Source of the DNA: Patescibacteria group bacterium
Lineage (GTDB): Bacteria > Patescibacteriota > Minisyncoccia > Phycocordibacterales > UBA9973
Assembly: GCA_038061755.1 (NCBI GenBank)
Contig: JBBTYN010000004.1
Coordinates: 3,198 to 67,197 of the forward strand
Reading direction: 5' to 3'
Length of the DNA stretch: 64,000 bases
Positions 1 through 64,000 of this stretch are shown one piece after another. Under the pieces are notes generated by a model. That model did not search any database. It was not told where the DNA came from and saw only the letters and a program-made list of their open reading frames with translations. Numbering within the stretch: the stretch's first letter is position 1; each line of letters begins with the position of its first letter. Both the position numbers and the translations under genes were made by a program.

Positions 1-1
1 T

Positions 2-421
2 ACACAATCCGATCAAACAAATTATGGTGGAAACGCTGACCATCACAATCTGCACTATCGCCCGCATGCAAAAGAAGAAAGCAAAGAATTGGCTTTATGT
101 AGCGTTCTTTCTACTGACGATGTAAAACCTATTGCTCGCATGGTGTATACTGAAAAAAATTATGATCATAAGCGAGCATCACTTTTTCTTGTGGGTGAAA
201 TGTTTGGTAAAGTGCCAGCGTCGCTTCATGTTATTCTCGACGATGAAGACAGTCCAAATAGTGGTGGTATTGTTGTAGATGCCATTAGAGCTGCTAGAGT
301 TTTGATAGAAAAGAACGCAACAGAAAAAGCCACAGAACTCGGAGCCTCGCTTATGAAAGCACCTTTTAAACAATTATCTGAAGAAGAATCGTATAGAAAA
401 TTTTCTGAAATTTTGGGTTAG
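2..421 (+). CDS. Hypothetical protein, 5'-partial. The ORF stays open to the window edge (the ORF track starts it at TTG 89 only because of that edge). It is GC-richer than its surroundings.
   Basis: Frame 2 has no stop from nt 2 to TAG at 419-421. I see no recognisable motifs. GC is about 40% versus about 32% in flanking DNA. Confidence 0.4.
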   Translation, partial: TQSDQTNYGGNADHHNLHYRPHAKEESKELALCSVLSTDDVKPIARMVYTEKNYDHKRASLFLVGEMFGKVPASLHVILDDEDSPNSGGIVVDAIRAARVLIEKNATEKATELGASLMKAPFKQLSEEESYRKFSEILG

Positions 422-440
422 AATACACTAAAAGGTATTC

Positions 441-1658
441 TTATTCTTTGTTCTTAAGATTACGCCTTATCTCATGAAGATTATTTCCAATATAGCAAAA
501 AAGCCTGTAATAATATCCTAATGACATTTTTGAATCTTTAGCTTCTATTTTAAACTCTTGTGGTAGATGTTTTTTTTTAAAAAGTAATGAAATAATCTGG
601 TCAGGAGGCATGCGCTCGAGTTCATCCCAAAGAGCGTATCCTTTTATGAGAATGATACAGCGTGCAAGTCTGGTAGCGTATTTCTTAAGGTAGGCAAGTT
701 TATATTCAAAACTATGATTGTTTGAATAATATACCTTTCTAACTAATTGTAAGTATTCCACAGAACGTATAAATATACTTTCAATGTATTGTTCTTTTGT
801 TACTTTTTTATACTGTTCGTGTAATATATCTTTTCCATAGATACATAAACCTTTTGTCACATATTCTAAAACAAATTCTCTTGTGAAAAAAGAAAGGTCG
901 TTTTTTATTTCAGTATTGGTATAAATATGAAAATCAAGATTTTCAAAATATTTTTCAAGAAAAACAAGTAAAGGTGTAATATCTACCTTGTCATCCTTAA
1001 TGACAATAGTCATATCGGTATCATGTATGTCGGCCTTGTGTATTTTTTTGTAAATAGAACCATAAAGAAAAATACAAGTAATATTAGATGCACATGGAAA
1101 TTTTGAAATGTCAGCGCTAATTTTTTCTACAGCAATATTAACTAATCTATTTACCTGATTTACTGATTTAATAAATATATTATAGGCTCGCTTAAGTTCA
1201 GTTTTATTAAAAGTGATAACATTTAAGGCGTCCCGATAAGTATACCATTCTGCAGATTCAATCTTTTTATTTACATCATTCCAATCGGCAGATGTTGGAG
1301 CAAGCTTATTCTCTACGCTAAACACATTAATATATAATTCTTTAAATAGAGTATGTTTTTCATCTAGGTCATAGCTATAACTGTCTGTGGCACAAAGGTC
1401 AATATATTTTAGTTGATCATATTCAATTCCAACTTCTTCTTTTATCTCCCTAAAAGCTGCATCAATTTGGCTTTCTTCCGGTTCTAATTTGCCTTTTGGA
1501 ATCCAAATCTCACCATTACTATGCTTTATTAGAAGTATATAAACACAAAAAGTTTCTTTATCCATGTAGAATATAAAACCACCCGAGGAAACTTTCTTTA
1601 CTATTTCTTTTTGTAACCCAGTTTCTTTTTTAGATTTTTTCAACTTATTTTTTTTCAT
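441..1658 (-). CDS. Fusion protein: N-terminal NUDIX hydrolase domain plus C-terminal Pol-beta-superfamily nucleotidyltransferase domain.
   Basis: The Nudix box GKLEPEESQIDAAFREIKEEVGI is a perfect match to G-x5-E-x7-REUxEExGU. A downstream motif, hGS-x11-DTD (LYGSIYKKIHKADIHDTDMTIV), is typical of minimal/CD-NTase-like nucleotidyltransferases. A helical tail of about 180 aa follows. Confidence 0.6.
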   Translation of the reverse strand: MKKNKLKKSKKETGLQKEIVKKVSSGGFIFYMDKETFCVYILLIKHSNGEIWIPKGKLEPEESQIDAAFREIKEEVGIEYDQLKYIDLCATDSYSYDLDEKHTLFKELYINVFSVENKLAPTSADWNDVNKKIESAEWYTYRDALNVITFNKTELKRAYNIFIKSVNQVNRLVNIAVEKISADISKFPCASNITCIFLYGSIYKKIHKADIHDTDMTIVIKDDKVDITPLLVFLEKYFENLDFHIYTNTEIKNDLSFFTREFVLEYVTKGLCIYGKDILHEQYKKVTKEQYIESIFIRSVEYLQLVRKVYYSNNHSFEYKLAYLKKYATRLARCIILIKGYALWDELERMPPDQIISLLFKKKHLPQEFKIEAKDSKMSLGYYYRLFCYIGNNLHEIRRNLKNKE

Positions 1659-1797
1659 GAATGAATTATATCAATGAATCAAAGAAAGTAAATAGCTACA
1701 TATTGCTGAATTCAATAGCAATAAGTTAATATAGTAAATATATATTATTACTGATACAATCTTTATATGCCCAACGAACTCCAAAACCCAATTTCGT

Positions 1798-1846
1798 ACT
1801 AGCAAGGACAGTTCTTACTAGCAAGGACAGTTCTTGCTAGTAAGAA
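1798..1846. repeat. A 19-bp unit (ACTAGCAAGGACAGTTCTT) repeated twice in tandem, followed by its partial inverse. Together they form a hairpin with a 14-bp stem and the near-palindrome AGCAAGgAC-a-GTTCTTGCT.
   Basis: Direct reading of the sequence. It lies in the divergent promoter region between the NUDIX-NTase gene (minus strand) and ORF 1982 (plus strand). Confidence 0.8.
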
Positions 1847-1981
1847 AAACTGGACACATGGTTTCGTATACAAAAATTTAATCTAATAAGCCCTTGAAAT
1901 AATTTCGTGCAAAAGTTATAATTAGATCATTAGAACTAGAAAATATTGTATTTCAGTTATTATTTATTATAATAGATATAT

Positions 1982-2371
1982 ATGGAAAATTCACAACCAC
2001 AAGGGAAAGAAGGCGCTACATCAGATAAGGTTTTTAATAAAAGAAAGGTGTTTGCCGCAGAAGATAGAGCTAATTCATTAATTGAGCAAGCTAAATTTAA
2101 TGAAGCAATAGAAATCGTAGAACAACTTGAGGTAGAAGTGAACAATATGGTAATGCCTGACAGATTTAGTAAAACAGCAAAGCCTTCTGAGGGTGTATAT
2201 AGTTCCTTTAATGGTGGATTAAATGCTGCAATTTTAAAAGGTTTAACAGAGGATGAATACAAAAGACAAATTTTGTTAATTAATTTACGTGATATAAAAA
2301 ATAAAATTCTTCAGGCAATATCTGATCTTGACTCGGTAATAATAGATATTGAAGCGACAAAACAGGAGTAA
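1982..2371 (+). CDS. Hypothetical protein.
   Basis: ORF of 129 aa with no recognisable motifs. It is transcribed divergently from the NUDIX-NTase gene. Confidence 0.4.
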   Translation: MENSQPQGKEGATSDKVFNKRKVFAAEDRANSLIEQAKFNEAIEIVEQLEVEVNNMVMPDRFSKTAKPSEGVYSSFNGGLNAAILKGLTEDEYKRQILLINLRDIKNKILQAISDLDSVIIDIEATKQE

Positions 2372-2440
2372 TTGTTTAAAATTTGCATCTGAAATATTTT
2401 TCATTTATACTATAAGAAAGGCTAAACACCTTTTATTTTT

Positions 2441-2734
2441 GTGAGTAAAATAGAAAACAATCAAAATAGTTCTGGTCCGTGGTGGAAACCAGCGATGGAG
2501 ATACTGGGTGAAGTTTCGACATGGATTGTCGTGCCTATTGTGTTGGCATTAGTTTTTGGCAAAATGCTTGATGTGCGTTTCGGAACAAAGCCAGTTATAT
2601 TTTTAGTGTTTGCCGGAATTGGTTTTTTAGTCACTTGTTTTGGTATGTATAGGGTTGTAAAGAATTATATAAAAAAATTACAAGACATTAGTCCCGACAA
2701 AAGTCGGGATCTCGACAAAAGTCGGGAAATATAA
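2441..2734 (+). CDS. atpZ: AtpZ/AtpI-like small membrane protein; putative F0F1-ATPase-associated subunit.
   Basis: Two TM helices with the pattern W...G..LD.RFGTKP. It sits immediately upstream of atpB and uses a GTG start. Confidence 0.55.
   Translation: MSKIENNQNSSGPWWKPAMEILGEVSTWIVVPIVLALVFGKMLDVRFGTKPVIFLVFAGIGFLVTCFGMYRVVKNYIKKLQDISPDKSRDLDKSREI
2692..2727 (+). repeat. Two tandem 18-bp hairpin units (tcccgacaaaagtcggga / tctcgacaaaagtcggga) at the 3' end of atpZ. They encode the repeated peptide PDKSRDLDKSRE.
   Basis: Seen directly: a 6-7 bp stem, CCCGAC/GTCGGG, with an AAAA loop, present twice. Confidence 0.75.
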
Positions 2735-2737
2735 TAT

Positions 2738-3583
2738 ATGGAAAAGATATCTCAAGAAATTACACTTTTTGCCGAACCAATATTTCATGCTGGAAGTTTT
2801 ACTGTTACCAATGCTCTTCTAACTTCTTGGGTTGTTGTTGCTATTATTATAATTTTATCTTTCGTTTTACGTTCAAGACTTAAAACAGTTCCTGGTAAAT
2901 TGCAAAATATTTTTGAATTAATAATTGAAAATGCTCTTGGTCTTTGTGACCAAGTTACAAATAGCAGAGCTCTCTCTGTAAAAATTTTTCCAATCGCTAT
3001 ATCAGTTTTTTTCTTTATTTTAATTAATAATTGGTTGGGGATACTTCCTTTCGGTGGTTTTGGAATCATAGAAAAAAGCGAGGAAGGTCTGGCATTTATT
3101 CCATTTCTTCGTGGAGGTACAGCTGATGTAAATACCACAATCGCGCTTGCAGTAATGGCAGTTGTTGGGGCAAATGTCTTTGGTGTTTTTTCGATCGGCC
3201 TATGGAAAACTTTTAATAAATATGTTAATCTAAAGGTGCTCGGGCAAATATTTACAAAAATAAGAGAAGACAAAACTGTAATTATTGTAGCTCCAATCAC
3301 GTTCTTTGTTGGTTTAATTGAAATTATTGGTGAATTTGCAAAAGTTGCTTCGCTTTCATTTCGTCTTTTTGGAAATGTATTTGCTGGAGAAGTCCTTTTG
3401 GTATCGATGGCAGCCCTAGTGGCTTATATCGTTCCGATACCTTTTCTTTTTCTAGAATTACTTGTGGGAGTTATCCAAGCATTGATTTTTTCAATTTTAT
3501 TGGTGGTTTATTTTACTATTGGAGCTACGGACCATGATGAGCATGAATCTGAACACAAGAAACATGCAATAGCCACAGTTTAA
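2738..3583 (+). CDS. atpB: ATP synthase F0 subunit a.
   Basis: Conserved SLSFRLFGNVFAGE motif containing the essential Arg, multiple TM helices, and operon context. Confidence 0.9.
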   Translation: MEKISQEITLFAEPIFHAGSFTVTNALLTSWVVVAIIIILSFVLRSRLKTVPGKLQNIFELIIENALGLCDQVTNSRALSVKIFPIAISVFFFILINNWLGILPFGGFGIIEKSEEGLAFIPFLRGGTADVNTTIALAVMAVVGANVFGVFSIGLWKTFNKYVNLKVLGQIFTKIREDKTVIIVAPITFFVGLIEIIGEFAKVASLSFRLFGNVFAGEVLLVSMAALVAYIVPIPFLFLELLVGVIQALIFSILLVVYFTIGATDHDEHESEHKKHAIATV

Positions 3584-3647
3584 TTTATTATAAATTATTA
3601 GTCGAAATTATTAGCTTGATTAACCCGCTTTGCCGAGGCTTCGGTGA

Positions 3648-3899
<252 letters not shown>

Positions 3900-3910
3900 A
3901 ATTATTATTT

Positions 3911-4024
3911 GAAAATTTAAAATAGTTTCTTTCAAAAAGCAATCTATCTAGCAAAGCTTTGCTAGCGAACTGCTCGGCTCGTCAGCCTGCGCAAGGCTTT
4001 TCTTAAGAACTATTTTAAATTTTC
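3911..4024. repeat. A ~114-bp intergenic element bounded by perfect 17-bp inverted repeats (gaaaatttaaaatagtt / aactattttaaattttc). Inside it is the perfect 18-bp palindrome ctagcaaagctttgctag (3948..3965).
   Basis: Direct reading of the sequence. It fills the atpE-atpF intergenic region. Confidence 0.7.
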
Positions 4025-4035
4025 AAAAACTACCC

Positions 4036-4482
4036 ATGGATTCAATTATTTCAACATTTCATATAGATTGGAAAATTATTATTGCTCAAGCAATCAATTT
4101 CGGAGTTGTTTTTGTTGTTTTATATATTTTTGCTCTTAAGCCACTTTCCAAGCTGATGGTAGAACGTAGTGAAAGAATTTCTAAAGGAATTGATGATGCA
4201 AAAAAATCTAATGAATTGTTGCAACAATCTGCCGAAGAATATAAACAAAATACAATAAAATTAAGACAGATAGCAATTGATTCTCAAAAAGAACTTACTA
4301 AAGAGTTAGATCAATTGAGAGTAAAAAATCTAGATAGAATAAAAGCAGATAATAATGAATGGACAAAAAAGAGAGCGGAGCAGATGGAAATTGATAAAAA
4401 AGTTTTGGTTGAATCAGCAAAAAACGAACTCGTTACACTTGCGATGCTAGCCGTTAAAAAAATTATGGCAGAAAAAAAATAA
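4036..4482 (+). CDS. atpF: ATP synthase F0 subunit b.
   Basis: N-terminal TM helix followed by a long charged coiled coil, plus operon position. Confidence 0.85.
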   Translation: MDSIISTFHIDWKIIIAQAINFGVVFVVLYIFALKPLSKLMVERSERISKGIDDAKKSNELLQQSAEEYKQNTIKLRQIAIDSQKELTKELDQLRVKNLDRIKADNNEWTKKRAEQMEIDKKVLVESAKNELVTLAMLAVKKIMAEKK

Positions 4483-4500
4483 GTAAAAACAAATAAAATA

Positions 4501-4911
4501 ATGGCAAAAATTTCTCCCAAAAATATAGCAGAAGCAGTGTATGAGGCAACAAAAAACAAGTCGGGACAGGGCTTGGCGTTTGTACTTAAACGCTCGGCTC
4601 AAATAATAAAAGAGAAAAGAATGTTGGGTAAGTCTAATGAAGTCTTAAGTGCTTTGCAAAATATTTTTGATAAAAAAACTGGTACTGTTAGAATGAAAGT
4701 AACAACTACGAATAATATAGGGATAGAGGAGAAAAGTAAATTAGAGAGTGAAATTAAAGAAAAATATAAGGCGCAAATTGTGATAGGTGAATTTTTTAAA
4801 AAAGAAGAATTATTAGGCGGAATGAAGATTGAGGTTGGAGATGAAATATTGGATAATACATACAAAAATAAACTTCAGAAATTAGAAAAATTTTTAATAC
4901 AAGAAAAATAA
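4501..4911 (+). CDS. atpH: ATP synthase delta (OSCP) subunit, short form.
   Basis: C-terminal motif ELLGGMKIEVGDEILDNTYKNKLQKL matches the delta C-terminus, plus operon position. At 136 aa it is shorter than typical delta subunits. Confidence 0.75.
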   Translation: MAKISPKNIAEAVYEATKNKSGQGLAFVLKRSAQIIKEKRMLGKSNEVLSALQNIFDKKTGTVRMKVTTTNNIGIEEKSKLESEIKEKYKAQIVIGEFFKKEELLGGMKIEVGDEILDNTYKNKLQKLEKFLIQEK

Positions 4912-4920
4912 AATAAATAT

Positions 4921-6415
4921 ATGTCAAACCATATCGTAGAAATTTTAAAAAAAGAAATAGAAAATTTTAAAACAGAAATTAAGGTTGAAAAAGTGGGTAA
5001 AGTATTAGAAGTTTTTGATGGCATTGCAAAAGTTTCTGGACTTTCAGATATTAAATCTTCTGAAATGGTAACTTTTTTGAATGGTGAGACGGGGGTGGCT
5101 CTTAACTTAGAGGAAGATACAGTCGGGGTAATTATTTTCGGGGAATTTTCTGCTATTAAAGAAGGGGATGAAGTAAAAGCTACTGGAAAAATTCTTGAAA
5201 TTCCAGTTTCTGATAGTATTTTAGGGAGAGTAGTAAATGCCATTGGTGTTCCTATTGATGGCAAGGGCGCTATAAAAGCCGGAAAAAACGGTTTGCAAAC
5301 TTATCCAATTGAAAAAGTGGCTTCAGGTGTTATTACTCGCTTATCTGTCTCAGAACCAGTTTCTACTGGTATAAAGGTTATTGATGCGATTATTCCTATT
5401 GGTCGTGGGCAACGCGAACTTATTATTGGTGATCGCCAAACTGGAAAAACCGCAATCGTTATTGATACAATTCTTAATCAAAAAGGTCAAGATATGATAT
5501 GCGTGTATGTCTCTATTGGTCAAAAAGATTCTAAATTGAGAAAGATTGAAGCGCGATTAGAAGAAGGCGGAGCGATGGCTTATACAGTTATCGTATCAGC
5601 TGGCGCTTCAGAAGCTGCTTCACTTTCTTATGTTGCGCCATATACAGGAGTAACTATTGCGGAATATTTTATGGATCAAGGTAAAGACGTTTTGATTATT
5701 TATGATGATCTTTCTAAACACGCTGTCGCTTATCGTGAAATTTCTCTTTTGCTCCGTCGTCCACCAGGTCGCGAGGCATACCCAGGAGATGTTTTTTATT
5801 TGCATTCTCGTTTGCTTGAACGCGCTTGTCGTAGAAATAAAGAATATGGCGGAGGTTCCATCACAGCTTTGCCTATTATTGAAACACAGGCTGGCGATGT
5901 GTCAGCATATATTCCAACAAATGTTATTTCTATTACTGATGGACAAATTTTTCTAGAAACTGATCTTTTTTATAAAGGTATTAGGCCTGCGGTAAATGTT
6001 GGTCTTTCTGTTTCTCGTGTTGGTTCTAGTGCTCAGATTAAAGCAATGAAAAAAGTGGCTGGGACATTAAAACTCGATTTAGCGCAGTTTCGTGAGCTTG
6101 AAGCATTTGCTCAATTTGGTTCTGATCTTGATGATGCCACCAAGCGCCAGCTTGAACGCGGAAAGAGAGCGGTAGAAGTATTAAAACAGCTTCAATATGC
6201 GCCAGTAAAAATTGAACACCAAATTGTCACGCTTTATGCTCTTACTAAAGGTTTTATGGATGATGTAGCAATTGATAAAATAAAAGAATTTGAACAAGGA
6301 TTCATGGAATATAGTGAACGTAATGCAAAAGTTTTTTATAAACAAATTGCTGAGAAAAAAATGTGGGATGATAAAGGCGAGGAGGAATTAAAAAAAGCAA
6401 TTGAGGATTTTAAAA

Positions 6416-6429
<14 letters not shown>
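4921..6429 (+). CDS. atpA: ATP synthase F1 alpha subunit.
   Basis: Walker A GDRQTGKT and the conserved alpha-subunit core. Confidence 0.95.
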
Positions 6430-8729
<2,300 letters not shown>

Positions 8730-8730
<1 letters not shown>

Positions 8731-8840
8731 AAATTTTGAATAGTTACTTTTAAAAACCCGCATAAAATTCTACTGAATTTTTGCTTAGACTTTGGCCCGT
8801 CGGCCTTCGTATGATTTTAAAAAGTACTATTCAAAATTTT
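8730..8840. repeat. A ~110-bp intergenic element bounded by 15-bp perfect inverted repeats (aaaattttgaatagt / actattcaaaatttt). The ends are related to those of the element at 3911..4024.
   Basis: Direct reading of the sequence. It fills the atpD-atpC intergenic region. Confidence 0.7.
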
Positions 8841-8849
8841 AAAAAATAT

Positions 8850-9296
8850 ATGTCAAAACAATTAAAACTTAAAATAGTAACTCCAGAACGTCTCGTCTTA
8901 GAAGAAATTGTAGACCAAGTAAGTTTGCCGACCACTCTTGGTGAGATAACAGTTTTGCCAGACCATATCTCTTTGATTACTGGTCTTGTGTCTGGAGATG
9001 TTGTTGCGTTCATAAACGGTGAGCATGTGCCAATGGCTGTTGTTGGTGGATTTGTGGAAATAAAGAAGAATAAAGAAGACCAAACAGAAGTTGCTGTACT
9101 AGCAGACTTTGCTGAACATATTACTGAAATTTCAGATATTGCAATAGAGAAAGCAAAAACTCGCGCGGAAGAGTTGAAGAAGTTGATGGAAAATAAAGAA
9201 CATGTGGACTTTGAACACTTTGAAGCTGAACTCGAACGCTCACTTACTCGTGTAAAAATTGCAGACAAATGGAGAACTAGGAAGTATAGGAAATAA
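8850..9296 (+). CDS. atpC: ATP synthase F1 epsilon subunit.
   Basis: Starts MSKQLKLKIVTPERLV, a beta-sandwich plus C-terminal helices. I chose ATG 8850 over the upstream in-frame ATG 8781 of the ORF track. Confidence 0.85.
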   Translation: MSKQLKLKIVTPERLVLEEIVDQVSLPTTLGEITVLPDHISLITGLVSGDVVAFINGEHVPMAVVGGFVEIKKNKEDQTEVAVLADFAEHITEISDIAIEKAKTRAEELKKLMENKEHVDFEHFEAELERSLTRVKIADKWRTRKYRK

Positions 9297-9339
9297 ATTT
9301 ATATTGAGTTATATTTTAAAATTGAGTAGAATTAGGTGA

Positions 9340-9540
9340 GTGAAAAAGGGAAAATTAAAATTTAAAAAAATCATTAAAGATAGAATAGAAAGATCGTGTG
9401 TTGTTTGTGGTAAAAAAATTAAAATTATTTTATACAATGATTATTCATATAGAGGCGGACATTATTTTGCGTTTGGGGACAAAAAACCTAAAGACCCTAA
9501 AAAAGAATATTGGGAATGTTCAAAATGTTATAAAAATTAA
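9340..9540 (+). CDS. Small zinc-ribbon protein with two CxxC pairs.
   Basis: CVVCGKK...CSKCYKN in a 66-aa ORF with a GTG start. Confidence 0.4.
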   Translation: MKKGKLKFKKIIKDRIERSCVVCGKKIKIILYNDYSYRGGHYFAFGDKKPKDPKKEYWECSKCYKN

Positions 9541-9556
9541 ATCTAATTAATAATTT

Positions 9557-10270
9557 ATGTCTAAATTTTATGTGGTGGCGACACCGATAGGAAATATGGG
9601 AGACATTACACTCCGAGCTATCGAAACACTAAAAAGTGTGGATTTGATATTGTGTGAAGATACTCGAGAGACTAAGAAGATTTTAGATAAATATGGTATC
9701 AGTAAAATAACTATGAGTTATCCATCCGATGATGTAATCGGAAAAAACTACAGACAAAGTAAGCTTGCAAAGATTTTAAGATTACTAGAAGAAGGGAAAA
9801 ATTTAGCATTAGTTTCAGACGCTGGTACACCAGGGATTTCTGATCCGGGAGCTTTACTTGTTTCTCAAATCAAAGAGCATTTTAATCCAGCAAGGGGAGT
9901 CCTTGCTGGAAAAGTGCAAGTTATTCCAATTCCGGGTCCTTCAGCCGTTATCGCTGCGCTCTCGGCCTCAGGATTACCAATTCATGAATTCACTTTTCTA
10001 GGTTTTTTGCCACACAAAAAAGGTAGGGAAACATTATTTAAAGAAATTTCGCAAGCAAAAAGAACGATGGTATTTTATGAATCTCCGCATAGAATATTAA
10101 AAACGCTAGAATCTCTTATAAAATATACCCCAAATAAAAAAGTCTGTATTGCTCGAGAATTGACAAAAATTTATGAAGAATTTAAAACAGGTACACCTGT
10201 TGAAGTTTTGGAATATTTTCAAAAGAATAAAGAGAAGCAAAGAGGGGAGTTTGTTGTTATAGTTTCTTGA
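9557..10270 (+). CDS. rsmI: 16S rRNA (cytidine1402-2'-O)-methyltransferase; tetrapyrrole-methylase fold.
   Basis: N-terminus LYVVATPIGNMGDITLRAIETLKSVDLILCEDTRETKKIL is diagnostic of RsmI. Confidence 0.85.
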   Translation: MSKFYVVATPIGNMGDITLRAIETLKSVDLILCEDTRETKKILDKYGISKITMSYPSDDVIGKNYRQSKLAKILRLLEEGKNLALVSDAGTPGISDPGALLVSQIKEHFNPARGVLAGKVQVIPIPGPSAVIAALSASGLPIHEFTFLGFLPHKKGRETLFKEISQAKRTMVFYESPHRILKTLESLIKYTPNKKVCIARELTKIYEEFKTGTPVEVLEYFQKNKEKQRGEFVVIVS

Positions 10271-10273
10271 AAA

Positions 10274-10317
10274 GCCAAAGGGCATCTTTGACACACTTGT
10301 CAAAGATGCCCTTTGGC
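10274..10317. repeat. Nested palindromic element, copy 1, variant A: gccaaagggcatctttgaca-cact-tgtcaaagatgccctttggc. It lies between the convergent genes rsmI and priA.
   Basis: Perfect 20-bp arms. Sits between two converging genes. Confidence 0.9.
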
Positions 10318-10322
10318 AGGAT

Positions 10323-12275
10323 TTACAACAAATCTTCGGGATCTACAAATATTTCAAAAGATGATGGAAGAGAAAGAAGTTTAGCTAGAAGATTTTTATC
10401 TATAGAAGAATTAGTGGAAATTTCTGGAAGAGACCATTCTTGAGTATTTATTTTTATTAATGTGTTTGTTACATATTTATTTTTATTTTTAGTTATAAAT
10501 CCACTGAAGATTTCAGGATTGTATTCTTTAAAAAGTTCTTTTAATGTTTTTTTAGCTTCAATAGACTCTTCTTTATCACCAAAATAGGTAATTTTTATAA
10601 AACGTTTATATGGTGGATAGAATAATTTACGTCTATCTTCTAATTCTTCTCGCACAAAAGATAATAAATTTCCTGCTTTAATTGCAAGGATTGCTGGATC
10701 ATTCTCATTTTTTATTTGGATGATAAGTAATTCTTTTGTGTTATTAATTATTGAAAGTACAATTTGGATAATTTTTTCACTCATTTTAAAATTTGGTATG
10801 CTCCAAAGTGAATCAAAAGAAGCGATAATTGAAAGTGACACTTTGTTTTTTAAGTAGAAAAATGCCATTTCTGTACCTATTAATATTGACCCCTGATTAT
10901 CTTCAAATTCTTTTATGATTTTTTTGGCACCACTTTCTGTTTTTGCAGATTCTTTGTCTAATCTAAAAATTTTTGTTTTTGGAAATTTATTTTTAATTTC
11001 TTCGAAAACAGTTTCTGTTCCTATTCCAAGAGGCATTAAATTCCAACTTCCACAAGTTGCACAAGCAATGTCTCCGTCTATATTTATTTCACATCTATTA
11101 CATACGAACGCCCTTTTTTTATTTTGGTGTGACATATAAAGTACTAATGGTGCTCCACATTTTTCACAGCTCATTGTTTCATTGCAGTCTTTACAAAGAG
11201 TCATAGTTGCTAAACCTTTCCTTAATGAGAAAATAAAAATACTTTTTTTATTTTCTAATGTAGATTTTATTTCTTTTATACTTTCATCATTTAATATTTG
11301 GAATTTTTTATTACCTCTCCCCCCATCGCCTGGTAATTGGCGGGCAGGCTTACCTAAAACTTCTATTTTTCCATCAAAATCAATTCTAAAAGATAACGGA
11401 TATAAGGGATTTAAATTATCCATATCTTTTCTTCCAATTGTCTCGTAGCGTAATATTTCATCAGCTATAATAAATCTAGCATTTATTTTTGAAGCATAAA
11501 TCTCTACAAAAACTCTTAAATCAATATGTGTTTTCGTAATTATTTTATAAATATTAGAATTTTCGTGTTCTAAAATTATAGTGCCAATATTTTTTTTAGG
11601 AATAGACAAAAATGGCGGAGTGCTGATGATTAAGACTGGGTGAGTGGAATTTATTATTTTTTCATAAGTTATTAATTTTTTTTTTGCATTTATTCCACCA
11701 TGTATAGAAAAAGTAAATTTTTCAATTCCTTTTGATAATTGAAGAGTAAATTTTTCTATATCAAACTGAGTTGGTAAAACCAAAAAAATAGATTTATTTC
11801 TTGCAAAAGATTCTCGAACAAGTGTTTTGTATATAGATATGCGATCTTGTAATGGATATTGAAATAATAATTTTTCAGATTTTAGATTTTGTTGTTTTTC
11901 AAGCGAGGTAAAAGGTGGGGTAAGGTGCATTATCTTATCATATTTTTCTATAAAAATATTTGGAATTAATGAAGCAATGGCACTGTTTTTATTTTGGGCA
12001 AAATATTTACTTGTATCAAAAATTGTATCAAGAAATTCTTTTAAAAAAAAAGAACTTCCTTTGTCTTTTGTAACTTTTTTTAAGTTAAAATCCATATTTT
12101 TTACATTGCTTTTTTCCCCTTTTAGTTCTTCACTAGAAGTAACTAGCGCCAGGGTTTCCTTGTTTCTTATTGGAACAGATACAATATTTCCAACAGCTAT
12201 GTTCAAACTGGTAAAATAAGTTAAATCACCTTTCAATATACATTTTTTTAGTGGTATGACGGATATTATTTTCAT
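10323..12275 (-). CDS. priA: Primosomal protein N' (PriA)-like. The Cys-rich zinc region and C-terminal lobe are intact, but the Walker A and DEEH motifs are degenerate.
   Basis: Cys-rich region CKDCNETMSCEKCGAPL...CNRCEINIDGDIACATCGS and lobe-2 motifs are present. No GxGKT is seen, and the DEEH position reads IILEHENS. Confidence 0.7.
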   Translation of the reverse strand: MKIISVIPLKKCILKGDLTYFTSLNIAVGNIVSVPIRNKETLALVTSSEELKGEKSNVKNMDFNLKKVTKDKGSSFFLKEFLDTIFDTSKYFAQNKNSAIASLIPNIFIEKYDKIMHLTPPFTSLEKQQNLKSEKLLFQYPLQDRISIYKTLVRESFARNKSIFLVLPTQFDIEKFTLQLSKGIEKFTFSIHGGINAKKKLITYEKIINSTHPVLIISTPPFLSIPKKNIGTIILEHENSNIYKIITKTHIDLRVFVEIYASKINARFIIADEILRYETIGRKDMDNLNPLYPLSFRIDFDGKIEVLGKPARQLPGDGGRGNKKFQILNDESIKEIKSTLENKKSIFIFSLRKGLATMTLCKDCNETMSCEKCGAPLVLYMSHQNKKRAFVCNRCEINIDGDIACATCGSWNLMPLGIGTETVFEEIKNKFPKTKIFRLDKESAKTESGAKKIIKEFEDNQGSILIGTEMAFFYLKNKVSLSIIASFDSLWSIPNFKMSEKIIQIVLSIINNTKELLIIQIKNENDPAILAIKAGNLLSFVREELEDRRKLFYPPYKRFIKITYFGDKEESIEAKKTLKELFKEYNPEIFSGFITKNKNKYVTNTLIKINTQEWSLPEISTNSSIDKNLLAKLLSLPSSFEIFVDPEDLL

Positions 12276-12369
12276 AAATTTTTTGTGGCGTTAAGCTCGT
12301 AGTTTTTGTGACATTAAGCTAGTAGTTTATACATTTCATTCTAGCATAAATGTGTGTTATATTACTTCC

Positions 12370-13383
12370 ATGAGATTTTTTTCACGTAAATTAGGAATAG
12401 ATTTAGGTACAGCCAATACTTTAGTATTTATACCTGGTAAGGGTATTGTTTTAAATGAGCCTTCAGTTGTGGCAGTTTCTGAACAGGATAATAAAATTAT
12501 AGCGATTGGTTTTGAGGCGAAAGACATGATAGGCAAAACTCCAGATTCAATAATTACTTATTGTCCTATGAAAGATGGAGTTATTGCAGATTATAGAGTG
12601 ACCGAAGCAATGCTTCGTTATTTTATAAGTAAGGCAATGGGTAAATTTAGTTTTTTTAAGCCAGATGTAATGGTTTCTGTTCCTGCTGGTGTTACCTCTA
12701 CTGAAAGACGAGCTGTGATTGAAGCAGCAATACGCGCGGGCGCTAAAAATGCTTATGTGGTTAAGGAGCCAATATTGGCAGCGATTGGCGCTGGAATTCC
12801 TATTTATGAATCAAAAGGTTATATGGTAGTTGATATTGGCGGAGGCACAACAGATGTAGCTGTAATATCCTTAGGTGGGATTGTCGCATCAACTTCAGTT
12901 AAATTTGCTGGAAATAAAATAGATATTGCGATAGCAGATTATATTAAAAAAACTTTTAATCTTGCAATTGGCGATAGGACAGCCGAAGAAGTTAAAATTA
13001 AAATTGGTGCGGCGGTACCTTTAGAAGAAGAGCTTCGTGTGACAATCAAGGGTAGAGATTTTATTCAAGGATTACCTCGAAGCGCTCAAGTAGGAACTAA
13101 TGAAATAGTAAAAGCCATAGATGCAGAATTAAGGCAAATTATAAAAGCAATCAAAGATGTCTTACAAGAAATTCCACCAGAGCTTGCTTCCGACATTATT
13201 GATCATGGAATTATTATGACGGGTGGTTCTTCTCAATTACGAAATCTTACAGATTTGGTTTATAGAAAAACTGGAGTTAAAGCTACTTTAGCTGAAGATC
13301 CTCTTTTTTGTGTGGTTAAAGGCACAGGTATTGCTTTGGAACATTTAAGTGTTTATAAGAAAACAGTTTTAAGTAAGAAATGA
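12370..13383 (+). CDS. mreB: Rod-shape-determining protein MreB.
   Basis: Actin-fold signature GIDLGTANTLVF... Start chosen at MRFFSRKLGIDLG. Confidence 0.9.
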   Translation: MRFFSRKLGIDLGTANTLVFIPGKGIVLNEPSVVAVSEQDNKIIAIGFEAKDMIGKTPDSIITYCPMKDGVIADYRVTEAMLRYFISKAMGKFSFFKPDVMVSVPAGVTSTERRAVIEAAIRAGAKNAYVVKEPILAAIGAGIPIYESKGYMVVDIGGGTTDVAVISLGGIVASTSVKFAGNKIDIAIADYIKKTFNLAIGDRTAEEVKIKIGAAVPLEEELRVTIKGRDFIQGLPRSAQVGTNEIVKAIDAELRQIIKAIKDVLQEIPPELASDIIDHGIIMTGGSSQLRNLTDLVYRKTGVKATLAEDPLFCVVKGTGIALEHLSVYKKTVLSKK

Positions 13384-14165
13384 TTTCAAAACATTTAGAT
13401 AAGAATAATTTACACCATGCGTACTTGATAGAAGGCGCACAAAGTAAAATTATTCCGGATATCATAAAATTTTTAAAAAGTTTAGGTATAAACACTGTTG
13501 GTAATCCTGATTTTGTTAATATCTCAATTGATAATTTTAAAATTGATGAGGCTTTTAGTTTACGTTCCATGTCATCAGATAAAGGATTTTCTTCTGCTCT
13601 ATCTGCGCAGGCAGGAAAAAAGATATTTATGATTTGCGTTAACAATGTATCTTTAGATGCTCAAAATGTATTGCTAAAAATGTTTGAAGAGCCAATAGAA
13701 AATACACACTTTTTTTTGATAGTACCAGACGTTAATGCTCTTCTAAAAACTTTAGTCTCTAGATTTTATTTTGTTTCAGCTAGGCAAGATCTAGCTGAAA
13801 CAGAAGAAACGAGAAAGGCAGAAAAATTTATTACTATGTCGTTAAAAAGCAGAATTGATTTCATTAAAGAATTATTAGTAGAAGAGGAAACAGAAGATGA
13901 AGATGGAAATGAAATAGTTGTTTTAAATTCCACTCGTTCTAAAGCTTTAAAGTTTTTAAATGCGCTAGAGTTTGTTTTGCATAAAAAAATCTTAGATGTG
14001 TCCTTTAATATAAGTTTCTTTGAACATTTTTTTAAAGTTCGTAAATATTTACGTATGCCAGGTTCGTCCGCTAAAAGTTTAATGGAGTCAGTGGCATTAA
14101 TTATACCAAATATGTTACAATATGGAGTACCATATAAAAATGGCATTCGGACATTAAACAAATAA
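13380..14165 (+). CDS. holB: DNA polymerase III delta' subunit.
   Basis: HAYLIEG, LLKMFEEP and TLVSR motifs of the clamp-loader delta' subunit. Confidence 0.75.
   Translation: MISKHLDKNNLHHAYLIEGAQSKIIPDIIKFLKSLGINTVGNPDFVNISIDNFKIDEAFSLRSMSSDKGFSSALSAQAGKKIFMICVNNVSLDAQNVLLKMFEEPIENTHFFLIVPDVNALLKTLVSRFYFVSARQDLAETEETRKAEKFITMSLKSRIDFIKELLVEEETEDEDGNEIVVLNSTRSKALKFLNALEFVLHKKILDVSFNISFFEHFFKVRKYLRMPGSSAKSLMESVALIIPNMLQYGVPYKNGIRTLNK
13773..13801. repeat. Inverted repeat gtttcagctag-gcaagat-ctagctgaaac (11-bp arms) inside the holB coding region.
   Basis: Seen directly. It shares the core AGCTAGGCAAGAyCTAGC with the palindrome at 28161..28208. Confidence 0.7.
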
Positions 14166-14200
14166 ATTTGTTTATGCTCCTCATTTAATTTTATAAAACT

Positions 14201-14752
14201 ATGCAATATAATTTTTCAAATTTTAAAAATGAACTTAAAAAAGTAGAAGAATTTTTGAGTAAAGAATACAGTCAGTTGAATATCGGACGGGCATCGCCGA
14301 TGATTTTGGACGGAGTGTTCGTTGAATCATACGGTTCTTATGTTCCACTTAAGAATGTAGCTTCTGTGTCTATTGAAGATCCTAAGACATTGCGTATTGC
14401 ACCTTGGGATAAAAGTCAGGTAAAAGGTATTGAAAAGGCTATTGTTGATTCAAATTTAGGATTATCTGTGGCGACTGATGACTTAGGTATAAGAGTTATT
14501 TTTCCACAATTAACGACTGATACAAGAAAAACTCTTGTAAAAGTTTTAAAAGAAAAATTAGAAGAACAAAGAATTACTGTGCGTAAAGAACGTGAGGTGG
14601 TGTTTCGTGACATAGAAGTGAAAGAAAAAGAAGGCAAAATGACTGAAGACGAGTTGTTTCGCGCAAAAGAAGAATTACAAAAAATTATTAATGAAACCAA
14701 TGACAATCTTGAAGCAATTTTTGAGAAAAAAGAAAAAGAAGTAATGGGTTAA
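14201..14752 (+). CDS. frr: Ribosome recycling factor.
   Basis: LNIGRASPMILDGV...RIAPWD and the Frr helical bundle. Confidence 0.9.
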   Translation: MQYNFSNFKNELKKVEEFLSKEYSQLNIGRASPMILDGVFVESYGSYVPLKNVASVSIEDPKTLRIAPWDKSQVKGIEKAIVDSNLGLSVATDDLGIRVIFPQLTTDTRKTLVKVLKEKLEEQRITVRKEREVVFRDIEVKEKEGKMTEDELFRAKEELQKIINETNDNLEAIFEKKEKEVMG

Positions 14753-14756
14753 TGAT

Positions 14757-15911
14757 ATGAGCATTATAATTTTTATCATAATACTTTTGGTGCTGGTGTT
14801 GGTTCATGAGTTTGGACATTTTTTTACAGCGAAAAAATTTGGTATTAGGGTGGATGAATTTGGTTTTGGTTTTCCGCCTAAATTATTTAGTTTTAAGAAA
14901 GGGGAAACAGAATATTCTTTTAATTTATTGCCACTAGGCGGTTTTGTAAAAATATTTGGCGAGAATGTTGATGAAGCTGATTTTGTGGAAGTTGGGTTTT
15001 TAGATAAAAAAGAAACTTCTGAAAAAATTGAATTAGCAAAAAGAAGTTTAGCAAACAAACCAAAATGGCAACAAGCCATAGTACTTTTTGCTGGGATTTT
15101 TGCTAATTTTTTATTGGCATGGATTTTATTTTCTATTGGTTTTATGTCCGGACTTCCGACATCGGTTGGTAGTGAAGTTGCTGGTTATAAACTTCAAGAT
15201 GTGCATTTAGTAATTGTTTCTATTTTGCCAAAATCCCCCGCTGAAAATGCCGGACTTAAAATTGGTGATAAAATAATAAATATACAGAGTTTACCCGCCG
15301 GAGGCGTCAGTGGTGGTAATTTCACTACTTACATAAACCCTGAAATTATAAAAGATTTTATAGTTTCAGGGAAAGGCAAAGAAATTGATATTGGATATAT
15401 TCGAGGAAAAAATTCTGAAGTAAATATTGCTAAAGTAAGTCCAAAAGAAAATAATGGACAATTTACTATTGGAATTTCAATGGACGAGATTGGTACGGCT
15501 AAATTACCCTTTTTTACGGCACTTTGGGAAGGAATGAAGTTGAACTGGTTTATGATTAAAAATACTGCTGTAGGGCTTTATACGCTTATAAAAGAAGGCA
15601 TACAAGGAAAAGGAAGCTTCGCTTCCGTTACTGGTCCTGTCGGCATAGTGGGTATTGTTGGTGATGCTTATCAGTTTGGTTTTGTTTACCTTTTGTCTTT
15701 TACCGCCCTAATTTCAATAAATCTCGCAATTATAAATTTAATACCATTTCCAGCTCTTGATGGTGGAAGACTTTTCTTTCTATTGATTGAAAAAATAAAA
15801 GGATCACGTATTAGTCCAAAAATTGCAAATACTGTAAACATGATTGGTTTTGGTATTTTGATATTGCTTATGGTTGTTATTACTTTTCATGATGTAGCTA
15901 AGTTGTTTTAG
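14757..15911 (+). CDS. rseP: Site-2 protease of the RseP family (zinc metalloprotease with a PDZ domain).
   Basis: HEFGHFF zinc motif, PDZ region, and LNLIPFPALDGG. Confidence 0.85.
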   Translation: MSIIIFIIILLVLVLVHEFGHFFTAKKFGIRVDEFGFGFPPKLFSFKKGETEYSFNLLPLGGFVKIFGENVDEADFVEVGFLDKKETSEKIELAKRSLANKPKWQQAIVLFAGIFANFLLAWILFSIGFMSGLPTSVGSEVAGYKLQDVHLVIVSILPKSPAENAGLKIGDKIINIQSLPAGGVSGGNFTTYINPEIIKDFIVSGKGKEIDIGYIRGKNSEVNIAKVSPKENNGQFTIGISMDEIGTAKLPFFTALWEGMKLNWFMIKNTAVGLYTLIKEGIQGKGSFASVTGPVGIVGIVGDAYQFGFVYLLSFTALISINLAIINLIPFPALDGGRLFFLLIEKIKGSRISPKIANTVNMIGFGILILLMVVITFHDVAKLF

Positions 15912-15912
15912 T

Positions 15913-16881
15913 ATGAAAAAGAAAAAAATAAAAATCGGGGTGCTTTTTGGGGGAAAATCAGCAGAACATGAGGTGTCGCTTAAATCTGCCAGCAATGTAA
16001 TTAAAGCTCTAGATAAAACAAAATATCACATAACCTCAATAAAAATAAATAAAGACGGAAAATTTGATTTTAATAATCTCAAGAATTTTGATGTGATTTT
16101 TCCAGTGATGCATGGACCTTTTGGCGAAGATGGTAGTATGCAAGGGCTTTTAAAGCTTGCAAATATTCCTTTTGTGGGACCTGGTGTGTTAGGTTCAGCG
16201 GTTGGAATGGACAAAGATGTTACAAAAAGACTTTTACAAGATGCTGGTATTCCTATTGGAAAATTCACTACTTTTAAATTTGGCGATAAAATAAATTTTA
16301 GTAAAGCAAAAAAAGAACTTGGTTTACCACTTTTTATAAAACCGGCAAACATGGGTTCGTCAGTTGGAGTCAGTAAAGTGCGAAATGAAAAAGAATTTAA
16401 AAAAGGTATTAACGAAGCTTTTAAATTTGACACAAAAGTAATTATTGAAGAATTCATCGATGGACGGGAAATAGAATGTGCATTACTTGGCAACGATACA
16501 CCTATGGTATCTATCCCGGGTGAAATTATCGCCAATCAGGATTTTTATTCTTACGACGCAAAATATATAGATGAAGGATCGGTCGCAGAAATTCCAGCAA
16601 AAATTAATAAAAAAATAATAAAAAGAATTCAGGAATTGGCAATTAAGACATTCCAGGCGCTTAATTGCGAAGGGATGAGTCGGGTAGATTTTTTTCTTAA
16701 AAAAAATGGAGATATTTTTGTAAATGAAATAAATACAATTCCAGGATTTACTGATATTAGTATGTATCCAAAATTATGGGAAACGAGCGGTATTTCTGTA
16801 TCAAAACTTTTAGATAGGTTGATTGAATTAGCAATAGAGCGATTTGAAAAAGAACAAAAATTACAAACAACAGTTAAATAA
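15913..16881 (+). CDS. ddl: D-alanine--D-alanine ligase.
   Basis: KIGVLFGGKSAEHEVSL N-terminus and ATP-grasp motifs, next to alr. Confidence 0.9.
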   Translation: MKKKKIKIGVLFGGKSAEHEVSLKSASNVIKALDKTKYHITSIKINKDGKFDFNNLKNFDVIFPVMHGPFGEDGSMQGLLKLANIPFVGPGVLGSAVGMDKDVTKRLLQDAGIPIGKFTTFKFGDKINFSKAKKELGLPLFIKPANMGSSVGVSKVRNEKEFKKGINEAFKFDTKVIIEEFIDGREIECALLGNDTPMVSIPGEIIANQDFYSYDAKYIDEGSVAEIPAKINKKIIKRIQELAIKTFQALNCEGMSRVDFFLKKNGDIFVNEINTIPGFTDISMYPKLWETSGISVSKLLDRLIELAIERFEKEQKLQTTVK

Positions 16882-16883
16882 TT

Positions 16884-18020
16884 GTGAAGAATAATTTATC
16901 CCTATCTTATCTTGAGCTATCTAAAAAGAACCTGATTTATAATATCAAGCAGTTTAAAAATTTAGCCAAAAAAGGCACAAGATTTTCTGTGGCTATAAAG
17001 GGGAACGCTTACGGTCATGGACAAAATGAGATAGCTCAGATTCTTGATCCGTATGTAGATTATTTTCAAGTGGATAGTTTTGAAGAGTTGAAATTATTAA
17101 GAAAAGTAAGTAAAAAAGAAACTTTAGTTTTAGGATATGTACAAAAGTCAAACTTAAAGGAAGTTTTTAAACTAAAATGTATTTTATCTGTTTTTTCTAT
17201 AGAGCAATTACAAGCAATCTCCGCTATGGCGGAGATTGCTGAAAAAGTTCAAGAAATTCATTTACCTATAGATGCATACCTTGGACGGGAAGGATTTTTA
17301 TTAAATGAATTACTTAAAGTTTTTAAAGAAATAAAAAAGTGTAAGTTTATAAAAATTACTGGTATTTATGCACATTTTGCAAACATAGAAGATACTTCGA
17401 ATTTTATTCATGCGCAGAAACAAATCAAAGAATATCAGAAAGCTTTAATGTTGGCAAAAGAATTTGATTTTAAAAATTTACAGACTCATATTTCAGCCAC
17501 TTCTGGACTTTTAGTTTATGAAAAAAATCAGGGAATTAATTCAATCATACGTTTGGGTATTGGAATTTATGGTATTTGGCCTTCAGTAGATTTAAAATCT
17601 AGGTACAACAATAAAATTAATTTAAAACCAGTACTTGCGTGGAAAACAAAAATCGCACAAATTAAAACTTTACCAAAGGAGAGAACTATTGGTTACGGGT
17701 TAACTTATAAAACAAAAAAAGAAACTAAAATTGCCATTATTCCGCAAGGTTATGCAGACGGATTTGATCGAGGTTTTTCCAATAACGGTTTTGTTTTAAT
17801 TGGTGGTACTAGATGTAAAATATTGGGTAGAGTTTCTATAAATATGTTTGTGGTAGATATAAGCCATTTAAATAAAGTTAAAATTGAAGATGAAGTGATA
17901 ATTTTAGGTAAGCAGAAAAAAGAGGAAATCACTGCAGAAGAGATGGCAGGAAGAATAAATACTATTAACTATGAGATAACGACGCGCATTAGCACTCTAT
18001 TGCCGAGAGTTATTGTATAG
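16884..18020 (+). CDS. alr: Alanine racemase.
   Basis: PLP-binding motif SVAIKGNAYGHG. Confidence 0.85.
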   Translation: MKNNLSLSYLELSKKNLIYNIKQFKNLAKKGTRFSVAIKGNAYGHGQNEIAQILDPYVDYFQVDSFEELKLLRKVSKKETLVLGYVQKSNLKEVFKLKCILSVFSIEQLQAISAMAEIAEKVQEIHLPIDAYLGREGFLLNELLKVFKEIKKCKFIKITGIYAHFANIEDTSNFIHAQKQIKEYQKALMLAKEFDFKNLQTHISATSGLLVYEKNQGINSIIRLGIGIYGIWPSVDLKSRYNNKINLKPVLAWKTKIAQIKTLPKERTIGYGLTYKTKKETKIAIIPQGYADGFDRGFSNNGFVLIGGTRCKILGRVSINMFVVDISHLNKVKIEDEVIILGKQKKEEITAEEMAGRINTINYEITTRISTLLPRVIV

Positions 18021-18023
18021 CCC

Positions 18024-18064
18024 TGCCCCGTACTGAGTTTGCTCTAGTTCGGGGTTGCTTTTTA
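18024..18064 (+). terminator. Putative intrinsic terminator after alr.
   Basis: Stem CCCCG...CGGGG followed by TTGCTTTTT. Confidence 0.45.
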
Positions 18065-18089
18065 GGCTTTTTTATACTAATCTATATAT

Positions 18090-18248
18090 ATGTCACAAGA
18101 TAGACTTATAAAACTTGCCTGTGGAACTTGCAAACGCATAAATTACTGGTCCAGTAAGAACAAAAAACTCGTCACAAAAAAGATTGAGCTTAAAAAATTC
18201 TGCAAATGGTGCCGAAAGCAGACTAAACATAAAGAGACCAAAAAGTAG
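18090..18248 (+). CDS. rpmG: 50S ribosomal protein L33. This 52-aa gene is absent from the ORF track because it falls below the track's size cutoff.
   Basis: MSQDRLIKLACGTCKRINYWSSKNKK...IELKKFCKWCRKQTKHKETKK; zinc ribbon with two CxxC pairs. Confidence 0.85.
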   Translation: MSQDRLIKLACGTCKRINYWSSKNKKLVTKKIELKKFCKWCRKQTKHKETKK

Positions 18249-18313
18249 ATTTTCTCTGTTTTTCTGTTATACTAAAGACGGCCATTGGTCGTTTTTTTAT
18301 TTAGTTATTATAA

Positions 18314-18386
18314 GGGCGATTAGTTTAGTGGTAGAACGAAGGCCTCCAAATCCTTTGGCGGGGGTTCGATTCCCTCATCGCCCGCA
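18314..18386 (+). tRNA. tRNA-Trp (anticodon CCA).
   Basis: Cloverleaf: acceptor GGGCGAT/ATCGCCC, T-loop TTCGATT, anticodon loop CTCCAAA. One C-U mismatch at the loop-closing pair. No 3' CCA is encoded. Confidence 0.7.
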
Positions 18387-18455
18387 TGCAAAAAAATTAT
18401 AAATATTTAAGCGCAATTTTTAATCCGTTTGCAATAAAAGAATAATTTTTAAAAA

Positions 18456-18797
18456 TTATTCCTCTCTGTCAAATATTTCCAAAATCCAGTTTACTATTGC
18501 AAGTACTATACCAAATAAAAGTGCATACCAGAAACTATCTACTGTAAATCCGAGTACGATATAGCTTGCAAGCATAACAAGTAGTCCATTGATAACTAAT
18601 ACAAAAAGTCCAAGCGTTAAGATTGTAATAGGCAAGGTTAAAAATATAAGTATTGGACGCAAAATTAGATTAATAGCTCCAAGAACAACTGCCAGAACAA
18701 ATGCCGCAAGTAAACTACTTACATGAACTCCGGGTAAAATATAAGCTGTTATTAATATAGCGATAGTCGAAACAATAAAATGTATAAATGTTTTCAT
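18456..18797 (-). CDS. DUF360/YvlD-family small membrane protein (phage_holin_4_2-like).
   Basis: 113 aa with four TM helices in the pattern typical of this family. Confidence 0.6.
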   Translation of the reverse strand: MKTFIHFIVSTIAILITAYILPGVHVSSLLAAFVLAVVLGAINLILRPILIFLTLPITILTLGLFVLVINGLLVMLASYIVLGFTVDSFWYALLFGIVLAIVNWILEIFDREE

Positions 18798-19645
18798 AGT
18801 TTATTTATTGTAGCAGATTTTGATGCGTCAATCCACTTTATTTCTTTATCTCGTTTAAACCACGTCATTTGACGTTTGGCGTATTTAAGAGTTTCTGAAA
18901 TTACTTTTTCTGGCGTTGGATTATAATATTCAAAACCTAATTCTTTTAACCTTTTTTTCGAGACACCGGAACGTTTTAATTTTTTTATTTCATTAAGTAA
19001 ACCCATTTTGAACATTTTTTTTACTCTTTTTTCTACTTTTTTCTTTAATTTTTCTTCTGGTAAATATAATCCAATTTTTATAAATTTATACGGAGGAGTT
19101 TTTTCCGTAATTTTTGGGACTTTACCGAGAGCCTTTGCTATTTCAATCGCCCTAATTATCCTGACCTTATTATTTTGTTCATTTTTATTTTTTATATTTT
19201 TTGCTCGAGTCTTATCTAATTTAAATAATATATGAAATAATGCGGTCGCATCTTTTCGTAGCATCTCTTTGCGAAGTTTTATATCTGGCGGGACTTCTGG
19301 GAAAATTATTCCTTTAGTTATTGCATCAATATAAAATCCTGTGCCTCCGCAAATTATAGGAATATTACTGCGAGCTAATATTTCTTTTATTTTTTCTTCT
19401 GCAAGTTTTTTATATTCTGCAACTGTAAATCTATGCCTAGGATTTACCACATCAAGCAAGTGATGAGGTACACCCTTCATTTCTTTTTTGGTAATTTTAC
19501 CGGTGCCAATATCAAGACTTTTATATACTTGTCTAGAATCAGCAGAGATAATTTCCCCATTTATTTTTCGGGCGATTTTAACCGCTAAATTACTTTTACC
19601 AGTAGCGGTTTGACCTAGAATTATTATTACTTTTGGCTTTTGCAT
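18794..19645 (-). CDS. miaA: tRNA dimethylallyltransferase.
   Basis: P-loop GQTATGKS followed by ADSRQVYKSLDIGTGK. Confidence 0.9.
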   Translation of the reverse strand: MQKPKVIIILGQTATGKSNLAVKIARKINGEIISADSRQVYKSLDIGTGKITKKEMKGVPHHLLDVVNPRHRFTVAEYKKLAEEKIKEILARSNIPIICGGTGFYIDAITKGIIFPEVPPDIKLRKEMLRKDATALFHILFKLDKTRAKNIKNKNEQNNKVRIIRAIEIAKALGKVPKITEKTPPYKFIKIGLYLPEEKLKKKVEKRVKKMFKMGLLNEIKKLKRSGVSKKRLKELGFEYYNPTPEKVISETLKYAKRQMTWFKRDKEIKWIDASKSATINKL

Positions 19646-19647
19646 GT

Positions 19648-20970
19648 TTACTTTAAAATCTTAATATCTGCACCGATAGAGTTTAGTCTTTGAGCTATTT
19701 CTTCATAACCACGATTTATCATATACACATTACGAAGGATTGAGGTTCCTTGAGCTGCTAACATAGAAATAAGAATAACCATTGATGGGCGAAGGGCTGG
19801 TGGACATACTACTTGAGCCGCTTTGAGTGGTGTACCACCTTGAATATAAACTCTATGAGGATCTGCAAGAGTAATATTGGCACCTAGGCGATTTAACTCG
19901 GTAAAATAAATTGCGCGATCTTCGTAAACCCAATCGTGAATCATGGTTTGACCTTTTGCTCGAATAGCTATAGGCACAAAAAAAGGCAGATTGTCTATAT
20001 TTATTCCAGGATAAGGGTTTGAGTGAATTTTATCATCTAAGGCTTTTAACTTACTGGGGAATATTTCAATATCGGCGAGTTTAGTGCGACCATTGTATGA
20101 ATAATATTTTTTTAGTATTTTATATTTTAAATTCATTCTTTTTAATTTTTCAAGTTCTAAAGAAAGAAAATCTATTGGGCATCTAGTTATTGTGAGTTTT
20201 GAATCTGTAACAATGCAAGCAGAAATAAACATCATAGATTCAATTGGGTCTTCACTATTCCAATATTCAATATCTTTATTTATTTCTTTTATTCCATGAA
20301 CAACTAAGGTAGCTGTACCTATGCCATCTATTTTTACTCCTAATGCTTCAAGGAAGAAACAAATTTCTTGAACCATGTAGTTTGCGCTGGCAAAAGAAAC
20401 AGTTGTAATTCCAGGGATTAGAGCTGCTGCTGTTAAAATATTTTCACAAGCAGTATCTCCAGATTCATACATAACTATTTCGGCTGGCTTTAATTTTTTT
20501 GCAGTAATTTCATAATTTTTTGCTGTAGTTTTTATATTTACTCCTAAAGTTTCTAAAGCGTAAATATGAGCAGCAACTGTGCGTTTTCCTAGATTACACC
20601 CTTGCGCATGAGGTAAAGAAAAAAAAGAAAGGGCATGGATTAATGGCCCCATCAACATAACCACTGAACGTGTCTTAATAGCTGACTCAATATTTATTTT
20701 TTTTAAATTAAATTGTTTAGGAGGCGTGATTATCACTGTATTTTGATCTTGCCATTTGATTTTTACACCGATACTTTCTAGTATTTCAATTACCCTGTTT
20801 ACTTCTTCAATCCTAGCAATACCATGGAGGGTAGTAGTGCCTTTGTTTAATAAAGAAGCGCAAAGAAGCCCCACTGAGCCATTTTTAGAAAAATTTGTTT
20901 TTATAGTTCCACTCAATTTTTTCCCGCCATTTACCTGAAAATCAATTGAATCATTTCGTTGTAATTTCAT
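19648..20970 (-). CDS. murA: UDP-N-acetylglucosamine 1-carboxyvinyltransferase.
   Basis: Enolpyruvate-transferase fold with an active-site Cys region; 440 aa. Confidence 0.85.
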   Translation of the reverse strand: MKLQRNDSIDFQVNGGKKLSGTIKTNFSKNGSVGLLCASLLNKGTTTLHGIARIEEVNRVIEILESIGVKIKWQDQNTVIITPPKQFNLKKINIESAIKTRSVVMLMGPLIHALSFFSLPHAQGCNLGKRTVAAHIYALETLGVNIKTTAKNYEITAKKLKPAEIVMYESGDTACENILTAAALIPGITTVSFASANYMVQEICFFLEALGVKIDGIGTATLVVHGIKEINKDIEYWNSEDPIESMMFISACIVTDSKLTITRCPIDFLSLELEKLKRMNLKYKILKKYYSYNGRTKLADIEIFPSKLKALDDKIHSNPYPGINIDNLPFFVPIAIRAKGQTMIHDWVYEDRAIYFTELNRLGANITLADPHRVYIQGGTPLKAAQVVCPPALRPSMVILISMLAAQGTSILRNVYMINRGYEEIAQRLNSIGADIKILK

Positions 20971-20997
20971 TTTTTTAACATTTTTTTATTATTAATG

Positions 20998-21081
20998 TGC
21001 CCAAGGAGAGAATCGAACTCTCATGATGTTGCCATCAATAGATTTTGAGTCTATCGCGTCTACCAATTCCGCCACCTGGGC
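20998..21081 (-). tRNA. tRNA-Leu (anticodon CAA), class II with a long variable arm.
   Basis: Reverse complement begins GCCCAGGTGGCGGAATTGGTAGACGC. Anticodon loop CTCAAAA, a 15-nt variable arm, and T-loop TTCGATT. Confidence 0.85.
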
Positions 21082-21127
21082 TTTTCCACATTTACACTTT
21101 ACTAAATTTTTGTGTTAAAATCAATCC

Positions 21128-22138
21128 ATGTCAAATCTATATTCCAATTCAATTTTTTGGATTGATACTGATAAAATAAAACCAAATCCTTTTCAACCAA
21201 GACGAGATTTTGATGAAGCTCGTTTGCAAGACTTAGCTGATTCAATAAAACAATATGGAGTTCTTCAGCCACTTATAGTTTCTCGAGTAGAGGTAGAAAA
21301 AGATGGTGGCGGACTTGTAACTGAATATGAATTAATAGCTGGAGAGCGCAGGCTTCGAGCTGCTAAGATTGCAATGGTATCGCAAGTGCCAGCTGTAATT
21401 CGTGCAGGAGATACAGCTTTAATGAAACTTGAGCTTGCGATTATTGAAAATTTACAGCGCGAAGATTTAAACGTCATTGATAGGGCTCGAGCTTTTTTTC
21501 GCTTAGTTACTGAATTTAAATTTACCCACAATGAAGTAGCAAAAAAGATGGGCAGAAGCAGGGAATATGTTTCAAATACTTTGCGTATTTTAACCCTACC
21601 AGAAGAAATTTTAAATGGTTTATCCGAAGGAAAAATTTCCGAAGGACATACTAGGCCTATTTTGATGCTCGCAGACCATCCTCAAGAACAATTAGTTTTA
21701 TTTAAAGAAATTGTTTACAAAAAAATTACCGTACGTGAGGCAGAAAGATTAGCGAGAAAAATAGCTTATGATCGTGTACGCAAGAAAGAATTTATGCCAG
21801 ATCCAGAAATTACGGAACTGGAAGAAGAATTTCAAGAAAAATTAGGCACTCGTGTTCACATAGATAGAAAAGAATTAGGTGGACAAATTAAAATTGATTT
21901 TTTTTCTACCGAAGATTTGCGAACAATTTTAGATTTAATTCATAAAGGAGAAGTTGAAAAAAAACCTGAAGAAATGATGGATAATTATATTACAAATTCA
22001 GAGGTTAAATCTTTGGAGTTTGGACGTCCAGAATCCGAATTTTTAACATCAAAAGAAGCTCCAGTTGACGACAGATCCAAAGAAGAAGCAGAAAAAGACG
22101 AGACTGATTTATATAATATTTCTAATTTTAGCGTTTAA
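21128..22138 (+). CDS. parB: ParB/Spo0J chromosome-partitioning protein.
   Basis: ParB box GERRLRAAK plus an HTH, with an acidic C-terminal extension. Confidence 0.85.
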   Translation: MSNLYSNSIFWIDTDKIKPNPFQPRRDFDEARLQDLADSIKQYGVLQPLIVSRVEVEKDGGGLVTEYELIAGERRLRAAKIAMVSQVPAVIRAGDTALMKLELAIIENLQREDLNVIDRARAFFRLVTEFKFTHNEVAKKMGRSREYVSNTLRILTLPEEILNGLSEGKISEGHTRPILMLADHPQEQLVLFKEIVYKKITVREAERLARKIAYDRVRKKEFMPDPEITELEEEFQEKLGTRVHIDRKELGGQIKIDFFSTEDLRTILDLIHKGEVEKKPEEMMDNYITNSEVKSLEFGRPESEFLTSKEAPVDDRSKEEAEKDETDLYNISNFSV

Positions 22139-22154
22139 GTAAATTGCCAAAGAT

Positions 22155-22199
22155 GCCAAAGATGCCCTTTGACACTGAGTGTCAAAGGGCATCTTTGGC
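22155..22199. repeat. Nested palindromic element, copy 2, variant B: gccaaagatgccctttgacac-tga-gtgtcaaagggcatctttggc. It is preceded by a partial direct duplicate, gccaaagat. It lies between the convergent genes parB and rel.
   Basis: Perfect 21-bp arms. Confidence 0.9.
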
Positions 22200-22204
22200 A
22201 AACA

Positions 22205-23674
22205 TTAGCTACGACCAAAAGACATCAGCTTTGAGAGAAGACTATTTTTTTCTAAATATGATTTTATATGTTTTTTTGCAACAGAGGTTTTAACATACTC
22301 AAGCCATTTACTGGATGGCCTTGAATCTTTTTTTGTGATTATCTCAACTATATCTCCATTTTTTAATTTTGTAAAAATATGAGACATTTTACTGTTTATT
22401 TTAGCCCCAGAAATATGATTTCCAATATCTGTATGTATTGAATAAGCAAAATCTATTGGGCTTGAGTCTTCTGGTAAGTCTACAACATCTCCCTTTGGTG
22501 TAAAAATAAAGATACGATTATTAAAAAAATCCATTTTTAGGTGGTCGATAAAACTTTTCGGATCACCCGGAGAATAATTTAATTCTTTTAATTCCTCAAT
22601 CCATTTGAATTTATCTTTATCGTCCTTAGTTTTTTTTACGCCTTGTTCTTTGTAGGCGAAATGCGCAGCTATACCATAGGCTGCTTCAGTATGCATTTCT
22701 TTTGTCCTTATTTGTATTTCTGCAACACCTCCTAAACCAGTAAAAACAGTTGTGTGAATAGAGCGATAGCCATTTGGCTTTGGAATAGCAATAAAATCTT
22801 TTATTCTTCCAGGCAATGGATTCCAAATAGAATGTATTAATCCTAAAACTCGATAACAATCTTCGATACTGTCTACGACAACACGAAGTGCAACAACATC
22901 GTAAATTTTATCCAAATCCATACCATATTTTAATAATTTTTTATATAAACTATATTTATGTTTGATTCGATAATCAATTTCCACAACTTTTATATTATTT
23001 CTTAATAGTTCTTTTTTCAACACTTCACTGACTTCTGCAAGATTTTTTTCGTATGAATCTTTTTTTTCTTTAATTATTTCTTCTACTTGTGCATATTCTT
23101 TTGGGTAAGCATATGGAAAAGCAGCATTTTCCAAATCACCTTTTAATTTACCCATTCCTAGACGATCAGCTAAACGAGCGTGAATCTCAATTGTCTCCAA
23201 AGCTATACGTTTTTGTTTTTCTGGTTTTTTGTATTCCAGAGTTTGTGCATTATGTAATCTGTCGGCAAGCTTGATAATCACCACCCGAAGATCTCTTGCC
23301 ATCGCCAGGAAGAATTTTCGCAAACTTTCTACGTGGCGGTCGTCTCCTCGGTATTTTATATTACTTAATTTGGTAATTCCTTTTACCAAAAAAGCAATTT
23401 CTTCGCCGAATTCTTTTTTTATATCTTCTTCGGTTGTTTCTGTGTCTTCAACTGTGTCGTGCAAAAAACCGGCGGCAATCGTTTCCGCATCCATTTGAAG
23501 TTTGGTTAGATTCTTCGCAGTTTCAAAAGCATGTGTAAAGTATAGTTCTCCAGAATCACGTTTCTGTCCAGCGTGTGCATTTACAGCAAAATCATAAGCT
23601 TTTTTTAAAAGAACTTTTTCGCCTTCGGTAAATGGTTGCTTTTTTAGTTTATATAATTCCTCAATGTTATTCAT
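22205..23674 (-). CDS. rel: Bifunctional (p)ppGpp synthetase/hydrolase Rel, short form (HD, synthetase and TGS domains; no ACT domain).
   Basis: HD motif HDTVEDT, the synthetase domain, and a TGS region. Confidence 0.85.
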   Translation of the reverse strand: MNNIEELYKLKKQPFTEGEKVLLKKAYDFAVNAHAGQKRDSGELYFTHAFETAKNLTKLQMDAETIAAGFLHDTVEDTETTEEDIKKEFGEEIAFLVKGITKLSNIKYRGDDRHVESLRKFFLAMARDLRVVIIKLADRLHNAQTLEYKKPEKQKRIALETIEIHARLADRLGMGKLKGDLENAAFPYAYPKEYAQVEEIIKEKKDSYEKNLAEVSEVLKKELLRNNIKVVEIDYRIKHKYSLYKKLLKYGMDLDKIYDVVALRVVVDSIEDCYRVLGLIHSIWNPLPGRIKDFIAIPKPNGYRSIHTTVFTGLGGVAEIQIRTKEMHTEAAYGIAAHFAYKEQGVKKTKDDKDKFKWIEELKELNYSPGDPKSFIDHLKMDFFNNRIFIFTPKGDVVDLPEDSSPIDFAYSIHTDIGNHISGAKINSKMSHIFTKLKNGDIVEIITKKDSRPSSKWLEYVKTSVAKKHIKSYLEKNSLLSKLMSFGRS

Positions 23675-23732
23675 TCATTTGATTATACTACAAATATAGT
23701 TTTTGTGATCATAAAATTGTAGGACTATAAAT

Positions 23733-25946
23733 TTAAGCTTCTATTTTTGGTATTTTATGAGGATTGTGCATTTTGCAAGCTTTGTTTGAACAACGTTCCG
23801 GAATAGTTTTTGTGCCTTCCATCATTAAACTTCCACATTCTTTACATATATTGCCAGTGGGTTTTGCTTTAATTGCAAATTTGCAATCTGGATAATTTGA
23901 ACAAGAATAAAAAATTCCAAAGCGTCCGCGCCTCTCTGAAATGTCTCCTTTTTTGCAAATTGGACAAATAATTCCAGTACGTTTTTTTGCCTCTTCGGCT
24001 TCATCTTTTTTTATAAATTTACATTTAGGATAACGTGAACAAGAGATGAAGGTACCTGTACCGTCACGTCTTTCTTTTATAACCAATTTTCCCCCACCGG
24101 ATTTACCTTTCTTTTCGCCACACTCTGGACATATTTCACCAGTTTCTTCAGGGCCCTTTAGCTCTGTGCCATCGAGCATTAAAGCCCCTTCACAATCTGG
24201 GTATTTTGAACAGGAATAAAATTTTCCTCCCCGAGAAAGTTTGATAATCATAGAATTACCACATTTCGGGCATTTTATATTTTCTGGCGCATCACCTAAA
24301 TTTGTCGCTTTTTCTAATTTTTCTTTTAACTTTACATCTTTTGAAAAAGGTATATAAAAATCTTTTAATGTTTTTTCATATTCACGTTCGCCTCTAGATA
24401 TTTCATCTAATTCATCTTCCATTTCAGCAGTAAATGTATCAGAAATATAGTTAGCAAAATGTTTTTCAAGAAAATCTGATACTACTTCGCCGACATCGGT
24501 TGGAAATAGTGTTTTGCCTTCTTTTCTAACATACCCTCTGTCTTCGATTGTCCTCATTATAGATGCATAAGTCGAAGGTCTTCCAATACCTCTTGCTTCA
24601 AGTTCTTTAATTAGTCCTGCTTCAGAATATCTGCCAAGAGGTTCAGTAAATTTTTCTTCTCCATTTAATTCTATGAGTTTTAATTTTTCTCCTGGTGTGC
24701 AAAGTGGAAGTTCTAGATCTTCACCTCGTGCGCCAGTATCTACAGCTAACCAACCAGGAAAAAGTAAACGGGAACCAGTTGCTGTAAAATCGGGAATTTT
24801 TGCTTCCGCAATGTTCGCAGTTATTTTTGTTTTAAGTAATTTTGCATCAGCCATTTGGGACGATATAGCGCGTTCCCATATCAACCGATAAAGCTTGCTT
24901 TGATCATCTGTTCCGGCATGTAATTTTTCTATATGAGTCGGACGAATAGCTTCGTGAGCTTCTTGAGCATTTTTTGATTTTGTTTTATAAATGTGCATTT
25001 CCGCATATTTATCTCCATATTCCTTTTTTACAAATGATATGATTTGAGCTTGAGCGGTAGATGAAAGGTTAGTACTATCTGTTCGCACATAGGTGATGTG
25101 TCCAGCTTCGTAAAGTTTTTGAGCTATTTGCATTGTGCGTGAAGGGGAATATCCAAGTCGTGAAGATGCTGTTTGTTGTAATGTAGAAGTAGTAAAAGGT
25201 GCGCGAGGAGAGCGTTTTTGTTCAGATTCTTTTACACCATTTATAATCCAAGAACCTTTTTTACCCTCAGTCATTATTTTCTCAAATAATTTTTCGTCTC
25301 GTGGTTCTTCGGAGCAAGCTAGAGTAATTTTTTCTTTTTTTAGTGTTTCAAATAATCCTAATATTTTCCAAAATTTTTCAGGAAGAAAAGCGCGAATTTC
25401 ACGTTCACGCTCCATTATTATGCGAAGCGCAGGGGATTGGACACGTCCAGCAGAAAGTCCATATCTTACTTTTTTCCAAATAAGTCCGCTTAAATCGTAT
25501 CCTACCAATCTATCAAGTACTCGACGCGCTTCTTGAGCTTTGCGTAAATTTGTATCAATTTTTCGTGGATGTTTTAATGCTTCTTCTACTGCTTCTTTAG
25601 TAATTTCATGAAAGGCAACTCTTGAGATTGGAGCTTTAATCTTTTTGTCTTGATTAAGAAGCGTTTCTATGTGCCAAGCAATAGCTTCTCCTTCACGGTC
25701 GGGGTCTGTCGCTAAAAGTATTTCATTTGCTTTTTCCGCAAGTCCCTGAAGCTCATGCACAATTTTTTCTTTACCTTTTGAAATTTCATAATGCGGAATA
25801 AATCCTCCCTCAATATCTATCGCTTGTTTATTTGATTTTGGCAAATCACGAATATGTCCGACAGATGCACGCACAGTAAATGCGCCTTCAAGATATTTCT
25901 CAATAGTTTTCGCTTTTGATGGAGATTCAACAATTAATAATTTCAT
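23733..25946 (-). CDS. topA: DNA topoisomerase I.
   Basis: TOPRIM N-terminus (LLIVESPSKAKTI), an active-site Tyr region, and C-terminal Cx2C zinc ribbons. Confidence 0.95.
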   Translation of the reverse strand: MKLLIVESPSKAKTIEKYLEGAFTVRASVGHIRDLPKSNKQAIDIEGGFIPHYEISKGKEKIVHELQGLAEKANEILLATDPDREGEAIAWHIETLLNQDKKIKAPISRVAFHEITKEAVEEALKHPRKIDTNLRKAQEARRVLDRLVGYDLSGLIWKKVRYGLSAGRVQSPALRIIMEREREIRAFLPEKFWKILGLFETLKKEKITLACSEEPRDEKLFEKIMTEGKKGSWIINGVKESEQKRSPRAPFTTSTLQQTASSRLGYSPSRTMQIAQKLYEAGHITYVRTDSTNLSSTAQAQIISFVKKEYGDKYAEMHIYKTKSKNAQEAHEAIRPTHIEKLHAGTDDQSKLYRLIWERAISSQMADAKLLKTKITANIAEAKIPDFTATGSRLLFPGWLAVDTGARGEDLELPLCTPGEKLKLIELNGEEKFTEPLGRYSEAGLIKELEARGIGRPSTYASIMRTIEDRGYVRKEGKTLFPTDVGEVVSDFLEKHFANYISDTFTAEMEDELDEISRGEREYEKTLKDFYIPFSKDVKLKEKLEKATNLGDAPENIKCPKCGNSMIIKLSRGGKFYSCSKYPDCEGALMLDGTELKGPEETGEICPECGEKKGKSGGGKLVIKERRDGTGTFISCSRYPKCKFIKKDEAEEAKKRTGIICPICKKGDISERRGRFGIFYSCSNYPDCKFAIKAKPTGNICKECGSLMMEGTKTIPERCSNKACKMHNPHKIPKIEA

Positions 25947-25996
25947 AACTCATCAAGTATTACACGAAATAGTTTTTCAATGCAAATTTTTTTAAT

Positions 25997-26857
25997 TTAA
26001 GCCAATCTTATTTCTCCTAGTTCTTCTTTAATTAATCCTTTAATTTCCATTACTGACAAAAGTGCATTGGCATTTGGTGTTGGCATTTTCATTGCGCGGA
26101 TTAAATCATCTCGAGGTATCGGTTCACGTAAAAAACTCACAACTTTTTTTTCTTCAGGCAATAAATCTAAAAATAATTTAGCTTGTTTTTCTTTGTTTTC
26201 TGGAAGCTCAAAACCTAATGCTTCTAAAACATCTTCTGCGCAAGTAACAGGTGTTGCGCCTTGATGTAGTAATTTATTTACGCCTTTTGAATTTGGAGAA
26301 AAAATTGATCCAGGCACTACTAACAGATCTCTATTATATTCTGTCGTAAGTCGCGCAGTGATAAGGGTTCCAGATCTTTCTTCTGCTTCTATTATAAGCA
26401 CTGCTTTTGAAATCCCAGCCATGAGTCTATTTCTCATCGGGAAGCTCCATTGGGTCGCTTTGAAATCAGGTTCAAATTCTGAAATTAAACATCCGCCATT
26501 TTCTACAATCTCACTTATCAGTCTGACATTAGTTTTTGGATACATTGCTTCATTTGATAATCCTGAACCAGGAAAAACTAAAGTTTTTAATCCCACTTGC
26601 ATCGCTTTTTTGTGAGCAATAGTATCTATGCCCATAGCAAAACCAGAAACTATTACTATTGGATAACCCTTTAGGCCAGCAATTATTTTTTCGCAGGCTT
26701 CGCGTCCATAAGATGTAAATTTTCTTGAACCTACGACACAAAGATATATTAAATTTTCCGAAAGCATTTCACCGATAACCCAGAGATCTTCTGGCGGTTG
26801 GGGAATTTCTAATAGCGCTTTAGGAAATTTATTTTTTGGTAATTTCTTGATTTGCAT
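25997..26857 (-). CDS. dprA: DNA processing protein DprA (Smf).
   Basis: Rossmann-like DprA core (GxARGID-like region GFAMGID). Confidence 0.8.
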   Translation of the reverse strand: MQIKKLPKNKFPKALLEIPQPPEDLWVIGEMLSENLIYLCVVGSRKFTSYGREACEKIIAGLKGYPIVIVSGFAMGIDTIAHKKAMQVGLKTLVFPGSGLSNEAMYPKTNVRLISEIVENGGCLISEFEPDFKATQWSFPMRNRLMAGISKAVLIIEAEERSGTLITARLTTEYNRDLLVVPGSIFSPNSKGVNKLLHQGATPVTCAEDVLEALGFELPENKEKQAKLFLDLLPEEKKVVSFLREPIPRDDLIRAMKMPTPNANALLSVMEIKGLIKEELGEIRLA

Positions 26858-26899
26858 AAAAGTTTTGTATTTGTAATTATTTTATTGTATACTATTTAT

Positions 26900-28171
26900 A
26901 TGTTAGACATCAAATTTATTCGTGAAAATAAAGATATTGTGCAGGCGGGTGCGAAGAAAAAAAATATTGAGATAGATATTGATGCTTTGATTGTGCTTGA
27001 TGATAATCGCTTAAAAGAACTTAAAGAAGTAGAAGAACTTCGTAGTGAAGTAAATAGAGTTTCAAATGATATATCTCGCGATCAAGATCCAGCATCCAAA
27101 ATTCAACTAATTGAAGAAATGCGCGCAGTGAAAGAAGACATTAAAGCAAAAGAAGAAAAATTAAAAATAACCATAGAAGAATGGCAGAAAATTATGGTGC
27201 AAGTGCCTAATGTGCCAGATATGTCTGTACCAGATGGAAAAACAGATGTGGAAAACAAAGAAGTAAAAGTTTGGGGTGAAATTCCAAAATTTGATTTTAC
27301 TCCTAAAAATCATATTGAGCTTATGGAAAATTTAGGAATACTTGATATGGCTAGAGGTGTAAAAGTTGCTGGTTTTCGTGGATATTTTTTAAAGGGTGAT
27401 GGAGCTCTTCTTGAATTTGCTTTATGGCAGTTTGTGCAGGATTTCTTTTCTAAAAAAGGAGGCTTTATTCCGATGATTGTTCCTTCTCTTTTGAAACGAG
27501 AAGTATTTTTAGGTACTGGTTATCTTCCGCAAGGTGAAGAAGATTTATACAAAACGCAAGATGGCGAGTATTTATCAGGTACAGCAGAAGTTGCAATGAT
27601 GGGGCACTATATGGGTGAAATTTTAGAAAAAAAAGATCTGCCAATAAAAATGCTTGGATTTTCTTCTGCTTTTCGTCGTGAGGCGGGAAGTCATGGTAAA
27701 GATACAAAAGGTATTCTTAGAGTTCATGAATTTTTTAAATTTGAACAAGTTGTACTTTGTGAAGCACAACATACAGAATCAGTAAAATTTCATGAAGAAA
27801 TACAACGTAATACTGAAGAAATTATGGAGGCATTAGGATTGCCTTATCATGTGGTAATAAACTGTGCTGGAGATCTTGGTTTGGGTCAAGTTAAAAAATA
27901 TGACATTGAAGCTTATTTGCCATCTGAAAATACCTATCGGGAAACTGGTTCTGCTAGTTATTTTCATGATTTTCAAACAAGACGATTAAATATCCGTTAT
28001 CGTGATGAAAATGGTAAATTAAAATTTGTTCACTCTTTAAATAATACTGCTCTTTCTGGTAGACCACTCATTATGATAGTAGAAAACTACCAACAAGCAG
28101 ACGGATCTATAAAAATTCCAGAAGTTTTACGCAAATACATGGGAGGTAAGGAATTTATAAAAAATAGCTAG
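26900..28171 (+). CDS. serS: Seryl-tRNA synthetase.
   Basis: N-terminal coiled coil MLDIKFIREN and class II motifs. ATG 26900 preferred as the start. Confidence 0.9.
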   Translation: MLDIKFIRENKDIVQAGAKKKNIEIDIDALIVLDDNRLKELKEVEELRSEVNRVSNDISRDQDPASKIQLIEEMRAVKEDIKAKEEKLKITIEEWQKIMVQVPNVPDMSVPDGKTDVENKEVKVWGEIPKFDFTPKNHIELMENLGILDMARGVKVAGFRGYFLKGDGALLEFALWQFVQDFFSKKGGFIPMIVPSLLKREVFLGTGYLPQGEEDLYKTQDGEYLSGTAEVAMMGHYMGEILEKKDLPIKMLGFSSAFRREAGSHGKDTKGILRVHEFFKFEQVVLCEAQHTESVKFHEEIQRNTEEIMEALGLPYHVVINCAGDLGLGQVKKYDIEAYLPSENTYRETGSASYFHDFQTRRLNIRYRDENGKLKFVHSLNNTALSGRPLIMIVENYQQADGSIKIPEVLRKYMGGKEFIKNS

Positions 28172-28208
28172 GCAAGACCTAGCATGCTAGGTCTTGCCTA
28201 GCTATTTT
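28161..28208. repeat. Perfect 48-bp palindrome aaaatagctaggcaagacctagcatgctaggtcttgcctagctatttt. It overlaps the serS stop codon.
   Basis: Seen directly. Likely a terminator or attenuator hairpin between serS and the downstream gene. Confidence 0.85.
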
Positions 28209-28213
28209 ACACA

Positions 28214-29101
28214 ATGCAAAAAAGAAATGTTTTAAATTCTCCTGGTCTTTTAGAATTAAAAAAAAGAAGGCATAGAGTTTTTTTTAATAAAGTTTTAATT
28301 TTTTTGTTTGGAGTTTTAGTAATTTTCTTATTATTAGTTTATCTTTCTTGTCTTAATAAATTAAATATTAGTGAAGTGGAGATTCTTGGTAATAAAGTTT
28401 TAGATACAGAAAAATTAAATAATGCAGTAGAAAAGCAAATTGCTGGAAAATATTTATGGCTTTTCCCTAAGACTAATATTTTAATATATCCCCAAAATAC
28501 TATTAAGAACGAACTTCAAAATGAGTTTAAGAGAATTAAAGATATTAATTTGAAGATTAAAAATACTAAAATATTAGAAGTATTATTGACTGAAAGAGAA
28601 GCGAAATATACTTGGTGCGGGATAATTTTTTCTGGTGTTGGAATCCCACAGGGAAGTCCAATACCCGAAAAAAAAGAAGAAAATTGTTATTTTATGGATG
28701 AAGATGGTTATATTTTTGATGAAGCGCCATATTTTTCTGGTGAAATTTATTTTAGGTTTTATGGTCAGGTAAATAGTAATCCTATTGGATTTTATTTTTT
28801 TGAACAAAATTTTAAACAATTAGTTGCTTTTAGAGATATTCTTATTAGTATTGGATTAAAACCTATAGCATTAAATATTTTGAATATTGAAGACGCAGAA
28901 ATTATTCTTTCAAGTGAAACTTCTTTAATAAATGAACCTAAAATTATTTTTAGATTAAATGCTGATTTTCAAAATGTTGCAGAAAATTTACAAACAGCTT
29001 TAAATACCGAACCCCTAAAATCAAAATTTAAAAATAAATATTCAATGTTGCAATATATTGATTTGCGATTCAAAAATAAAGTTTATGACAAATTCCAATA
29101 A
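28214..29101 (+). CDS. ftsQ: FtsQ/DivIB-like cell-division protein (TM helix plus POTRA domain).
   Basis: N-terminal TM helix and a POTRA-like segment (ISEVEILGNKVL...LLTEREAKYTW). Confidence 0.5.
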   Translation: MQKRNVLNSPGLLELKKRRHRVFFNKVLIFLFGVLVIFLLLVYLSCLNKLNISEVEILGNKVLDTEKLNNAVEKQIAGKYLWLFPKTNILIYPQNTIKNELQNEFKRIKDINLKIKNTKILEVLLTEREAKYTWCGIIFSGVGIPQGSPIPEKKEENCYFMDEDGYIFDEAPYFSGEIYFRFYGQVNSNPIGFYFFEQNFKQLVAFRDILISIGLKPIALNILNIEDAEIILSSETSLINEPKIIFRLNADFQNVAENLQTALNTEPLKSKFKNKYSMLQYIDLRFKNKVYDKFQ

Positions 29102-30137
29102 AAAAAATTTCTGGAAAAATCTTGAAAAACCATTTTTTTGTTTAGCGCCAATGTCGGACGTTACCGATATTGCTTTCCGCTCCATATTGATGAAATATAG
29201 CAAGGATAGAGAAAATAAAAACAGTGTTGTTTTTTGGACAGAATTTGTTGCAGCTGATGGTTTGTGCAATAAACTTGCTAGAAAAAAACTAGCGCATATA
29301 TTAAAATTTAAAGAGAGCGAAAGACCAATTGTAGCTCAAGTTTTTGGTGCTAATCCTGATAATATGAAGTATGCTTGCCAATATATTGCTAGCCTTGGTT
29401 TTGATGGGATAGATATAAATATGGGTTGTCCAGATAAATCTGTGGTAAGCCAAGGAGCAGGTTCTGGTTTGATTAAAAATCCATTACTTGCCAGAAAAAT
29501 TATACAGGCGGCACACGCTGGGATAGATTCTGCTGGTCTACATATCCCAGTATCTATTAAAACAAGAATTGGTTTTAATAAAGAAGAAATTGATATTTGG
29601 ATAGGGGAATTGTTAAAAGAGGATATTTCTGCTTTAACAATTCATTTGCGTACCACTAAGGAATTATCACTTGCACCGGCACATTGGGATTTAATGAAAA
29701 GAATTATTGAATTACGAAATAAAATAAGCCCAGAGACTTTAATAATTGGCAATGGAGATGTAAAAGATTTAAAAGATGGGGAGGAAAAAGCTCTAAAGTA
29801 TGGTTGTGATGGAGTTATGATCGGTCGTGGAGTTTTTGGTAATCCTTGGTTTTTTAAAAGCCAAAGGGCACCTTTGACACACTTGTCAAAGGTGCCCTTT
29901 GGCAATGAGGAATCAAATGTTAAAGAAAAATTAAAAATTTTAGTAGAGCACACACAGATTTTCGAAAAGGAACTTTCAGGACCTAAACATAAAAGTTTTG
30001 CCGTTATGAAAAAGCATTTTAAAGCGTATGTGAATGGTTTTGAAGATGCAAAAGAGCTTCGAGTAAAATTAATGGAAACAGAAAATGCTAAAGAAGTTGA
30101 GAAGATAGTTAATGATTTTTTAACTCGCCTACATTAA
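29058..30137 (+). CDS. dus: tRNA-dihydrouridine synthase. It carries an in-frame copy of the palindromic element at 29860..29903.
   Basis: FFCLAPMSDVTD, VAQVFG, INMGCP and GVMIGRG motifs of Dus. The start may instead be ATG 29085. Confidence 0.85.
   Translation: MICDSKIKFMTNSNKKNFWKNLEKPFFCLAPMSDVTDIAFRSILMKYSKDRENKNSVVFWTEFVAADGLCNKLARKKLAHILKFKESERPIVAQVFGANPDNMKYACQYIASLGFDGIDINMGCPDKSVVSQGAGSGLIKNPLLARKIIQAAHAGIDSAGLHIPVSIKTRIGFNKEEIDIWIGELLKEDISALTIHLRTTKELSLAPAHWDLMKRIIELRNKISPETLIIGNGDVKDLKDGEEKALKYGCDGVMIGRGVFGNPWFFKSQRAPLTHLSKVPFGNEESNVKEKLKILVEHTQIFEKELSGPKHKSFAVMKKHFKAYVNGFEDAKELRVKLMETENAKEVEKIVNDFLTRLH
29860..29903. repeat. Nested palindromic element, copy 3, variant A. It lies inside the dus ORF and is translated as QRAPLTHLSKVPFG.
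   Basis: Perfect palindrome with the ORF left open. Relative to copy 1 it has the compensatory change t/a to c/g. Confidence 0.9.
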
Positions 30138-30177
30138 AACTATGGCGAGGCAAGATAAAATTTGATATAGTAAACTT

Positions 30178-31212
30178 ATGCATGATTTAGCTTTATATCG
30201 CAAATACAGACCGAAAAGCTTCGCTGAAGTTTTAGGGCAGGATCATATTGTAAAGGTCTTAGAAAGTTCAGTAGAAACGAATAAAGTCTCCCACGCTTAT
30301 CTTTTTGTCGGTAGCCGCGGTACGGGCAAAACTTCTGTTGCCAGAATTTTTGCGGAAAATATCGGTGTATCGGTTAATGATCTTTATGAAATAGATGCCG
30401 CTTCCAACCGAGGGATTGAAAACATCAAAGAATTGAGAGATGGCACACGAGTTTTGCCTTTTGATTCAAAATATAAAGTTTACATCATAGACGAGGTGCA
30501 TATGCTTTCTAAAGACGCTTGGGGAGCTCTTTTGAAGACTCTGGAAGAGCCACCCAAGCATGTTATTTTTATCTTAGCCACGACCGAATTTCATAAAGTT
30601 CCTGAAACAATCATTTCTCGCTGTCAGATTTTTACATTTAAAAAAGCTTCTGACGCAGTATGTAGGAAAATGTTGCTTGATGTTGCAAAGTCTGAAGGGT
30701 TTGAATTAGATGCTGGAAGCGCGGAGCTTTTATCTATTTTAGCTGATGGATCATTTCGGGATGGCTTAGGAGAACTGCAAAAAATTCTTAATTTTAGCAA
30801 GAGTAAAAAAATTAAAAAAGAAGATGTGGAGAAGATAACTGGCGCGCCGAAAACGACCTTGGTAAATGATTTTATTTCCGCTATTGCAGAAAAAGATTTA
30901 GAGAAGGGTATTGAGGCTGTGCGAATGGCCGCCGGGGAAAATTTGGATATGAAATTATATTTAAAACTTATAATTCAAAAATTTCGAATGGCAATAATTT
31001 TACGTTATGCGCCGAAATTAGAAAAAGAAATGACAGGGGATTTGGGAGAAACTGATTTAGAATTTTTGAAAGCCTTAATTAAAAAAGATTCAGAGGGAAT
31101 GCTCCGTTCTGGGGCTCTGGCTGTGCTCCTAGAAGCGTATCAAAATATGGACAATGCTTTTATTACTGAATTACCACTAGAGCTTGCATTGGTGGAAATA
31201 ATAGGGAAATAA
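30178..31212 (+). CDS. dnaX: DNA polymerase III gamma/tau subunit, short gamma-like form.
   Basis: Walker A GSRGTGKTS and a clamp-loader AAA+ core. At 344 aa it has no tau C-terminal domains. Confidence 0.85.
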   Translation: MHDLALYRKYRPKSFAEVLGQDHIVKVLESSVETNKVSHAYLFVGSRGTGKTSVARIFAENIGVSVNDLYEIDAASNRGIENIKELRDGTRVLPFDSKYKVYIIDEVHMLSKDAWGALLKTLEEPPKHVIFILATTEFHKVPETIISRCQIFTFKKASDAVCRKMLLDVAKSEGFELDAGSAELLSILADGSFRDGLGELQKILNFSKSKKIKKEDVEKITGAPKTTLVNDFISAIAEKDLEKGIEAVRMAAGENLDMKLYLKLIIQKFRMAIILRYAPKLEKEMTGDLGETDLEFLKALIKKDSEGMLRSGALAVLLEAYQNMDNAFITELPLELALVEIIGK

Positions 31213-31391
31213 AAAAGTGTGCAAAATTGATAAAAATATGATAATCTTCAATATATTTCTTCACCAGACTCATAAAAATAAAGTGGAAGAAGTAAGACAA
31301 TATTGGTCTAAAGTTACAGGCTTTTCTTTAAATAATTTTTCTACGGTATATTGGAAAAAGTAAAAGATATGCAATGAATTGTCGCTACTGC

Positions 31392-31462
31392 TGGGAGATC
31401 GTCTAATGGTAGGACACCTCCCTTTGAAGGAGGTTATCTTGGTTCGAATCCAAGCCTCCCAG
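31392..31462 (+). tRNA. tRNA-Gln (anticodon UUG).
   Basis: U1-A72 pair as in bacterial tRNA-Gln. Anticodon stem CCTCC/GGAGG with loop CTTTGAA, T-arm CTTGG-TTCGAAT-CCAAG, one A-C mismatch at positions 7-66. Confidence 0.75.
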
Positions 31463-31497
31463 CAGTGGTGAGAATTAACAAGATCTTTGAAGCCGTG

Positions 31498-31534
31498 GTA
31501 TAGCAAGGTATAGCAAGAACGGTTCTTGCTATAC
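31498..31534. repeat. Perfect 27-bp palindrome gtatagcaagaac-g-gttcttgctatac, preceded by a direct duplicate of its first 10 nt.
   Basis: Seen directly. It has the same AGCAAGAAC half-site as the repeat at 1798..1846. Confidence 0.85.
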
Positions 31535-31542
31535 CAAATAAT

Positions 31543-32088
31543 TTATTTATTAATTTCCTCCATAAGACTTTCAACACTTTGTCCTGTATAAAGAATAGTC
31601 TTTAAATTTGGATATTTTTTAAAATCAAGATTTTCAAAGTGCTTTACTTTATCATCAATAAATATTACCTTTTCATTTTTATGTTTTGCGCATATTTTTT
31701 CTACAGATTCCTTTTTGCTTCCTTGAACGACAATAATTTTAGAAAATAGGGAAGTAATATCTGTTTTTTTTATTTTATCTAATTGCCATTCCTCGCCTCC
31801 ATGGGTTACGATATAGCAATTTTCTTTTCCTAATTTCTTTATTTCATTTACTAAATCTTTATTCAAAAAATTCTCACTCCTTTCTAAAATTTTTTCATAC
31901 CAATCTTCTTTAAGAGAAAAATGACTTAGCATTTCTTTTAACCAAAATCCACTTATCCTTACTCCTTTATAATATTCTTTGGCTTGAGTACGAGGTATAC
32001 CTGCTTTTTCTAAACACGCATACATATGATCCTTAAATTGTTTTGTATTATTAAACAAGACATCATCAAAATCAAAAATATATTTCAT
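31543..32088 (-). CDS. HAD-superfamily hydrolase.
   Basis: N-terminal DxD motif (FDFDDVLF), a C-terminal Asp motif (IFIDDK), and an overall HAD topology. Confidence 0.6.
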   Translation of the reverse strand: MKYIFDFDDVLFNNTKQFKDHMYACLEKAGIPRTQAKEYYKGVRISGFWLKEMLSHFSLKEDWYEKILERSENFLNKDLVNEIKKLGKENCYIVTHGGEEWQLDKIKKTDITSLFSKIIVVQGSKKESVEKICAKHKNEKVIFIDDKVKHFENLDFKKYPNLKTILYTGQSVESLMEEINK

Positions 32089-32094
32089 ATTGTA

Positions 32095-33081
32095 TTAAGG
32101 CTGTTTGTTTATTATTCTTTTAATACAATTAGCCAATTTTGTAGAATTATGACGTATGAAAGATCTATGTTTGGCTATAGCATCTCTAGGGTTTTCCGTA
32201 TAAATTAAATCCGAAATAAGAGAAGTTCTTATTATTTTTTTATCATTACTAAAATCATCTTTAATTAAAACTCCGTCACCTTCCTTTATTTTATATTTTT
32301 TTATCTGTTTTTTAGAAGGACTCTTGTTATTTATAATAATAAAGTCAATTTTTTTATCTAGATATTTTTCTATATCTTTTACATAATCACTTGCTTTCCA
32401 ATTAGTTGTTTGACCTAATTTATTGGTAAGATTAACAGGCATTATAATTTGCGCCCTACTTTTTCTAAGTGCTTCTTTGAAACCACTTACGATCAAATTT
32501 GGCAACAAAGAACAATAATAATTTCCAGGACCTAATATTATATAATCTGCTTTTAAAATTGCGTTCTTCGCATGGGTATTTAATTTTACTTTATTTTTAT
32601 AAAATATTTTTTTAACAGGTAAATCTCGTAAACCATTTCTATATATATTGTCTTCTCCTACAATTATTGATCCGTCTATTAGTTCAACTACAAGTTTTGC
32701 CTTATCCCTAGTAATAGGTACTACTTTACCTTTAACCTTAAGTATTTCAGAAGCTATCTCTACTCCTTTATTAAAATTACCAGTCATTTTTTCCAAAGCT
32801 GCAAGAAAAATATTTCCAAAACTATGCCCCTTTAACCCTCCGTTAGTAAACCTATAATTCATGAGTTCTCGTACAACATCACTGTGTTCAGAAAGGGCAA
32901 CAAGGCATTGCCTGACATCTCCTGGAGGCAAAACCCCAAGCTCATCCATGAGTACACCAGTTGAACCACCATCATCTGCCATAGAAACAAGAGCAGTCAA
33001 AGAAACATCAGGAATGTTTTTAAGTCCAGATAAAACAGTATAGCTTCCAGTCCCTCCACCAATAGTTACAATATTTTTCAT
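32095..33081 (-). CDS. YvcK/CofD-family protein (UPF0052; gluconeogenesis-factor-like).
   Basis: TIGGGTGSYTVLSGLK...SMADDGGSTG N-terminal signature. Confidence 0.7.
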   Translation of the reverse strand: MKNIVTIGGGTGSYTVLSGLKNIPDVSLTALVSMADDGGSTGVLMDELGVLPPGDVRQCLVALSEHSDVVRELMNYRFTNGGLKGHSFGNIFLAALEKMTGNFNKGVEIASEILKVKGKVVPITRDKAKLVVELIDGSIIVGEDNIYRNGLRDLPVKKIFYKNKVKLNTHAKNAILKADYIILGPGNYYCSLLPNLIVSGFKEALRKSRAQIIMPVNLTNKLGQTTNWKASDYVKDIEKYLDKKIDFIIINNKSPSKKQIKKYKIKEGDGVLIKDDFSNDKKIIRTSLISDLIYTENPRDAIAKHRSFIRHNSTKLANCIKRIINKQP

Positions 33082-33139
33082 GATATTAATATGTTAACGT
33101 AAACTACTAAATTTTACTAATAGCTTATTAAAAACAAAG

Positions 33140-33175
33140 AACCCACTTTACGACGACTAAATCGTAAGGTGGGTT
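33140..33175 (-). terminator. Long hairpin (14-bp stem) followed by a T-run on the minus strand, downstream of the GT2 gene.
   Basis: aacccactttacga...tcgtaaggtgggtt, then ttctttgttttt on the minus strand. Confidence 0.6.
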
Positions 33176-33191
33176 TTAAGATAATGACAGA

Positions 33192-33986
33192 TTACCTCAT
33201 TTTCTCTCGCCTTTTTGACATTTCCTGATCTACGCCAGGATAGTGTCGTTTTACATCTTCGATAGCCTGGAGGATATGGAGAGCATGGGTACCGAACCTC
33301 TCTACGCGTGCCTCTTGGTTACTAGGGGAATACTCCCGAGTAAGGAGAGGAAGATTTCCGTGGTTTCCGTAGATTGCCGGGTGGGCCACCTCTACCAACT
33401 TTGGTCGAGGATTGCTAAGATACCAGAATTTCACCAAGTGTTCAAGGTGAATTCCGTACCTCTCCTGATTTCCATGCTCGAGAGCAAACTCGAAGCAATG
33501 GCGACGCATCATCCAGAAACCAGACAATGGATCAGTGGTCTCCCAGCCAGTTGCAACCTGCATCTGAGCAGTAACTGCTACGTTTAGGAAGTCCCGATCA
33601 AGTGGTACCTGAATCCGTTCTGAATCTGGATGATATCGTGATGCAATCACAATATCGGCACCATCCTTAATCTTTTCGAACATCGTTATGAGAAAATTCT
33701 CATCATGCTGTCCGTCAGCATCCATAGTGGCCACTAAATCATAACTACCTTTTACTGCTTCATGATAACCTCGACGAAGACTATTACCTATACCCTTATT
33801 CTCGTGGTTTTGTAAAACTATGCATTCATGTTTCCTACAAATCACAGCAGTATTGTCTAACGATCCGTCGTCGATCACAAGGATATCAGACAGTAAATAG
33901 TCTGCAACTTTTTGAAGCCTAGGTAAAAACTGATCAAGCGACGCTGCTTCATTACAAGCAGCAATAACTATCAACATTTTTAACAT
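33192..33986 (-). CDS. Family-2 glycosyltransferase (DPM1-like). It is markedly GC-rich and probably horizontally acquired.
   Basis: GT-A fold with a DxD motif (VIDDGSLD ... MDADGQHD). GC is about 50% versus about 30% in neighbouring genes. Confidence 0.75.
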   Translation of the reverse strand: MLKMLIVIAACNEAASLDQFLPRLQKVADYLLSDILVIDDGSLDNTAVICRKHECIVLQNHENKGIGNSLRRGYHEAVKGSYDLVATMDADGQHDENFLITMFEKIKDGADIVIASRYHPDSERIQVPLDRDFLNVAVTAQMQVATGWETTDPLSGFWMMRRHCFEFALEHGNQERYGIHLEHLVKFWYLSNPRPKLVEVAHPAIYGNHGNLPLLTREYSPSNQEARVERFGTHALHILQAIEDVKRHYPGVDQEMSKRREKMR

Positions 33987-34061
33987 ACTCGTAATCCTCC
34001 TTTTTATTAATTAAGAACAATTTTTTTGTTAGCTTTTATCATAACATATTTTTAGTCATTG

Positions 34062-34910
34062 TCAAAATTTTTTGGTTAAGATTTTTATTTTGGTAACTGC
34101 CCGTTCTATATCATCATTAATTATAAGGATAACATCAATTTTTTTATTTATAGAATCTAATACTGATTTAAATTCACTTAATTGTCTTGTGCCCAAAGTT
34201 GAAACAATAGCTGACCTAAAGTCATCGTTCGTTTTTTGACACCTATCAGCTAGTCGTGCCGCGAGATGGAGTAAAATAGGTGCAGGAGGTAAAATATAAA
34301 CCAAAATAAATTCATAATCTTTATAAATTTTGAAATATTCAGCTAAGCTTGTTAGGTTGATCGGATTTTCTTCAATTAATATTATTTGTGATTTTTGCAA
34401 AACTTTTTCTATATCATGTTTTTGAATTCCATATTTTCCTCTTTTTTTTCTATTCATACATATTGCAAAACCATTTTGAGCAGCAATTTTTTTAAATTGA
34501 GCTTCATCAATGAAGTGGTAGTTTTTACCGTTTTTTTCATTCTTTCTTTTTTTTCGTGTAGTTGTATTAACAACTGTATTAAAACCCAAAGCATTTTTTA
34601 TAGTTTCCTTACCAACTGCACCAGGTCCAGCTATTCCAAAAATAATTTTTTTAATATTTGTTTTAAATAATTTTTTTTGAACTTTATTAAATAAAACTTG
34701 TTCAAGTTTATAAGGAATCTCATTAATATTACTATTCTTAATTCCTAATTCTTTTGCAAAAACATAAAGTGCTTGTTCCCAAGCCCTATAATGTATTAAT
34801 AATAAATCTATATTGTCTTCAACTAACCTAAAAACCTCTCTAGAATAAATATTCTCTAAAACCAGTAAATCCTTTTCGAAAGAAGATTTTAATGTTGGCT
34901 TTTTTCTCAT
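34062..34910 (-). CDS. gmk: Guanylate kinase-like protein with an N-terminal extension of about 95 aa.
   Basis: P-loop GPGAVGKET and TTRKKRKNEKNGKNYHFID (compare the canonical TTRPPRPGEVDGVDYHF). Confidence 0.6.
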   Translation of the reverse strand: MRKKPTLKSSFEKDLLVLENIYSREVFRLVEDNIDLLLIHYRAWEQALYVFAKELGIKNSNINEIPYKLEQVLFNKVQKKLFKTNIKKIIFGIAGPGAVGKETIKNALGFNTVVNTTTRKKRKNEKNGKNYHFIDEAQFKKIAAQNGFAICMNRKKRGKYGIQKHDIEKVLQKSQIILIEENPINLTSLAEYFKIYKDYEFILVYILPPAPILLHLAARLADRCQKTNDDFRSAIVSTLGTRQLSEFKSVLDSINKKIDVILIINDDIERAVTKIKILTKKF

Positions 34911-34979
34911 TATTAAATGTTTATATCATAAAAAATACTATTTGTCTTTAATTCTCACATATTATAATATATCTATATT

Positions 34980-37886
34980 ATGATTTCCCGAATATATGTG
35001 ACACCTAAAGGCAAAGCTAATTTCATTAATTCTTATTTAATTTCACATAAATTTGCAAGTGATCAAAGAGATAAAATCCTTAAAATAGCCAAGGCTTTAA
35101 CTAACCCCATCCTCGAAGAATTTTTTATAAATAAATTCCCAAAAACAAAGAAATTTACTTATGTAATAGAAATAGGTTTTAAACCTGGGGTCACAGACAA
35201 TGTCGGGCATACTGTAGAAGAAACTATAATTGATTTACTGGGTGTTGTCGGGTGTCCAACACCCGACAACATAGCAGTCTATACTTCTAAGATTTTTTTA
35301 GTTTCCAATTCTAAATTAGAAGAAGTAAAAAAGATTGCTCTCTCGCTTCACAATCCTCTCATTGAGCGTTCTTATGTCGCGAGTTTTGCTGAAATAAAAA
35401 AAAATGGCTTACCCTTAAAGGTTCCTAAGGTTATTTTAAAAAAGGCTATTCCTGTAATTAATGTTTCTCTTAATGTGTCTGATGAAGAACTTAAAAAAAT
35501 CGGAAAAGAGGGGATAATGGACGAAACAAATATTAGACGAGGTCCTTTGGCTCTTGATTTGACATCAATGAAAGTAATCCAAGAACATTTTAAAAAATTT
35601 AAAAGAGATCCGACCGATATTGAGCTGGAGTCTCTTGCGCAGACTTGGTCTGAACATTGTAAACATACTATTTTTGCAAATCCTATTGACGACATCAAAG
35701 ACGGTTTATATAAAACATACATAAAAAGCGCAACAAATCTAATCAGAAAAAATAAAGGCAAAAATGATTTTTGTATTTCTGTATTTTCTGATAATTCTGG
35801 AGGAATAATTTTTGATAAAGATTATTTAATAACGCATAAAGTTGAAACACACAACAGCCCTTCAGCCTTAGATCCATTTGGAGGTGCTATCACAGGTATT
35901 GTGGGTGTAAATCGAGACACGATAGGTTTTGGCTTAGGTGCTAAACCAGTAGCTAATGTTTATGGTTTTTGTTTTGGAAACCCAGAAGATAAAAGCTTAC
36001 TTTTTCGCGACAAAAATTTAACACAAAAAATGCTTTCACCAAAAAGAATAATGGAAGGGGTGGTAAAAGGTATAAATGTAGGAGGAAACTGTTCCGGAAT
36101 ACCGACTCTTTCTGGTTTTGTTCATTATGATGATAGATATAGGGGCAAGCCTCTAGTTTTTGCTGGCACAGTCGGATTAATTCCAAGAAAAATACAAGGA
36201 AAATTATCACACAAAAAACAGGCACAAGTTGGAGATTATATCGTTGTTGTTGGCGGAAGAGTAGGGCTTGATGGTATTCATGGGGCAACTTTTTCTTCTG
36301 TGGTAATGGATTCAAGTTCCCCAGCGACCGCAGTGCAAATCAGTGACCCAATTACTCAAAAAAAATTAAGTGATGCAATAATTAAAGAAGCGCGTTATAT
36401 GAATTTATATAATAGTATTACTGATAATGGTGCTGGTGGAATTTCTTGTTCAGTTGCTGAAATGGCAAAAGAATGCGGGGGAGCAAAAGTTTTTTTGGAA
36501 AAAGTACCACTAAAATACCTGAGTCTTCGTCCATGGGAAATTTGGATTTCAGAATCACAAGAACGTATGACTTTATCGGTGCCAAAGAAAAAGTGGAGTA
36601 CATTCAAAAAATTAATGGAGAAAAGGGGAGTGGAAGCGACAGTAATAGGTGAATTTACAAATTCTAAAAAATGTATTGTAGAATATAGTGGTAAAAAAAT
36701 CATGGATATTGATATGGAATTTTTACATGAAGGACTTCCAAAACAACATTTAATTACTTCTTCAGTTATTTATAAAAATATTGAACCAATACTTGAAATA
36801 AAAAAATCTTTTACTGCAATTCTAGAAAAATTACTAAGTAATAAAAATCTTAGTGGATTTTCTTTTATTTCCGAACAATATGACCATGAAGTGCAAGGGT
36901 CTTCTGTTCTAAAACCACTTTCTGGGAGAGGTCGTATAAATACCGATGCACAAGTTTTTCAACCAGTTTTAAATTCAAATAAAGGAGTTATTTTGTCTTC
37001 TAGTACTTATCCTTCATATGGAGATATTAGCACTTATCATATGGCTTCTTGCGCGATAGATACTGCTATTAGAAATACTGTTTGTTCTGGTGGAACACTT
37101 TCGCATTTAGCAATTTTAGATAATTTTTGTTGGTGTTCATCCAATGACCCAAAACGTTTAGCGCAGTTAGTAGATTCAGTGAAAGCTTGTTATGAATATG
37201 CTGTAGGTTTTGGTACACCTTTTATTTCTGGCAAAGACAGTATGTTTAATGATTTTAAAGGTTATGATGAAAAAGGGGAGCCTATGGCTGTTTCTATACC
37301 ACCGACACTTCTTATTTCAGCGATCAGCGTTATGCCTGACTTAAATAAAACTGTTTCTCCAGAATTTAAAAAAATTGGCGATATAATTTATTTATTAGGA
37401 GAAACGAATGATGAACTTGGTGGGGGAGAATATTATAAAACACTTGGCGTTGTTGGTAGTAATGTACCAAAAGTAGATTTAAAGAAAAATATAAAAACTT
37501 ATCGCGCTTTAGAAAAAGCAATTCAAAAAGAATTAATAGCTTCGGCAATATCTGTAAATTCTGGCGGACTTGCAATAGCACTCGCCAAAGCCTGTGTGGG
37601 AGGAATGGTAGGTTGTAATGTTTCCCTAAAGAGCCAGATAGCGCCTAAGGCGCTATCTGTAGAAGTAAAATTATTTTCTGAAAGTCAGGGAAGAATTTTA
37701 GTTTCTGTTTCCCATCAAAATGTTGCTAAATTTGAGCAAATAACCGCTACTTTACCAAGGGTTACCCTTGGTAAAGTAATAAAAGATGGGAAATTTATAA
37801 TTACCAATGGTAAAAATAAAGTAGTAGAAACAAATATTAAAAAGTTGTATGATGCATACCATAAATTTTCTAACTCACAAAAATGA
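34980..37886 (+). CDS. purL: Phosphoribosylformylglycinamidine synthase, a PurS-like N-terminal domain and linker fused to a PurL synthetase. The glutaminase is encoded separately downstream.
   Basis: PurS-like segment VIEIGFKPGVTDNVGHTVEETI, then PTDIELESLAQTWSEHCKHTIF and the AIR-synthase-related FGAM domains. 968 aa. Confidence 0.85.
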   Translation: MISRIYVTPKGKANFINSYLISHKFASDQRDKILKIAKALTNPILEEFFINKFPKTKKFTYVIEIGFKPGVTDNVGHTVEETIIDLLGVVGCPTPDNIAVYTSKIFLVSNSKLEEVKKIALSLHNPLIERSYVASFAEIKKNGLPLKVPKVILKKAIPVINVSLNVSDEELKKIGKEGIMDETNIRRGPLALDLTSMKVIQEHFKKFKRDPTDIELESLAQTWSEHCKHTIFANPIDDIKDGLYKTYIKSATNLIRKNKGKNDFCISVFSDNSGGIIFDKDYLITHKVETHNSPSALDPFGGAITGIVGVNRDTIGFGLGAKPVANVYGFCFGNPEDKSLLFRDKNLTQKMLSPKRIMEGVVKGINVGGNCSGIPTLSGFVHYDDRYRGKPLVFAGTVGLIPRKIQGKLSHKKQAQVGDYIVVVGGRVGLDGIHGATFSSVVMDSSSPATAVQISDPITQKKLSDAIIKEARYMNLYNSITDNGAGGISCSVAEMAKECGGAKVFLEKVPLKYLSLRPWEIWISESQERMTLSVPKKKWSTFKKLMEKRGVEATVIGEFTNSKKCIVEYSGKKIMDIDMEFLHEGLPKQHLITSSVIYKNIEPILEIKKSFTAILEKLLSNKNLSGFSFISEQYDHEVQGSSVLKPLSGRGRINTDAQVFQPVLNSNKGVILSSSTYPSYGDISTYHMASCAIDTAIRNTVCSGGTLSHLAILDNFCWCSSNDPKRLAQLVDSVKACYEYAVGFGTPFISGKDSMFNDFKGYDEKGEPMAVSIPPTLLISAISVMPDLNKTVSPEFKKIGDIIYLLGETNDELGGGEYYKTLGVVGSNVPKVDLKKNIKTYRALEKAIQKELIASAISVNSGGLAIALAKACVGGMVGCNVSLKSQIAPKALSVEVKLFSESQGRILVSVSHQNVAKFEQITATLPRVTLGKVIKDGKFIITNGKNKVVETNIKKLYDAYHKFSNSQK

Positions 37887-38635
37887 AAAAGCCAAAAATA
37901 ATAATAATATCAGGATATGGATTAAATTGCGAAGAGGAAACAAAATTCGCTTTTGAGTTGGCGGGAGGGATTGCAAATATAGTACATATCAATGATTTAA
38001 TAAAAAAACCGAAAATGCTTAAAGAATATCAAATCTTAGTTTTTCCTGGAGGATTTTCTTATGGAGATGATACTGGTAGTGGAAAAGCCTATGCGAATAA
38101 ATTTAAAAATCATTTAGCGAAAGAGTTAACAGAATTTTTATCTCGCAATACTCTCACAATTGGTATTTGTAATGGATTTCAAATTATAACTAATTTAGGA
38201 ATTTTGCCTGGCGGGCTTACCTATAATAAAAATGGAAAATATATAGACAGATGGGTTGATTTAGAAGCAAAAGGAAACAGTCCCTGGCTCAAAGGTATTA
38301 AAAAAATATCACTGCCAATAGCGCATGGCGAAGGACATTATGTTATTTCCAAAAAAGAATACAAAAAAATGAGAAAAAATAAAGAAATTGCTTTTGTTTA
38401 TACAAATGGAGAAATTTGTAAGTTTCAAAATCTTGAAAAAAACCCAAACGGATCAGAATATGACATCGCAGGAGTTTTAGCATATAATGGCAGAGTGCTA
38501 GGTATGATGCCACATCCAGAACGTGCAATGTTTTCGCACCAAAGTCCAATATGGCAGATGGATAAGAATGTTCAAAAAGAGGGGGTAGGATTACAGATTT
38601 TTAAAAACGCAATTAATTATTTTTTAAATTCATGA
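37883..38635 (+). CDS. purQ: Phosphoribosylformylglycinamidine synthase glutaminase subunit.
   Basis: Class-I glutamine amidotransferase motif GICNGFQ and an HPE triad region. Confidence 0.85.
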   Translation: MKKPKIIIISGYGLNCEEETKFAFELAGGIANIVHINDLIKKPKMLKEYQILVFPGGFSYGDDTGSGKAYANKFKNHLAKELTEFLSRNTLTIGICNGFQIITNLGILPGGLTYNKNGKYIDRWVDLEAKGNSPWLKGIKKISLPIAHGEGHYVISKKEYKKMRKNKEIAFVYTNGEICKFQNLEKNPNGSEYDIAGVLAYNGRVLGMMPHPERAMFSHQSPIWQMDKNVQKEGVGLQIFKNAINYFLNS

Positions 38636-40029
38636 GCGAACTAAAAGAAAAATGTGGAATCGTAGGAATATACGGTAAAGATTTACCTATTTCTCGGTTA
38701 GCTTTTTTTGCTTTATTTGCATTACAACACAGAGGACAAGAAGCATCAGGCATCACCACTAATGATGGAAAAAAATTTCGTACTCATAAAGGCGCAGGAC
38801 TCGTATCTCAAGTATATACAGAAAAAACAATAAAAAAACTGACAGGGTATATAGCCATAGGGCACAATAGATACTCCACTTCCAAAGGGGGAGCACTTCA
38901 TCATGCTCAGCCAGTTGTAAACAAGGATGCTTCTTTTGCCTTAGCGCATAATGGCAACTTACCAAGTATAAAAGCATTAGAAAATTTTCTTTCTTCAAAA
39001 AAAATATTAAAAAAAGATCGTAATGACTCAGAACTTATAGCTGATGCTATAGATTTTTATATAAAAGAGGGTAACTCACTACCAAAATCTATTGAAAAAG
39101 CTTTTCCTTTATTTACTGGGTCTTTTTCTTTAATAATGATGAGTAAAGATACCTTAGTTGCTGTGCGAGACACTTATGGAATGCGTCCACTTGCGATAGG
39201 GAAACTTAATAAAGGTTATGTTATAGCTTCAGAAACATGCGCAATCCAAACTATCGGCGCAACATTTTTAAGAGAAGTAAAACCAGGAGAAATGATTATT
39301 ATAAATAAGGCTGGAATAAAAAGTATACAGTTAGCGCCATCAAATCCAAAACATGACATATTTGAATATGTTTATTTCGCTCGACCAGACAGCTCACTAA
39401 ATGGTAAATTAATTTATGAAGTCAGAAAAAACTTTGGAAAAGCACTTGCTCATGAGTTTAAGAAAAAAGTCGACATTATTGTACCTGTGCCTGATACAGC
39501 AATGCCTGTTGCCTTAGGGTATAGTCAAGCATCTGGCATTCCAATAGAAATGGCTTTGGTGAAAAATCGCTATGTCCATAGAACTTTTATTGAACCCGAT
39601 CAAAAATCTCGCCGGAATAGTGTTGCGCTTAAACTTATACCACTTCCACAAATTTTAAAAGGTAAAAAAATAGTAGTGATAGATGATTCTATAGTTAGGG
39701 GACACACGTGTAAAAAATTAGTTAAAACGTTTTTTAAAGCAGGCGCCAAAGAAGTGCATCTTTTGATCTCTTCTCCACCTATCCGTTATCCAGATTTTTA
39801 TGGTATGGACACACCTAATCAAAATGAATTAATTGCATCATATAAAACAGTAGAGGAAGTTCGTAAATTCATGGGAGCTACATCACTACATTATCTTTCA
39901 CTTGAAGGTTTAATAAAAGCTATTGGCTTACCTAAAGATAAATTATCCACATCATGCTTTACAGGTATTTACCCTATTGATTTAAAAGAACGAAAAAGTG
40001 AAGTACGATACGATGTCTCAACAAAATAA
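38632..40029 (+). CDS. purF: Amidophosphoribosyltransferase.
   Basis: Ntn-hydrolase N-terminus MSELKEKCGIVGIYG and a PRTase domain. Confidence 0.9.
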   Translation: MSELKEKCGIVGIYGKDLPISRLAFFALFALQHRGQEASGITTNDGKKFRTHKGAGLVSQVYTEKTIKKLTGYIAIGHNRYSTSKGGALHHAQPVVNKDASFALAHNGNLPSIKALENFLSSKKILKKDRNDSELIADAIDFYIKEGNSLPKSIEKAFPLFTGSFSLIMMSKDTLVAVRDTYGMRPLAIGKLNKGYVIASETCAIQTIGATFLREVKPGEMIIINKAGIKSIQLAPSNPKHDIFEYVYFARPDSSLNGKLIYEVRKNFGKALAHEFKKKVDIIVPVPDTAMPVALGYSQASGIPIEMALVKNRYVHRTFIEPDQKSRRNSVALKLIPLPQILKGKKIVVIDDSIVRGHTCKKLVKTFFKAGAKEVHLLISSPPIRYPDFYGMDTPNQNELIASYKTVEEVRKFMGATSLHYLSLEGLIKAIGLPKDKLSTSCFTGIYPIDLKERKSEVRYDVSTK

Positions 40030-40633
40030 ACTAAAATTAGTTATATTAATTTCTAATACTGGTACAGGTACCAATCTAAAAGCTATAATTGATGAAGTTA
40101 ATTCTGGTACAATTAAAGCTGAGATTTGTGCGATAATTTCAGATACAAAAGAAGCTCAAGGACTAGAACATGCGCGAAAAAATAATTTAAAAATTGAAAT
40201 TTGTGAAGCCAAAGAAGACCTATTGTCACTTTTAAATAAAATAAGTCCAAATTATATTTGCCTAGCTGGCTGGAAACAAATTATTACAGACGAAGTAATT
40301 TTGGCTTTTCCAAATAAAATTTTAAATTTGCATCCTGGCTTAATTCCAGACATAATTAATGAAAGTGTAAAAAATCCTGATGACACAGAAGCTCTTTGGA
40401 ATAAAGGAATGATGACCATTAAAGCGATCCAGAATTTCTTAGATAAAAAAGCCACCTTCGCTGGTTCTAGTGTTCATTTTTTAACTTTAGAATTTGATTT
40501 TGGTCCTGTGCTGGGAAGAACTTTTGAAAAAATTGAAGATAATGATGATATTGAATCTTTATATGGAAGACTAAAGAAAAAAGAAAATAAGTTATATGTA
40601 GAAGTATTAGAAAAATTGTGTCAAAATAAATAA
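40013..40633 (+). CDS. purN: Phosphoribosylglycinamide formyltransferase.
   Basis: Formyltransferase fold (LVILISNTGTGTNLKAI ... NLHPGLIP). Confidence 0.8.
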   Translation: MSQQNKLKLVILISNTGTGTNLKAIIDEVNSGTIKAEICAIISDTKEAQGLEHARKNNLKIEICEAKEDLLSLLNKISPNYICLAGWKQIITDEVILAFPNKILNLHPGLIPDIINESVKNPDDTEALWNKGMMTIKAIQNFLDKKATFAGSSVHFLTLEFDFGPVLGRTFEKIEDNDDIESLYGRLKKKENKLYVEVLEKLCQNK

Positions 40634-40634
40634 T

Positions 40635-41930
40635 ATGCAAAAACAAAAAATTTTAATAATAGGTTCCGGTGGAAGGGAACATGCTATAGGGTGGAAAGTA
40701 GCGCAATCACCCAAGGCGGGACAAATTTTCTTTGCGCCTGGAAATGGGGGGACAAGTAAAATAGGAATTAATGTAGATATAAAAGCAAATGATATAAAAG
40801 GATTGTTAGAATTTGCAAAAAAAGAAAAAATAGATTTAACATTGGCTTTACCTGACGACCCACTTGCGCTTGGAATTGTAGACGAATTTAAAAAAAATAA
40901 TTTACGTATTTTTGGCCCGACAAAACAAGCTAGTAAAATTGAATGGTCTAAAGCTTTTTCAAAAAATTTTATGCATCAACACAATTTATTAACAGCAAAA
41001 TTTGAAATATTTAATAATTTTGAAAAAGCAAAAAAATATATATCAGAACAATCTTTCCCAGTTGTTATAAAAGCAAGTGGTTTAGCATTGGGAAAAGGTG
41101 TAATCATTTGCCAAAATCTAGAGGAAGCGAATGAAGCGCTAGAAAATATGTTTATAAAAAAAGTTTTTGGGGATGCTGGCAGTATTGTAGTAATAGAAGA
41201 ATTTTTAACTGGTCCAGAAATTTCTATTCATGCATTTTCAGATGGGAAAAATTACAAAATGTTTCCAACTTCTCAGGACCATAAAAAGATAGGAGAAAAT
41301 AATACTGGTTTAAACACTGGTGGAATGGGCACGATCGCTCCGCTCCCTTTTGTGACTGATAAACTTTTAAAAAATATTGAAAAAGATATTGTTATTCCAA
41401 CTATTGAATCAATGAATAAAGATGATAATCCATTTTTAGGTGTGATTTATCCAGGATTAATGCTAACAAAAGATGGCCCAAAAATTCTTGAATACAATGC
41501 GCGTTTTGGCGACCCAGAAACTCAAACATATATGCGACTTTTAGATACAGATATTTTGGATATTTTTAATGCATGTGTTGATGAAAAACTTGATCAAATA
41601 GAGATAAATTGGAGTAAAAAATTCGCTTGCACAATAGTGCTTGCTTCAGGAGGATATCCAGAAAATTATGAAAAAGGTAAAGTAATTTCAGGTATTGAAG
41701 AAGCAGAAATGCAATCTGATATAGTTGTCTTCCACGCTGGCACAAAAATTGTGAGGCAAGACCTCACAACTAATGGCGGGCGAGTATTAGGAGTTTCAGC
41801 TATTGGAAATACTCTAGAAGAAGCACTACAAAAAGCTTACAAAGCTATAGAAAAAATTTCTTTTGAAGGTATGCAATACCGCAAAGATATCGGTCAATCT
41901 GCATTAAAAATACCTATTTATCCCAATTAA
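40635..41930 (+). CDS. purD: Phosphoribosylamine--glycine ligase.
   Basis: ATP-grasp GARS domains (ILIIGSGGREHAIGWK). Confidence 0.9.
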   Translation: MQKQKILIIGSGGREHAIGWKVAQSPKAGQIFFAPGNGGTSKIGINVDIKANDIKGLLEFAKKEKIDLTLALPDDPLALGIVDEFKKNNLRIFGPTKQASKIEWSKAFSKNFMHQHNLLTAKFEIFNNFEKAKKYISEQSFPVVIKASGLALGKGVIICQNLEEANEALENMFIKKVFGDAGSIVVIEEFLTGPEISIHAFSDGKNYKMFPTSQDHKKIGENNTGLNTGGMGTIAPLPFVTDKLLKNIEKDIVIPTIESMNKDDNPFLGVIYPGLMLTKDGPKILEYNARFGDPETQTYMRLLDTDILDIFNACVDEKLDQIEINWSKKFACTIVLASGGYPENYEKGKVISGIEEAEMQSDIVVFHAGTKIVRQDLTTNGGRVLGVSAIGNTLEEALQKAYKAIEKISFEGMQYRKDIGQSALKIPIYPN

Positions 41931-43263
41931 AGAATTGTTCTCGATCTGGTCCTGTACCAACGGAGATGATTTTTATATTTAGGTCAGAAAGTTTATTTTT
42001 TATATATTTCAAATAAGAGATAAGTTCTTTGGAAACCTTTTTTTTATTATTCACCCCATAATTTTTCTCACCCCAGCCATTTATATTATCTGTTACCACT
42101 TCTGTCACCTGATTTAAATAAAGTGGAAATTCTTTTAGAGTTTTTGTTTTATTTTTTTCTTTAGTTTTATATCCAGTTACAACTTTTATTTTATCACTCA
42201 AACAAATATCAGCTTTATTGATAAAAATTCTATTAGCGCCAGAAAGTTCTATGGCATAACGTAAAGCAAATAAATCAAGCCAACCACACATTCGCGGACG
42301 GCCAGTGGTCGATCCAAATTCCTGCCCAGCATTTTGAAAAAGTTTCTCTAAAGTTTCGTCTTTTATTCTAGCTGGAAAACTTCCACCACCTACTTTTGTT
42401 GTGTAAGCTTTTATCACACCATATATATTCCGTATGTAAGTATGAGGAACACCCAAGCCTAAACATACACTAGCTGGTAGGGTATTAGAACTTGTCACAT
42501 TTGGATAATCTCCAAAATCAATATCAAGCATCACAGCCTGCGCGCCTTCAGCTAAAATATTTTTTCCTTCTTTCAGCTTTTTTTGTATTAAAGAAGATAA
42601 AATACAAATCTTAAGTTTCTTTATTTCTTTTACAGCTTTCCACCATTTTTCCTTTGCTTCTTTTATTTTTTTAAAATCAATTTCAAAACCATATTTTTCT
42701 TGATACATCTTTAAAACATTAATATGAAATTCTGACAAAATTTCTTCTTTTTGTTTAAAATCTGGTGACAATATATCGCCAATTAAAAACGCTCTTCTTG
42801 CTCGGACATCACTATAAGCTGGGCCTATGCCCCTTAAAGTAGTTCCTACTTTTGTTTCTAATTTTCCACTCAATTTACCTCTGCGATATTCCTCTGCTTG
42901 ATCTAAAAATGGATGCAAATATGAGACTAACTTTGCGCGGTTTGAAATATAAAGACGAGAAATAACATTGAACCCCAGACTTTTTAATTGGGAAATTTCT
43001 TCGACTAAAGATACTGCATCCACCACAACACCATTACCGATATATAATTCTATATCCTTATGGAGACAACCAGACGGAAGAATATGTCCAATAAAAGTAG
43101 TCTTGCCTAATTTAAGAGTGTGTCCTGCATTTGCCCCTCCTTGAAAACGCGCTACCCCGGAATAAATACCAGAAGACAAAAGTTGATCTATATTTTTACC
43201 TTTTCCTTCATCTCCCCACTGAAGACCTACAACCACATCTATAAAACCATTTTTATTATTCAT
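41914..43263 (-). CDS. purA: Adenylosuccinate synthetase.
   Basis: GDEGKGK P-loop and GGANAGHT motif. Confidence 0.9.
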   Translation of the reverse strand: MNNKNGFIDVVVGLQWGDEGKGKNIDQLLSSGIYSGVARFQGGANAGHTLKLGKTTFIGHILPSGCLHKDIELYIGNGVVVDAVSLVEEISQLKSLGFNVISRLYISNRAKLVSYLHPFLDQAEEYRRGKLSGKLETKVGTTLRGIGPAYSDVRARRAFLIGDILSPDFKQKEEILSEFHINVLKMYQEKYGFEIDFKKIKEAKEKWWKAVKEIKKLKICILSSLIQKKLKEGKNILAEGAQAVMLDIDFGDYPNVTSSNTLPASVCLGLGVPHTYIRNIYGVIKAYTTKVGGGSFPARIKDETLEKLFQNAGQEFGSTTGRPRMCGWLDLFALRYAIELSGANRIFINKADICLSDKIKVVTGYKTKEKNKTKTLKEFPLYLNQVTEVVTDNINGWGEKNYGVNNKKKVSKELISYLKYIKNKLSDLNIKIISVGTGPDREQFFNWDK

Positions 43264-43277
43264 ATAAAAAATAAAAA

Positions 43278-44780
43278 TTACTGTCCTACACTATAATTAG
43301 GAGACTCTTTGGTAATTATAACATCATGAGGATGACTTTCTTTTATACCAGAATTAGTAATCCTGACAAATCTTGCTTTATCTTGAAGAGTTTTTATATT
43401 TTCCGCTCCGCAATATCCCATACCAGCTCGAAATCCTCCCACAAGCTGATAAATTACTTCTGAAAGTCCGCCCTTAAAAGAAACTCTACCAACAATTCCT
43501 TCTGGCACAAGTTTTTTTATGTCATCTTCCATATCTTGAAAATATCTATCTTTAGAACCTAGTTGCATAGCCTCAATAGAACCCATCCCGCGATAAGTTT
43601 TATATTTTCTAGATTCAAAAATGATTACCTCCCCAGGAGATTCTTCAACTCCAGCAAATAAGGAACCAACCATAACAGAACTTGCTCCTGCTGCTATTGC
43701 TTTAGTAATATCTCCTGTGTGTTTTATGCCACCATCAGCGATAACTGGCACACCTGAACCCTTTATAGCTTTCGCTACCTCATACACAGCAGAAAATTGA
43801 GGATAGCCTACACCAGCAATTATCCGAGTAGTACAAATTGAACCTGGGCCAATACCAACTTTTACGGCATCTGCTCCAGCTTTAACTAAAGCTAACGCCG
43901 CTTCTTCTGTAGCGATATTCCCAACAATAACTTCTAATTTAGGAAATTCTTTTTTTATTTTCTTCAACATTTCAATTACTCCTTTTGAGTGACCATGAGC
44001 AGTATCAATAACTATTACATCCACTCCATTTTGCACAAGTGCTTTAACTCTCTCTCCTGTATCATTTGATACTCCTATCGCTGCGCCAACACGCAAACGA
44101 CCTAAATTATCTCGAGAAGATTTTGGGCGAGACCTTACTTTCATTATATCTTTATAAGTAATTAGACCAATAAGTCTGTTTTTATTATCAACTAAAGGCA
44201 ATTTTTCAACTTTATATTCTGTTAAAATCTTTTCAGCTTCTTTTAAATCCGTGCCGATACTACCAGTTATTAAGTTTGTTTTTGTCATCACTTCTCCCAC
44301 AGAAAGTTCTAAATTTTCTTGAAATCTCAAATCACGATTAGTTAAAATTCCCTTTAATTCCATATTTTTACCAACTATTGGAATTCCGCCAATTTTATTT
44401 TCTTTCATTATGGTTAAAGCTTCACGAAGCAAAGCTTCTTCCGTTAAAGTTATAGGGTCATGAATCATCCCGCTCTCAGAACGCTTTACCTTACGCACTT
44501 CAGCTGTCTGTTTTTCAATAGTCATATTCTTATGAATAATTCCTATCCCTCCCTCTTGAGCCATTGCTATTGCCATATCTCCTTCAGTTACCATATCCAT
44601 AGCAGCAGAAACAATCGGAACACTGAGTGTTATTTTTTTAGTAAGCTTTGAAGAAATATCAACATCGCGAGGTAAAACTTCAGAGTATTGTGGCACAAGT
44701 AAAACATCGTCATACGTCAAGCCTTCTTTAAAATTTTCTCGCTGTATTTTTATTTTGTTTTTTTCTACTTTCAAAGCCAT
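43278..44780 (-). CDS. guaB: IMP dehydrogenase.
   Basis: TIM barrel with a CBS pair; active-site loop [11 protein letters not shown]. Confidence 0.95.
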
Positions 44781-44805
44781 AATATATCGTGTATACTACC
44801 ATACT

Positions 44806-46362
44806 ATGAATGATATACAAATCCTTATTGTGGACTATGGGTCGCAATATACACTAATTATCGGTAGAACTTTGCGGGAACTCGGAGTACGAAGCATAAT
44901 ATTACCACTAAACAAAGTTGACGGGTGGCTTAAAAATAATATACCTAAAGCGGTCATTCTCTCTGGTAGTAATTGGAGCGTTCACAACGAAGGTGCGCCA
45001 GAGCTTCCTAAAATACTTAATGCTACTCTCAAAAATAATAACAAAAAATATTTAATTCTAGGAATCTGTTATGGTATGCAACTTCTAGCGCACAAACAGG
45101 ACGGCATCGTCGCAAGACCACTTGATCATCGTGAATATGGACCAGCTACAGTAACATTAAATACAACACATCCTCTTTTTAATGGTGTTCCAAAAAAGAC
45201 CAAAGTCTGGGCAAGCCATGGAGACACTGTCACCAAACTTCCTAAAGGTTTTACTTCTATCGCCACCTCAGGTGGAATTGCTGCTATGAGCAACAAAGAC
45301 AATAATATATTTGGAATCCAATTTCATCCAGAAGTTGTTGATACCAAAGAAGGAAAAAAAATATTACAGAATTTTTTAAATATGGCTAATTGTAAAAAAG
45401 ATTGGAATCCGATAAATTTAATTCATGAAATTCAAAAAGAAGTATTGGATATTGTAGGAGAAAAACCTGCCCGCCGTGGCGGGGAAAAAGTTATCTTAGG
45501 AGTTTCAGGTGGAGTAGATTCCACTACTTTAGCTGCAATCCTTGCACCAGTTTTAGGGCGTAGGCTCATTTGTATAGCCATAGATACTGGGGGACTAAGG
45601 CAAGGTGAGATAATAGAATTAAAAAGTAATACTAAAAGTGCCGGCATAACAAGTCTTAAAATAATTTCTGCTGGAGATAAATTTATAAAAAATATTAGTA
45701 CCACAATTGATGGGGAAGAAAAACGCGCGAAATTTCGTAATGTATATAAAAGAATATTTGAAGAACAAATAAAAAAAGCGGGCGCAAAGTTTATAGTTCA
45801 AGGAACTTTAGCAACAGATATTATTGAGAGTGGAAAAATAGGGGAGTCAGCAATGATTAAGACTCATCACAATGTAGGTCTTAATTGGAAAGTAGAAGAT
45901 TTGCATCCTTTTAGAAATTTATTTAAATATGAAGTACGAGAATTAGCTCGCGTACTAAAACTTCCAAAGGTCATCTCTGAGCGCAATCCCTTTCCTGGTC
46001 CTGGTTTGTTTTTAAGAATTGTTGGCACGCCAGTCTCAAAAGAAAAACTTAATCTTGTACGAGAAGCGGATAAAACTGTAGCAGATATATTAAAAAAATA
46101 TGATATCGACAAAGATATTTCCCAACTCATTGTCGCCCTTCTTGGTGTTAATTCTGTCGGCGTAAAAGGCGACGAACGTGTTTATGGACACTCACTCGCT
46201 ATTCGTGCTGTGCAAACAGTAGATTTTATGACAGCCAAAGGCTATTATTTTCCGGAAGTGGTAATGGAAGAAATTACAAATACTCTCACTAAACATAAAG
46301 ACATAGTTCGTGTATTTTTTGACATGACCCCTAAACCTCCAGCAACAACCGAATTTGAGTAA
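44806..46362 (+). CDS. guaA: GMP synthase (glutamine-hydrolysing).
   Basis: GATase N-terminus (ILIVDYGSQYT...GICYGMQ) and an ATP-PPase SGGVDS motif. Confidence 0.95.
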   Translation: MNDIQILIVDYGSQYTLIIGRTLRELGVRSIILPLNKVDGWLKNNIPKAVILSGSNWSVHNEGAPELPKILNATLKNNNKKYLILGICYGMQLLAHKQDGIVARPLDHREYGPATVTLNTTHPLFNGVPKKTKVWASHGDTVTKLPKGFTSIATSGGIAAMSNKDNNIFGIQFHPEVVDTKEGKKILQNFLNMANCKKDWNPINLIHEIQKEVLDIVGEKPARRGGEKVILGVSGGVDSTTLAAILAPVLGRRLICIAIDTGGLRQGEIIELKSNTKSAGITSLKIISAGDKFIKNISTTIDGEEKRAKFRNVYKRIFEEQIKKAGAKFIVQGTLATDIIESGKIGESAMIKTHHNVGLNWKVEDLHPFRNLFKYEVRELARVLKLPKVISERNPFPGPGLFLRIVGTPVSKEKLNLVREADKTVADILKKYDIDKDISQLIVALLGVNSVGVKGDERVYGHSLAIRAVQTVDFMTAKGYYFPEVVMEEITNTLTKHKDIVRVFFDMTPKPPATTEFE

Positions 46363-46377
46363 TCTAATCAAAATAAA

Positions 46378-47925
46378 ATGATAAAAGAAAATAAAAAAAT
46401 AAAATCAGCTTTAATTTCAGTTTTTAATAAAGATGGACTTGAAGAAATTGTAAAACTTCTTCATAGGCATAATGTAAAAATTATTTCTACTGGTGGTACG
46501 GCAGAATTTATTCGCAAACTTAGTGTACCAGTAACTGAAGTAGAAGAAATCACAAATTATCCTGCCTTATTTGGTGGTAGAGTTAAAACACTGCAACCAC
46601 AAATTTTTGGCGGGATTTTAAATCGCCGAGATAATGTAAATGATATAAAAGAAAAAGTGGAGCACAAAATAGAAGACATTGATTTGGTAATCGTAGACCT
46701 ATATCCATTTGAAGAAACTCTAGCTAGTGGAGCTAATGAGGAAGAAATTATTGAAAAAATAGACATCGGCGGAGTATCTTTAATTCGCGCAGCGGCGAAA
46801 AATTTTAATGATGTCGTAGTGATTCCTTCAAAACATCAATATGAAGAATTAAAAAATATTTTAAAAATAAGTGACACTACGACATTAGAACAACGCAAAA
46901 AATTTGCAGGCAATGCATTTGAAGTGACAAGTATTTACGATAGTGCTATTCGTGGGTATTTTCAACCTTTGCCAAAGATGCCCTTTGACATATTGATGTC
47001 AAAGGGCATCTTTGGCAATATCCCGCTGCGCTATGGAGAAAACCCACACCAAAGAGCAAAATTTATAGGTAATTTAGAAGAGAGTTTTATACAACTTCAT
47101 GGAAAAGAGCTTTCTTATAATAATTTGATGGATACTGAAGCTGCCATTATGACCGTTTATGATTTTAGAGATCCTGCTTTCGCTATTGTTAAACATATGA
47201 ATACTTGCGGTCTGGCTGTTAGGGAAGAAGGACATTTATTTGAGGCGTATCAAGCAGCTTATAATGCCGACCCACTTTCAGCTTTTGGTGGAGTATTAAC
47301 AGCTAATAGAATTATTGAGGAAGACATCGCTAAACTTATCAAGGAACAAAAACTTTTTATAGAAGTAATTATTGCGCCAGATTTTTCAAAAGAAGCTTTA
47401 AATATTTTAATGGAGAAAAAGGATTGTAGAATTTTGAGGTGGAAAAAACCAAACCTTCCGCTAAAACAAAACAAGACTTGCTTTACTGGAATTCTGTCGC
47501 AAGATCGAGATACTCATATAGAAAGTGAGACAGATTTAAAAGTGACAACTAAGCGTGAACCAACAGAGCAAGAGAAAAAGGATTTACTCATTGCTGCAGT
47601 AATAACGAAACATTTAAAATCTAATGCTATCGCTTTAGTAAAAGATGGAACACTTCTTTCAATGGGTTGTGGACAAACTTCACGCATTGATGCATTAAAA
47701 CAAGCTATTGATAAAGCCAAAAAATTTAAATTTTCACTCAAGGGTGCTGTTATGTCATCTGAAGCATTTTTCCCATTTCCTGATTGCGTAGAGATGGCAG
47801 GGGAAGAAGGTATAACTGCTGTACTTCATCCTGGAGGTTCAAAGAATGATCAAACATCCATAGATATGGCAAATAAATACAAAATGGCAATGGTAACAAC
47901 TGGCTTTAGACATTTTAAGCATTGA
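46378..47925 (+). CDS. purH: Bifunctional AICAR transformylase / IMP cyclohydrolase. It carries an in-frame copy of the palindromic element at 46971..47016.
   Basis: MGS-like N-terminal domain and an AICARFT domain (LRYGENPHQ). Confidence 0.9.
   Translation: MIKENKKIKSALISVFNKDGLEEIVKLLHRHNVKIISTGGTAEFIRKLSVPVTEVEEITNYPALFGGRVKTLQPQIFGGILNRRDNVNDIKEKVEHKIEDIDLVIVDLYPFEETLASGANEEEIIEKIDIGGVSLIRAAAKNFNDVVVIPSKHQYEELKNILKISDTTTLEQRKKFAGNAFEVTSIYDSAIRGYFQPLPKMPFDILMSKGIFGNIPLRYGENPHQRAKFIGNLEESFIQLHGKELSYNNLMDTEAAIMTVYDFRDPAFAIVKHMNTCGLAVREEGHLFEAYQAAYNADPLSAFGGVLTANRIIEEDIAKLIKEQKLFIEVIIAPDFSKEALNILMEKKDCRILRWKKPNLPLKQNKTCFTGILSQDRDTHIESETDLKVTTKREPTEQEKKDLLIAAVITKHLKSNAIALVKDGTLLSMGCGQTSRIDALKQAIDKAKKFKFSLKGAVMSSEAFFPFPDCVEMAGEEGITAVLHPGGSKNDQTSIDMANKYKMAMVTTGFRHFKH
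46971..47016. repeat. Nested palindromic element, copy 4, variant B. It lies inside the purH ORF at the inter-domain linker and is translated as LPKMPFDILMSKGIFG.
   Basis: gccaaagatgccctttgacat-attg-atgtcaaagggcatctttggc with 21-bp perfect arms. The ORF is left open. Confidence 0.9.
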
Positions 47926-47974
47926 CATTTCAATAAAAGTGTGACACAATGCTCAGAGAATAGCGATTTGAGAT

Positions 47975-48000
47975 AATCTCAGAAATGAGATTTTATTTTT
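47975..48000 (+). terminator. Intrinsic terminator after purH.
   Basis: aatctca-gaaa-tgagatt followed by ttttattttt. Confidence 0.6.
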
Positions 48001-48028
48001 GTTCTACATAATAAAAAAGGAGAGTGAA

Positions 48029-48613
48029 ATGAAAAAATTATTTTTAACGGTGGTGGTTGTGGCCATATTAGCATTTTCAATTTCTTGCCGGGCGGACGAA
48101 GTGTCACTAGTGAGAATTAATGTTGTCAAAAAAACCGCTGGATTTGTCGCTGGATTTGCGTCCGGATTAGGTTTTCACGAGCTTGGACATGAAGCCATGG
48201 CTAAACTTGAAGGAGCGGAAATGCACTGGAGTGATACGAACTGGAGTACCAATGCATCCCCAGCGACCTTGCGAAACATTGCCATTGCCGGTTTCGGGGC
48301 TCAAATATTGAGCACTGAAGTTATGCTGGGAACTAACATCATCCCAAAAGACAACTCGTTTGTCTTGGGATGGTTGACTTTCAACATACTGAATACCGTA
48401 CAGTATGTTGTAACAGATAATTTGCGAAATGGAGGTTACGGAGATTTTGAGACTCTCCGTAATAACGGAGGAAATACGGATTTGGTAAAAATCGGACTAT
48501 TGGTGCACGCAGTATTGAGCGCCTACCGACTCTATAAAAATCCAAAATTTATTCCGTATGTCAGCGCGACCAAGGATGAGTTTGTCCTTGGACTAGCATG
48601 GAAATGGGATTAA
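48029..48613 (+). CDS. Secreted or lipoprotein-like protein with an HExxH motif (putative Zn-metallopeptidase-like). It is GC-rich and inserted between purH and purE.
   Basis: Strong SD AAAGGAG. Signal peptide with a Cys (MKKLFLTVVVVAILAFSISC) and a HELGHE motif. GC is about 43% versus about 32% locally. Confidence 0.6.
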   Translation: MKKLFLTVVVVAILAFSISCRADEVSLVRINVVKKTAGFVAGFASGLGFHELGHEAMAKLEGAEMHWSDTNWSTNASPATLRNIAIAGFGAQILSTEVMLGTNIIPKDNSFVLGWLTFNILNTVQYVVTDNLRNGGYGDFETLRNNGGNTDLVKIGLLVHAVLSAYRLYKNPKFIPYVSATKDEFVLGLAWKWD

Positions 48614-48709
48614 TCTTAACTATCAAACAGCCAGTACACTCGAAAGGAGGAAAATGTATTGGCTGTTTTAATTTGTTTTATATTGAAAAAATGATAAGAT
48701 AAAATTACT

Positions 48710-49246
48710 ATGAAAAATCTAAAAGTTGGTATAGTTATGGGTTCAGATTCAGATTTGGAAATAATGACGGAAGCGGCAAAAATTCTTGAAGAATTTAATG
48801 TGCATTATGAAATGACTGTAGCTTCTGCGCATCGAAGTCCTGATTTAGTACATAAATACACAACCAGTGCAAAATCTCGCGGATTGAAAATTATTATTGC
48901 TGGTGCAGGTGGAGCAGCGCATTTAGCAGGAGTTATCGCATCACTGACGACTCTTCCTATTATCGGTGTCCCAATTAAATCAAAATATTTAAAAGGACTT
49001 GATTCTTTATTTTCTACTGTCCAAATGCCTCCAGGTGTACCAGTAGCCACTGTCGGAATTAATGCAGGGAAAAATGCTGGACTTTTAGCTTTACAAATAC
49101 TTGCAACAGGTGATAAAAATTTAGAAAAAAAATTAGTTGCCTATAAAAATAAAATGAGTAGTGAAGTGAAAGCAAAAGGAGAAAAACTTTTAAAAGTTGG
49201 ATATAAAAAATATCTATCTGCGCAGGAAAGTTTAGAAAATAAATAA
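48710..49246 (+). CDS. purE: PurE (N5-CAIR mutase or class II AIR carboxylase). No purK is found in the window.
   Basis: [14 protein letters not shown] motif. Confidence 0.9.
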
Positions 49247-49247
49247 G

Positions 49248-50288
49248 ATGAGCGATTTGTATAAACAAGCTGGTGTAAACATAGAAGCTGGTAATGAAGT
49301 CGTAAGACGAATTAAAAAAAAAGTGGCAAGTACTCACACTAGTGCTGTACTTACAAATATCGGACACTTTGGCGGACTATATGATTTAGGAGAAATTATT
49401 AAAAATTACAAACATCCAATCTTAGTTCAAAGTATTGATGGCGTTGGGACAAAACTCTTGGTGGCTAAAATGGCTAACAAGTATGACTCTGTGGGTGAAG
49501 ATATCGTCGGACATAGTTGTGGAGACATTTTAGCAATGGGTGCACGACCTATTACATTTCTAGATTATGTCGCTAATGAAACGCTTATACCAGAAGAAAT
49601 GGAACAAATGGTTTCTGGTATGGTCAAAGCTTGCAAAGAAGCAGGAGTCGCAATTGTTGGTGGTGAAACCGCTGAAATGCCTGGAGTATATATGAAAGGT
49701 GAACATGATATTGCTGGATGCATTACTGGTATAGTTGAAAAAGATAAAATAATAACTGGGGAAAAAATTAAAGAAGGGGATATTTTACTAGGTCTCGCTT
49801 CTTCAGGACTGCATACAAATGGATTCTCTCTTGCTAGAAAATTAATTTTTGAAAAAGCAGGGCATACTATAGGTGAAAAAATTCCTGAACTTGATATGAC
49901 TGTAAGAGAAGCACTTTTACAAGTTCACACGAATTACACTAAGCCAATCTTAGAAATACTTGATTCCGACATTGAAATAAAAGGCATAGCACATATAACC
50001 GGCGGAGGATTTATTGAAAATATTCCACGAATACTTCCTAAAAATCTTGATGCAGAAATTAAAAAAAGGACATGGCCAATCCTTCCAATTTTTCCTTTTA
50101 TGCAAAAAATTGGAAATGTTAGTGAACAGGAAATGTATACCGCCTTTAATATGGGTATTGGAATGGTTTTAGTGTCTCCAGTATCAGAAAAAATAAAAAT
50201 CACAAAAATTTTTAAAAAGTATCCAGATTATAAAATCTATGAAATTGGTAAAATTATTAAAGGTTCAGGCAAAGTACAACTAAAATAA
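49248..50288 (+). CDS. purM: Phosphoribosylformylglycinamidine cyclo-ligase (AIR synthetase).
   Basis: PurM N-terminus YKQAGVNIEAGNE and core. Confidence 0.9.
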   Translation: MSDLYKQAGVNIEAGNEVVRRIKKKVASTHTSAVLTNIGHFGGLYDLGEIIKNYKHPILVQSIDGVGTKLLVAKMANKYDSVGEDIVGHSCGDILAMGARPITFLDYVANETLIPEEMEQMVSGMVKACKEAGVAIVGGETAEMPGVYMKGEHDIAGCITGIVEKDKIITGEKIKEGDILLGLASSGLHTNGFSLARKLIFEKAGHTIGEKIPELDMTVREALLQVHTNYTKPILEILDSDIEIKGIAHITGGGFIENIPRILPKNLDAEIKKRTWPILPIFPFMQKIGNVSEQEMYTAFNMGIGMVLVSPVSEKIKITKIFKKYPDYKIYEIGKIIKGSGKVQLK

Positions 50289-50295
50289 AATATTT

Positions 50296-51225
50296 ATGAA
50301 CATTTTAGAAAAAACAGATTTCAAAAACTTGGGAGAAAAATATACTGGTAAAGTGAGAGATGTATACAGCCAAAAAGATAAAGTTATTATGATTTCTACA
50401 GACCGATATTCAGCTTTTGACCGTAATTTAGCGTTAATATCGTGCAAGGGACAAGTATTAACCCAAGTCAGTAAATTTTGGTTTGAGAATACAAAAGATA
50501 TTGTAAAAAATCATGTCCTAGATTTTCCTGATCCAAATGTGGTGATAGGTAAAAAATGTAAAGTAATACCAATAGAATGGGTAGTACGCGGATACATCAC
50601 AGGAATTACAAGCACATCTCTTTGGACACATTACAAAGAAGGCAAGAGAAACTTTGGTAATTTTGTTTTAACTGAAGGACTTAAAAAAAATCAAAAACTA
50701 GCAGAAATAGTTTTTACTCCGACAACAAAAGATGAACACGATAGGCCGATAACTCCCAAAGAAATTGTGACTGAAGGAATTCTCCCGGAGGAGATGGTAA
50801 TAGAATTAGAAAGAATTGCAAAAACTTTATTTAAAAGAGGACAAGAAATAGCTCTTGCTCATGGATTAATTTTAGTAGATACAAAATATGAGTTTGGTTT
50901 AGATGAAAATAATGAAATAATTTTGATTGATGAAATTCATACCCCGGATTCTTCTAGGTATTGGCAAGCTGATTCATATCAAGCTAGAATAGACCAGGGT
51001 TTAGAGCCAGAGAATTTTGATAAAGAATTTTTACGTTTATGGTTTAAGGAAAATTGCGACCCATATAAAGATGAGATAATACCTGAGGCACCACACGAGT
51101 TAGTTCTTGAATTATCTAGAAGATATATTAAAATTTGTGAACAAATTACTGGAATTCCTTTTATGGTTGAAACTGGAGATATTTCCAAACGAATAGAAAA
51201 TAATTTAAAAAAATATGAAATCTAA
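50296..51225 (+). CDS. purC: SAICAR synthetase, long form (309 aa).
   Basis: GKVRDVY motif and a SAICAR synthetase fold, longer than the ~237-aa bacterial form. Confidence 0.85.
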   Translation: MNILEKTDFKNLGEKYTGKVRDVYSQKDKVIMISTDRYSAFDRNLALISCKGQVLTQVSKFWFENTKDIVKNHVLDFPDPNVVIGKKCKVIPIEWVVRGYITGITSTSLWTHYKEGKRNFGNFVLTEGLKKNQKLAEIVFTPTTKDEHDRPITPKEIVTEGILPEEMVIELERIAKTLFKRGQEIALAHGLILVDTKYEFGLDENNEIILIDEIHTPDSSRYWQADSYQARIDQGLEPENFDKEFLRLWFKENCDPYKDEIIPEAPHELVLELSRRYIKICEQITGIPFMVETGDISKRIENNLKKYEI

Positions 51226-52588
51226 AATTTTAGAAAACACAATAAATCCATTAGACGGAAGATATTTTGATAAAACTCGGGTACTTGTGCCATATTTTTC
51301 AGAAGAGGCATTAATGAAATATCGAATAAGGGTGGAAACAGAATACCTAATTGCTTTATCTGAAAAGAAAATACTTCGCAAATTTACGCCAAATGAAATA
51401 AAAATAATTAGAAATCTTTATGAAAAATTTAACGAAAACTCATACAGAAAAATAAAAAAAATAGAAGCAACAACCAACCATGATGTAAAAGCAGTTGAAT
51501 ATTTAATAAAAAAAGAACTTTCCAAAACATCTTTAAAAGACAGCATTGAGTGGGTACATTTTGCCCTCACTTCCGAGGATACGAACAATCTGGCTTATGC
51601 TTTGATTTTATCTGATTCCTTAGATCAAGTTATTATTCCAGAAATAAATAAAATAATTTCTGAATTAAATGGTCTTGCAAAAAAATACAAAAATTTACCA
51701 ATGCTTGCTCGAACCCATGGGCAACCAGCATCACCAACTACTTTTGGAAAAGAAATGAGAGTTTTCGGAGCTCGTATAGAAAAAAGAGTTACTGGTCTAA
51801 AAAGTATAAAAATACAAGCTAAATTAGATGGAGCAAGCGGAAACTGGAATGCTCATACAGTAGCTTATCTAAATATAAATTGGATTGAATTCAGTAAAAA
51901 ATTTATTGAAAATTTTAATAAAGATCGCTCACAAAAACTCGAAGCAAATTTAATTACCACTCAGATTGAATGTCACGATAGTTATGTCGCAGTTTTCGAT
52001 GCATTAAGAATGATAAACACAATTCTATTAAACTTCAATCAAGACATGTGGAGATATATTTCTGATAATTGGATAACTCAAAAAACAAAGGAAGGGGAGA
52101 TCGGTTCTTCAACCATGCCACACAAAATAAATCCGATTGATTTTGAAAATAGTGAAGGGAATCTCGGTCTCGCAAATGCATTTTTTGAATTTTTTGCTAG
52201 AAAATTACCAATCTCACGTCTTCAACGCGATCTTTCAGATTCTACTGTAGAACGCGCTTTTGGCACGGCTTTTGGGCATTCATATTTATCTTATGTTTCT
52301 CTCCTCAAAGGATTAAGTAAAATCAATATAAATGAAATAAAGATAAAAGAGGATTTAAACAATCATCCAGAAGTAATTACTGAAGCTATTCAAACCATCT
52401 TGCGACGCGAAGGTGTAGCTATGCCATATGAAAAATTAAAAGAATTAACCCAAGGGAAACAAATTACACTTCTTGATATTCATAATTTTATTAATACGCT
52501 TGATGTAAGTGAAAAAATAAAAAAAGAACTTAAAAAAATTACTCCGGAAAATTATACCGGCCTTGCTTCAAAACTTGCTTCAAAGTAA
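51215..52588 (+). CDS. purB: Adenylosuccinate lyase.
   Basis: Fumarase/ASL family with the signature region GSSTMPHKINP. Confidence 0.9.
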   Translation: MKSKILENTINPLDGRYFDKTRVLVPYFSEEALMKYRIRVETEYLIALSEKKILRKFTPNEIKIIRNLYEKFNENSYRKIKKIEATTNHDVKAVEYLIKKELSKTSLKDSIEWVHFALTSEDTNNLAYALILSDSLDQVIIPEINKIISELNGLAKKYKNLPMLARTHGQPASPTTFGKEMRVFGARIEKRVTGLKSIKIQAKLDGASGNWNAHTVAYLNINWIEFSKKFIENFNKDRSQKLEANLITTQIECHDSYVAVFDALRMINTILLNFNQDMWRYISDNWITQKTKEGEIGSSTMPHKINPIDFENSEGNLGLANAFFEFFARKLPISRLQRDLSDSTVERAFGTAFGHSYLSYVSLLKGLSKININEIKIKEDLNNHPEVITEAIQTILRREGVAMPYEKLKELTQGKQITLLDIHNFINTLDVSEKIKKELKKITPENYTGLASKLASK

Positions 52589-52597
52589 GATAAGTAA

Positions 52598-52858
52598 ATG
52601 ATATACAGAATTTTAACTTCTCTTTTACTTTTATTTTCTATACTTTTTATGCCTTTCTGGATATCTGTTATTTTAGCATTAGCAAGTATGATTTATTTCT
52701 CCGTCTTTTGGGAAGTGACTGTTTTATTTCTTTTATCAGATTTACTTTTTGGAGTAAAAGAAGCAAAATTTTCGGGTGCAGTTTTTATTTCTTTTGTTTT
52801 TTCCATAATAATTCTTTTAATAATAGAGATTATAAAAAAGAAAACGCGATTTCGTTAA
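52598..52858 (+). CDS. Small multi-TM membrane protein, possibly MreD-like given its position upstream of PBP2.
   Basis: 86 aa with three predicted TM helices. The call is from context only. Confidence 0.35.
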   Translation: MIYRILTSLLLLFSILFMPFWISVILALASMIYFSVFWEVTVLFLLSDLLFGVKEAKFSGAVFISFVFSIIILLIIEIIKKKTRFR

Positions 52859-52862
52859 ATCA

Positions 52863-54575
52863 ATGATAAAAAATAAATTAAAAAATAAAAATTCTTTTGT
52901 AGAACCCGACGAAATTTTTTTGGACTCAAAAAATTTACAAAATTTTGATCGCCAGCAATTTGAAGGACGAATAGAACGTCCCATCTCAAAAAAAACTATT
53001 TTAATGTTAAGTATTTTGTTTTTATTTTTTACAGGAATTTTTGGGATGCGTCTTTTTTATCTTCAAATACAAAAGGGAGAAATAAATTTTAACCGAAGTC
53101 AAAACAATATATTAGAAAAAACTATTATTTTTACGGATAGAGGGATAATTTACGATCGAAACAAAAAGGAATTAGTATGGAATAAAAAAGAAAATACAGA
53201 AACTGAATTCACCGTTGAAAACACAGCTCCAAACCCTCCCACTCGCGCATATTTATCACCAGGATTTTCACATCTTTTAGGCTACGTTAGCTATCCATCA
53301 AAAGATAGTACAGGAAATTATTGGCAAAGCGACTTTATAGGCAAAGACGGATTAGAAAAACAATATAATAACATATTAAAAGGTGAAAATGGAACAAAAA
53401 TAGTAGAAACAGATGCATTTGGAAAAATATATTCAGAAAATATTGTAAATACTCCAAAACAGGGAACTGATTTAATAACAACAATTGACGCACAATTACA
53501 GAAAGAACTATTTACCATTATTAAAAATCTGTCAGCAGATAGAACTTTTACCGGCGGGTCAGGAATAATAATGAATGCTATAAATGGAGAAATCATAACC
53601 ACTACAAGTTTTCCTGAATATAATTCGGAAGTTTTATCATTAGGAAAAGATGTATCAACAATTAATAACTACCTAACAGATAAAAAAAAAGTTTTTGTGG
53701 ATAAAAATATCTCAGGACTTTACACTCCAGGCTCAATCGTAAAACCTTTTTTTGCCTTAGGAGCTTTAGCAGAAGGGGTAATTGATCCATATAAAAAAAT
53801 CCTTTCAACGGGTTCCATTTCTATTCCAAATCCTTATTTTCTAGACCAAAAAACTGTTTTCAAAGACTGGCAAGTAAATGGTTGGACAAACATGATGGAG
53901 GCAATAGCAGTGTCTTCGGATATTTATTTTTATGAAATCGGAGGAGGATTTGAAAATCAAAAAGGACTTGGAATAACAAATATAGAAAAATATGCAAAAC
54001 TTTTTGGTTTTGGAGACAAAACTGGAATTGATTTACCAGATGAAAAAAAGGGGACAATACCAAACCCAGAATGGAAAGCTTTAAACTTTAAAAATGATCC
54101 TTGGCGCATCGGAGACACTTATCATACCGCCATTGGACAATACGGATTTCAAGTGACTCCGATAGAGATGGTTCGCGCGGTAGCAACTATCGCTAATAAA
54201 GGTAAAATATTAACTCCTCACTTAATATTAAATAACGTAGAAAAAGAAAATCAAAATACTATACTAAATTTAAATAAAGAATATTTTGATATAATTCATC
54301 AAGGGATGAGGTTAGCAGTAACTTCTGGAACTGCTGTATCACTAAACGTACCATACATACAAGTTGCCGCCAAGACTGGTACAGCACAAGTTAATTTGGC
54401 AAAAAATAAAGTGAACTCTTGGGTTATTGGTTTCTTTCCGTACCAAAATCCAAAATATGCTTTTGCAATAATGATGGAATCGGGACCATCCACTACCGGC
54501 AGTAGCGCAGCTACGTCAATTATGCGCCAACTTTTAGACTGGATGTCTGTAAATACTCCAGAATACTTTAAATAA
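52863..54575 (+). CDS. mrdA: Penicillin-binding protein 2-class transpeptidase (PBP2 or FtsI-like).
   Basis: SIVKPF (SxxK), SSD (SxD) and KTGTA motifs; N-terminal TM helix and dimerisation domain. Confidence 0.85.
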   Translation: MIKNKLKNKNSFVEPDEIFLDSKNLQNFDRQQFEGRIERPISKKTILMLSILFLFFTGIFGMRLFYLQIQKGEINFNRSQNNILEKTIIFTDRGIIYDRNKKELVWNKKENTETEFTVENTAPNPPTRAYLSPGFSHLLGYVSYPSKDSTGNYWQSDFIGKDGLEKQYNNILKGENGTKIVETDAFGKIYSENIVNTPKQGTDLITTIDAQLQKELFTIIKNLSADRTFTGGSGIIMNAINGEIITTTSFPEYNSEVLSLGKDVSTINNYLTDKKKVFVDKNISGLYTPGSIVKPFFALGALAEGVIDPYKKILSTGSISIPNPYFLDQKTVFKDWQVNGWTNMMEAIAVSSDIYFYEIGGGFENQKGLGITNIEKYAKLFGFGDKTGIDLPDEKKGTIPNPEWKALNFKNDPWRIGDTYHTAIGQYGFQVTPIEMVRAVATIANKGKILTPHLILNNVEKENQNTILNLNKEYFDIIHQGMRLAVTSGTAVSLNVPYIQVAAKTGTAQVNLAKNKVNSWVIGFFPYQNPKYAFAIMMESGPSTTGSSAATSIMRQLLDWMSVNTPEYFK

Positions 54576-54621
54576 CTTAATAAACTTGCATATGCCCGTA
54601 CTTTATTGATACAATATACTT

Positions 54622-54855
54622 ATGCAAAAAGCACGTATATTTTTATTTTTAGGCATTTGGATAACGGTGTTGCCATATTTAGGTTTTCCATATTCTTGGA
54701 AAGATATATTAACAACTCTTTCTGGACTTGGAATTATTTATATAAGTTTTATGTTATATAAAGAATTTAAAACAGAAGGAACAAAAAAAGAAAAAACTTT
54801 TGATAATTTTAGAGAAAATGATTTTAGAGAAGAATCTAAGAAAGAAGAAATATAA
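54622..54855 (+). CDS. Small two-TM membrane protein, hypothetical.
   Basis: 77-aa ORF with two hydrophobic helices and a charged tail. Confidence 0.35.
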   Translation: MQKARIFLFLGIWITVLPYLGFPYSWKDILTTLSGLGIIYISFMLYKEFKTEGTKKEKTFDNFRENDFREESKKEEI

Positions 54856-54866
54856 TATATAATCTT

Positions 54867-56096
54867 ATGCAAAATTTTTTAAAAACAAAACGTATTGCTA
54901 TTGTTTTTCTTTTTATTTCTTTGTTTTTTCTTACTTTTATTGTAGGTGTTTATACTGGCAACTCAAATCGACCTGAGATAGATAAAATCATAGGTATTTC
55001 TAATAAAGAAACACAAGTTATGACAAAGACAGACTTTTCTCCATTTTGGAAAGTTTGGAATACTATTAATGAGAAAAATCCATCTGCTAGTAAAATAACT
55101 GACCAAGATAAAGTATATGGAGCAATTGGAGGGCTTGTAAGCTCATTAAACGACCCATATAGCGTATTTTTCACACCAAACGAGACAAAGTCTTTTGAGG
55201 AAGAAATAGCTGGTAATTTTGATGGTATTGGTATGGAAGTTGGAATGAAGGATAAAATTCTTACTGTCATCGCTCCACTTAAAAATACTCCTGCCTATAG
55301 GGCAAATATTAAATCTGGTGATAAAATTCTAAAGATTGATACAATTGTTACTTCTGGATTAAATATTGAAAAAGCAATTAAATTGATACGAGGACCCAAA
55401 GGAACAACTGTCACACTCACAATTTTTAGAGAGGGAAGTCAGAAACCAGAAGAAATAAAAATCGTGCGAGATTCTATAAATATACCAACTCTAGATACAG
55501 AATTAAGAAAAGATGGAATTTTTGTGATTAAACTTTATAGTTTTTCTGCTAATTCTACTAATCTTTTCCGTAATGCGATGAAACAATTTGTAGAATCTGG
55601 AACTGATAAACTTTTGCTTGATTTGCGAGGAAATCCTGGTGGCTACCTGGATGCATCTGTGGATATAGCAAGCTGGTTCTTAAAAGAGGGAAAAATTGTA
55701 GTGACTGAAGACTACGGCAATAGTAAAACAGCAGAAATATTTAGAAGTAAGGGTTATAATATTTTTAATGAAAAATTAAAATTTATAATTTTAATTGATA
55801 GTGGTTCTGCCTCAGCTTCTGAAATTCTCGCAGGCGCAATGCGAGACAATGGGCGAGCAAAATTAGTAGGAAGTCAAAGTTTCGGTAAAGGATCAGTACA
55901 AGAAGTTATTAATGTAACTCCAGATACGATTTTGAAAATTACAGTAGCAAAATGGCTAACACCTAATGGAACTTCTATTTCTGAAAAAGGCCTAACTCCA
56001 GACTATCCTGTAGAAATTACTCAAAAAGATCTAGATGCAAAAATAGATCCACAATTAAATAAAGCCGTGCAATTATTACTAGCAACTAGAACCTAG
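54867..56096 (+). CDS. ctpA: Carboxy-terminal processing protease (S41 family).
   Basis: PDZ domain plus an S41 catalytic domain (GSASASEIL...K). Confidence 0.85.
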   Translation: MQNFLKTKRIAIVFLFISLFFLTFIVGVYTGNSNRPEIDKIIGISNKETQVMTKTDFSPFWKVWNTINEKNPSASKITDQDKVYGAIGGLVSSLNDPYSVFFTPNETKSFEEEIAGNFDGIGMEVGMKDKILTVIAPLKNTPAYRANIKSGDKILKIDTIVTSGLNIEKAIKLIRGPKGTTVTLTIFREGSQKPEEIKIVRDSINIPTLDTELRKDGIFVIKLYSFSANSTNLFRNAMKQFVESGTDKLLLDLRGNPGGYLDASVDIASWFLKEGKIVVTEDYGNSKTAEIFRSKGYNIFNEKLKFIILIDSGSASASEILAGAMRDNGRAKLVGSQSFGKGSVQEVINVTPDTILKITVAKWLTPNGTSISEKGLTPDYPVEITQKDLDAKIDPQLNKAVQLLLATRT

Positions 56097-56106
56097 CACC
56101 TAATTT

Positions 56107-56550
56107 ATGAAAGTAATATTTTTACAAGATGTACCAAGAGTTGGTAAAAGACATGCTGTAAAAGATGTTAATGATGGCTACGCCATGAATTTTCTAATTC
56201 CAAGAAAATTAGCTGAACTTGCAACATTAAAAGCAGTGGCAGAACTTGAAATTCAAAAAAAAGAAATTGTTATTGAAAGGGAAGTACAAGAGAGTTTACT
56301 CTTAAAAAATTTAGAAGAAATAAAAGGCAAAACTATCATTATAAAAGCTAAAGCGGATAAAAAAGGGCATTTGTTTTCTGGTATCAAAAATAAAGAAATA
56401 GTGGAAGAAATGAAAAAACAACATCACGCCGACATCAGCGAAGAATTTATTGTCTTAGAAAAACCGATTAAAGAAATAGGGGAGTTTGAAATCCCAATTT
56501 CCATAAAAGACAAAAAGTCTTCATTTAAGCTTATAGTGGAGAAAACTTAA
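56107..56550 (+). CDS. rplI: 50S ribosomal protein L9.
   Basis: [36 protein letters not shown]. Confidence 0.9.
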
Positions 56551-56822
56551 ATTATTACATTTACTACTTTTTTGACAACCATATTGCCGTTGAAGGATGT
56601 TTTGCGTTTAGAGCCGAATTTGACTATGCCGTCTTTGAGTGCGAAAAGGGTATGATCCTTGCCTGTGGATACATTTGTACCAGCCATAATAGCCGTACCA
56701 CGCTGACGAACTATAATAGAGCCAGATTGAGCCTTCTGACCGCCAGAAAGCTTTATTCCAAGGTATTGTGGATTCGAATCTCTTAAGTTTTTCGCGGTTC
56801 CTCCCGCTTTTCTATGTGCCAT
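56547..56822 (-). CDS. rpmA: 50S ribosomal protein L27.
   Basis: [24 protein letters not shown]... Confidence 0.9.
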
Positions 56823-56844
56823 AAAATATAGTATAATTTATTTT

Positions 56845-57225
56845 ATGGAAAAAATCAAGTCATTTATAGAGAGTGAGAAAGGGAAAGATATTTTGATAGT
56901 TCTCATTGTTATTTTGGTTGGTTTAGGATCATTTGAGCTAGGTAGGCTATCAAAAGAAAATGACTCGGGAAGCATAAAAATAGAATATCCGAATCAAGAT
57001 TTCAACCAAGAAGCCAGCACTATTTCAGCTATAAGTAATGTGCCAAAGACAGTCTTTGATACAAATTCATTTAGAAAAACTTTTTTCGCTTCAAGCAAGG
57101 GAACTAAATATTATACAATAAGCTGTTCTGCCGGTAAAACTATCAAACAAGAAAACAGAGTTTATTTTACAACAGGGGAGGAGGCGCAAGCGGCCGGGTA
57201 TACTCTTTCTAGCTCGTGTCAATAA
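56845..57225 (+). CDS. Membrane-anchored protein with a C-terminal Ada-like metal-binding domain.
   Basis: N-terminal TM helix. The C-terminus YYTISCSAGKTIKQENRVYFTTGEEAQAAGYTLSSSCQ resembles the Ada_Zn_binding pattern (YC...C...F.s..eA.aaGyrpC). Confidence 0.45.
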   Translation: MEKIKSFIESEKGKDILIVLIVILVGLGSFELGRLSKENDSGSIKIEYPNQDFNQEASTISAISNVPKTVFDTNSFRKTFFASSKGTKYYTISCSAGKTIKQENRVYFTTGEEAQAAGYTLSSSCQ

Positions 57226-57254
57226 AAATAATATTGTTTGTAGTATGGTAATAA

Positions 57255-58232
57255 TTATTTATTATCAAATTCCTTTCCTCCATGAAATTTTTCATGTATA
57301 TCTCTTAGTCCCTTATTTGTTACGTGAGTATAAATCTGTGTTGTGGCCACATTTTTATGACCTAAAAGCTCCTGCACGCTTCGTAAATCAGCTCCATGAC
57401 TCAAAAGATCAGTAGCATAACTATGGCGAAGTGTGTGAGGTGTTACTTTTTTTGAAATTCCTGCAAGCATTGCACATCTTGAAATCATCTTCTGTATTGA
57501 ACGGGGAGTAAGTCTATGATCATCATCTATATCTTTTCCGTGATAATTTATAAATAAAGGCTTCTGAATATCTGTTCTAGATGCTAGATAGATCCGAAGC
57601 CATAAAGCCGCACGAGGGGAAATAAAAATGGTTCGTATATGTTTTCCTTTTCCAACAATAGAAAGCTCAAAGGTGCGCTTCGGATTTTTATCTTTTAAAA
57701 ATGACATCTGGTCTACATTGATTGCTACCAATTCCGAAATACGCATACCGGATGAAAAAAACAGTTCCATAATTGTACGATCCCGAAGGCCAATAGAGGT
57801 TTTTATGTCAGGAATCTTTAACATCTCTTCAATGTCGCGGACTTCTAGAAAAGAAATAGTTTCGTCGGTTTTTTGCTTGGCTAATTTCACCTTAGAGGAA
57901 GATATTGTCTCTATGTCGCGGTCAGCGAGAAAGTCAAGAAGCGCACGTACTGCAATCAAGTAATAATTTTGAGATTTTTTACCTAAATATTCACCAGAAC
58001 GGGTTTTATAACTTCGAGCTAAATATAATCGATAATCCCAAATATGGTTTGCTGTTAAATCATGCGGGAGTAAATCTTCATTATTAGTTTTCTTTAGCCA
58101 ATCAATAAATAGTTTTAGATACTGTTTATAATTACGTTGTGTATTGCTAGATAATCCTTTTTCAATCTCACAGTAATCAAGAAAGGGAAGGATGTATTTG
58201 ACTATTGGTTGAATCGTTTTCTTTGTCTCCAT
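57255..58232 (-). CDS. xerC: Tyrosine recombinase XerC/XerD-like.
   Basis: R...HxxR...Y catalytic region (HTLRHSYATDLL...LGHKNVATTQIYTHV). I prefer ATG 58232 over the upstream GTG 58256. Confidence 0.8.
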   Translation of the reverse strand: METKKTIQPIVKYILPFLDYCEIEKGLSSNTQRNYKQYLKLFIDWLKKTNNEDLLPHDLTANHIWDYRLYLARSYKTRSGEYLGKKSQNYYLIAVRALLDFLADRDIETISSSKVKLAKQKTDETISFLEVRDIEEMLKIPDIKTSIGLRDRTIMELFFSSGMRISELVAINVDQMSFLKDKNPKRTFELSIVGKGKHIRTIFISPRAALWLRIYLASRTDIQKPLFINYHGKDIDDDHRLTPRSIQKMISRCAMLAGISKKVTPHTLRHSYATDLLSHGADLRSVQELLGHKNVATTQIYTHVTNKGLRDIHEKFHGGKEFDNK

Positions 58233-58261
58233 ATGATATAGTATAGTAGTTCGCACAATAT

Positions 58262-58291
58262 ATGTAAAGCGAATAACTATTCGCTTTACAT
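58262..58291. promoter_or_regulatory. Perfect 30-bp palindrome atgtaaagcgaata-ac-tattcgctttacat immediately upstream of xer; candidate operator or dif-like site.
   Basis: Seen directly. A second, imperfect hairpin lies at 58295..58331. Confidence 0.5.
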
Positions 58292-58395
58292 AACGCAGAT
58301 TTTACGACACCGAAGGTTCGTAATAATCTGCTCAAAGCGAACTTATCCACATATATAAATATATTCTATATATTAACAAGTCCCTTCCCAGATTA

Positions 58396-58725
58396 CTACT
58401 GAATTTTTAGATTATTAGCTGCATTATCAAAATCTGTGGGCTTTCCATCACGAATACGCTCCATGTTGGAAATAAAACCTTTCCAAAAAATATTTACCCA
58501 GACATCATTCCAGAGATACGAAGCCGGCTCCGCTAAATATGTAATCCATAAACTTTTAGTCCCCTCCTTGACATAATTTACATTTTCTTGGCCAGTCGGA
58601 CTATTAACAACAGATTTAATACTTATATTAAAATAACTAAGAATTAAAATAAGAATAATCCCAAAAACAAGAAATCCTAATATACTTATTCCATCTTGCT
58701 TGTTATTATTGTTTTTCATAAGCAT
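58396..58725 (-). CDS. Hypothetical membrane-anchored protein.
   Basis: 109 aa with an N-terminal TM helix (ISILGFLVFGIILILILSYF). Confidence 0.4.
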   Translation of the reverse strand: MLMKNNNNKQDGISILGFLVFGIILILILSYFNISIKSVVNSPTGQENVNYVKEGTKSLWITYLAEPASYLWNDVWVNIFWKGFISNMERIRDGKPTDFDNAANNLKIQ

Positions 58726-58728
58726 AAT

Positions 58729-58884
58729 TTATTTTAAAACACTTCCAAAAAACGATGAAAACCAATTGAAAACTCCAGAAATAGTTATCCCGAAATATTT
58801 CATTATAAGTAAAGCAACAATAATAAGAATTATAATTTGTAAAAAACCACTTTGTTTCCCACCACGGCAAGTAAAATTTTTCAT
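58729..58884 (-). CDS. Small membrane protein (51 aa), not in the ORF track. Likely co-transcribed with the 58396..58725 gene.
   Basis: ATG-initiated ORF MKNFTCRGGKQSGFLQIIILIIVALLIMKYFGITISGVFNWFSSFFGSVLK, ending 3 nt before the next gene's start. Confidence 0.3.
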   Translation of the reverse strand: MKNFTCRGGKQSGFLQIIILIIVALLIMKYFGITISGVFNWFSSFFGSVLK

Positions 58885-58929
58885 ACTTTTATTTTATCAC
58901 ATTAAATTTGATTAAGACAATGTTGTAAG

Positions 58930-60231
58930 TTATTTAAACATGCTTGGATTTGTAAAAGGTAAATAATACATTGGGTCAAGATAAGCATTTATAGGAGCAA
59001 GAGGCTGAGTTAATATCCTTCCAGGACAAGATTTACTAGGAATACTTTTCACCTCAACAGCATTAGGAGCATAGACTGTAACATGTAGATGTGGCCCCGT
59101 AGAATAGCCTGTATTGCCACTATAACCTACTTCTGTGCCCCTTTCTACTCTATTCCCCACCCCTACTTTAATCAAAGATAAATGCCCATAAGCACTAGAT
59201 AAGCCATTGTCATATTTAATAAAGACAAATTTACCAAAAGAAACACCCGGACATTGTGCATCAGTATCTCCAGTTCCAGCCACCACCCCTCCTGCCATAG
59301 ATTTAACGGGTGTACCAATGGCAGCTCTAAAATCTACTCCACCATGAGAACCAGAAACATATAGCCTTTTTGAATCTACGGTTCTTCCGAAAAGTTGGGT
59401 TATAAAAATGTAATCAAATGGCCAAGAAAATACTCCAGCATTAGGTAATTTAGATGGGTCTAAAATATATTTAAGTTGTGACTCATAATCACGCAGTTCT
59501 TTTTCTAATGCGTCTTTTTGAGCTAACCGATCTTTTAAAATCTTTTGGTAATTAGCTTCGCTATTCTTTGTTTGTTTCAAAAGTTTATTCTTTTCATTTG
59601 TATTTTGCACAACTATTTTCCGCTGATCAGAAAGTTGGGAATAAAGCTTAGTAAGTTGGTTTTTAGCATTAATAGTTTGCTGTCGGGTATTTTCTAATTC
59701 ACTTTTAACTTGTTTTAAATTAAAAATGTTTTCTCTGATTTTATTGCGCACGCTCACAATATTATCAATATCGTTCCAGACAACAGTAAAATTATTTTGG
59801 GATAATAGTGTTTGCAGTATCCCATTCTGTTCTGTTTCGTTCATTTGCTTAATACCCAGCCTAATTGCTTCTGTATCATTGTTTATATGATCTTGCTTGT
59901 TGCCTATATCAGAACTTAGGTTTTGTATTGTAAGATTTGTTTTATCAATTTTATTTTGGGTAACGGCAATGTCCGCATTTAATTTTTTTTTAGTTAAATC
60001 AAGTTGTTTTAAAGAGCTATTTAAAGAAGTTTTCTGCTGACCTAGATCGTTTAGTTGTGCTTGATAAGCAACTATTTCTTGTTCTAATTTTTGGATGTCA
60101 GAATCTTTTTGATTTATTTTATTTTGAATTTCCTGAGCAGTTACTGCATAAGAAAAAGCTATCGGAATTAGAAGTAATGAAAATAAAACTATTATATTAA
60201 ATAGCTTTTTGTAATCTGGAAATAGTTTCAT
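58930..60231 (-). CDS. M23 peptidase with an N-terminal coiled coil (EnvC/LytM-like murein hydrolase activator).
   Basis: HGGVDF...GHLSLIKVG...GPHLHV M23 motifs and a long Q/K/E-rich coiled coil. Confidence 0.8.
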   Translation of the reverse strand: MKLFPDYKKLFNIIVLFSLLLIPIAFSYAVTAQEIQNKINQKDSDIQKLEQEIVAYQAQLNDLGQQKTSLNSSLKQLDLTKKKLNADIAVTQNKIDKTNLTIQNLSSDIGNKQDHINNDTEAIRLGIKQMNETEQNGILQTLLSQNNFTVVWNDIDNIVSVRNKIRENIFNLKQVKSELENTRQQTINAKNQLTKLYSQLSDQRKIVVQNTNEKNKLLKQTKNSEANYQKILKDRLAQKDALEKELRDYESQLKYILDPSKLPNAGVFSWPFDYIFITQLFGRTVDSKRLYVSGSHGGVDFRAAIGTPVKSMAGGVVAGTGDTDAQCPGVSFGKFVFIKYDNGLSSAYGHLSLIKVGVGNRVERGTEVGYSGNTGYSTGPHLHVTVYAPNAVEVKSIPSKSCPGRILTQPLAPINAYLDPMYYLPFTNPSMFK

Positions 60232-61624
60232 TTTTTCCTATAATAGAGGCTATAATAAACGGATCCGGAGATTTATCAAGCCCTGACAGAGCAAAACGCA
60301 CCGGATGAAGGAGCTCTCCCCTGCTATCTAGTTTGTCAGCAACAGTCATCAATGCATTTTTAATATTTTCTTGACTAAAATTATTTTCATCTAAATCTGT
60401 TAATATTTTTATAGCTAATTCTAAATTTTTTTTAATTTTTTCTATCGGGGTATTTTTATAAATTAGTTTGCTTTTATCATATTCCGGTGCCTTGAAGAAA
60501 AGGTTCAACTCCCCTCTCGCAATCATATCTTTCACGTCTCCCCATTTTGAAATTCGTTCTAAAATTAAAGGAACAAGTTTTAGATTACGCATATTTTCTG
60601 GAAGTTGTTCTAAAATATTTTTTTCAATTTCTTCTTTAGGAAGCAATTTTATATGCTCTTTGTTCAGCCAATTCAGTTTATCATCACTCCACTGCGCCCC
60701 AGAACGCTGAATTTTAGTTAAATCAAATACTTTAATTAATTCTTCTCTTGTATACACTTCCTTTTCTCCACCGGGATTAAAACCAAGAAATGTTAAATAA
60801 TTTACCATTGCGTCTGGTAGATATCCTTCTTTTTCATAATCTAAAACATCTTTAGCGCCGTCACGTTTGCCAAGTTTCTTCTTTCCATCAATTCCCATTA
60901 TCGGTGGAGTGGTTACAAAATGTGGTGGCGTAACACCAAGTGCTTCATAAATAGATAAAAATTTCGGAGTGGAAGAAATAAATTCTTGTCCTCTCACCAC
61001 ATGAGTCACACCCATCTCTATATCATCCACAATGTGCGCAAAATTATACGTCGGATATCCGTCGCTTTTTATTAAAATAAAATCATCCAACGCTTCGGAG
61101 CCAGCAGATAGTTCTCCCCAAACAATATCATTCCAAACAGTTTGCCTTAACTCCAAAATCTTAAATCGTAATGGTGTAGTTCCATCCCAAACAGGTGGAT
61201 TCGTAGGTCTGTACTCACGATATAAAAAAGGTTTTTTTTCTAGTTCAGCTTTTTGTCTAAATTTTTCAATTTCTTCTTCTGTATAAGGATCTGCATATGC
61301 TAAACCTTTTTTTATTAAAATTTCTGCATATTTTTTATATAATTCAAGTCTCTCTGATTGAATATATGGCGCATATAACCCTCCAATATCCGGCCCTTGA
61401 TCCCAATTTAAACCAAGCCATTTTAATGATTTTTGAATATGTTCAATTGAACCCACCACTTCCCTTTCCTTATCAGTGTCTTCAATTCGTAAAATAAATT
61501 GACCATTGTTTTTTCTCGCTAAAAGCCATGCATAAAGGGCAGTCCGAATATTTCCAACATGAATAAAGCCCGTCGGACTTGGCGCAAATCTAGTCACAAC
61601 TTTTTCTGTAGTTTTTCCTAGCAT
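60197..61624 (-). CDS. gltX: Glutamyl-tRNA synthetase.
   Basis: Class I HIGH-like motif FAPSPTGFIHVGNIRTALYAW and a KMSKS-like KLGKRDG. Confidence 0.9.
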   Translation of the reverse strand: MLGKTTEKVVTRFAPSPTGFIHVGNIRTALYAWLLARKNNGQFILRIEDTDKEREVVGSIEHIQKSLKWLGLNWDQGPDIGGLYAPYIQSERLELYKKYAEILIKKGLAYADPYTEEEIEKFRQKAELEKKPFLYREYRPTNPPVWDGTTPLRFKILELRQTVWNDIVWGELSAGSEALDDFILIKSDGYPTYNFAHIVDDIEMGVTHVVRGQEFISSTPKFLSIYEALGVTPPHFVTTPPIMGIDGKKKLGKRDGAKDVLDYEKEGYLPDAMVNYLTFLGFNPGGEKEVYTREELIKVFDLTKIQRSGAQWSDDKLNWLNKEHIKLLPKEEIEKNILEQLPENMRNLKLVPLILERISKWGDVKDMIARGELNLFFKAPEYDKSKLIYKNTPIEKIKKNLELAIKILTDLDENNFSQENIKNALMTVADKLDSRGELLHPVRFALSGLDKSPDPFIIASIIGKNETISRLQKAI

Positions 61625-61646
61625 GCTATTATTTTAGCATATTTTT

Positions 61647-62777
61647 CTATTTTTCGTGACTCAAAGCTATGTCTACTAATTCACGAGCTATTTTTTCGGC
61701 AGCACCTTCTTTACTGAAAGCTTTTGCATTTTCTGCCATTTTTTTATAATCTTCCTTATTTTCTATTATTCTATCAATCTCTGAACTTAAAATATTAGCT
61801 GTCATATTCGCCTCTTCGATTACACTGCAAGCCCCAGCTCGCGCATAATTGAAAGCATTTTTTCTTGAGTGATCAGCATTCGAATTTTTAAAAGGAATTA
61901 AAATTGATGGTACGCCCCAAGAAGCTATTTCAAATAAAGTTGATCCAGCGCGAGAAATAATAATAGTTGCAGCACCAGCAACCATTTTCAGTTGTAAAGA
62001 ATTTAAAAAAGGTAAAGGTAAGTATCTTGTCTTATATTTATTTTCTATTAAAATAACTTCAGCTTGCCCAGAAACTGTTTTAAATTTCTTAATCCCAGTT
62101 TGGTGAATAATCTGATAATTTTTTATTAATGTTGGTAATGCGTCCAGAACAACATTATTTATAAGTTCTGCTCCTTGAGAACCACCAAGTATAACAATTA
62201 TAGGTGTTCTTTCTTCTAATTTAAAATATTCAAATGCTTCTTTCCGCGGTGACCCATGCTCTATTTCAGTTCTTATTGGTTGTCCTATCCAAGCAACAGT
62301 TTTTTTAGGAAAAAAAACGGCAGCCTCCGAAAAAGACACAGCAACTTTTTTAGCAAAATGTCCAGCCCAAAGATTTACACGTCCAGGGGCAGAATCTGAT
62401 TCGTGGATTAAAACAGGAATACGTAAAATTCTAGCTGCAAAAATTGTCGAAAAAGATGCATATCCTCCTTTACCAAAAACAACATCTGGATAAATTGAAT
62501 ACAATTTATAAATTGCATTAATTGTGCCAAAGAAAATTTTGAAAATATCAAAAAAATTTTGAAATGAAAAGTAAGTACGTATTTTCCCGGCGCTTATTTC
62601 TTCATACAAAAGTTCATTTTCAACAAGCATTTTTTTATCATAAGGACTATCAGAAAAATAATAGAGTTTTGCCCCTATAATATGTTCATGATCTATTATT
62701 TGATTAACTTTTTGGGCGACAGCAATAATTGGATAAAAATGCCCGCCCGTCCCTCCGCCTGTAAAAACTATTTTCAT
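61647..62777 (-). CDS. murG: Undecaprenyl-PP-MurNAc-pentapeptide-UDPGlcNAc GlcNAc transferase.
   Basis: GT-B fold with N-terminus FTGGGTGGHFYPIIAV. Confidence 0.9.
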   Translation of the reverse strand: MKIVFTGGGTGGHFYPIIAVAQKVNQIIDHEHIIGAKLYYFSDSPYDKKMLVENELLYEEISAGKIRTYFSFQNFFDIFKIFFGTINAIYKLYSIYPDVVFGKGGYASFSTIFAARILRIPVLIHESDSAPGRVNLWAGHFAKKVAVSFSEAAVFFPKKTVAWIGQPIRTEIEHGSPRKEAFEYFKLEERTPIIVILGGSQGAELINNVVLDALPTLIKNYQIIHQTGIKKFKTVSGQAEVILIENKYKTRYLPLPFLNSLQLKMVAGAATIIISRAGSTLFEIASWGVPSILIPFKNSNADHSRKNAFNYARAGACSVIEEANMTANILSSEIDRIIENKEDYKKMAENAKAFSKEGAAEKIARELVDIALSHEK

Positions 62778-62786
62778 AAATTTAAT

Positions 62787-63890
62787 TTAACTATTTTTAC
62801 GCTGAAATTTTGATATATTAAACACAATACCTATTGCCATCATATAAACCATAAGCGCAGTGCCTCCTTGGCTCATAAATACTAATGGGACCCCCGTTAA
62901 AGGAAAAACTCCAACCACAGAAGCAATATGCATAAATGATTGCGCTGTAATTAGTATAACAATTCCATAAACTAAAAGTCCACTAAAAGCATCTGGAGAG
63001 CGATTGGCAATACGGAAACCGCGTAAAATAAAAAATAAATAAAGAAATATTGTAATAGTTGATCCAACAAAACCTAATTCTTCGCCCAAAACTGCAAAGA
63101 TAGAATCTCCTTGCGGTTCAGGAAGATAACTAAATTTTTGAATACTTTGACCAAATCCATGCCCCCAAATACCACCTGACCCTAAAGCAATAAGCGATTG
63201 TTGAATTTGATAAGAAGACCCTTGCGCGTCTTGCGATGGATTTATAAAAGTTTTTACTCGTTCTTGTAGATAAGGCGTAAAATAAACAAGAGTTCCGAGT
63301 AGTAATACTGTCCCTAAAATTGAACCGAAAATATATCTAACGGGAACACTTGAAATAAAAAGCATCGATATTCCAACAATAGTAATCAAAATGAAACTTT
63401 TTGTATCTGGCTGTTTAAATAAAATAAAAGCAATAACTCCAATCATTACTAAAAATGGTAAAATTCCAAATTTAAAATCTTGCACTCTATTTTTTGCCCA
63501 CGACAGCCATGCTGCAAAATAAATTACAAAAGCAAATTTTAAAAATTCCACTGGTTGGAAATTAAATCCACCTATGTGTATCCATCTTTGCGCTCCGCCA
63601 TGACTCCACCCAATAGAAGGAATAAAAACCGCTGCTGTTAATAATATAGATCCTAAAAAAAAGAAAAAAGAAAATTTACGCCAAAATTTATAATTTATCT
63701 TAGAACAAAAATACATACCTACTAAACCGAAACCGAGACCAAGAACTAATTGACTAAAAAGCACTGAATAAAAAATTTTCTCATTTTTTGCCAAAATTCC
63801 CAAAGATGCAGAAATAAACATAGCAACTCCAAATGTTAATAAAAGAAATATAATTATAAGAAAAAATTTATCTACTTTTTTTTCTGTCAT
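62787..63890 (-). CDS. ftsW: SEDS-family peptidoglycan glycosyltransferase (FtsW/RodA).
   Basis: Ten-TM SEDS topology with a conserved C-terminal region, located between mraY and murG. Confidence 0.85.
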   Translation of the reverse strand: MTEKKVDKFFLIIIFLLLTFGVAMFISASLGILAKNEKIFYSVLFSQLVLGLGFGLVGMYFCSKINYKFWRKFSFFFFLGSILLTAAVFIPSIGWSHGGAQRWIHIGGFNFQPVEFLKFAFVIYFAAWLSWAKNRVQDFKFGILPFLVMIGVIAFILFKQPDTKSFILITIVGISMLFISSVPVRYIFGSILGTVLLLGTLVYFTPYLQERVKTFINPSQDAQGSSYQIQQSLIALGSGGIWGHGFGQSIQKFSYLPEPQGDSIFAVLGEELGFVGSTITIFLYLFFILRGFRIANRSPDAFSGLLVYGIVILITAQSFMHIASVVGVFPLTGVPLVFMSQGGTALMVYMMAIGIVFNISKFQRKNS

Positions 63891-63893
63891 GTT

Positions 63894-64000
63894 TTACCGG
63901 CTAATAATTACTAAAATTATACCAATAATAGCAAACACAACTGAAAGAATCCAAAAACGCATTACTACCTTATAAGATGGCCAGCCAAGTGCTTCAAAAT
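63894..64000 (-). CDS. mraY: Phospho-N-acetylmuramoyl-pentapeptide transferase, 3' end only; continues beyond the window.
   Basis: C-terminal sequence ...MRFWILSVVFAIIGIILVIISR* resembles the MraY C-terminus, and it is in the mraY-ftsW-murG order. Confidence 0.55.
   Translation of the reverse strand, partial: FEALGWPSYKVVMRFWILSVVFAIIGIILVIISR

Follow-up and report, generated by a model that had tools for sequence, protein, structure and literature searches.

A Nudix hydrolase fused to an ANT-like Pol-beta nucleotidyltransferase, and a related three-gene module, in candidate-phyla-radiation bacteria

The window analysed here is a 64-kb stretch of DNA from a Paceibacteria-type bacterium of the candidate phyla radiation, in which a single ORF joins a Nudix hydrolase to a nucleotidyltransferase (NTase), with the features listed in Table 1. 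The surroundings of this ORF consist of an inositol-phosphate synthase gene, an ATP synthase operon and hypothetical genes. A reading made earlier from the sequence only had described a divergent hypothetical ORF across a repeat-containing region and an adjoining GC-rich gene fragment, and both were found. The divergent ORF lies at 1982..2371(+), with the repeat and its palindrome between the two genes, and the fragment, with a GC content of 39.5% compared with 26-32% in the fusion ORF, proved to be a myo-inositol-1-phosphate synthase gene of which only the 3' end lies in the window. The synthase gene is convergent with the fusion ORF and is also its neighbour at two orthologous loci (L005 and L006). 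A functional tie to this gene is not supported, as the two are convergent and their adjacency is seen in close orthologues only, not at the loci L001, L007, L016, L028 and L033. A conserved counterpart of the probable promoter of the fusion ORF precedes the orthologues in L017, L014 and L018. The upstream repeat was rejected as a component of the system, since it is missing at orthologous loci where the proximal promoter is conserved.

Table 1. Coordinates of the fusion ORF, its domains and motifs, and the flanking features in the window.
Feature	Position	Strand	Basis or remark
myo-Inositol-1-phosphate synthase gene, 3' end, cut by window edge	2..421	+	Pfam Inos-1-P_synth E=2.8e-9
Nudix-NTase fusion ORF	441..1658	-	ATG start, complete, 405 aa
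Helical HEPN-like (KNTase-C-like) domain, residues 288-404, K326-Y327-x2-R330 motif	447..797	-	
Pol-beta-type NTase core, MNT/ANT clade, residues 188-283	810..1097	-	fold and family profile
D242, predicted third carboxylate, starts strand 242-247	933..935	-	family alignment
Catalytic motif Y199-G200-S201-x11-D213-x-D215	1014..1064	-	family alignment
Long linker helix between the halves, residues 152-185	1104..1205	-	AlphaFold secondary structure H152-185
Nudix domain, residues 18-150, Ap4A-hydrolase/DIPP/Dcp2-like	1209..1607	-	Pfam NUDIX and Foldseek
Nudix box GKLEPEESQIDAAFREIKEEVGI, residues 56-78	1425..1493	-	every consensus position filled
Probable promoter TTTACT-16 nt-TATAAT, extended TG	1665..1692	-	consensus scan
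19-nt tandem repeat, 3 copies, forms 17-nt palindrome	1793..1849	.	no family feature

The N-terminal half is predicted from its sequence to be a catalytically intact Nudix pyrophosphohydrolase. The canonical Nudix box recognised in the earlier reading is complete, as it agrees with the consensus GX5EX7REUXEEXGU at each position, and the Pfam NUDIX model matches the ORF with an E-value of 2.4e-11 and a score of 44 bits, where the cutoff is 21. Three residues of the box (G56, E62 and E74) were found in all 16 aligned rows, whereas R70, E71 and G77 were found in 15 and E75 in 14 of them. The complete box is carried on an alpha/beta/alpha Nudix fold, which places this half in the Nudix superfamily. 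Its top Foldseek matches are Ap4A hydrolases (3i7u with an E-value of 1.7e-9, CT771 and NUDT2) followed by Ndx1 and MutT1, while its best PDB sequence matches are DIPP1 and Dcp2. None of the NCBIfam equivalog cutoffs (MutT, RppH/YtkD, NudE, NudC, MutT1 and others) was reached by this half; all 15 matches fall far under cutoff, including the best of them, YtkD, with 30 bits against a cutoff of 154. Among known enzymes, the Nudix half is nearest to those whose targets are dinucleoside-polyphosphate or cap-like linkages, namely Ap4A hydrolases, DIPP, Dcp2 and RppH. The DIPP enzymes are diphosphoinositol-polyphosphate phosphohydrolases and appear as top PDB sequence matches while an inositol-phosphate synthase gene adjoins the ORF, which is probably a coincidence.

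The two halves are connected by a long helix. AlphaFold reached a pTM of 0.51 with the complete protein and of 0.75 with the C-terminal half by itself, and the low whole-protein value makes the relative orientation of the two halves uncertain. In the C-terminal half, the hGS-x11-DxD core proposed in the sequence-only reading was located, with G200, D213 and D215 conserved in 76 of 76 family members and S201 in 73. That reading had made its assignment depend on a third catalytic acid and a conserved fold, and both were found: D242 is the predicted third carboxylate, its position is occupied by D or E in 70 of the 76 members, and in the alignment with AF0614 it pairs with the E of 'FEFHIL'. Asparagine occupies the third-acid position in two close homologues (P0003 and P0005), an observation that counts against the functional reading favoured below. 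The defining elements of the Pol-beta superfamily are all present, as the motif hG[GS]-x9-13-Dh[DE]h and a third carboxylate on the next strand are set in an alpha-beta-alpha-beta-alpha-beta core.

The Pfam Polbeta model falls below its cutoff on the window ORF (E=0.0098) and matches 38 of the 76 family members, so the NTase assignment rests on the 76-sequence family profile together with the fold. This profile matched MNT-like 9xbd_E (2e-8) and AAD(9) (4e-5). Foldseek placed AAD(9) first for the NTase half (E=7.5e-6, TM 0.50), followed by AadA, LinB and the MNT antitoxins. Fold and profile thus place the NTase in the MNT/ANT clade, closest to ANT(3'')(9)/AAD(9), KNTase and LinB, and the C-terminal half is predicted to be a catalytically intact Pol-beta-fold enzyme of this clade. 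Taken as a whole, and judged by its motifs and structural models, the ORF encodes a genuine fusion of an intact Nudix hydrolase with an intact Pol-beta-type NTase.

The remainder of the C-terminal half was helical in two AlphaFold models (pLDDT 80 and 83), as had been claimed. Neither the helical domain alone nor the C-terminal half matched any sequence in PDB or Pfam, and no sequence match to DUF4111, KNTase_C or another family model was found for the helical domain. A conserved Rx4-6H motif is absent from this domain in the 76 family members; position 302, four residues past R/K298, is a tyrosine in 64 of them and a histidine in just 8. An active HEPN RNase was rejected on this ground, and the HEPN-like bundle is predicted to be non-catalytic. 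Y327 is, like Y302, a conserved tyrosine of the domain (66 of 76).

Both halves belong to well-known superfamilies. Targeted full-text literature searches found no published account of a Nudix domain fused to an ANT/MNT-type Pol-beta NTase. A protein identical to the ORF product (P0001) occurs on three other contigs, and fourteen clusters of full-length homologues share 41-82% identity with it. The earlier reading had allowed that such a fusion might be common as a housekeeping enzyme in relatives; it is instead rare, as a set of 5.8e9 proteins yielded 19 clusters at 90% identity and the 185,579 species genomes searched yielded 3 loci. Wherever the source organism of a family member is named, it is a candidate-phyla-radiation (CPR) bacterium.

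The main new finding is that relatives carry a conserved gene module in which a histidine phosphatase (HisPhos) is followed by a Nudix hydrolase and an NTase. We defined the module as HisPhos, Nudix and inner-subfamily NTase genes that lie on the same strand and are tightly spaced. This partnership, sometimes with an added GNAT, emerged from the survey of homologue neighbourhoods that the sequence-only reading had suggested. The full module was found at five loci (L001, L007, L016, L028 and L033), and three of them, L016 (Ca. Uhrbacteria), L028 and L033, represent divergent lineages with three coupled genes in the order HisPhos, Nudix and NTase. The intact three-gene operons span 2663-4729 in L028 and 2978-5511 in L033. 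In the protein searches, HisPhos formed 65 clusters and the inner NTase subfamily roughly 45. Fusions occur at either junction of the module: between Nudix and NTase (window clade, P0012-15; separately P0040 and P0042) and between HisPhos and NTase (P0018 and P0024). The NTase is also fused to GNAT (P0034 and P0047). The Nudix fusions fall in at least two separate places of a rough NJ tree. At L007 and L024 the same module position is occupied by a member of a different Nudix subfamily, which is a non-orthologous replacement.

Within the inner NTase subfamily, a Nudix and/or HisPhos gene adjoins the NTase in every lineage with visible upstream DNA, whereas neither is adjacent in the more distant NTase relatives. 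Ion-channel fusions occur in some of the distant family members. A tblastn search of the window found no HisPhos homologue, and none lies beside the close orthologues; the window lineage keeps just the Nudix-NTase fusion, which may be a reduced, two-domain form of the module. The HisPhos gene carries an in-frame stop in two lineages, although for the Uhrbacteria gene (L016) the second sequence, L027, is 100% identical and provides no independent copy. These stops and the absence of the gene from the window lineage suggest that the third partner may be dispensable, which counts against the reading favoured below. A specifically MutT1-like identity of the HisPhos partner was rejected, its best solved relative being yeast YKR043C (E=6e-4).

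Three or four activities, namely a phosphatase, a pyrophosphohydrolase, a nucleotidyltransferase and an acetyltransferase, are brought together here repeatedly and independently by fusion or adjacency, a classic sign that they serve a common pathway. We therefore propose, with a rough probability of 0.45, that the window protein is bifunctional and works in a pathway directed at a single phosphorylated, nucleotide-linked substrate, and that it is a reduced form of the HisPhos-Nudix-NTase module. In the NTase half, D213, D215 and D242 would bind two Mg2+ ions, and the NTP triphosphate would be held by S201 together with K326 and R330 of the helical domain. An acceptor hydroxyl in the interdomain cleft would then attack the alpha-phosphate to give acceptor-O-NMP and PPi. 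An anionic, phosphorylated acceptor would fit the protein because many basic residues are conserved. Nudix enzymes require a pyrophosphate bond and an O-nucleotidylylated product offers a phosphodiester only, so the two activities cannot simply be the forward and reverse directions of one reaction. The Nudix half, and HisPhos in the relatives, may instead carry out adjacent steps on the same phosphorylated, nucleotide-containing substrate, conceivably with the pyrophosphate link cut first and the exposed phosphate then removed.

The same gene set could also be read as a module for the processing or repair of RNA ends. The Nudix enzyme would turn 5'-triphosphate or Np(n)-capped ends into a monophosphate in the manner of RppH, YtkD or Dcp2, HisPhos would heal a phosphorylated end, the NTase would extend the 3'-OH and the HEPN-like bundle would bind RNA. 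The RNA pyrophosphohydrolase models YtkD/RppH are the best or near-best NCBIfam matches of both Nudix subfamilies, although far below cutoff, and they would fit an RNA substrate equally well, which counts against our main reading. RppH and Dcp2 are among the structural and sequence matches of the Nudix half, HEPN folds are typically RNA-directed, and a TadA/ComEB-like deaminase fusion lies 2 nt upstream of the L028 operon. The Nudix matches are, however, non-specific, and the NTase half shows poor structural similarity to the RNA-extending enzymes, namely CCA-adding enzymes, poly(A) polymerases and TUTases (Foldseek E>=0.2, probability <=0.2). A ligase, kinase or Hen1 partner was present at none of the loci, and we know of no RNA-end phosphatase of the histidine-phosphatase family. 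We consider a role at RNA ends unlikely.

A nucleotide signal was the function put forward in the sequence-only reading, which offered a CD-NTase-like or an MNT-like enzyme as the candidate. As with Hailong HalB or CBASS, a nucleotide or oligonucleotide signal would be made by the NTase and degraded or trimmed by the Nudix enzyme and the phosphatase. Nothing specific was found in favour of signal synthesis and turnover, which we regard as distinctly unlikely. HalB and the CD-NTases share the Pol-beta fold with the window protein, and HalB is a weak two-domain match, but the ANT-type enzymes match clearly better than either. The MNT-like branch of the earlier placement stands, whereas its CD-NTase/CBASS branch was rejected on the fold (Foldseek E>0.1, probability <=0.25; for CdnE and CdnC, E=0.16-0.26 and probability 0.18-0.25), on the family profile (E=0.027) and on a gene context without effectors. 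The fusion ORF is not part of an operon with a Cap effector, which in CBASS is often joined by Cap2/Cap3 or HORMA/TRIP13, the partners in relatives being HisPhos, Nudix and GNAT, and no effector or sensor gene adjoins any Nudix-associated family member. In addition, Nudix enzymes are not known to cleave phosphodiester bonds such as those in cyclic or linear oligonucleotides, and the genes are set among housekeeping genes in small CPR genomes. No phage or plasmid match to the NTase half was found, and the phage and plasmid matches to the Nudix part are weak. A defence island or mobile element is likewise unsupported, as the neighbours are housekeeping genes and the PADLOC matches are weak or partial ('Cyclase' covers 70 of 322 model positions, E=2.4e-4).

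The housekeeping context, the lack of effectors and the absence of phage or plasmid matches to the NTase half count for a metabolic reading, and we favour a cellular small-molecule or nucleotide-metabolite pathway (housekeeping, salvage or detoxifying) over phage-defence signalling. The combination of a Nudix enzyme and an ANT-like NTase, accompanied by HisPhos in relatives, looks like a small, undescribed nucleotide-handling pathway and not like a cyclic-nucleotide defence module. A more speculative proposal, which we hold to be possible but doubtful, is that the HisPhos-Nudix-NTase(-GNAT) module is a CPR-specific pathway that makes and trims an undescribed nucleotide-linked molecule. By analogy, such a pathway might be a non-homologous counterpart of the GlmM/GlmU logic (mutase/phosphatase, acetyltransferase and nucleotidyltransferase), in which the Pol-beta-fold enzyme would build an NDP-linked compound with phosphate as the nucleophile, and the Nudix half would keep this product in check. 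Alternatively, its product might be a nucleotide signal primed by a protein or a small molecule, as in Hailong. The bacteria that carry the module are ultra-small and depend on hosts, and little is understood of their nucleotide economy. Naming the substrate of the module would extend CPR metabolism by a reaction or a small pathway and reveal a role of the ANT-like scaffold beyond antibiotic resistance. The present practical value is modest, given the rarity of the family.

Among known systems, the antibiotic O-nucleotidyltransferases ANT(3'')(9)/AadA, AAD(9), ANT(4')/KNTase and LinB share with the window NTase half a two-domain build of core and C-terminal helical domain, at only 10-16% identity. 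The window protein is not matched by Pfam Adenyl_transf, KNTase_C or DUF4111 or by the NCBIfam ANT models, and Adenyl_transf touches 3 of the 76 family members weakly. The protein further differs in being fused to Nudix, in coming from a HisPhos-Nudix module and in being chromosomal in CPR bacteria and not part of resistance elements. A detoxifier of the resistance type, modifying an aminoglycoside-, lincosamide- or nucleoside-type toxin, would agree with the antibiotic enzymes being the best structural matches, with the fusion of relatives to GNAT (bifunctional ANT/AAC resistance enzymes exist) and with the pairing of outer family members with alpha/beta hydrolases. It is nevertheless highly improbable, given that no ANT or Lnu family model matches, no drug-binding residues could be mapped, the gene is not on mobile DNA, and neither Nudix enzymes nor histidine phosphatases are known to take part in resistance of this kind.

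The MNT-HEPN pairs (HI0073/HI0074 and MntA-HepT) also combine an MNT-type core with a HEPN-fold domain, here the C-terminal domain. In the window protein, however, the parts form one polypeptide, without the Rx4-6H motif and without a two-gene toxin-antitoxin layout. Elsewhere in the MNT clade, protein tyrosines are modified (MNT/HEPN) and protein-primed oligonucleotides are made (HalB; PMC13434031); such targets, with Y302 and Y327 so highly conserved here, count against the main reading. On the model of an MNT AMPylating a tyrosine of its HEPN partner, the target of the NTase could be a tyrosine in the HEPN-like domain fused to it or in a partner protein, with Nudix and phosphatase tuning either the nucleotide donor or the modification itself. 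The two sub-domains have MNT antitoxins and HEPN toxins among their best matches, and the two conserved tyrosines lie in the helical domain. MutT1, which combines Nudix and histidine-phosphatase domains, is also reported to be active on phosphoproteins (PMC11784022, PMC12407098). We still consider protein nucleotidylylation very unlikely, as the motif and the toxin context are lacking, in fold comparison some 180-190 residues of the fused two-domain architecture align with ANT enzymes, and the phosphodiester of tyrosyl-AMP could be removed by neither a Nudix enzyme nor a histidine phosphatase.

The metabolic reading that we prefer has precedents for such pairing in two other fusions. Mycobacterial MutT1 carries Nudix and histidine-phosphatase domains in one protein (PMC11784022), a pairing it shares with the CPR module, and it is a good structural match to the window Nudix half; MutT1 lacks the NTase, whereas the window protein lacks the phosphatase. 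NadM-Nudix is a bifunctional NMN adenylyltransferase/ADP-ribose pyrophosphatase in which the Nudix half regulates how much of a nucleotide product is present (PMC9503650), and like the window protein it unites a nucleotidyltransferase with a Nudix hydrolase in one chain. NadM is a HIGH-motif, Rossmann-type enzyme, whereas the window NTase half has a Pol-beta fold and no CTP_transf_like match; given these different NTase folds, the likeness between the two proteins is an analogy of logic and not homology.

The Nudix box, hGS-x11-DxD nucleotidyltransferase (NTase) core and helical C-terminal domain that the sequence-only reading had placed in one polypeptide are all borne out, and the protein is a member of both the Nudix and the Pol-beta superfamilies. 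The Nudix box satisfies all positions of GX5EX7REUXEEXGU, and the Pfam NUDIX match covers residues 33-146 at E=2.4e-11, well over cutoff. The catalytic motif of the NTase reads as described earlier; since the Pfam Polbeta match of the single ORF sequence is sub-threshold (E=0.0098), further evidence was needed for this half. Four parts are resolved by AlphaFold, which was run on the whole protein (pLDDT 80, pTM 0.51) and on residues 161-405 (pLDDT 83, pTM 0.75).

Features of the Nudix-NTase gene, its surroundings in the window and selected homologous loci (HisPhos, histidine phosphatase)
Feature	Locus	Position	Strand	Remarks
Nudix-NTase ORF	window	441..1658	-	single ATG-initiated ORF, 405 aa
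Nudix box, residues 56-78	window	1425-1493	-	GKLEPEESQIDAAFREIKEEVGI
NTase motif, residues 199-215	window	1014-1064	-	YGS-x11-DTD
Nudix alpha/beta sandwich	window protein	residues 18-150		AlphaFold
Long linker helix	window protein	residues 152-185		AlphaFold
Beta-alpha-beta NTase core	window protein	residues 188-283		AlphaFold
All-helical domain	window protein	residues 288-404		AlphaFold
Myo-inositol-1-phosphate synthase, 3' end	window	2-421		cut by window edge; convergent to ORF
19-nt direct repeat, 3 copies	window	1793-1849		divergent intergenic region
ATP synthase operon	window	2441-6429	+	small membrane protein, then a, c, b, delta, alpha subunits
Convergent myo-inositol-1-phosphate synthase	L005	7209-8255		close orthologue
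HisPhos gene with one in-frame stop	L001 (also L002-L004)	5112-5996		TAG
HisPhos gene with one in-frame stop	L016 (also L021, L025-L027)	4675-5517		TGA
YtkD-like Nudix gene, then NTase remnant	L024 (also L023)	4447-5486		
Cytidylyltransferase-deaminase fusion	L028	1846-2661		271 aa
YcaO, nitroreductase-type, 2OG-Fe(II) oxygenase genes	L033	9069-11511		RiPP-like cluster
NTase fused or adjacent to alpha/beta-fold hydrolase	L031	945-1694		outer NTase member

An exhaustive profile search of 1.84 billion proteins found 135 representative NTase clusters (E<=1e-3), most of them stand-alone proteins of about 230-245 amino acids, and conservation was counted in an alignment of 76 of these. G200, D213 and D215 do not vary, and 73 of the 76 have S201. 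The third acid, on which the sequence-only reading had made its assignment depend, is present as D242; this position begins the strand after the second helix, holds D or E in 70/76, and is where the third carboxylate or catalytic base of AadA-type enzymes sits. Two 78% identical homologues (P0003 and P0005) carry asparagine here with all other motifs intact. In the helical domain K326-Y327-x2-R330 is nearly invariant, with Y302 in 64/76 and R307 in 50/76.

Against solved structures, the 76-sequence profile matches MNT-type NTases (9xbd_E, 2e-8; AF0614, 6e-5; HI0073, 5e-3) and the spectinomycin adenylyltransferase AAD(9) (4e-5), whereas its match to a CD-NTase is no better than E=0.027 and that to HalB 0.035. 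Foldseek agrees with this MNT/ANT placement: AAD(9) comes first (E=7.5e-6, TM 0.50), ahead of AadA, the Exiguobacterium NTase-like protein 3c18, LinB and MNT antitoxins, while CD-NTases, CCA-adding enzymes and TUTases all have E>0.1 and probability <=0.25. Of the two affinities suggested earlier, the MNT-like one is thus retained and the CD-NTase-like one is not. The helical domain searched alone gave no Pfam or PDB sequence match, and the Rx4-6H motif is not conserved in the alignment. Together with the profile and fold placement, these results identify the C-terminal half as an NTase of the MNT clade that carries a fused, non-catalytic HEPN-like bundle. Antibiotic O-nucleotidyltransferases have this architecture, although the window protein lies outside all their sequence families.

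No curated NCBIfam Nudix family was reached by the N-terminal half: the top one, YtkD, gives 30 bits where 154 are required. Its closest solved proteins by sequence are DIPP1, Dcp2 and Ap4A hydrolases, and its fold matches are Ap4A hydrolases (3i7u, 1.7e-9; CT771; NUDT2), Ndx1, mycobacterial MutT1, RppH and Dcp2. It therefore resembles enzymes that cut dinucleoside-polyphosphate, cap-like or polyphosphate linkages, a likeness rather than a substrate assignment. The likeness to YtkD, RppH and Dcp2, the HEPN fold of the helical domain and a TadA-like deaminase encoded upstream in one homologous locus (L028) make processing of RNA ends a possible function.

Whole-protein matches amount to only 19 clusters at 90% identity among 5.8 billion proteins, with all named sources in the candidate phyla radiation (CPR; Ca. 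Paceibacterota and Ca. Taylorbacteria). Three loci were found among 185,579 species represented by one genome each (Paceibacterota, Taylorbacteria and Uhrbacteria) and eight in a metagenome scan. The fusion is therefore real and rare: it is no chance product, and it is not a housekeeping enzyme of wide occurrence.

Arrangements in relatives were established by scanning HMMs from our own alignments over all fetched loci, combined with called genes. In the window, as in the close orthologues L005/6, L014/18, L015, L017 and L019, the fusion stands alone; in L001-4 it follows a His_Phos_1-like gene at 4 nt. HisPhos, Nudix and NTase are three separate overlapping or abutting genes, in this order, in Ca. 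Uhrbacteria L016 and in L028/29, where the HisPhos HMM matches a 277-aa protein at E=2.5e-79. Further forms are HisPhos, Nudix and NTase-GNAT (L033/34), Nudix and NTase-GNAT (L032), Nudix and a HisPhos-NTase fusion (L007-10), and, on short contigs, HisPhos and NTase (L011-13, L022). The Nudix proteins of L007 and L024 belong to another subfamily (the window-type HMM matches only their box, at an E of about 1e-4), so that a non-orthologous Nudix fills the same slot. A rough NJ tree built from the NTase domains puts Nudix fusions in at least two separate clades, and HisPhos and GNAT fusions also occur in separate places. This repeated independent fusion, together with tight operonic coupling, argues strongly for a single process served by all three activities.

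The partner HisPhos retains RH...SPxxR...H(G/A)Q, the signature of branch-1 histidine phosphatases, and makes up a separate family of 65 clusters, all organism-named members being CPR; its nearest solved relative, yeast YKR043C, is matched only at E=6e-4. It was not found by tblastn in the 64-kb window, and the window lineage therefore has a reduced form of the module. The in-frame stops in the L001-type and L016-type HisPhos genes lie at different positions, with conserved coding sequence running on in frame on both sides, and the one in L001 turns up in several samples; they could reflect an early pseudogene, read-through or assembly consensus. The NTase remnant of L024 matches HMM positions 60-228 only, its GS/DxD half is missing, and L024/L023 looks like a decayed module copy. 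In the L028 deaminase protein an RfaE-domain-II-like cytidylyltransferase fold is joined to a TadA/ComEB-like domain. Only 2 nt separate the end of its gene from the operon, and upstream of it are an aromatic-lyase gene and a 498-aa ORF for which no Pfam hit is recorded. The RiPP-like cluster of L033 lies about 4 kb from the operon on the opposite strand, with secDF genes between.

Among more distant NTase relatives, P0050 and P0060 have no Nudix or HisPhos neighbours, and others are fused to alpha/beta hydrolases or ion channels. P0067 (618 aa, also with DUF2306) and P0080 (536 aa) carry Ion_trans_2 domains; P0079, P0104 and the L031 member are fused or adjacent to alpha/beta-fold hydrolases (DUF1749/Hydrolase_4; Peptidase_S9), a different set of partners from those of the Nudix/HisPhos subfamily. 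In view of these channel fusions and the weak HalB similarity, another possible function is to make and turn over a nucleotide signal, as Hailong HalB would (PMC13434031).

As noted earlier, the gene and a hypothetical ORF, now measured at 129 aa, diverge across a repeat-bearing region, and the gene adjoins a GC-rich fragment; the fragment (39.5% GC against 26-32% for the Nudix-NTase ORF) is now identified as the 3' end of a myo-inositol-1-phosphate synthase gene. The repeat also forms a 17-nt, 94%-complementary palindrome (TTCTTACTAGCAAGGAC / GTTCTTGCTAGTAAGAA) and does not occur upstream of the orthologues in L005, L014, L015 and L017. The convergent synthase recurs in close orthologues, and among PDB sequences the Nudix half best matches diphosphoinositol-polyphosphate phosphohydrolases, a correspondence that is probably a coincidence. 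The ATP synthase operon, on the other side of the gene, shows the housekeeping nature of the neighbourhood. The setting is not that of the defence module suggested earlier as one example: neighbours are housekeeping genes at every locus checked for context, the examined loci contain no effector genes, and phage and plasmid collections gave only weak, Nudix-only matches, all of which argues against a defence system.

Both catalytic centres are conserved and intact, and the NTase is of the hydroxyl-nucleotidylylating MNT/ANT type, with a pyrophosphohydrolase and a phosphatase as partners. D213, D215 and D242 would bind two Mg2+ ions, and S201, K326 and R330 would hold the NTP triphosphate, by analogy with an Arg/Lys pair in the AadA helical domain. 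An acceptor hydroxyl in the inter-domain cleft would attack the alpha-phosphate. The Nudix domain, with HisPhos where present, may catalyse neighbouring steps on a shared substrate that is phosphorylated and contains a nucleotide. A simple forward and reverse pair of Nudix and NTase is ruled out, because Nudix enzymes cut pyrophosphate bonds and an O-NMP product has a phosphodiester only. Two further possible functions are MNT-like protein tyrosine nucleotidylylation, based on the conserved Y302 and Y327, and antibiotic-type detoxification, based on the ANT-like fold and GNAT fusions.

Tests of the defining features of the ANT, Lnu, CD-NTase, MNT-HEPN toxin-antitoxin and NadM-Nudix families placed the protein in none of them. 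In mode of action it most resembles an ANT-type O-nucleotidyltransferase with an Ap4A-hydrolase-like Nudix attached. In targeted full-text searches of the literature, neither a fusion of Nudix and MNT/ANT-type NTase nor the three-gene module was found described; the domain architecture and the conserved CPR module are new, and no family model extends to the helical domain. The HisPhos-Nudix-NTase module is well supported and rare, and it is built of familiar parts. NadM-Nudix, a transferase whose product is under the control of the Nudix joined to it (PMC9503650), is a precedent for the logic of the transferase-Nudix pairing, and MutT1, a Nudix joined to a histidine phosphatase (PMC11784022), for the Nudix-HisPhos pairing. 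The channel and MNT-clade NTase pairing in P0067 and P0080 recalls the Hailong HalA/HalB defence system.

Follow-up and report, generated by a model that had tools for sequence, protein, structure and literature searches.

Two palindromic sites in a 64,000-nucleotide stretch of Patescibacteria DNA, which we refer to as the window, are very probably REP copies of a REP–RAYT system that is widespread in Patescibacteria, in genomes of the Paceibacteria/Parcubacteria type. The unit that they share would be a hairpin palindrome of the form T-AGCAAG(A/G)AC-N-GT(T/C)CTTGC-T-A, which is extended by another 2–5 base pairs that vary in sequence from copy to copy and from genome to genome. The window contains three palindromes at two sites, and we found neither a further copy nor a RAYT homologue in 82 kb of the source genome (the window with 8 kb upstream and 10 kb downstream), a copy density that is low for a REP family. 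The link of the window copies to a transposase in their own genome would therefore run through the family to which they appear to belong.

The first site had been described in an earlier note as a tandemly duplicated 19-mer that forms a hairpin, and this description is borne out in its details. The 19-mer ACTAGCAAGGACAGTTCTT occupies positions 1798–1816, recurs at 1817–1835 and is then followed by GCTAGTAAGAA, and a repeat search of the window returned three 19-nt units at 1793–1849 with identities of 100, 95 and 68%. A hairpin scan recovered the 14-bp stem proposed at 1812–1846 as a perfect stem with a 7-nt loop, and the proposed 9-1-9 near-palindrome is found as AGCAAGGACAGTTCTTGCT at 1820–1838. 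The site can alternatively be read as a 17-nt inverted repeat, 94% complementary around a 1-nt centre, with one G·T mismatch that is there because the core is a hybrid of two family alleles (Table 1); across genomes, the double variant AAGGAC/GTCCTT exists alongside AAGAAC/GTTCTT. Written as half-sites, positions 1801–1847 form an alternating array a-a'-a-a'-a of the 9-mer AGCAAGGAC and its complement, in which the degenerate first palindrome is the product of the 19-nt duplication. This region is identical in all eight assemblies of the source population, among which the duplication shows no strain polymorphism and there is no sign of ongoing mobility.

At the second site, the perfect 9-1-9 palindrome that the same note had reported is AGCAAGAACGGTTCTTGCT at 31512–31530, with the core AGCAAGAAC-N-GTTCTTGCT, and its left half is indeed duplicated: the base of the left arm, the 10-mer GGTATAGCAA, stands twice in tandem at 31497–31516. 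The element follows the gene for tRNA-Gln at a distance of 44 nt, and 8 nt separate it from the stop end of a HAD-family gene in convergent orientation (31543–32088, minus strand). Folded as single-stranded DNA, the hairpins reach −12.4 to −14.5 kcal/mol, and their z-scores range from −5.2 to −7.1, values that no shuffled sequence equalled, and both sites carry the short palindromes with stable stems that are expected of a REP. When up to three mismatches to the pattern are allowed, there are eight strand-matches in the window, compared to a mean of 0.08 after dinucleotide shuffling, and none of 100 shuffles reached eight. A possible decayed copy at 9886–9910 sits in a variable loop of an rsmI-like gene. 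Rfam models applied to the window at the gathering threshold returned nothing beyond three tRNAs.

Table 1. Positions of the palindromic elements in the window and of the neighbouring features that give them context.
Feature	Positions	Strand	Description
Probable REP cluster, site 1	1793..1849	.	Three 19-nt tandem units; half-sites AGCAAGGAC / GTTCTTRCT alternating
Degenerate first palindrome AGCAAGGACAGTTCTTACT	1801..1819	.	One mismatch to the pattern AGCAAGRACNGTTCTTGCT
Probable REP core AGCAAGGAC-A-GTTCTTGCT	1820..1838	.	Hybrid of the alleles AAGAAC/GTTCTT and AAGGAC/GTCCTT
Hairpin with 14-bp perfect stem	1812..1846	.	Core lengthened by the flanks TTCTTACT / AGTAAGAA
Predicted sigma-70 promoter, ATP synthase gene cluster	1894..1922	+	Near-consensus TTGAAA-17-TATAAT, ~48 nt downstream of the hairpin; context only
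Predicted promoter-like site, NUDIX gene	1665..1692	-	~120 nt from the hairpin; context only
Probable REP, site 2	31496..31536	.	14-bp perfect stem 31507–31535, perfect core 31512–31530, left-arm base duplicated
tRNA-Gln(UUG) gene	31392..31463	+	Upstream of site 2; context only
Possible decayed copy TCCAGCAAGGGGAGTCCTTGCTGGA	9886..9910	.	10-bp stem; weak pattern match 9889–9907; family membership uncertain

To place these sites in a wider context, we scanned one genome per species (596 Gb) for exact matches to AGCAAGRACNGTTCTTGCT and obtained at least 118 loci. The matches listed include 105 loci from 69 Patescibacteria assemblies, with the labels Paceibacterota, Nomurabacteria, Zambryskibacteria, Staskawiczbacteria, Taylorbacteria, Doudnabacteria and Wildermuthbacteria as well as ‘Saccharibacteria’-labelled MAGs and unlabelled ‘bacterium’ MAGs. 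The other 13 loci among the matches listed come from other taxa and lie mostly within ORFs, a number to be read against a rough estimate of ~17 matches by chance. The earlier note had named occurrence at only two sites as grounds for abandoning its reading; the motif is confined to two sites within the window, but not across genomes. A literature search for the motif returned primers and siRNAs only.

Many of these loci hold several copies, with a maximum of five in 8 kb (L029), and the 19-nt core is identical in the 69 assemblies among the matches listed, which bear different candidate-phylum names. Immediately outside the core, 77% of the copies have T at position −1 and 22% have A, with position +1 mirroring it. 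Further out, positions −2/+2, −3/+3 and −4/+4 are variable in base yet complementary in 71, 54 and 42% of the copies (28, 32 and 26% in controls); thus, the stem is lengthened by co-varying pairs. A GTAG consensus is absent from the 5' foot, where positions −2 to −4 vary. Duplication of the arm base, which we counted when the outer 5 nt of an arm and 4 nt of flank reappear on that side no more than 45 nt away, affects 35 of 146 copies (24%) with periods of 9–21 nt, compared to ~0.04 expected by chance, and the duplicated left half of both window sites is an instance of this family-wide trait. Turnover of copies is suggested by a single presence/absence case (n = 1), in which a relative at 78% nucleotide identity (L010) has a copy upstream of its orthologue of the window gene 14201–14752 and the window has none.

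The strongest clue to what these repeats are comes from the gene that they enclose. In 10 motif-fetched loci from 10 assemblies, pairs of palindromes 718–775 nt apart surround an ORF of 222–231 amino acids, and tblastn places a homologue of this ~225-residue ORF in 18 motif-fetched loci. At least 16 loci (16 gene flanks inspected) have the palindrome flanking the gene on either side, ~30 nt upstream and 0–45 nt downstream. To avoid circularity, we also fetched loci of two further gene families by the protein only (P0072 and P0075), and there the palindrome again lies ~30 nt upstream and 9–20 nt downstream of the gene, in the variants GCGCAAGAACGGTTCTTGCGC and TTAAGCAAGGACCGTCCTTGCTTAA. The rayT gene of E. 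coli (NC_000913) has the same layout with its own REP. What defines a REP–RAYT system is this placement of a palindrome to either side of a RAYT-type gene, as described for REP and RAYT (TnpA-REP) of E. coli and Pseudomonas and for REPINs (Bertels and Rainey 2011, PMC3116915; Bertels 2017, PMC5581495).

The similarity of the enclosed protein to RAYT is remote at the level of sequence. It matches Pfam Y1_Tnp (PF01797) with 26.8 bits (cut-off 23), and its sole NCBIfam match is REP_Tyr_transpos (NF047646) with 31.9 bits, which is below the equivalog cut-off of 80. The same model is the best NCBIfam match, likewise below its cut-off, for all 68 members of a diverse set of relatives (best E value 2.8 × 10−13), one of which also matches IS200. 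Across 13 aligned proteins, 66–74% identical to the first sequence, the residues H86-F-H88 are invariant, as is Y147 within G-Y-I-H-L-N-P, and hhalign lays HFH on the HMH and YIHLNP on the YIYINP of E. coli RayT, with an E value of 0.0019 and a probability of 14%. The proteins form 2,381 clusters at 90% identity, essentially one 50% cluster inside a wider superfamily, and carry only the database labels ‘transposase’ or ‘hypothetical’.

A search of the PDB with a narrow profile of the protein gave no match, and a profile of the 68 diverse sequences returned three ISDra2 TnpA entries and the TnpA-REP entry 4ER8 with E values of 0.02–0.04, the only other hit being 3now (UNC-45) with an E value of 1.3. 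With the diverse 68-sequence alignment, AlphaFold produced a model with a pLDDT of 94.4, compared to 40.8 with a shallow alignment of sequences 70–79% identical. The best fold match of this model in the PDB is 4ER8_A, a RAYT bound to a REP hairpin (E value 1.6 × 10−5, TM-score 0.65 on the target). The TnpA proteins of IS608, ISDra2 and IS200 follow with E values of 2 × 10−3 to 3 × 10−2, interleaved with Thg1 guanylyltransferase at much lower TM-scores.

The Y1_Tnp fold and its motifs would also suit an autonomous transposase of the IS200/IS605 type, in which case the dispersed palindromes would be solo ends or MITE-like derivatives rather than part of a domesticated REP–RAYT partnership. The neighbourhood of the gene differs between genomes, one locus has two tandem gene copies and a fragment (L103) and another has a fragment (L040), all of which would fit such an element. 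We nevertheless consider this very unlikely. IS200/IS605 elements such as IS608 and ISDra2, whose TnpA has the same Y1 HUH fold and whose recognition of subterminal hairpins in single-stranded DNA may, by homology, be shared, carry two different imperfect hairpins at their left and right ends and are present as whole elements in several copies, whereas here one symmetric palindrome brackets the gene on both sides and is far commoner alone than beside it. In every assembly with several loci, the gene is present in one locus only (8–20 kb loci read). Also arguing against an insertion sequence are the profile matches, in which the RAYT model is matched by 68 of 68 relatives and IS200 by one, and the order of fold matches, with TnpA-REP ahead of the TnpA proteins of IS608 and ISDra2.

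Support for a REP–RAYT system also comes from within the window, where there is a second palindrome family. Long palindromes of GCCAAAGGGCA(Y)CTTTGACA are present at 10274–10317, 22154–22200, 29860–29903 and 46969–47018; they are inverted doublets and REPIN-like. Two of these copies lie in frame inside dus and purH, where they insert 15–17 residues. Scanning metagenomes for the unit yielded 33 loci, five of which have a different RAYT-like gene, 33–43% identical to the wider family, right beside it; in at least four of these five, the unit stands on both sides of the gene. As a second family that flanks a RAYT clade of its own, it constitutes an independent replicate and thus strengthens the REP–RAYT reading for this genome.

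As for their position relative to genes, 94 of the 121 copies that lie away from locus edges are intergenic (~78%), although 84% of the DNA is coding and 16% non-coding. Of the intergenic copies, 63 are in tandem, 17 in convergent and 14 in divergent contexts, with a modest enrichment per kb in convergent regions; they are usually found 5–60 nt after a stop codon. Such a placement, the stability of the stems and the position of site 2 behind a tRNA gene would be accounted for if the hairpins were intrinsic terminators or stabilisers of RNA 3' ends that are alike by convergence or descent and unrelated to transposition. As the primary explanation, this is likewise very unlikely. Site 1 lies between divergent genes, with nothing upstream to terminate on either strand, and we found no terminator-like site within 1600–2050. 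The stems have 36–43% G+C, in a window of 33% G+C, and a T-rich tail follows 14% of the copies, compared to 10.5% of random positions, so that the copies do not qualify as canonical intrinsic terminators. Termination would also leave unexplained why the 19-nt core is identical across so many assemblies and why the palindrome brackets a transposase gene. A secondary use of REP copies as terminators is possible at some sites, for example at site 2, where the element may double as a 3' hairpin of tRNA-Gln and of the gene that converges on it.

The surroundings of site 1 bear on its reading as a regulatory site. To its left lies a gene with a NUDIX domain (441–1658, minus strand), and to its right ORF 1982–2371, which directly precedes 2441–2734 (ATPase_gene1) and 2738–3583 (ATP-synt_A) and therefore heads the ATP synthase gene cluster. 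For this position, the earlier note had proposed an operator bound by a dimeric regulator or, alternatively, a small mobile repeat. The second proposal agrees with a REP that flanks a RAYT gene elsewhere; the first fares poorly, as the element overlaps neither of the predicted core promoters here and the other site is convergent. Spelled out, a transcription factor that binds the palindrome as a dimer would control the divergent promoters of the NUDIX gene and of the ATP synthase genes or, more narrowly, RAYT would bind it to repress its own gene. The 9-1-9 dyad symmetry and the conservation of the core across many genomes are what one would expect of an operator, and so is the arrangement in front of the RAYT gene. 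There, visual inspection of 16 loci showed, in at least 10, a −10 box 17 nt from the outer TTGCT(A/T) of the upstream palindrome, and the ATG follows 6–8 nt after that box; with this spacing, TTGCT(A/T) falls exactly at −35 and the REP thus provides the RAYT promoter with its −35 element, which may, speculatively, allow RAYT to regulate itself.

This placement is, however, specific to the RAYT gene. Site 1 lies between the two predicted divergent promoters without overlapping either, its centre ~100 nt upstream of the estimated atp start, and site 2 is located between convergent genes. Most copies come after stop codons, their flanks co-vary so as to extend the stem rather than being conserved as contact bases, and tandem arm duplications and arrays are common. 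In an unsystematic look at the loci we saw no regulator gene alongside the motif, and what does co-occur is the Y1/HUH transposase gene. An operator is accordingly the least probable of the three explanations weighed against REP–RAYT, and as a REP copy the element at site 1 is probably a neutral passenger between two divergent promoters. Separately, the idea of the REP as a general portable −35 element is unsupported, as the only spike is at the 17-nt spacer and stems mostly from RAYT loci.

Three other candidates can be set aside: a DNA-uptake sequence, since half-sites on their own show no enrichment in the window and exact AGCAAGAAC and GTTCTTGCT occur only inside palindromes; a LexA/SOS box (GAAC..GTTC), since the spacing here is 1 nt and not 4; and a TIGR-Tas or CRISPR-like array, since neither variable spacers nor an array are present. 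On LexA, a passage in PMC7739468 (citing Sanchez-Osuna 2017) has that of Patescibacteria among its examples of LexA proteins that recognise direct repeats.

For the REP–RAYT system, homology to E. coli TnpA-REP and to the TnpA of IS200/IS605 suggests how the repeats might spread. The transposase would recognise the REP as a hairpin in single-stranded DNA, and would nick and rejoin the strand beside it. Such nicking and rejoining could mobilise the repeat, seeding and maintaining copies in non-essential intergenic DNA. The duplications of 19 nt at site 1 and of 10 nt at site 2, in each of which the arm base and its flank are repeated in tandem, would most likely have arisen through slippage at the hairpin or through successive nicks made at its foot.

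Compared with known systems, the patescibacterial repeat resembles the REPs of E. coli and Pseudomonas in being short, hairpin-forming and mostly extragenic, and E. coli rayT in that a Y1/HUH transposase gene has one and the same repeat on either side. Its clusters in alternating orientation are reminiscent of BIMEs, and the protein is like RAYT in its HUH motif, its Y-I-x-x-N-P tyrosine motif and its best fold match. REP and RAYT are reportedly also the subject of work by Nunvar 2010 and by Ton-Hoang and Messing 2012. Whereas the E. coli REP is an asymmetric, imperfect hairpin, the unit described here has perfect dyad symmetry around a 1-nt centre, and unlike the enterobacterial group-2 REPs it has no GTAG foot, a feature that defines an E. 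coli subgroup and not REPs generally. The protein, with ~225 residues and a conserved C-terminal extension (YSSYxDY), is longer than the 165-residue RAYT of E. coli. Proteobacterial REPs are largely species-specific, in contrast to the single 19-nt core shared here.

A further comparison is with the Rickettsia palindromic elements (RPEs), which are 100–150 bp long. To our knowledge, no transposase is associated with them. They are said to be palindromic repeats of a small genome, some of them in frame in genes (Ogata et al. 2000). Palindromes also lie in frame in genes of the window (copies of the second family within dus and purH, and perhaps 9886–9910 within rsmI), although these in-frame copies, unlike RPEs, belong mainly to the second family and not to that of the AGCAAGAAC element.

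A joint reading of these observations, which we put forward tentatively and consider less likely than not, would be that REP–RAYT partnerships are old and class-wide in Patescibacteria, with two or more clades, each paired with its own palindrome, a core that stays constant across dozens of assemblies, a REP that doubles as the −35 element of its RAYT gene, and in-frame entry into dus, purH and perhaps rsmI. If true, this would make the system a long-lived intragenomic replicator, and no recent invader, in some of the smallest free bacterial genomes.

REP–RAYT systems are a known class that has been studied almost entirely in Proteobacteria, and our search for literature linking RAYT and Patescibacteria found none; the analysis presented here extends the class to this group, whose genomes are presumably small. 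It also makes the site-1 hairpin, at the confidence given above, a genomic repeat of a known class and not a switch by which the ATP synthase gene cluster is regulated. In genome scans of candidate phyla, palindromes of this kind will pass for operators, terminators or small RNAs, and they may break metagenome assemblies. What is unusual for REPs is that the core is identical across 69 assemblies among the matches listed, beside a transposase that is 65–79% identical between assemblies, and that the dyad is perfect. This provides a tractable case in which to ask whether a REP–RAYT system is inherited vertically and what it contributes to streamlined genomes.

In the 5' flanks of genes for the REP-associated tyrosine transposase (RAYT), found in loci from other genomes and metagenomes (L numbers), the upstream palindrome of the main family (REP) ends in TTGCT(A/T) exactly 17 nt before a -10 box (18 nt in L131). 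This layout is seen in L082, L003, L053, L040, L105, L116, L004, L129 and L131, among others, and no arrangement other than this one of palindrome end and -10 box upstream of the RAYT gene gives a spike at a 17-nt spacer. Given this spacing, the REP is the source of the putative -35 element of the RAYT promoter. The -10 box is often TGnTAnAAT and the RAYT ATG follows 6-8 nt past it; the mRNA is probably leaderless.

L103 carries tandem RAYT copies (5632-7121), namely two genes and an N-terminal fragment, with a palindrome before each, and in L040 a 95-residue RAYT fragment (5088-5381) lies upstream of the intact gene, which together point to local duplication around REPs. Whole REP units form tandem arrays with periods of 40-66 nt in L020 (5022-5135), L004, L085 and L067 (6941-6999), and the array unit of L004 and L085 also contains a hairpin distinct from the REP, which runs into a T tract and looks like a terminator. 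The presence of a REP differs between the window and L010, a locus of a relative at 78% nucleotide identity: the stretch at 1-75 of L010 contains a REP with a duplicated right arm, together with a TTGATATAAT box, upstream of the orthologue of the window gene at 14201-14752, whereas the matching place in the window (14137-14200) holds an unrelated A+T-rich palindrome, TAAACAAATAAATTTGTTTA.

Further palindromes in the window.
Type	Position	Structure	Location
Second family	10274-10317	Long perfect palindrome, stem within 20-23 bp	
Second family	22154-22200	Long perfect palindrome, stem within 20-23 bp	
Second family	29860-29903	Long perfect palindrome, stem within 20-23 bp	dus (29058-30137), in frame, without stop codons
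Second family	46969-47018	Long perfect palindrome, stem within 20-23 bp	purH (46378-47925), in frame, without stop codons
Third type	13772-13802	12-bp stem	Within DNA polymerase III delta-prime-like ORF
Third type	28161-28208	24-nt arms, no loop	Overlaps final bases of seryl-tRNA synthetase gene (26852-28171)
TCCAGCAAGGGGAGTCCTTGCTGGA	9886-9910	10-bp stem	Within rsmI-like gene
CTAGCAAAGCTTTGCTAG	3948-3965	9+9 perfect palindrome	Gap between ATP synthase c subunit gene and next ATP synthase ORF (4036-4482)

The window holds several other palindromes. The ATP synthase palindrome, whose neighbouring c subunit gene was taken from the gene call in L119 (the locus of the source contig), shares CTAGCAA with the REP arm at site 1, and its surroundings (3930-4000) match L075 (7453-7523) at 83% identity. 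At 5048-5748 of L119, just outside the window and roughly 2.3-3.0 kb upstream of where it begins, an HTH_17 gene adjoins a Fic-domain gene. The third palindrome type is built on AGCTAGGCAAGA(C/T)CTAGC and has two copies. The stem in the rsmI-like gene is two changes away from the variant AGCAAGGAC-N-GTCCTTGCT and sits in a variable loop of the protein (residues NPARGVLAG), where the L068 orthologue has a longer, different insert; the stem could be an in-frame REP that has decayed.

In each palindrome of the second family the unit GCCAAAGGGCA(Y)CTTTGACA occurs twice, in inverted arrangement. The palindromes in dus and purH encode the peptides SQRAPLTHLSKVPFG and LPKMPFDILMSKGIFGN and are reminiscent of Rickettsia palindromic elements inserted in frame; the Pfam Dus match runs across the palindrome-encoded segment, and the PurH of L005 lacks 7 residues at the position of the insert. 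In a metagenome scan, the unit directly adjoins a different RAYT-like gene in 5 of 33 loci and flanks it on both sides in at least four of these (L145, L156, L158 and L167). This placement suggests that the copies in the window are REPIN doublets belonging to a second REP-RAYT system.

Follow-up and report, generated by a model that had tools for sequence, protein, structure and literature searches.

A palindromic element in the atpE-atpF spacer of a Patescibacteria ATP synthase operon, very probably a copy of a dispersed repeat family

Organization of the atp operon and its spacers

The window (the whole 64-kb stretch of DNA that was analysed, with a GC content of 33%) carries a complete F-type ATP synthase operon on the + strand. 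Its genes, which carry Pfam labels on the source contig, are arranged as follows.

2441-2734, + strand, atpI-like ORF
2738-3583, + strand, atpB
3663-3899, + strand, atpE (stop codon TAG, 3897-3899)
4036-4482, + strand, atpF (start codon ATG, 4036)
4501-4911, + strand, atpH
4921-6429, + strand, atpA
6416-7318, + strand, atpG
7357-8730, + strand, atpD (stop codon 8728-8730)
8850-9296, + strand, atpC (start codon ATG, 8850)

The spacer between atpE and atpF spans positions 3900-4035 (136 nt), and neither atpF nor atpC is preceded by an obvious Shine-Dalgarno sequence. A search that retained one genome per species returned a top identity of 74% for AtpG, the relatives being Paceibacteria/Nomurabacteria-like Patescibacteria (CPR). 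We also looked for an empty atpE-atpF site in near-identical genomes, using exact AtpE matches; these came only from the same Hainich groundwater population, where the spacer is again 136 nt long.

On the other side of atpE, the atpB-atpE spacer contains a GC-rich hairpin at 3627-3654 (GCUUUGCC-GAGGCUUCGGUGA-GGCAAAG region) that ends 9 nt before the atpE start, so that atpE has a hairpin on either side. For this upstream spacer the z-score of the fold is only -1.55. Long and structured atpB-atpE spacers are found in approximately half of the relatives, too.

Sequence and predicted fold of the atpE-atpF element

An earlier note on this DNA described an element bounded by 17-bp perfect inverted repeats that brackets nearly the whole atpE-atpF spacer and encloses a GC-rich core with an internal 18-bp perfect palindrome. 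The 17-nt arms are as claimed, GAAAATTTAAAATAGTT at 3911-3927 being the exact reverse complement of 4008-4024. The repeat is indeed perfect, but its perfect length is 20 nt rather than 17 (TTTGAAAATTTAAAATAGTT at 3908-3927 and AACTATTTTAAATTTTCAAA at 4008-4027), and at 92% identity it extends to 25 nt (3903-3927 and 4008-4032). The repeat-bounded part covers 120 of the 136 nt of the spacer (88%), the palindrome is located at 3948-3965, and the core is GC-rich as described (60% GC over 3948-3997; arms, 10%; whole window, 33%). In first-order Markov simulations, perfect 17-mer inverted-repeat seeds no more than 300 nt apart occurred with a mean of 0.017 per 64 kb, which excludes a chance origin of the inverted repeat.

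Folded as RNA, the spacer reaches -40.8 kcal/mol, compared with -24.0 ± 3.3 kcal/mol for shuffled sequences (z = -5.2; none of 200 shuffles was as good), and its complementary strand reaches -48.3 kcal/mol (z = -5.5). The fold comprises an outer stem, P1, with 20 consecutive canonical pairs, two short continuations of this stem, set off by a bulge and an internal loop, that add 9 more pairs, and a pair of inner hairpins, P2 and P3. The parts listed below were delimited from this fold, from aligned copies and with R1, a covariance model built from six copies.

3904..4031, + strand, complete palindromic repeat copy with intact consensus core, ~125 nt (R1, 144.1 bits, E = 4e-31)
3908..3927, + strand, 5' arm of the outer stem P1, 20 nt, 10% GC, perfect complement of 4008-4027
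3929..3940, + strand, 5' side of inner P1 (minimum-free-energy structure; helix 1 pairs retained in 48 aligned copies)
3948..3965, + strand, P2 hairpin, the 18-bp perfect palindrome CTAGCAAAGCTTTGCTAG
3970..3997, + strand, P3 region with the conserved family signature CTGCTCGGCTCGTCAGCCTGCGCAAGGC (UGC/GCA base, GGCU-CGUC-AGCC tip)
4008..4027, + strand, 3' arm of the outer stem P1, ending 8 nt before the atpF ATG (4036)

The 5' arm of P1 begins 9 nt past the atpE stop codon. In inner P1, CUU (3929-3931) pairs with 4005-4007 and AAAAGC (3935-3940) with 3996-4001, and the P3 hairpin reads UGC-U-CGGCU-CGUC-AGCC-U-G-C-GCA. The element contains no ORF, and on the - strand its R1 score is 48 bits. 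Searches with Rfam 15 produced no match at gathering score in the window and nothing relevant in 3500-4200 at E-values up to 10; similarly, no relevant family was found on ten element-bearing loci at E-values up to 1, and at the position of the element ARAGORN reported neither a tRNA nor a tmRNA.

A second copy in the atpD-atpC spacer

When R1 was run with filters off, exactly two copies were found in the 64 kb, one in the atpE-atpF and one in the atpD-atpC spacer; the two thus lie within the atp operon, in sense orientation.

8722..8848, + strand, second, more degraded copy filling the atpD-atpC spacer (R1, 90.4 bits, E = 1e-18; fold z = -4.8)

Exact and three-mismatch searches of the window with the arm, P2 and P3 sequences identified no copy beyond these two, other matches being unrelated simple hairpins. 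With only two copies in this 64-kb window, both at atp, the family is not obviously high-copy in this genome.

The two copies are 78% identical and share the same architecture. An inverted-repeat scan places the outer arms of the atpD-atpC copy at 8726-8755 and 8815-8844; the atpD stop codon (8728-8730) lies at the 5' foot of its stem, and the atpC ATG (8850) lies 9 nt beyond the last paired base (8840). Between the copies, P1 shows three compensatory pair changes (G-C to A-U, A-U to U-A and A-U to G-C) and the P3 tip a fourth, from U-A to C-G. The conserved P3 base is lost in the atpD-atpC copy (GACUUUGG...CUUCGUAUGA), which looks older or less constrained.

The public atpC call (L201:11149-11634, equal to window positions 8811-9296; 161 aa) starts inside this copy. 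Alignment with relatives favours the start at 8850 (148 aa), an example of how palindromic repeats of this kind can mislead start-codon calling.

atp junctions in related genomes

We placed the atp genes by tblastn on 80 loci and extracted the spacers (L-numbers are locus labels). Homologues of the atpE-atpF core occur in the atpD-atpC spacer of L002, L013 and L022 and, inverted, of L010, and the same architecture with other stems is seen at this junction in L007 and L008 (the latter judged by eye). R1 recovers the atpD-atpC copies of L002, L007, L010, L013, L022 and L039 and misses that of L008. It also detects a further copy in the atpF-atpH spacer of L039 and copies outside the atp operon at L004:61-185, L010:95-227, L020:12612-12719 and L027:148-275. 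In all, the family is present at the atpD-atpC junction of at least nine further genomes, in differing subtypes and orientations.

Identity between the atpE-atpF copy and copies in other genomes reaches 84-89%, although the AtpG proteins of these genomes are no more than 62-74% identical. This difference excludes neutral vertical inheritance and requires either recent spread or constraint on the element. Some copies are longer than usual: in those at L002:8318-8483 and L022:8285-8439 (~155-166 nt) the P3 tip is swapped for a longer A/U-rich hairpin, and copies at L101:1378-1534 and L118:12368-12533 have the same length of ~155-166 nt. The P3 tip may tolerate expansions.

Median junction lengths in approximately 25 relatives are 91 nt for atpE-atpF, 63 nt for atpD-atpC (bimodal), 46 nt for atpB-atpE and 35 nt for atpG-atpD, followed by 14 nt for atpA-atpG, 5 nt for atpF-atpH and 4 nt for atpH-atpA. 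The earlier note had proposed a comparison of the atpE-atpF spacer with that of relatives. Its length agrees, the relatives having an equally long spacer that forms hairpins as well; in sequence, these spacers are unrelated to the element. In 21 of the 25 relatives the spacer is at least 60 nt long, and most of these spacers fold strongly, while four close relatives (L003, L017, L019 and L051) have short ones of 10-27 nt. The site seems to favour or tolerate hairpins.

A different, sequence-conserved hairpin (GCUAUUUACAUCUAGUCAGUUG...UGACUAGGAGUAAGGAGC) is common to the atpE-atpF spacers of five relatives.

L010:3435-3578, alternative atpE-atpF hairpin
L011:2914-3061, alternative atpE-atpF hairpin
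L012:3494-3575, alternative atpE-atpF hairpin
L015:3494-3586, alternative atpE-atpF hairpin
L016:3472-3586, alternative atpE-atpF hairpin

Judging from sequence conservation, this indicates that a hairpin at the junction has been vertically conserved in the subclade formed by these five.

Dispersal across metagenomes

Metagenomes were scanned for the P3 signature with the exact pattern TGCTCGGCNCNNCNGCYTGYGCAAG, for which approximately one chance match is estimated in the whole collection. The pattern was found on at least 120 metagenome contigs and on no viral contigs. Two matches in GC-rich DNA (L087 and L113) appear to be due to chance. When the surroundings of the matches were folded, the long outer stem was seen together with P2 and P3 almost everywhere. 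Among the at least 120 contigs listed, only two are atp loci (L100 and L174, in both cases the atpD-atpC spacer), and 118 lie outside atp operons. The earlier note had suggested a search of the genome for the terminal repeat; copies beyond the first were found in the atpD-atpC spacer, in relatives and in metagenomes. Searches of phage and plasmid collections with blastn gave no match to the element. In approximately 458 kb of longer loci, R1 identified 9 extra copies, or about 2 per 100 kb.

Two types of P2 can be distinguished: type A, GCAAUCURUCU-[GC hairpin]-AGCGAA, as in the atpE-atpF copy, and type B, CACRCAUA-[AUUUUCUGCUGAAAAU]-UGCUC, as in the atpD-atpC copy. Copies abut genes tightly and usually fill the whole spacer from stop codon to start codon. 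The flanking proteins, which form 124 clusters, are products of ordinary housekeeping genes. With respect to flanking ORFs, 31 copies are sense (between co-directional genes), 18 antisense, 16 convergent and 13 divergent; the ratio of 31 sense to 18 antisense rules out strict strand specificity.

Copies adjoin prfA (release factor 1) in L010 (95-227, just upstream of the gene), L101, L115 and L190, and the prfA neighbourhood is a second recurrently occupied site besides atpD-atpC. One contig, L125, carries two back-to-back copies in opposite orientation (5667-5801 on the + strand and 5792-5920 on the - strand) that overlap by ~10 nt.

Conserved pairing, a hypervariable hairpin and palindromes that continue into flanks

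The two P2 types are out of structural register in the MAFFT alignment, and the pairing statistics given here refer to the 48 type-A copies. In the inner helices, 94.1% of alignment cells are standard pairs, compared with 23-48% when partners are slid by 1-3 columns. Double-sided changes are seen in 127 cells, whereas sliding leaves 16-24, and the observed values were not attained in any of 500 shuffles. P2 alone accounts for 14-26 double-sided changes in each of five of its seven pairs, with 97% of its cells paired. The pair at the tip of P3 shows covariation between U-A, C-G and G-C.

P2 (columns 56-73 of alignment A6, corresponding to window positions 3948-3965) occurs in 22 versions in 41 copies, while the neighbouring sequence is almost invariant. 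The two commonest versions differ from each other in that all five variable pairs are flipped, and the same versions are found with different outer arms. A role of P2 as a guide that matches a flanking target was ruled out, the number of six-mer matches being 27 compared with 36 ± 7 in permutations.

The outer stem differs between subfamilies and partly between loci; it is the core, not the termini, that is most conserved. In the best-sampled subfamily, the palindrome of approximately one copy in three runs on into flanking DNA peculiar to its locus; the mean complementary run in the flanks is 5.6, compared with 3.0 for shuffled pairings. This suggests either insertion into pre-existing palindromes or hairpin-templated extension. 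At the orthologous sites L155:2045-2179 and L166:9223-9357 the flank extension differs by compensatory changes, and flank-extended palindromes are also seen in L133, L179, L192 and L197. In 90 of 102 copies the better fold is that of the strand complementary to the orientation of the model, a count over related copies that are not independent of each other.

Copies inside genes

Long ORFs read straight through the element in eight distinct cases, which belong to four protein families according to Pfam: TsaD, Fmt (methionyl-tRNA formyltransferase), phosphogluco/phosphomannomutase (PGM/PMM) and a RecG-like helicase. Loci with in-frame copies are given below.

L111:6612-7904, in-frame copy
L130:1090-2250, in-frame copy
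L175:9288-10184, in-frame copy
L093:3-1550, in-frame copy
L103:938-2407, in-frame copy
L106:835-2280, in-frame copy
L140:6455-7894, in-frame copy

The copy lies between domains I and II in PGM/PMM and between the two helicase domains in the RecG-like protein. One TsaD gene contains two in-frame copies. When two TsaD proteins are aligned, one has 27 extra residues that coincide exactly with the element and are absent from the other, and a second insertion site is common to both. Read in one orientation, the element encodes LAQAxEPSRxNFQQKIIRA; the opposite orientation gives SARPVGLRK or LLGSTACAR. Since these copies are in frame in essential genes, transcription must read through the element.

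Other palindromes in the window

A second palindromic repeat family, unrelated to the first, is represented by TTGCCAAAGATGCCCTTTGACA and its complement. It has four copies in both orientations, with stems of 20-23 bp.

10274-10317, both orientations in the set, second repeat family, directly after a gene end
22144-22201, both orientations in the set, second repeat family
29833-29930, both orientations in the set, second repeat family
46969-47018, both orientations in the set, second repeat family

This family may be REP-like or terminator-like. In addition, positions 28161-28208 form a 48-bp perfect palindrome without a loop (AAAATAGCTAGGCAAGACCTAGCA / TGCTAGGTCTTGCCTAGCTATTTT).

Nature of the element

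The earlier note left a choice between a MITE-like insertion and a long-range RNA stem acting between the c and b subunit genes. The second copy, the at least 120 metagenome contigs, the occurrence in both orientations and in all spacer types and the in-frame copies all support the insertion. A transcribed element must form the stem, so the two readings are compatible. We are highly confident that the element belongs to a family of palindromic repeats that is non-coding and dispersed in Paceibacteria (Patescibacteria/CPR), and fairly confident of the fuller explanation, namely a dispersed palindromic repeat that is selfish or mobile-like and has a possible hairpin effect in the atp polycistron. 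A family member consists of a long variable outer stem around a conserved three-way junction with two small hairpins, of which P2 is hypervariable and paired and P3 carries the signature CUGCUCG-GCNC-NNNN-GNGC-CUGCGCAAG. In its behaviour the family resembles selfish or mobile DNA, of the kind represented by MITEs and Rickettsia palindromic elements, and it probably spreads as DNA.

Conservation of the core rather than the termini could alternatively mean that the three-way junction is a binding site for a host protein, at the DNA or RNA level, with copies being selected and spread by recombination or gene conversion; REP/BIME elements, which bind gyrase or IHF, are an analogue at the DNA level. 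The identity of 84-89% between copies of distant genomes, above what the surrounding genes lead one to expect, the pairing kept through many double-sided changes, the failure to find either a target-site duplication or a transposase (see below) and the recurrence of the same sites, at atpD-atpC and upstream of prfA in four loci (L010, L101, L115 and L190), are in line with such a function. On the other hand, in-frame copies in TsaD, Fmt, PGM and RecG-like genes are a prediction of selfish spread, as are differences in presence and absence between close relatives, and orientation is mixed. We know of no candidate protein that binds the conserved core. A host function of this kind is improbable in our judgement, and we retain the selfish or mobile-like repeat as the preferred reading.

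Possible effect on atp expression

In the atp polycistron, the transcribed repeat would form a stem-loop of approximately -41 kcal/mol between the atpE stop and the atpF start. A generic hairpin effect, independent of orientation, is the one most likely to follow. The hairpin may act as a barrier to 3'-to-5' exonucleases, which would protect the upstream atpB-atpE segment, or as a processing site for a double-strand-specific (RNase III-type) enzyme, as in Correia elements; with a barrier or with processing, the levels of atpB/atpE and of atpFHAGD mRNA would become uncoupled. In addition, the stem may mask the A/U-rich stretch that immediately precedes atpF and atpC. Each of these two effects would reduce subunit b relative to subunit c, matching the stoichiometry. 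In F-type ATP synthases subunit numbers drop between the c-ring and b and again between beta and epsilon, and the two copies in the window are located at the junctions where these steps occur. The predicted fold offers the stretch of at least ~20 bp of near-continuous double-stranded RNA that is typical of RNase III sites such as those in Correia elements and the T7 R sites. A signature of an RNase III gene was absent from the DNA fragments searched, which, being fragments, are uninformative on the whole genome. The best indirect support for a function is the conserved position of unrelated hairpins after atpE in 21 of the 25 relatives. We consider a real effect of the element on atp expression to be possible, though somewhat less likely than not.

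It is a serious possibility, too, that the same repeat has no consequence for atp, the atpE-atpF and atpD-atpC junctions being merely tolerant sites without tight translational coupling; we regard this harmless insertion and a hairpin function as equally plausible. The effect could be nil, given that the stem is rich in A-U pairs and that in-frame copies are passed by ribosomes and RNA polymerase. The family occupies every spacer type in either orientation and even coding sequence, the atpD-atpC copy has a degraded P3 base and scores 90 bits compared with 144, as expected of an unselected copy, and one or the other of the two spacers is short in some relatives. The lengths of 4-14 nt at the atpF-atpH, atpH-atpA and atpA-atpG junctions are likewise consistent with coupling that forbids insertions there. 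Against a neutral insertion stand the 21 of 25 relatives that retain a long and strongly folding atpE-atpF spacer of unrelated sequence and the subclade (L010, L011, L012, L015 and L016) that conserves a different hairpin, both of which suggest that a hairpin is preferred at this position and not just tolerated. A further point against it is the occupation of atpD-atpC by the family in at least nine further genomes with differing subtypes and orientations. That both copies in the 64-kb window lie in the atp operon, on the sense strand and at the stoichiometry step-downs might instead point to a dedicated cis-regulatory RNA, such as an attenuator or sensor at atpE-atpF. This is extremely unlikely: 118 of the at least 120 metagenome copies are outside atp operons, in L010 and L100 the atpD-atpC copy runs opposite to the operon, the atpE-atpF hairpins of relatives are unrelated, and no Rfam family matches. 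The metagenome contexts and mixed orientations largely refute an atp-specific regulator. An intrinsic (Rho-independent) or partial terminator after atpE is very unlikely as well, even if a scan flags a small hairpin with a T-rich tail inside the element (AGCCTGCGCAAGGCT TTTCTTAAGA, 3984-3998). This hairpin, of five pairs, is an alternative to P3 that competes with it, and other copies do not conserve it; the outer stem, with 10% GC, is A-U-rich and is followed by CAAAAACUACCC, without a U tract; the scan itself yields 7 sites compared with 3.9 ± 2.3 in shuffles, a weak enrichment; and the in-frame copies in essential genes require read-through. Copies at atpD-atpC in either orientation and tolerated copies within genes argue against a sequence-specific regulator and a terminator alike. 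Promoter-like sites are not enriched (39 compared with 31 ± 5).

Significance

CPR/Patescibacteria genomes are tiny and are usually described as poor in mobile DNA. A literature search retrieved no relevant description of MITEs or palindromic repeats in CPR, Patescibacteria or Parcubacteria, although such an absence is not proof of novelty. The family appears to be undescribed and to have unusual properties, while the single spacer element appears to be an ordinary copy of the repeat. Tentatively, and as a rather unlikely whole, one may picture an undescribed class of mobile palindrome, widespread in Paceibacteria, that has an internal conserved junction and a fast-changing paired P2, grows at its flanks by hairpin-templated copying or inserts into palindromes, resides in frame in essential genes and was taken up more than once at the c/b and beta/epsilon junctions, where it would serve as an exchangeable module for mRNA processing or stability.

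If true, dispersed in-frame palindromes in CPR would parallel those of Rickettsia, another lineage with reduced genomes, and would have a bearing on reduced-genome evolution, gene calling, assembly and binning. It would also lead to a testable idea, that the near-constant hairpins after the c-subunit gene in this clade may be interchangeable repeats that set subunit ratios. If there is no effect on expression, the element would be an ordinary selfish insertion, and the main value of the finding would be a catalogue entry for a new repeat family.

Comparison with known systems

MITEs are shorter than approximately 500 bp, lack transposase coding capacity, have terminal inverted repeats, are dispersed, are flanked by target-site duplications and depend on an autonomous partner. 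The element shares with them its length of ~125 nt, the lack of an ORF, 20-nt perfect inverted ends and dispersed copies. Target-site duplications were found neither at 22 copies of the best-defined subfamily nor at the atp copies, with the reservation that very short A/T duplications could escape such a search, and the 124 clusters of neighbouring proteins (from fragments of up to 15 kb) contained no transposase or autonomous partner. The conserved part is the core here, unlike the termini of a canonical MITE. On these three grounds we file the family as MITE-like or Rickettsia palindromic element-like and not as a proven MITE.

Rickettsia palindromic elements are ~100-150 bp long and are found both between genes and in frame in housekeeping genes, to whose products they add a conserved peptide (PMC10969869). 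The family resembles them in being made of non-coding palindromes, in residing in a reduced, host-dependent genome and in having in-frame copies, in TsaD, Fmt, PGM/PMM and RecG-like genes; the last is a property of the family, the atp copy itself being intergenic. It differs in belonging to another phylum, in being mostly intergenic and in its variable arms and one hypervariable inner hairpin, and the likeness is one of analogy only, not of sequence comparison. ERIC/IRU sequences are imperfect palindromes of ~127 bp that lie in transcribed intergenic regions in either orientation, differ greatly in copy number from genome to genome and affect mRNA decay (PMC10969869). Their sequence and host range are unrelated, and ERIC has a conserved central inverted repeat, whereas the present family has a three-way-junction core and variable arms.

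Correia elements (CREE/NEMIS) of Neisseria, ~100-150 bp long, are co-transcribed with genes, and their hairpin is bound by RNase III or cut by it, the cuts falling at the inverted repeats, with altered expression as a result (PMC2649163, PMC10969869). Terminal inverted repeats around a conserved core are common to both, and by analogy Correia elements may be the best model for the action of the atp copy; they differ in having defined 26-bp termini, which are not seen here. Correia elements also have a TA duplication and an IHF site, and neither is seen here.

Intercistronic hairpins that stabilize mRNA are known from the segmental mRNA stability of the E. coli atp operon, from Rhodobacter puf and from the chloroplast atpH region, and the literature on atpE-atpF hairpins yielded general background only. 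The concept of a barrier is documented for chloroplasts (PMC3326301). The likeness lies in a hairpin or barrier that follows the most abundant subunit's gene and in the differential stability of segments within one polycistron. By this analogy, the difference is that the stabilizing signals there are specific to their locus, whereas here the hairpin would be supplied by a dispersed repeat.

Follow-up and report, generated by a model that had tools for sequence, protein, structure and literature searches.

The atpD-atpC spacer of a patescibacterial ATP synthase operon probably holds one copy of a dispersed palindromic repeat family with a conserved core and locus-specific arms

The ATP Synthase Operon and Its Filled Spacers

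The 64-kb stretch of patescibacterial DNA analysed here, referred to below as the window, has a G+C content of about 33% and encodes, on its plus strand, a complete F-type ATP synthase operon. Two spacers of this operon, one between atpE and atpF and the other between atpD and atpC, are each filled by a palindromic element. The features of the region are as follows.

2738-3583, plus strand: atpB
3663-3899, plus strand: atpE
3903-4032, plus strand: another copy of the family, which occupies the atpE-atpF spacer (inverted repeat, fold, covariance model match 3925-4010)
3908-3938 and 3996-4027, plus strand: arms of the atpE-atpF copy, which can extend to 3903 and 4032
3939-3995, plus strand: A-type core of the atpE-atpF copy, with hairpin A at 3948-3965 and hairpin B at 3976-3987
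4036-4482, plus strand: atpF, followed by atpH, atpA and atpG
7357-8730, plus strand: atpD, F1 beta subunit, the gene upstream of the element (Pfam ATP-synt_ab on the public gene call; 84-89% identical to AtpD of Minisyncoccia/Nomurabacteria)
8726-8844, plus strand (as the atp genes): whole repeat element of the atpD-atpC spacer, with C-type core and alpha-type inner arms (inverted repeat, fold, covariance model match 8742-8828)
8726-8756, plus strand: left arm, 31 nt, with a conserved inner-arm part, AATAGTTACTTTTAAAAA, and a locus-specific outer part, TTTAAAAATTTTG; the stop codon of atpD, TAA, lies within this arm at 8728-8730 (inverted repeat, comparison of orthologous copies)
8757-8813, plus strand: Y-shaped core, 57 nt (fold, alignment)
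8764-8781, plus strand: hairpin A, AAAATTC-TACT-GAATTTT, a variable, covarying stem with a WRYU-like loop (fold; compensatory changes in 7 of 7 pairs, 98 copies)
8794-8813, plus strand: hairpin B, GGCC-CGTC-GGCC (8794-8805), with the conserved 3' tail TTCGTATG; the best-conserved part of the family (shared motif, alignment)
8814-8844, plus strand: right arm, 31 nt, ending 5 nt upstream of the atpC start (inverted repeat)
8850-9296, plus strand: atpC, epsilon subunit, most likely starting at ATG 8850 (MSKQLKLKIVTPE...)

A contig from 0.1-µm-filtered groundwater of the Hainich encodes an identical AtpD, and the genomes with the closest AtpD are a Minisyncoccia MAG (87%), the bin of an uncultured bacterium (84%) and a Candidatus Nomurabacteria MAG (89%). 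The public gene call makes atpC 13 residues longer by starting it at ATG 8811, in the right half of the element; judged by the relatives, the true start is most likely ATG 8850. A recognisable Shine-Dalgarno sequence is absent before every atp gene (window 2441-9296), and the leaders are A/T-rich, so the absence of such a sequence upstream of atpC and atpF reflects the genome rather than the element.

Inverted Repeats and Predicted Fold of the Two Spacers

The first-pass annotation of this DNA had described the atpD-atpC spacer as bounded by 15-bp inverted repeats, and both arms, aaaattttgaatagt (8731-8745) and actattcaaaatttt (8826-8840), are present at these positions. The inverted repeat is real and, when mismatches are allowed, grows to 30 nt (8726-8755 and 8815-8844), with 87% complementarity and 59 nt separating the arms, so that it spans the spacer from 2 nt upstream of the atpD stop codon to 5 nt upstream of the atpC start codon. 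The atpE-atpF spacer holds an inverted repeat of 25 nt (3903-3927 and 4008-4032) that is 92% complementary. The minimum free energies are -32.5 kcal/mol for the atpD-atpC spacer and -40.8 kcal/mol for the atpE-atpF spacer, with z-scores of -5.5 and -5.4, respectively, and none of 200 shuffles equals either value; calculated on either strand against shuffled sequence, z lies between -5.4 and -6.0 for both spacers. In the predicted architecture, which is common to both, a long stem closes the structure and is followed by an inner stem and by a three-way junction bearing two hairpins.

An intrinsic (Rho-independent) terminator was considered and rejected. The stems of the window copies are A/T-rich and are followed by AAAA rather than by a run of T, and copies of the family also lie between divergent genes. 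A scan of the atp region for terminators and promoters returned only a weak alternative hairpin of 5 bp, located within the atpE-atpF core.

Homology of the Two Elements

It had further been claimed that the ends of the two elements are related, in the form AAATTT.AA.TAGTT. The elements are indeed homologous, but their homology lies mainly in the interior, and the ends are not a family signature. The end motif AAATTTNAANTAGTT has seven matches in the window at no more than one mismatch versus 1.9 expected, a number reached by 2 of 100 shuffles; as a signature it was rejected, being only marginally enriched over the AT-rich background and revealing no new elements in the window. Aligning the two elements, a check proposed in the first-pass annotation, reveals a common GC-rich interior, in which the motif GGCYCGTCRGCCT is identical in both (3976 and 8794). 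The sequences GGCCCGTCGGCCT at 8794 and GGCTCGTCAGCCT at 3976 each form a 4-bp hairpin with a CGTC loop, and their closing pair differs by a compensatory change. With the covariance model of the family, the atpE-atpF copy scores 96.7 bits (E = 1e-21) and the atpD-atpC copy 56.3 bits (E = 2.7e-11), while nothing in the rest of the 64-kb window exceeds 14 bits. The window thus holds exactly two copies (model R1, filters off), both in the sense orientation and both within the atp operon.

That the two spacers resemble each other only through AT-rich, low-complexity composition, and that the inverted repeats are chance hairpins, is extremely improbable. Such a reading can draw on the marginal enrichment of the end motif, taken alone, but it is contradicted by the exact match of the GC-rich interior motif, by the covariance model scores of both elements, by the fold z-scores of about -5.5 and by more than 100 homologous copies elsewhere. 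The circumstances under which the first-pass annotation would have abandoned the resemblance, namely ends explained by AT-rich background and no other copies, are therefore not those found. The feature in the atpD-atpC spacer is real and homologous to the atpE-atpF element.

A Repeat Family with a Covarying Y-Shaped Core

Metagenome contigs were scanned for the core pattern GGCYCGNCRGCCTKCGYAWGNNWTT, for which about ten chance matches were expected on a back-of-envelope estimate. At least 119 metagenome stretches matched; about ten of those listed are GC-rich chance matches and about 100 are true copies, and 101 distinct core sequences occur among the matches listed. The family copies listed come from Patescibacteria of groundwater (Hainich) and, apparently, also of sediment, peat and lake samples.

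The elements are about 120 bp long, with a range of about 92-175 bp. Their core of about 57 nt is Y-shaped and asymmetric, carrying a variable hairpin A and a conserved hairpin B side by side, and is closed by an inner stem that is A/U-rich and contains a conserved internal loop. Hairpin B has the consensus GGCY-CGNC-RGCC, followed by UKCGYAWG, and together with this 3' tail is almost invariant. Three core types differ in the 5' half and have CTCGGCYCGNCRGCCTKCGYAWG in common: type A, GCAATCTATCT-[GC-rich hairpin]-AGCGAACTG...; type B, TGCACACATA-[AT-rich hairpin]-TTGCTCTG...; and type C, to which the atpD-atpC copy of the window belongs, CCCGCATA-[hairpin]-TTGCTTAGACTT....

The structure is strongly supported by covariation. 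In an alignment of 98 sequences, 15 of the 21 pairs of the consensus structure show compensatory changes; 97.6% of the cells are paired, versus 69.6% in column shuffles and 31-53% when the partners are slid by 1-3 columns. Cells with double changes number 590 versus 178 in shuffles, and none of 500 shuffles reaches 590. Hairpin A accepts up to four pair types per position, with compensatory changes at all seven of its pairs (98 copies), and hairpin B is closed by U-A in 73 copies and by C-G in 25. Conservation extends to the hairpin loops (WGCU and CGNC). In two copies (L096 and L128; L numbers denote individual contigs, loci or genomes) the tip of hairpin B is swapped for a long AT-rich hairpin, and an extra hairpin is present in L101 and L108.

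Adjoining copies were also observed, arranged head-to-head in L187 (1669-1753 on the minus strand and 1791-1876 on the plus strand) and in tandem in L154 (37-121 and 134-218). In the second L187 copy, hairpin B reads GCGC-CGTC-GCGC, a further compensatory variant.

Conserved Inner Arms and Locus-Specific Outer Arms

The arms were measured by anchoring at the core, extending outward and scoring complementarity. They are typically 25-45 nt long, of which the outer arms make up about 10-30 bp. Two types of inner arms are found: the alpha type, AATAGCTTCTCTCGAAAAGC ... GCTTTTCTTAAGAACTATT, which has a conserved bulge and a 3x3 internal loop and is the type of both window copies, and the beta type, AAAACTCTTTCTTGGCATACTTTTTATAAAGC ... 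GCTTTCTAAAAAGTACGCCTGCGACGAGTTTT. Arm types and core types combine variously. The outer arms are nearly perfectly complementary within a copy and unrelated between loci, with a complementarity score of 23-24 within one copy versus 4-15 between copies of the same subtype.

Of the ends quoted in the first-pass annotation, only 'ATAG...CTAT' falls in the conserved inner-arm subtype, the outer arms being locus-specific; '.TAGTT' was seen at both spacers because both window copies have alpha-type inner arms.

The atpD-atpC Junction in Related Lineages

At least ten lineages have a copy of the family between atpD and atpC, with the element in the sense orientation in seven and inverted in three; one further lineage has an internal deletion. 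The three genomes closest in AtpD are L002, L003 and L004. The sense copies are those of the window (C core), of L126, L152, L180, L196 and L197 (A core) and of L002 (diverged), and the inverted copies are those of L003/L198 and L153 (B core) and of L095 (A core). The interior of the L003 copy, once reverse-complemented, matches the core of the atpE-atpF copy of the window at 27 of 28 nt. In L004, the junction holds only a short hairpin; AATAGCTTCTCTCGAAAAGCAAT is retained and the sequence then jumps to TTCAAAAAT, which makes this an internal deletion of an A-type copy, not an empty site.

Sense and antisense copies at this junction have outer arms that are alike in gene orientation, TAAAAATTTT.AAATAG ... 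CTATTT.AAAATTTT, whereas the inner arms and the core of the antisense copies are reverse-complemented relative to the sense ones. Like outer arms around a reverse-complemented interior are as expected from recombination between the inverted arms of the element itself ('flip/flop'). Comparison of the orthologous spacers shows that occupation of the junction predates the divergence of these lineages, and that the element was later inverted between its own arms in some of them and internally deleted in one.

Among the five sense copies with an A core, core identity is 0.84, versus a third-codon identity of 0.53-0.57 in the flanking atpD and atpC; the core differences, judged by eye, lie mostly in the covarying stem of hairpin A. 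Since the core is better conserved than the flanking synonymous sites, something still constrains it. On a shorter time scale, 99.3%-identical strains from other Hainich wells have both copies present in unchanged orientation, and no filled/empty or flip polymorphism was found among them (in L203, a gap of N lies downstream of atpC). Their only change is found in L203, where the left arm of the atpD-atpC copy has lost 1 nt and pairs better as a result.

Elsewhere, the atpE-atpF spacers of L002 and L003 are long and unrelated to the element, and the more distant Patescibacteria L005, L006, L009, L011 and L012 have empty atpD-atpC spacers of 3-15 nt. Different structures were also observed at the atpD-atpC junction: an unrelated element of about 95 nt bracketed by GTATCGATACGAATATAC... 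repeats in L014 (7358-7455), and three unrelated GC-rich hairpins in L007 (7380-7480). In L002 (Minisyncoccia; 7480-7535), a GC-rich insert of 32 nt, CCCTCCTTCGCTAAAGCTTTGGACGGGCAAGG, separates the initial 16 nt of atpC, ATGTCAAAACAATTAA, from a new atpC start; this insert may be another small inserted element.

These data bear on the 'conserved operon-internal RNA device' that the first-pass annotation had suggested. In such a reading the element would resemble a repeat in appearance only and would act in cis, dedicated to this operon, to adjust the stoichiometry of the ATP synthase subunits through processing, attenuation or stabilisation of the RNA. The occupation of the junction in at least ten lineages, with synonymous sites near saturation, agrees with that suggestion, as do the deletion that improves the stem in L203 and the palindromic elements of unrelated sequence found there in L007 and L014, as if a hairpin were favoured at this position. 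Both window copies are, moreover, in the sense orientation and lie at two of the three large stoichiometric step-downs, c to b and beta to epsilon; this coincidence is suggestive, although for both of two copies to fall on step-downs among seven junctions has a chance probability of about 0.14. However, about 90% of the copies among the matches listed adjoin non-atp genes, in every gene context, and the element at atpD-atpC itself is inverted in three lineages and deleted in one. In addition, the atpE-atpF copy is missing from the closest genomes, L002 and L003, and many Patescibacteria make do with 3-15 nt between atpD and atpC. An atp-specific device is accordingly considered quite unlikely, and what endures of the suggestion is the long occupation of this one junction.

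Dispersal, Gene Context and Strand Symmetry

Model R1 finds 88 copies across 84 fetched loci, with 2-4 copies on many contigs, including four within 14 kb in L177 and three in L201. The density is roughly one copy per 30 kb; this is a crude estimate, to which the 64-kb window contributes two copies and the fetched flanks, some 600 kb, about 18 further ones. According to rough gene calls, 26 copies are sense and 13 antisense between co-directional genes, 16 lie between convergent and 11 between divergent genes; the ratio of 26:13 includes orthologous copies, which are not independent. The core is usually 25-55 nt from each flanking gene, so that the element forms essentially the entire spacer. 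When the neighbouring ORFs were clustered (n = 567), no gene was common to more than nine loci. The recurrent neighbours are housekeeping genes, encoding AtpD/AtpC, RecA, S15 (rpsO), RbfA, RuvA, a SpoU methylase, ExoIII and a TMEM175-like channel, and recA is flanked by the element on both sides in L136. Copies in all contexts and both orientations identify the element as a dispersed REP/MITE-like repeat rather than an atp-specific device.

No transposase, RAYT or reverse transcriptase was found adjoining any copy among the 567 clustered ORFs, and no conserved promoter accompanies the copies. In IMG/VR, a phage collection and a plasmid collection, only one GC-rich chance match to the core was found, and the element is not obviously phage- or plasmid-borne. 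Rfam 15 at the gathering threshold returned only three tRNAs in the window; at E <= 10, applied to the window, four loci and the two elements alone, it returned generic-hairpin matches only, which scored 6-19 bits where the thresholds are 37-249. Hammerhead, twister, twister-sister, pistol, hatchet and HDV-like ribozymes were rejected, as none of their Rfam models matched near the gathering score; a hammerhead-like CUGANGA core on the minus strand, checked by hand, is absent from the atpD-atpC copy of the window, as are GAAA and stem III.

G-U pairs make up about 4% on both strands, with 47 versus 45 in the variable arms, and are almost absent from hairpin A. The folding energy is slightly better on the minus strand, a result dominated by the conserved arm subtypes. 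Rare and strand-symmetric G-U pairs, together with both orientations and all gene contexts, point to complementarity kept at the DNA level or on both strands, and argue against selection on one transcript. An additional role at the RNA level would still be compatible with the moderate excess of sense copies (26:13) and with how strongly the core is conserved.

Such a role is taken furthest in the reading of the family as a multi-copy structured non-coding RNA or small ribozyme-like RNA, in which the Y-core of about 60 nt would be the functional unit, freed by cleavage in the long closing stem. The core is far better conserved than neutral sites, its covariation is strong and its hairpin loops (WGCU, CGNC) are conserved; the replaceable tip of hairpin B (L096, L128) and the extra hairpins (L101, L108) resemble the variation of genuine RNA families, and the moderate sense bias points in the same direction. 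Nevertheless, the copies lack a conserved promoter, one third of the co-directional copies are antisense and others lie between divergent genes, and Rfam, self-cleaving ribozymes included, yields no family match even at E <= 10. The lack of any strand asymmetry in G-U/A-C, with G-U nearly absent from the covarying hairpin, fits complementarity at the DNA level better. An RNA family of this kind is therefore improbable.

Short Hainich contigs L207 and L208 end inside the atpE-atpF element, and several other metagenome matches also lie at contig ends (L083, L102, L137 and L164), which suggests that the repeat causes assembly breaks.

Comparison with Known Repeat Systems

The first-pass annotation had alternatively proposed two copies of a MITE family. 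The two copies do belong to one dispersed, multi-copy family, and the likeness to MITEs extends to small size (92-175 bp), the absence of coding sequence and more than 100 listed copies, with up to four per contig; however, terminal inverted repeats common to all copies, which in MITEs are the transposase binding sites, are lacking, and neither a target-site duplication nor, among the clustered neighbouring ORFs, a related transposase was found. No direct repeats are visible at the canonical-end copies L098, L125, L158, L099 and L089, whose flanks are AT-rich.

Correia elements (CREE) of Neisseria are intergenic sequences of about 100-150 bp with long inverted ends and a conserved core that are often co-transcribed, and their stem is an RNase III substrate or protected by RNase III, with altered expression of the adjacent gene (PMC2649163, PMC10969869). 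The present family resembles them in size, non-coding intergenic position, inverted ends and conserved core. In contrast, CREE, whose core contains an IHF site, have a conserved 26-bp terminal repeat and a TA target duplication, whereas here the outer arms differ at each locus and no duplication can be seen. Nor are the sequences similar, and Neisseria belongs to another phylum.

REP sequences, BIMEs and REPINs are extragenic, multi-copy, hairpin-forming and long-lived, contain no internal transposase and are associated with RAYT transposases (PMC3116915, PMC3337134). The strictly Watson-Crick complementarity of the present family is REP-like and suggests recognition as folded single-stranded DNA (PMC3116915, PMC3337134). 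REPINs, however, consist of two inverted copies of one conserved REP (20-40 nt) around a short spacer, whereas here an asymmetric core is conserved and the arms are not, and no RAYT (Y1 HUH transposase) adjoins any copy examined. ERIC changes mRNA decay in an orientation-dependent manner, BOX is modular and the Chunjie MITE lies within an operon without breaking it (PMC10969869, PMC3049150). ERIC/IRU, the pneumococcal BOX/RUP/SPRITE repeats and Chunjie are, like the present family, small interspersed repeats in transcribed intergenic regions, but they are conserved over the full length or at the ends and match neither in sequence nor in architecture, as conservation here is confined to the core and the arms are locus-specific.

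Integron attC sites were rejected as well, since these have conserved R''/R' ends (RYYYAAC / GTTRRRY), a variable centre and an arrangement in cassette arrays, the opposite of the conserved centre, variable ends and housekeeping neighbours found here. A structural analogue is the inverted terminal repeat of the parvovirus AAV, in which a long stem is capped by two side-by-side hairpins (T/Y) and which occurs in flip and flop orientations through inversion of the palindromic stem. The analogy is structural only and implies no homology; in AAV the repeat forms the replication origin at each terminus of a linear single-stranded viral genome, whereas the elements described here are chromosomal, intergenic and multi-copy.

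The element is thus a core-conserved, arm-variable, flip/flop palindromic repeat within the REP/ERIC/Correia/BOX class. Because it lacks the shared terminal repeats of a classical MITE, shows no visible target duplication and does not have what defines a REPIN, a Correia element, an attC site or a terminator, it is treated as a distinct form within that class. A full-text literature search for the core, as DNA and as RNA, and for such repeats in Patescibacteria/Parcubacteria returned no description; we could not find the family described, and we class it among the small interspersed palindromic repeats already known as a kind.

Proposed Spread and Possible Roles

Taken together, the atpD-atpC spacer is likely to represent one copy of a dispersed, multi-copy palindromic intergenic repeat family of Patescibacteria (Minisyncoccia/Nomurabacteria-like genomes and relatives), for which both a mode of spread and a role in the atp mRNA can be proposed. 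The element may spread, or may once have spread, as non-autonomous DNA, with a trans-acting enzyme recognising the conserved Y-core, probably as folded single-stranded DNA. The complementarity of the arms could be kept or extended either by insertion into pre-existing palindromes (hairpin loops), which has a precedent in the insertion of IS1397 in BIMEs, or by template switching within a strand.

Within the atp operon, the element would be co-transcribed with the genes, and its stem of about 30 bp would sequester the atpD stop codon. This stem is possibly a processing or stability site of the atp mRNA, most likely a double-strand-specific processing site (an RNase III substrate) or a barrier to 3' exonucleases, as for REP, ERIC and Correia elements. 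Processing or a barrier at this point may help the genes upstream, with abundant products (c, beta), to be expressed independently of those downstream, with scarce products (b, epsilon). An RNase III signature motif was not found within the 64-kb window, a scope that is uninformative for the whole genome.

The conservation of the core points to a continuing sequence-specific function beyond that of a 'selfish repeat' alone. We regard it as a tentative, somewhat unlikely extension of the dispersed-repeat reading that a conserved protein of Patescibacteria recognises the Y-core as a functional module, rather than the core being decayed selfish DNA alone, either in a new kind of mobile element that inserts into or builds palindromes or as a multi-copy small RNA cut from host transcripts in the long stem. 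A mobile element with a folded core, if it exists, would explain the copy-specific, perfectly complementary arms as well as the flipping, and in either form the module would amount to a hitherto overlooked genome feature, found throughout a lineage of bacteria with genomes of about 1 Mb and kept at conserved sites such as atpD-atpC.

The genomes of Patescibacteria are among the smallest and most tightly packed of bacteria, so dispersed repeats are not expected to persist there, and the element sits within or around essential operons and genes (atp, recA, rpsO and rbfA). Its combination of a conserved asymmetric core, locus-specific complementary arms and flip/flop orientation is unlike that of MITE, REP, REPIN, Correia, ERIC or BOX sequences, and this architecture poses a testable question about the origin of the arms, namely hairpin-loop insertion versus palindrome extension by template switching. 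The element also misleads gene callers, as at the public atpC start inside it, and the covariance model is ready for use in annotating Patescibacteria genomes.

Other Palindromes in the Window

Two other long inverted repeats of the window (13348-13496 and 31732-31894) lie within coding sequence and are unrelated to the family. Directly after a gene, at 28161-28208, a perfect palindrome of 24+24 nt, AAAATAGCTAGGCAAGACCTAGCA|TGCTAGGTCTTGCCTAGCTATTTT, has ends, AAAATAGCT...AGCTATTTT, that resemble the alpha inner arms. A second, unrelated family of palindromes occurs at gene ends (10274-10317, 22154-22200, 29860-29903 and 46970-47017) and consists of perfect 20-23-bp hairpins of TGTCAAAGRKGCCCTTTGGC with loops of 1-4 nt, for which 12 half-site matches were counted versus 0 expected. 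In appearance, these hairpins are REP-like or bidirectional-terminator-like.
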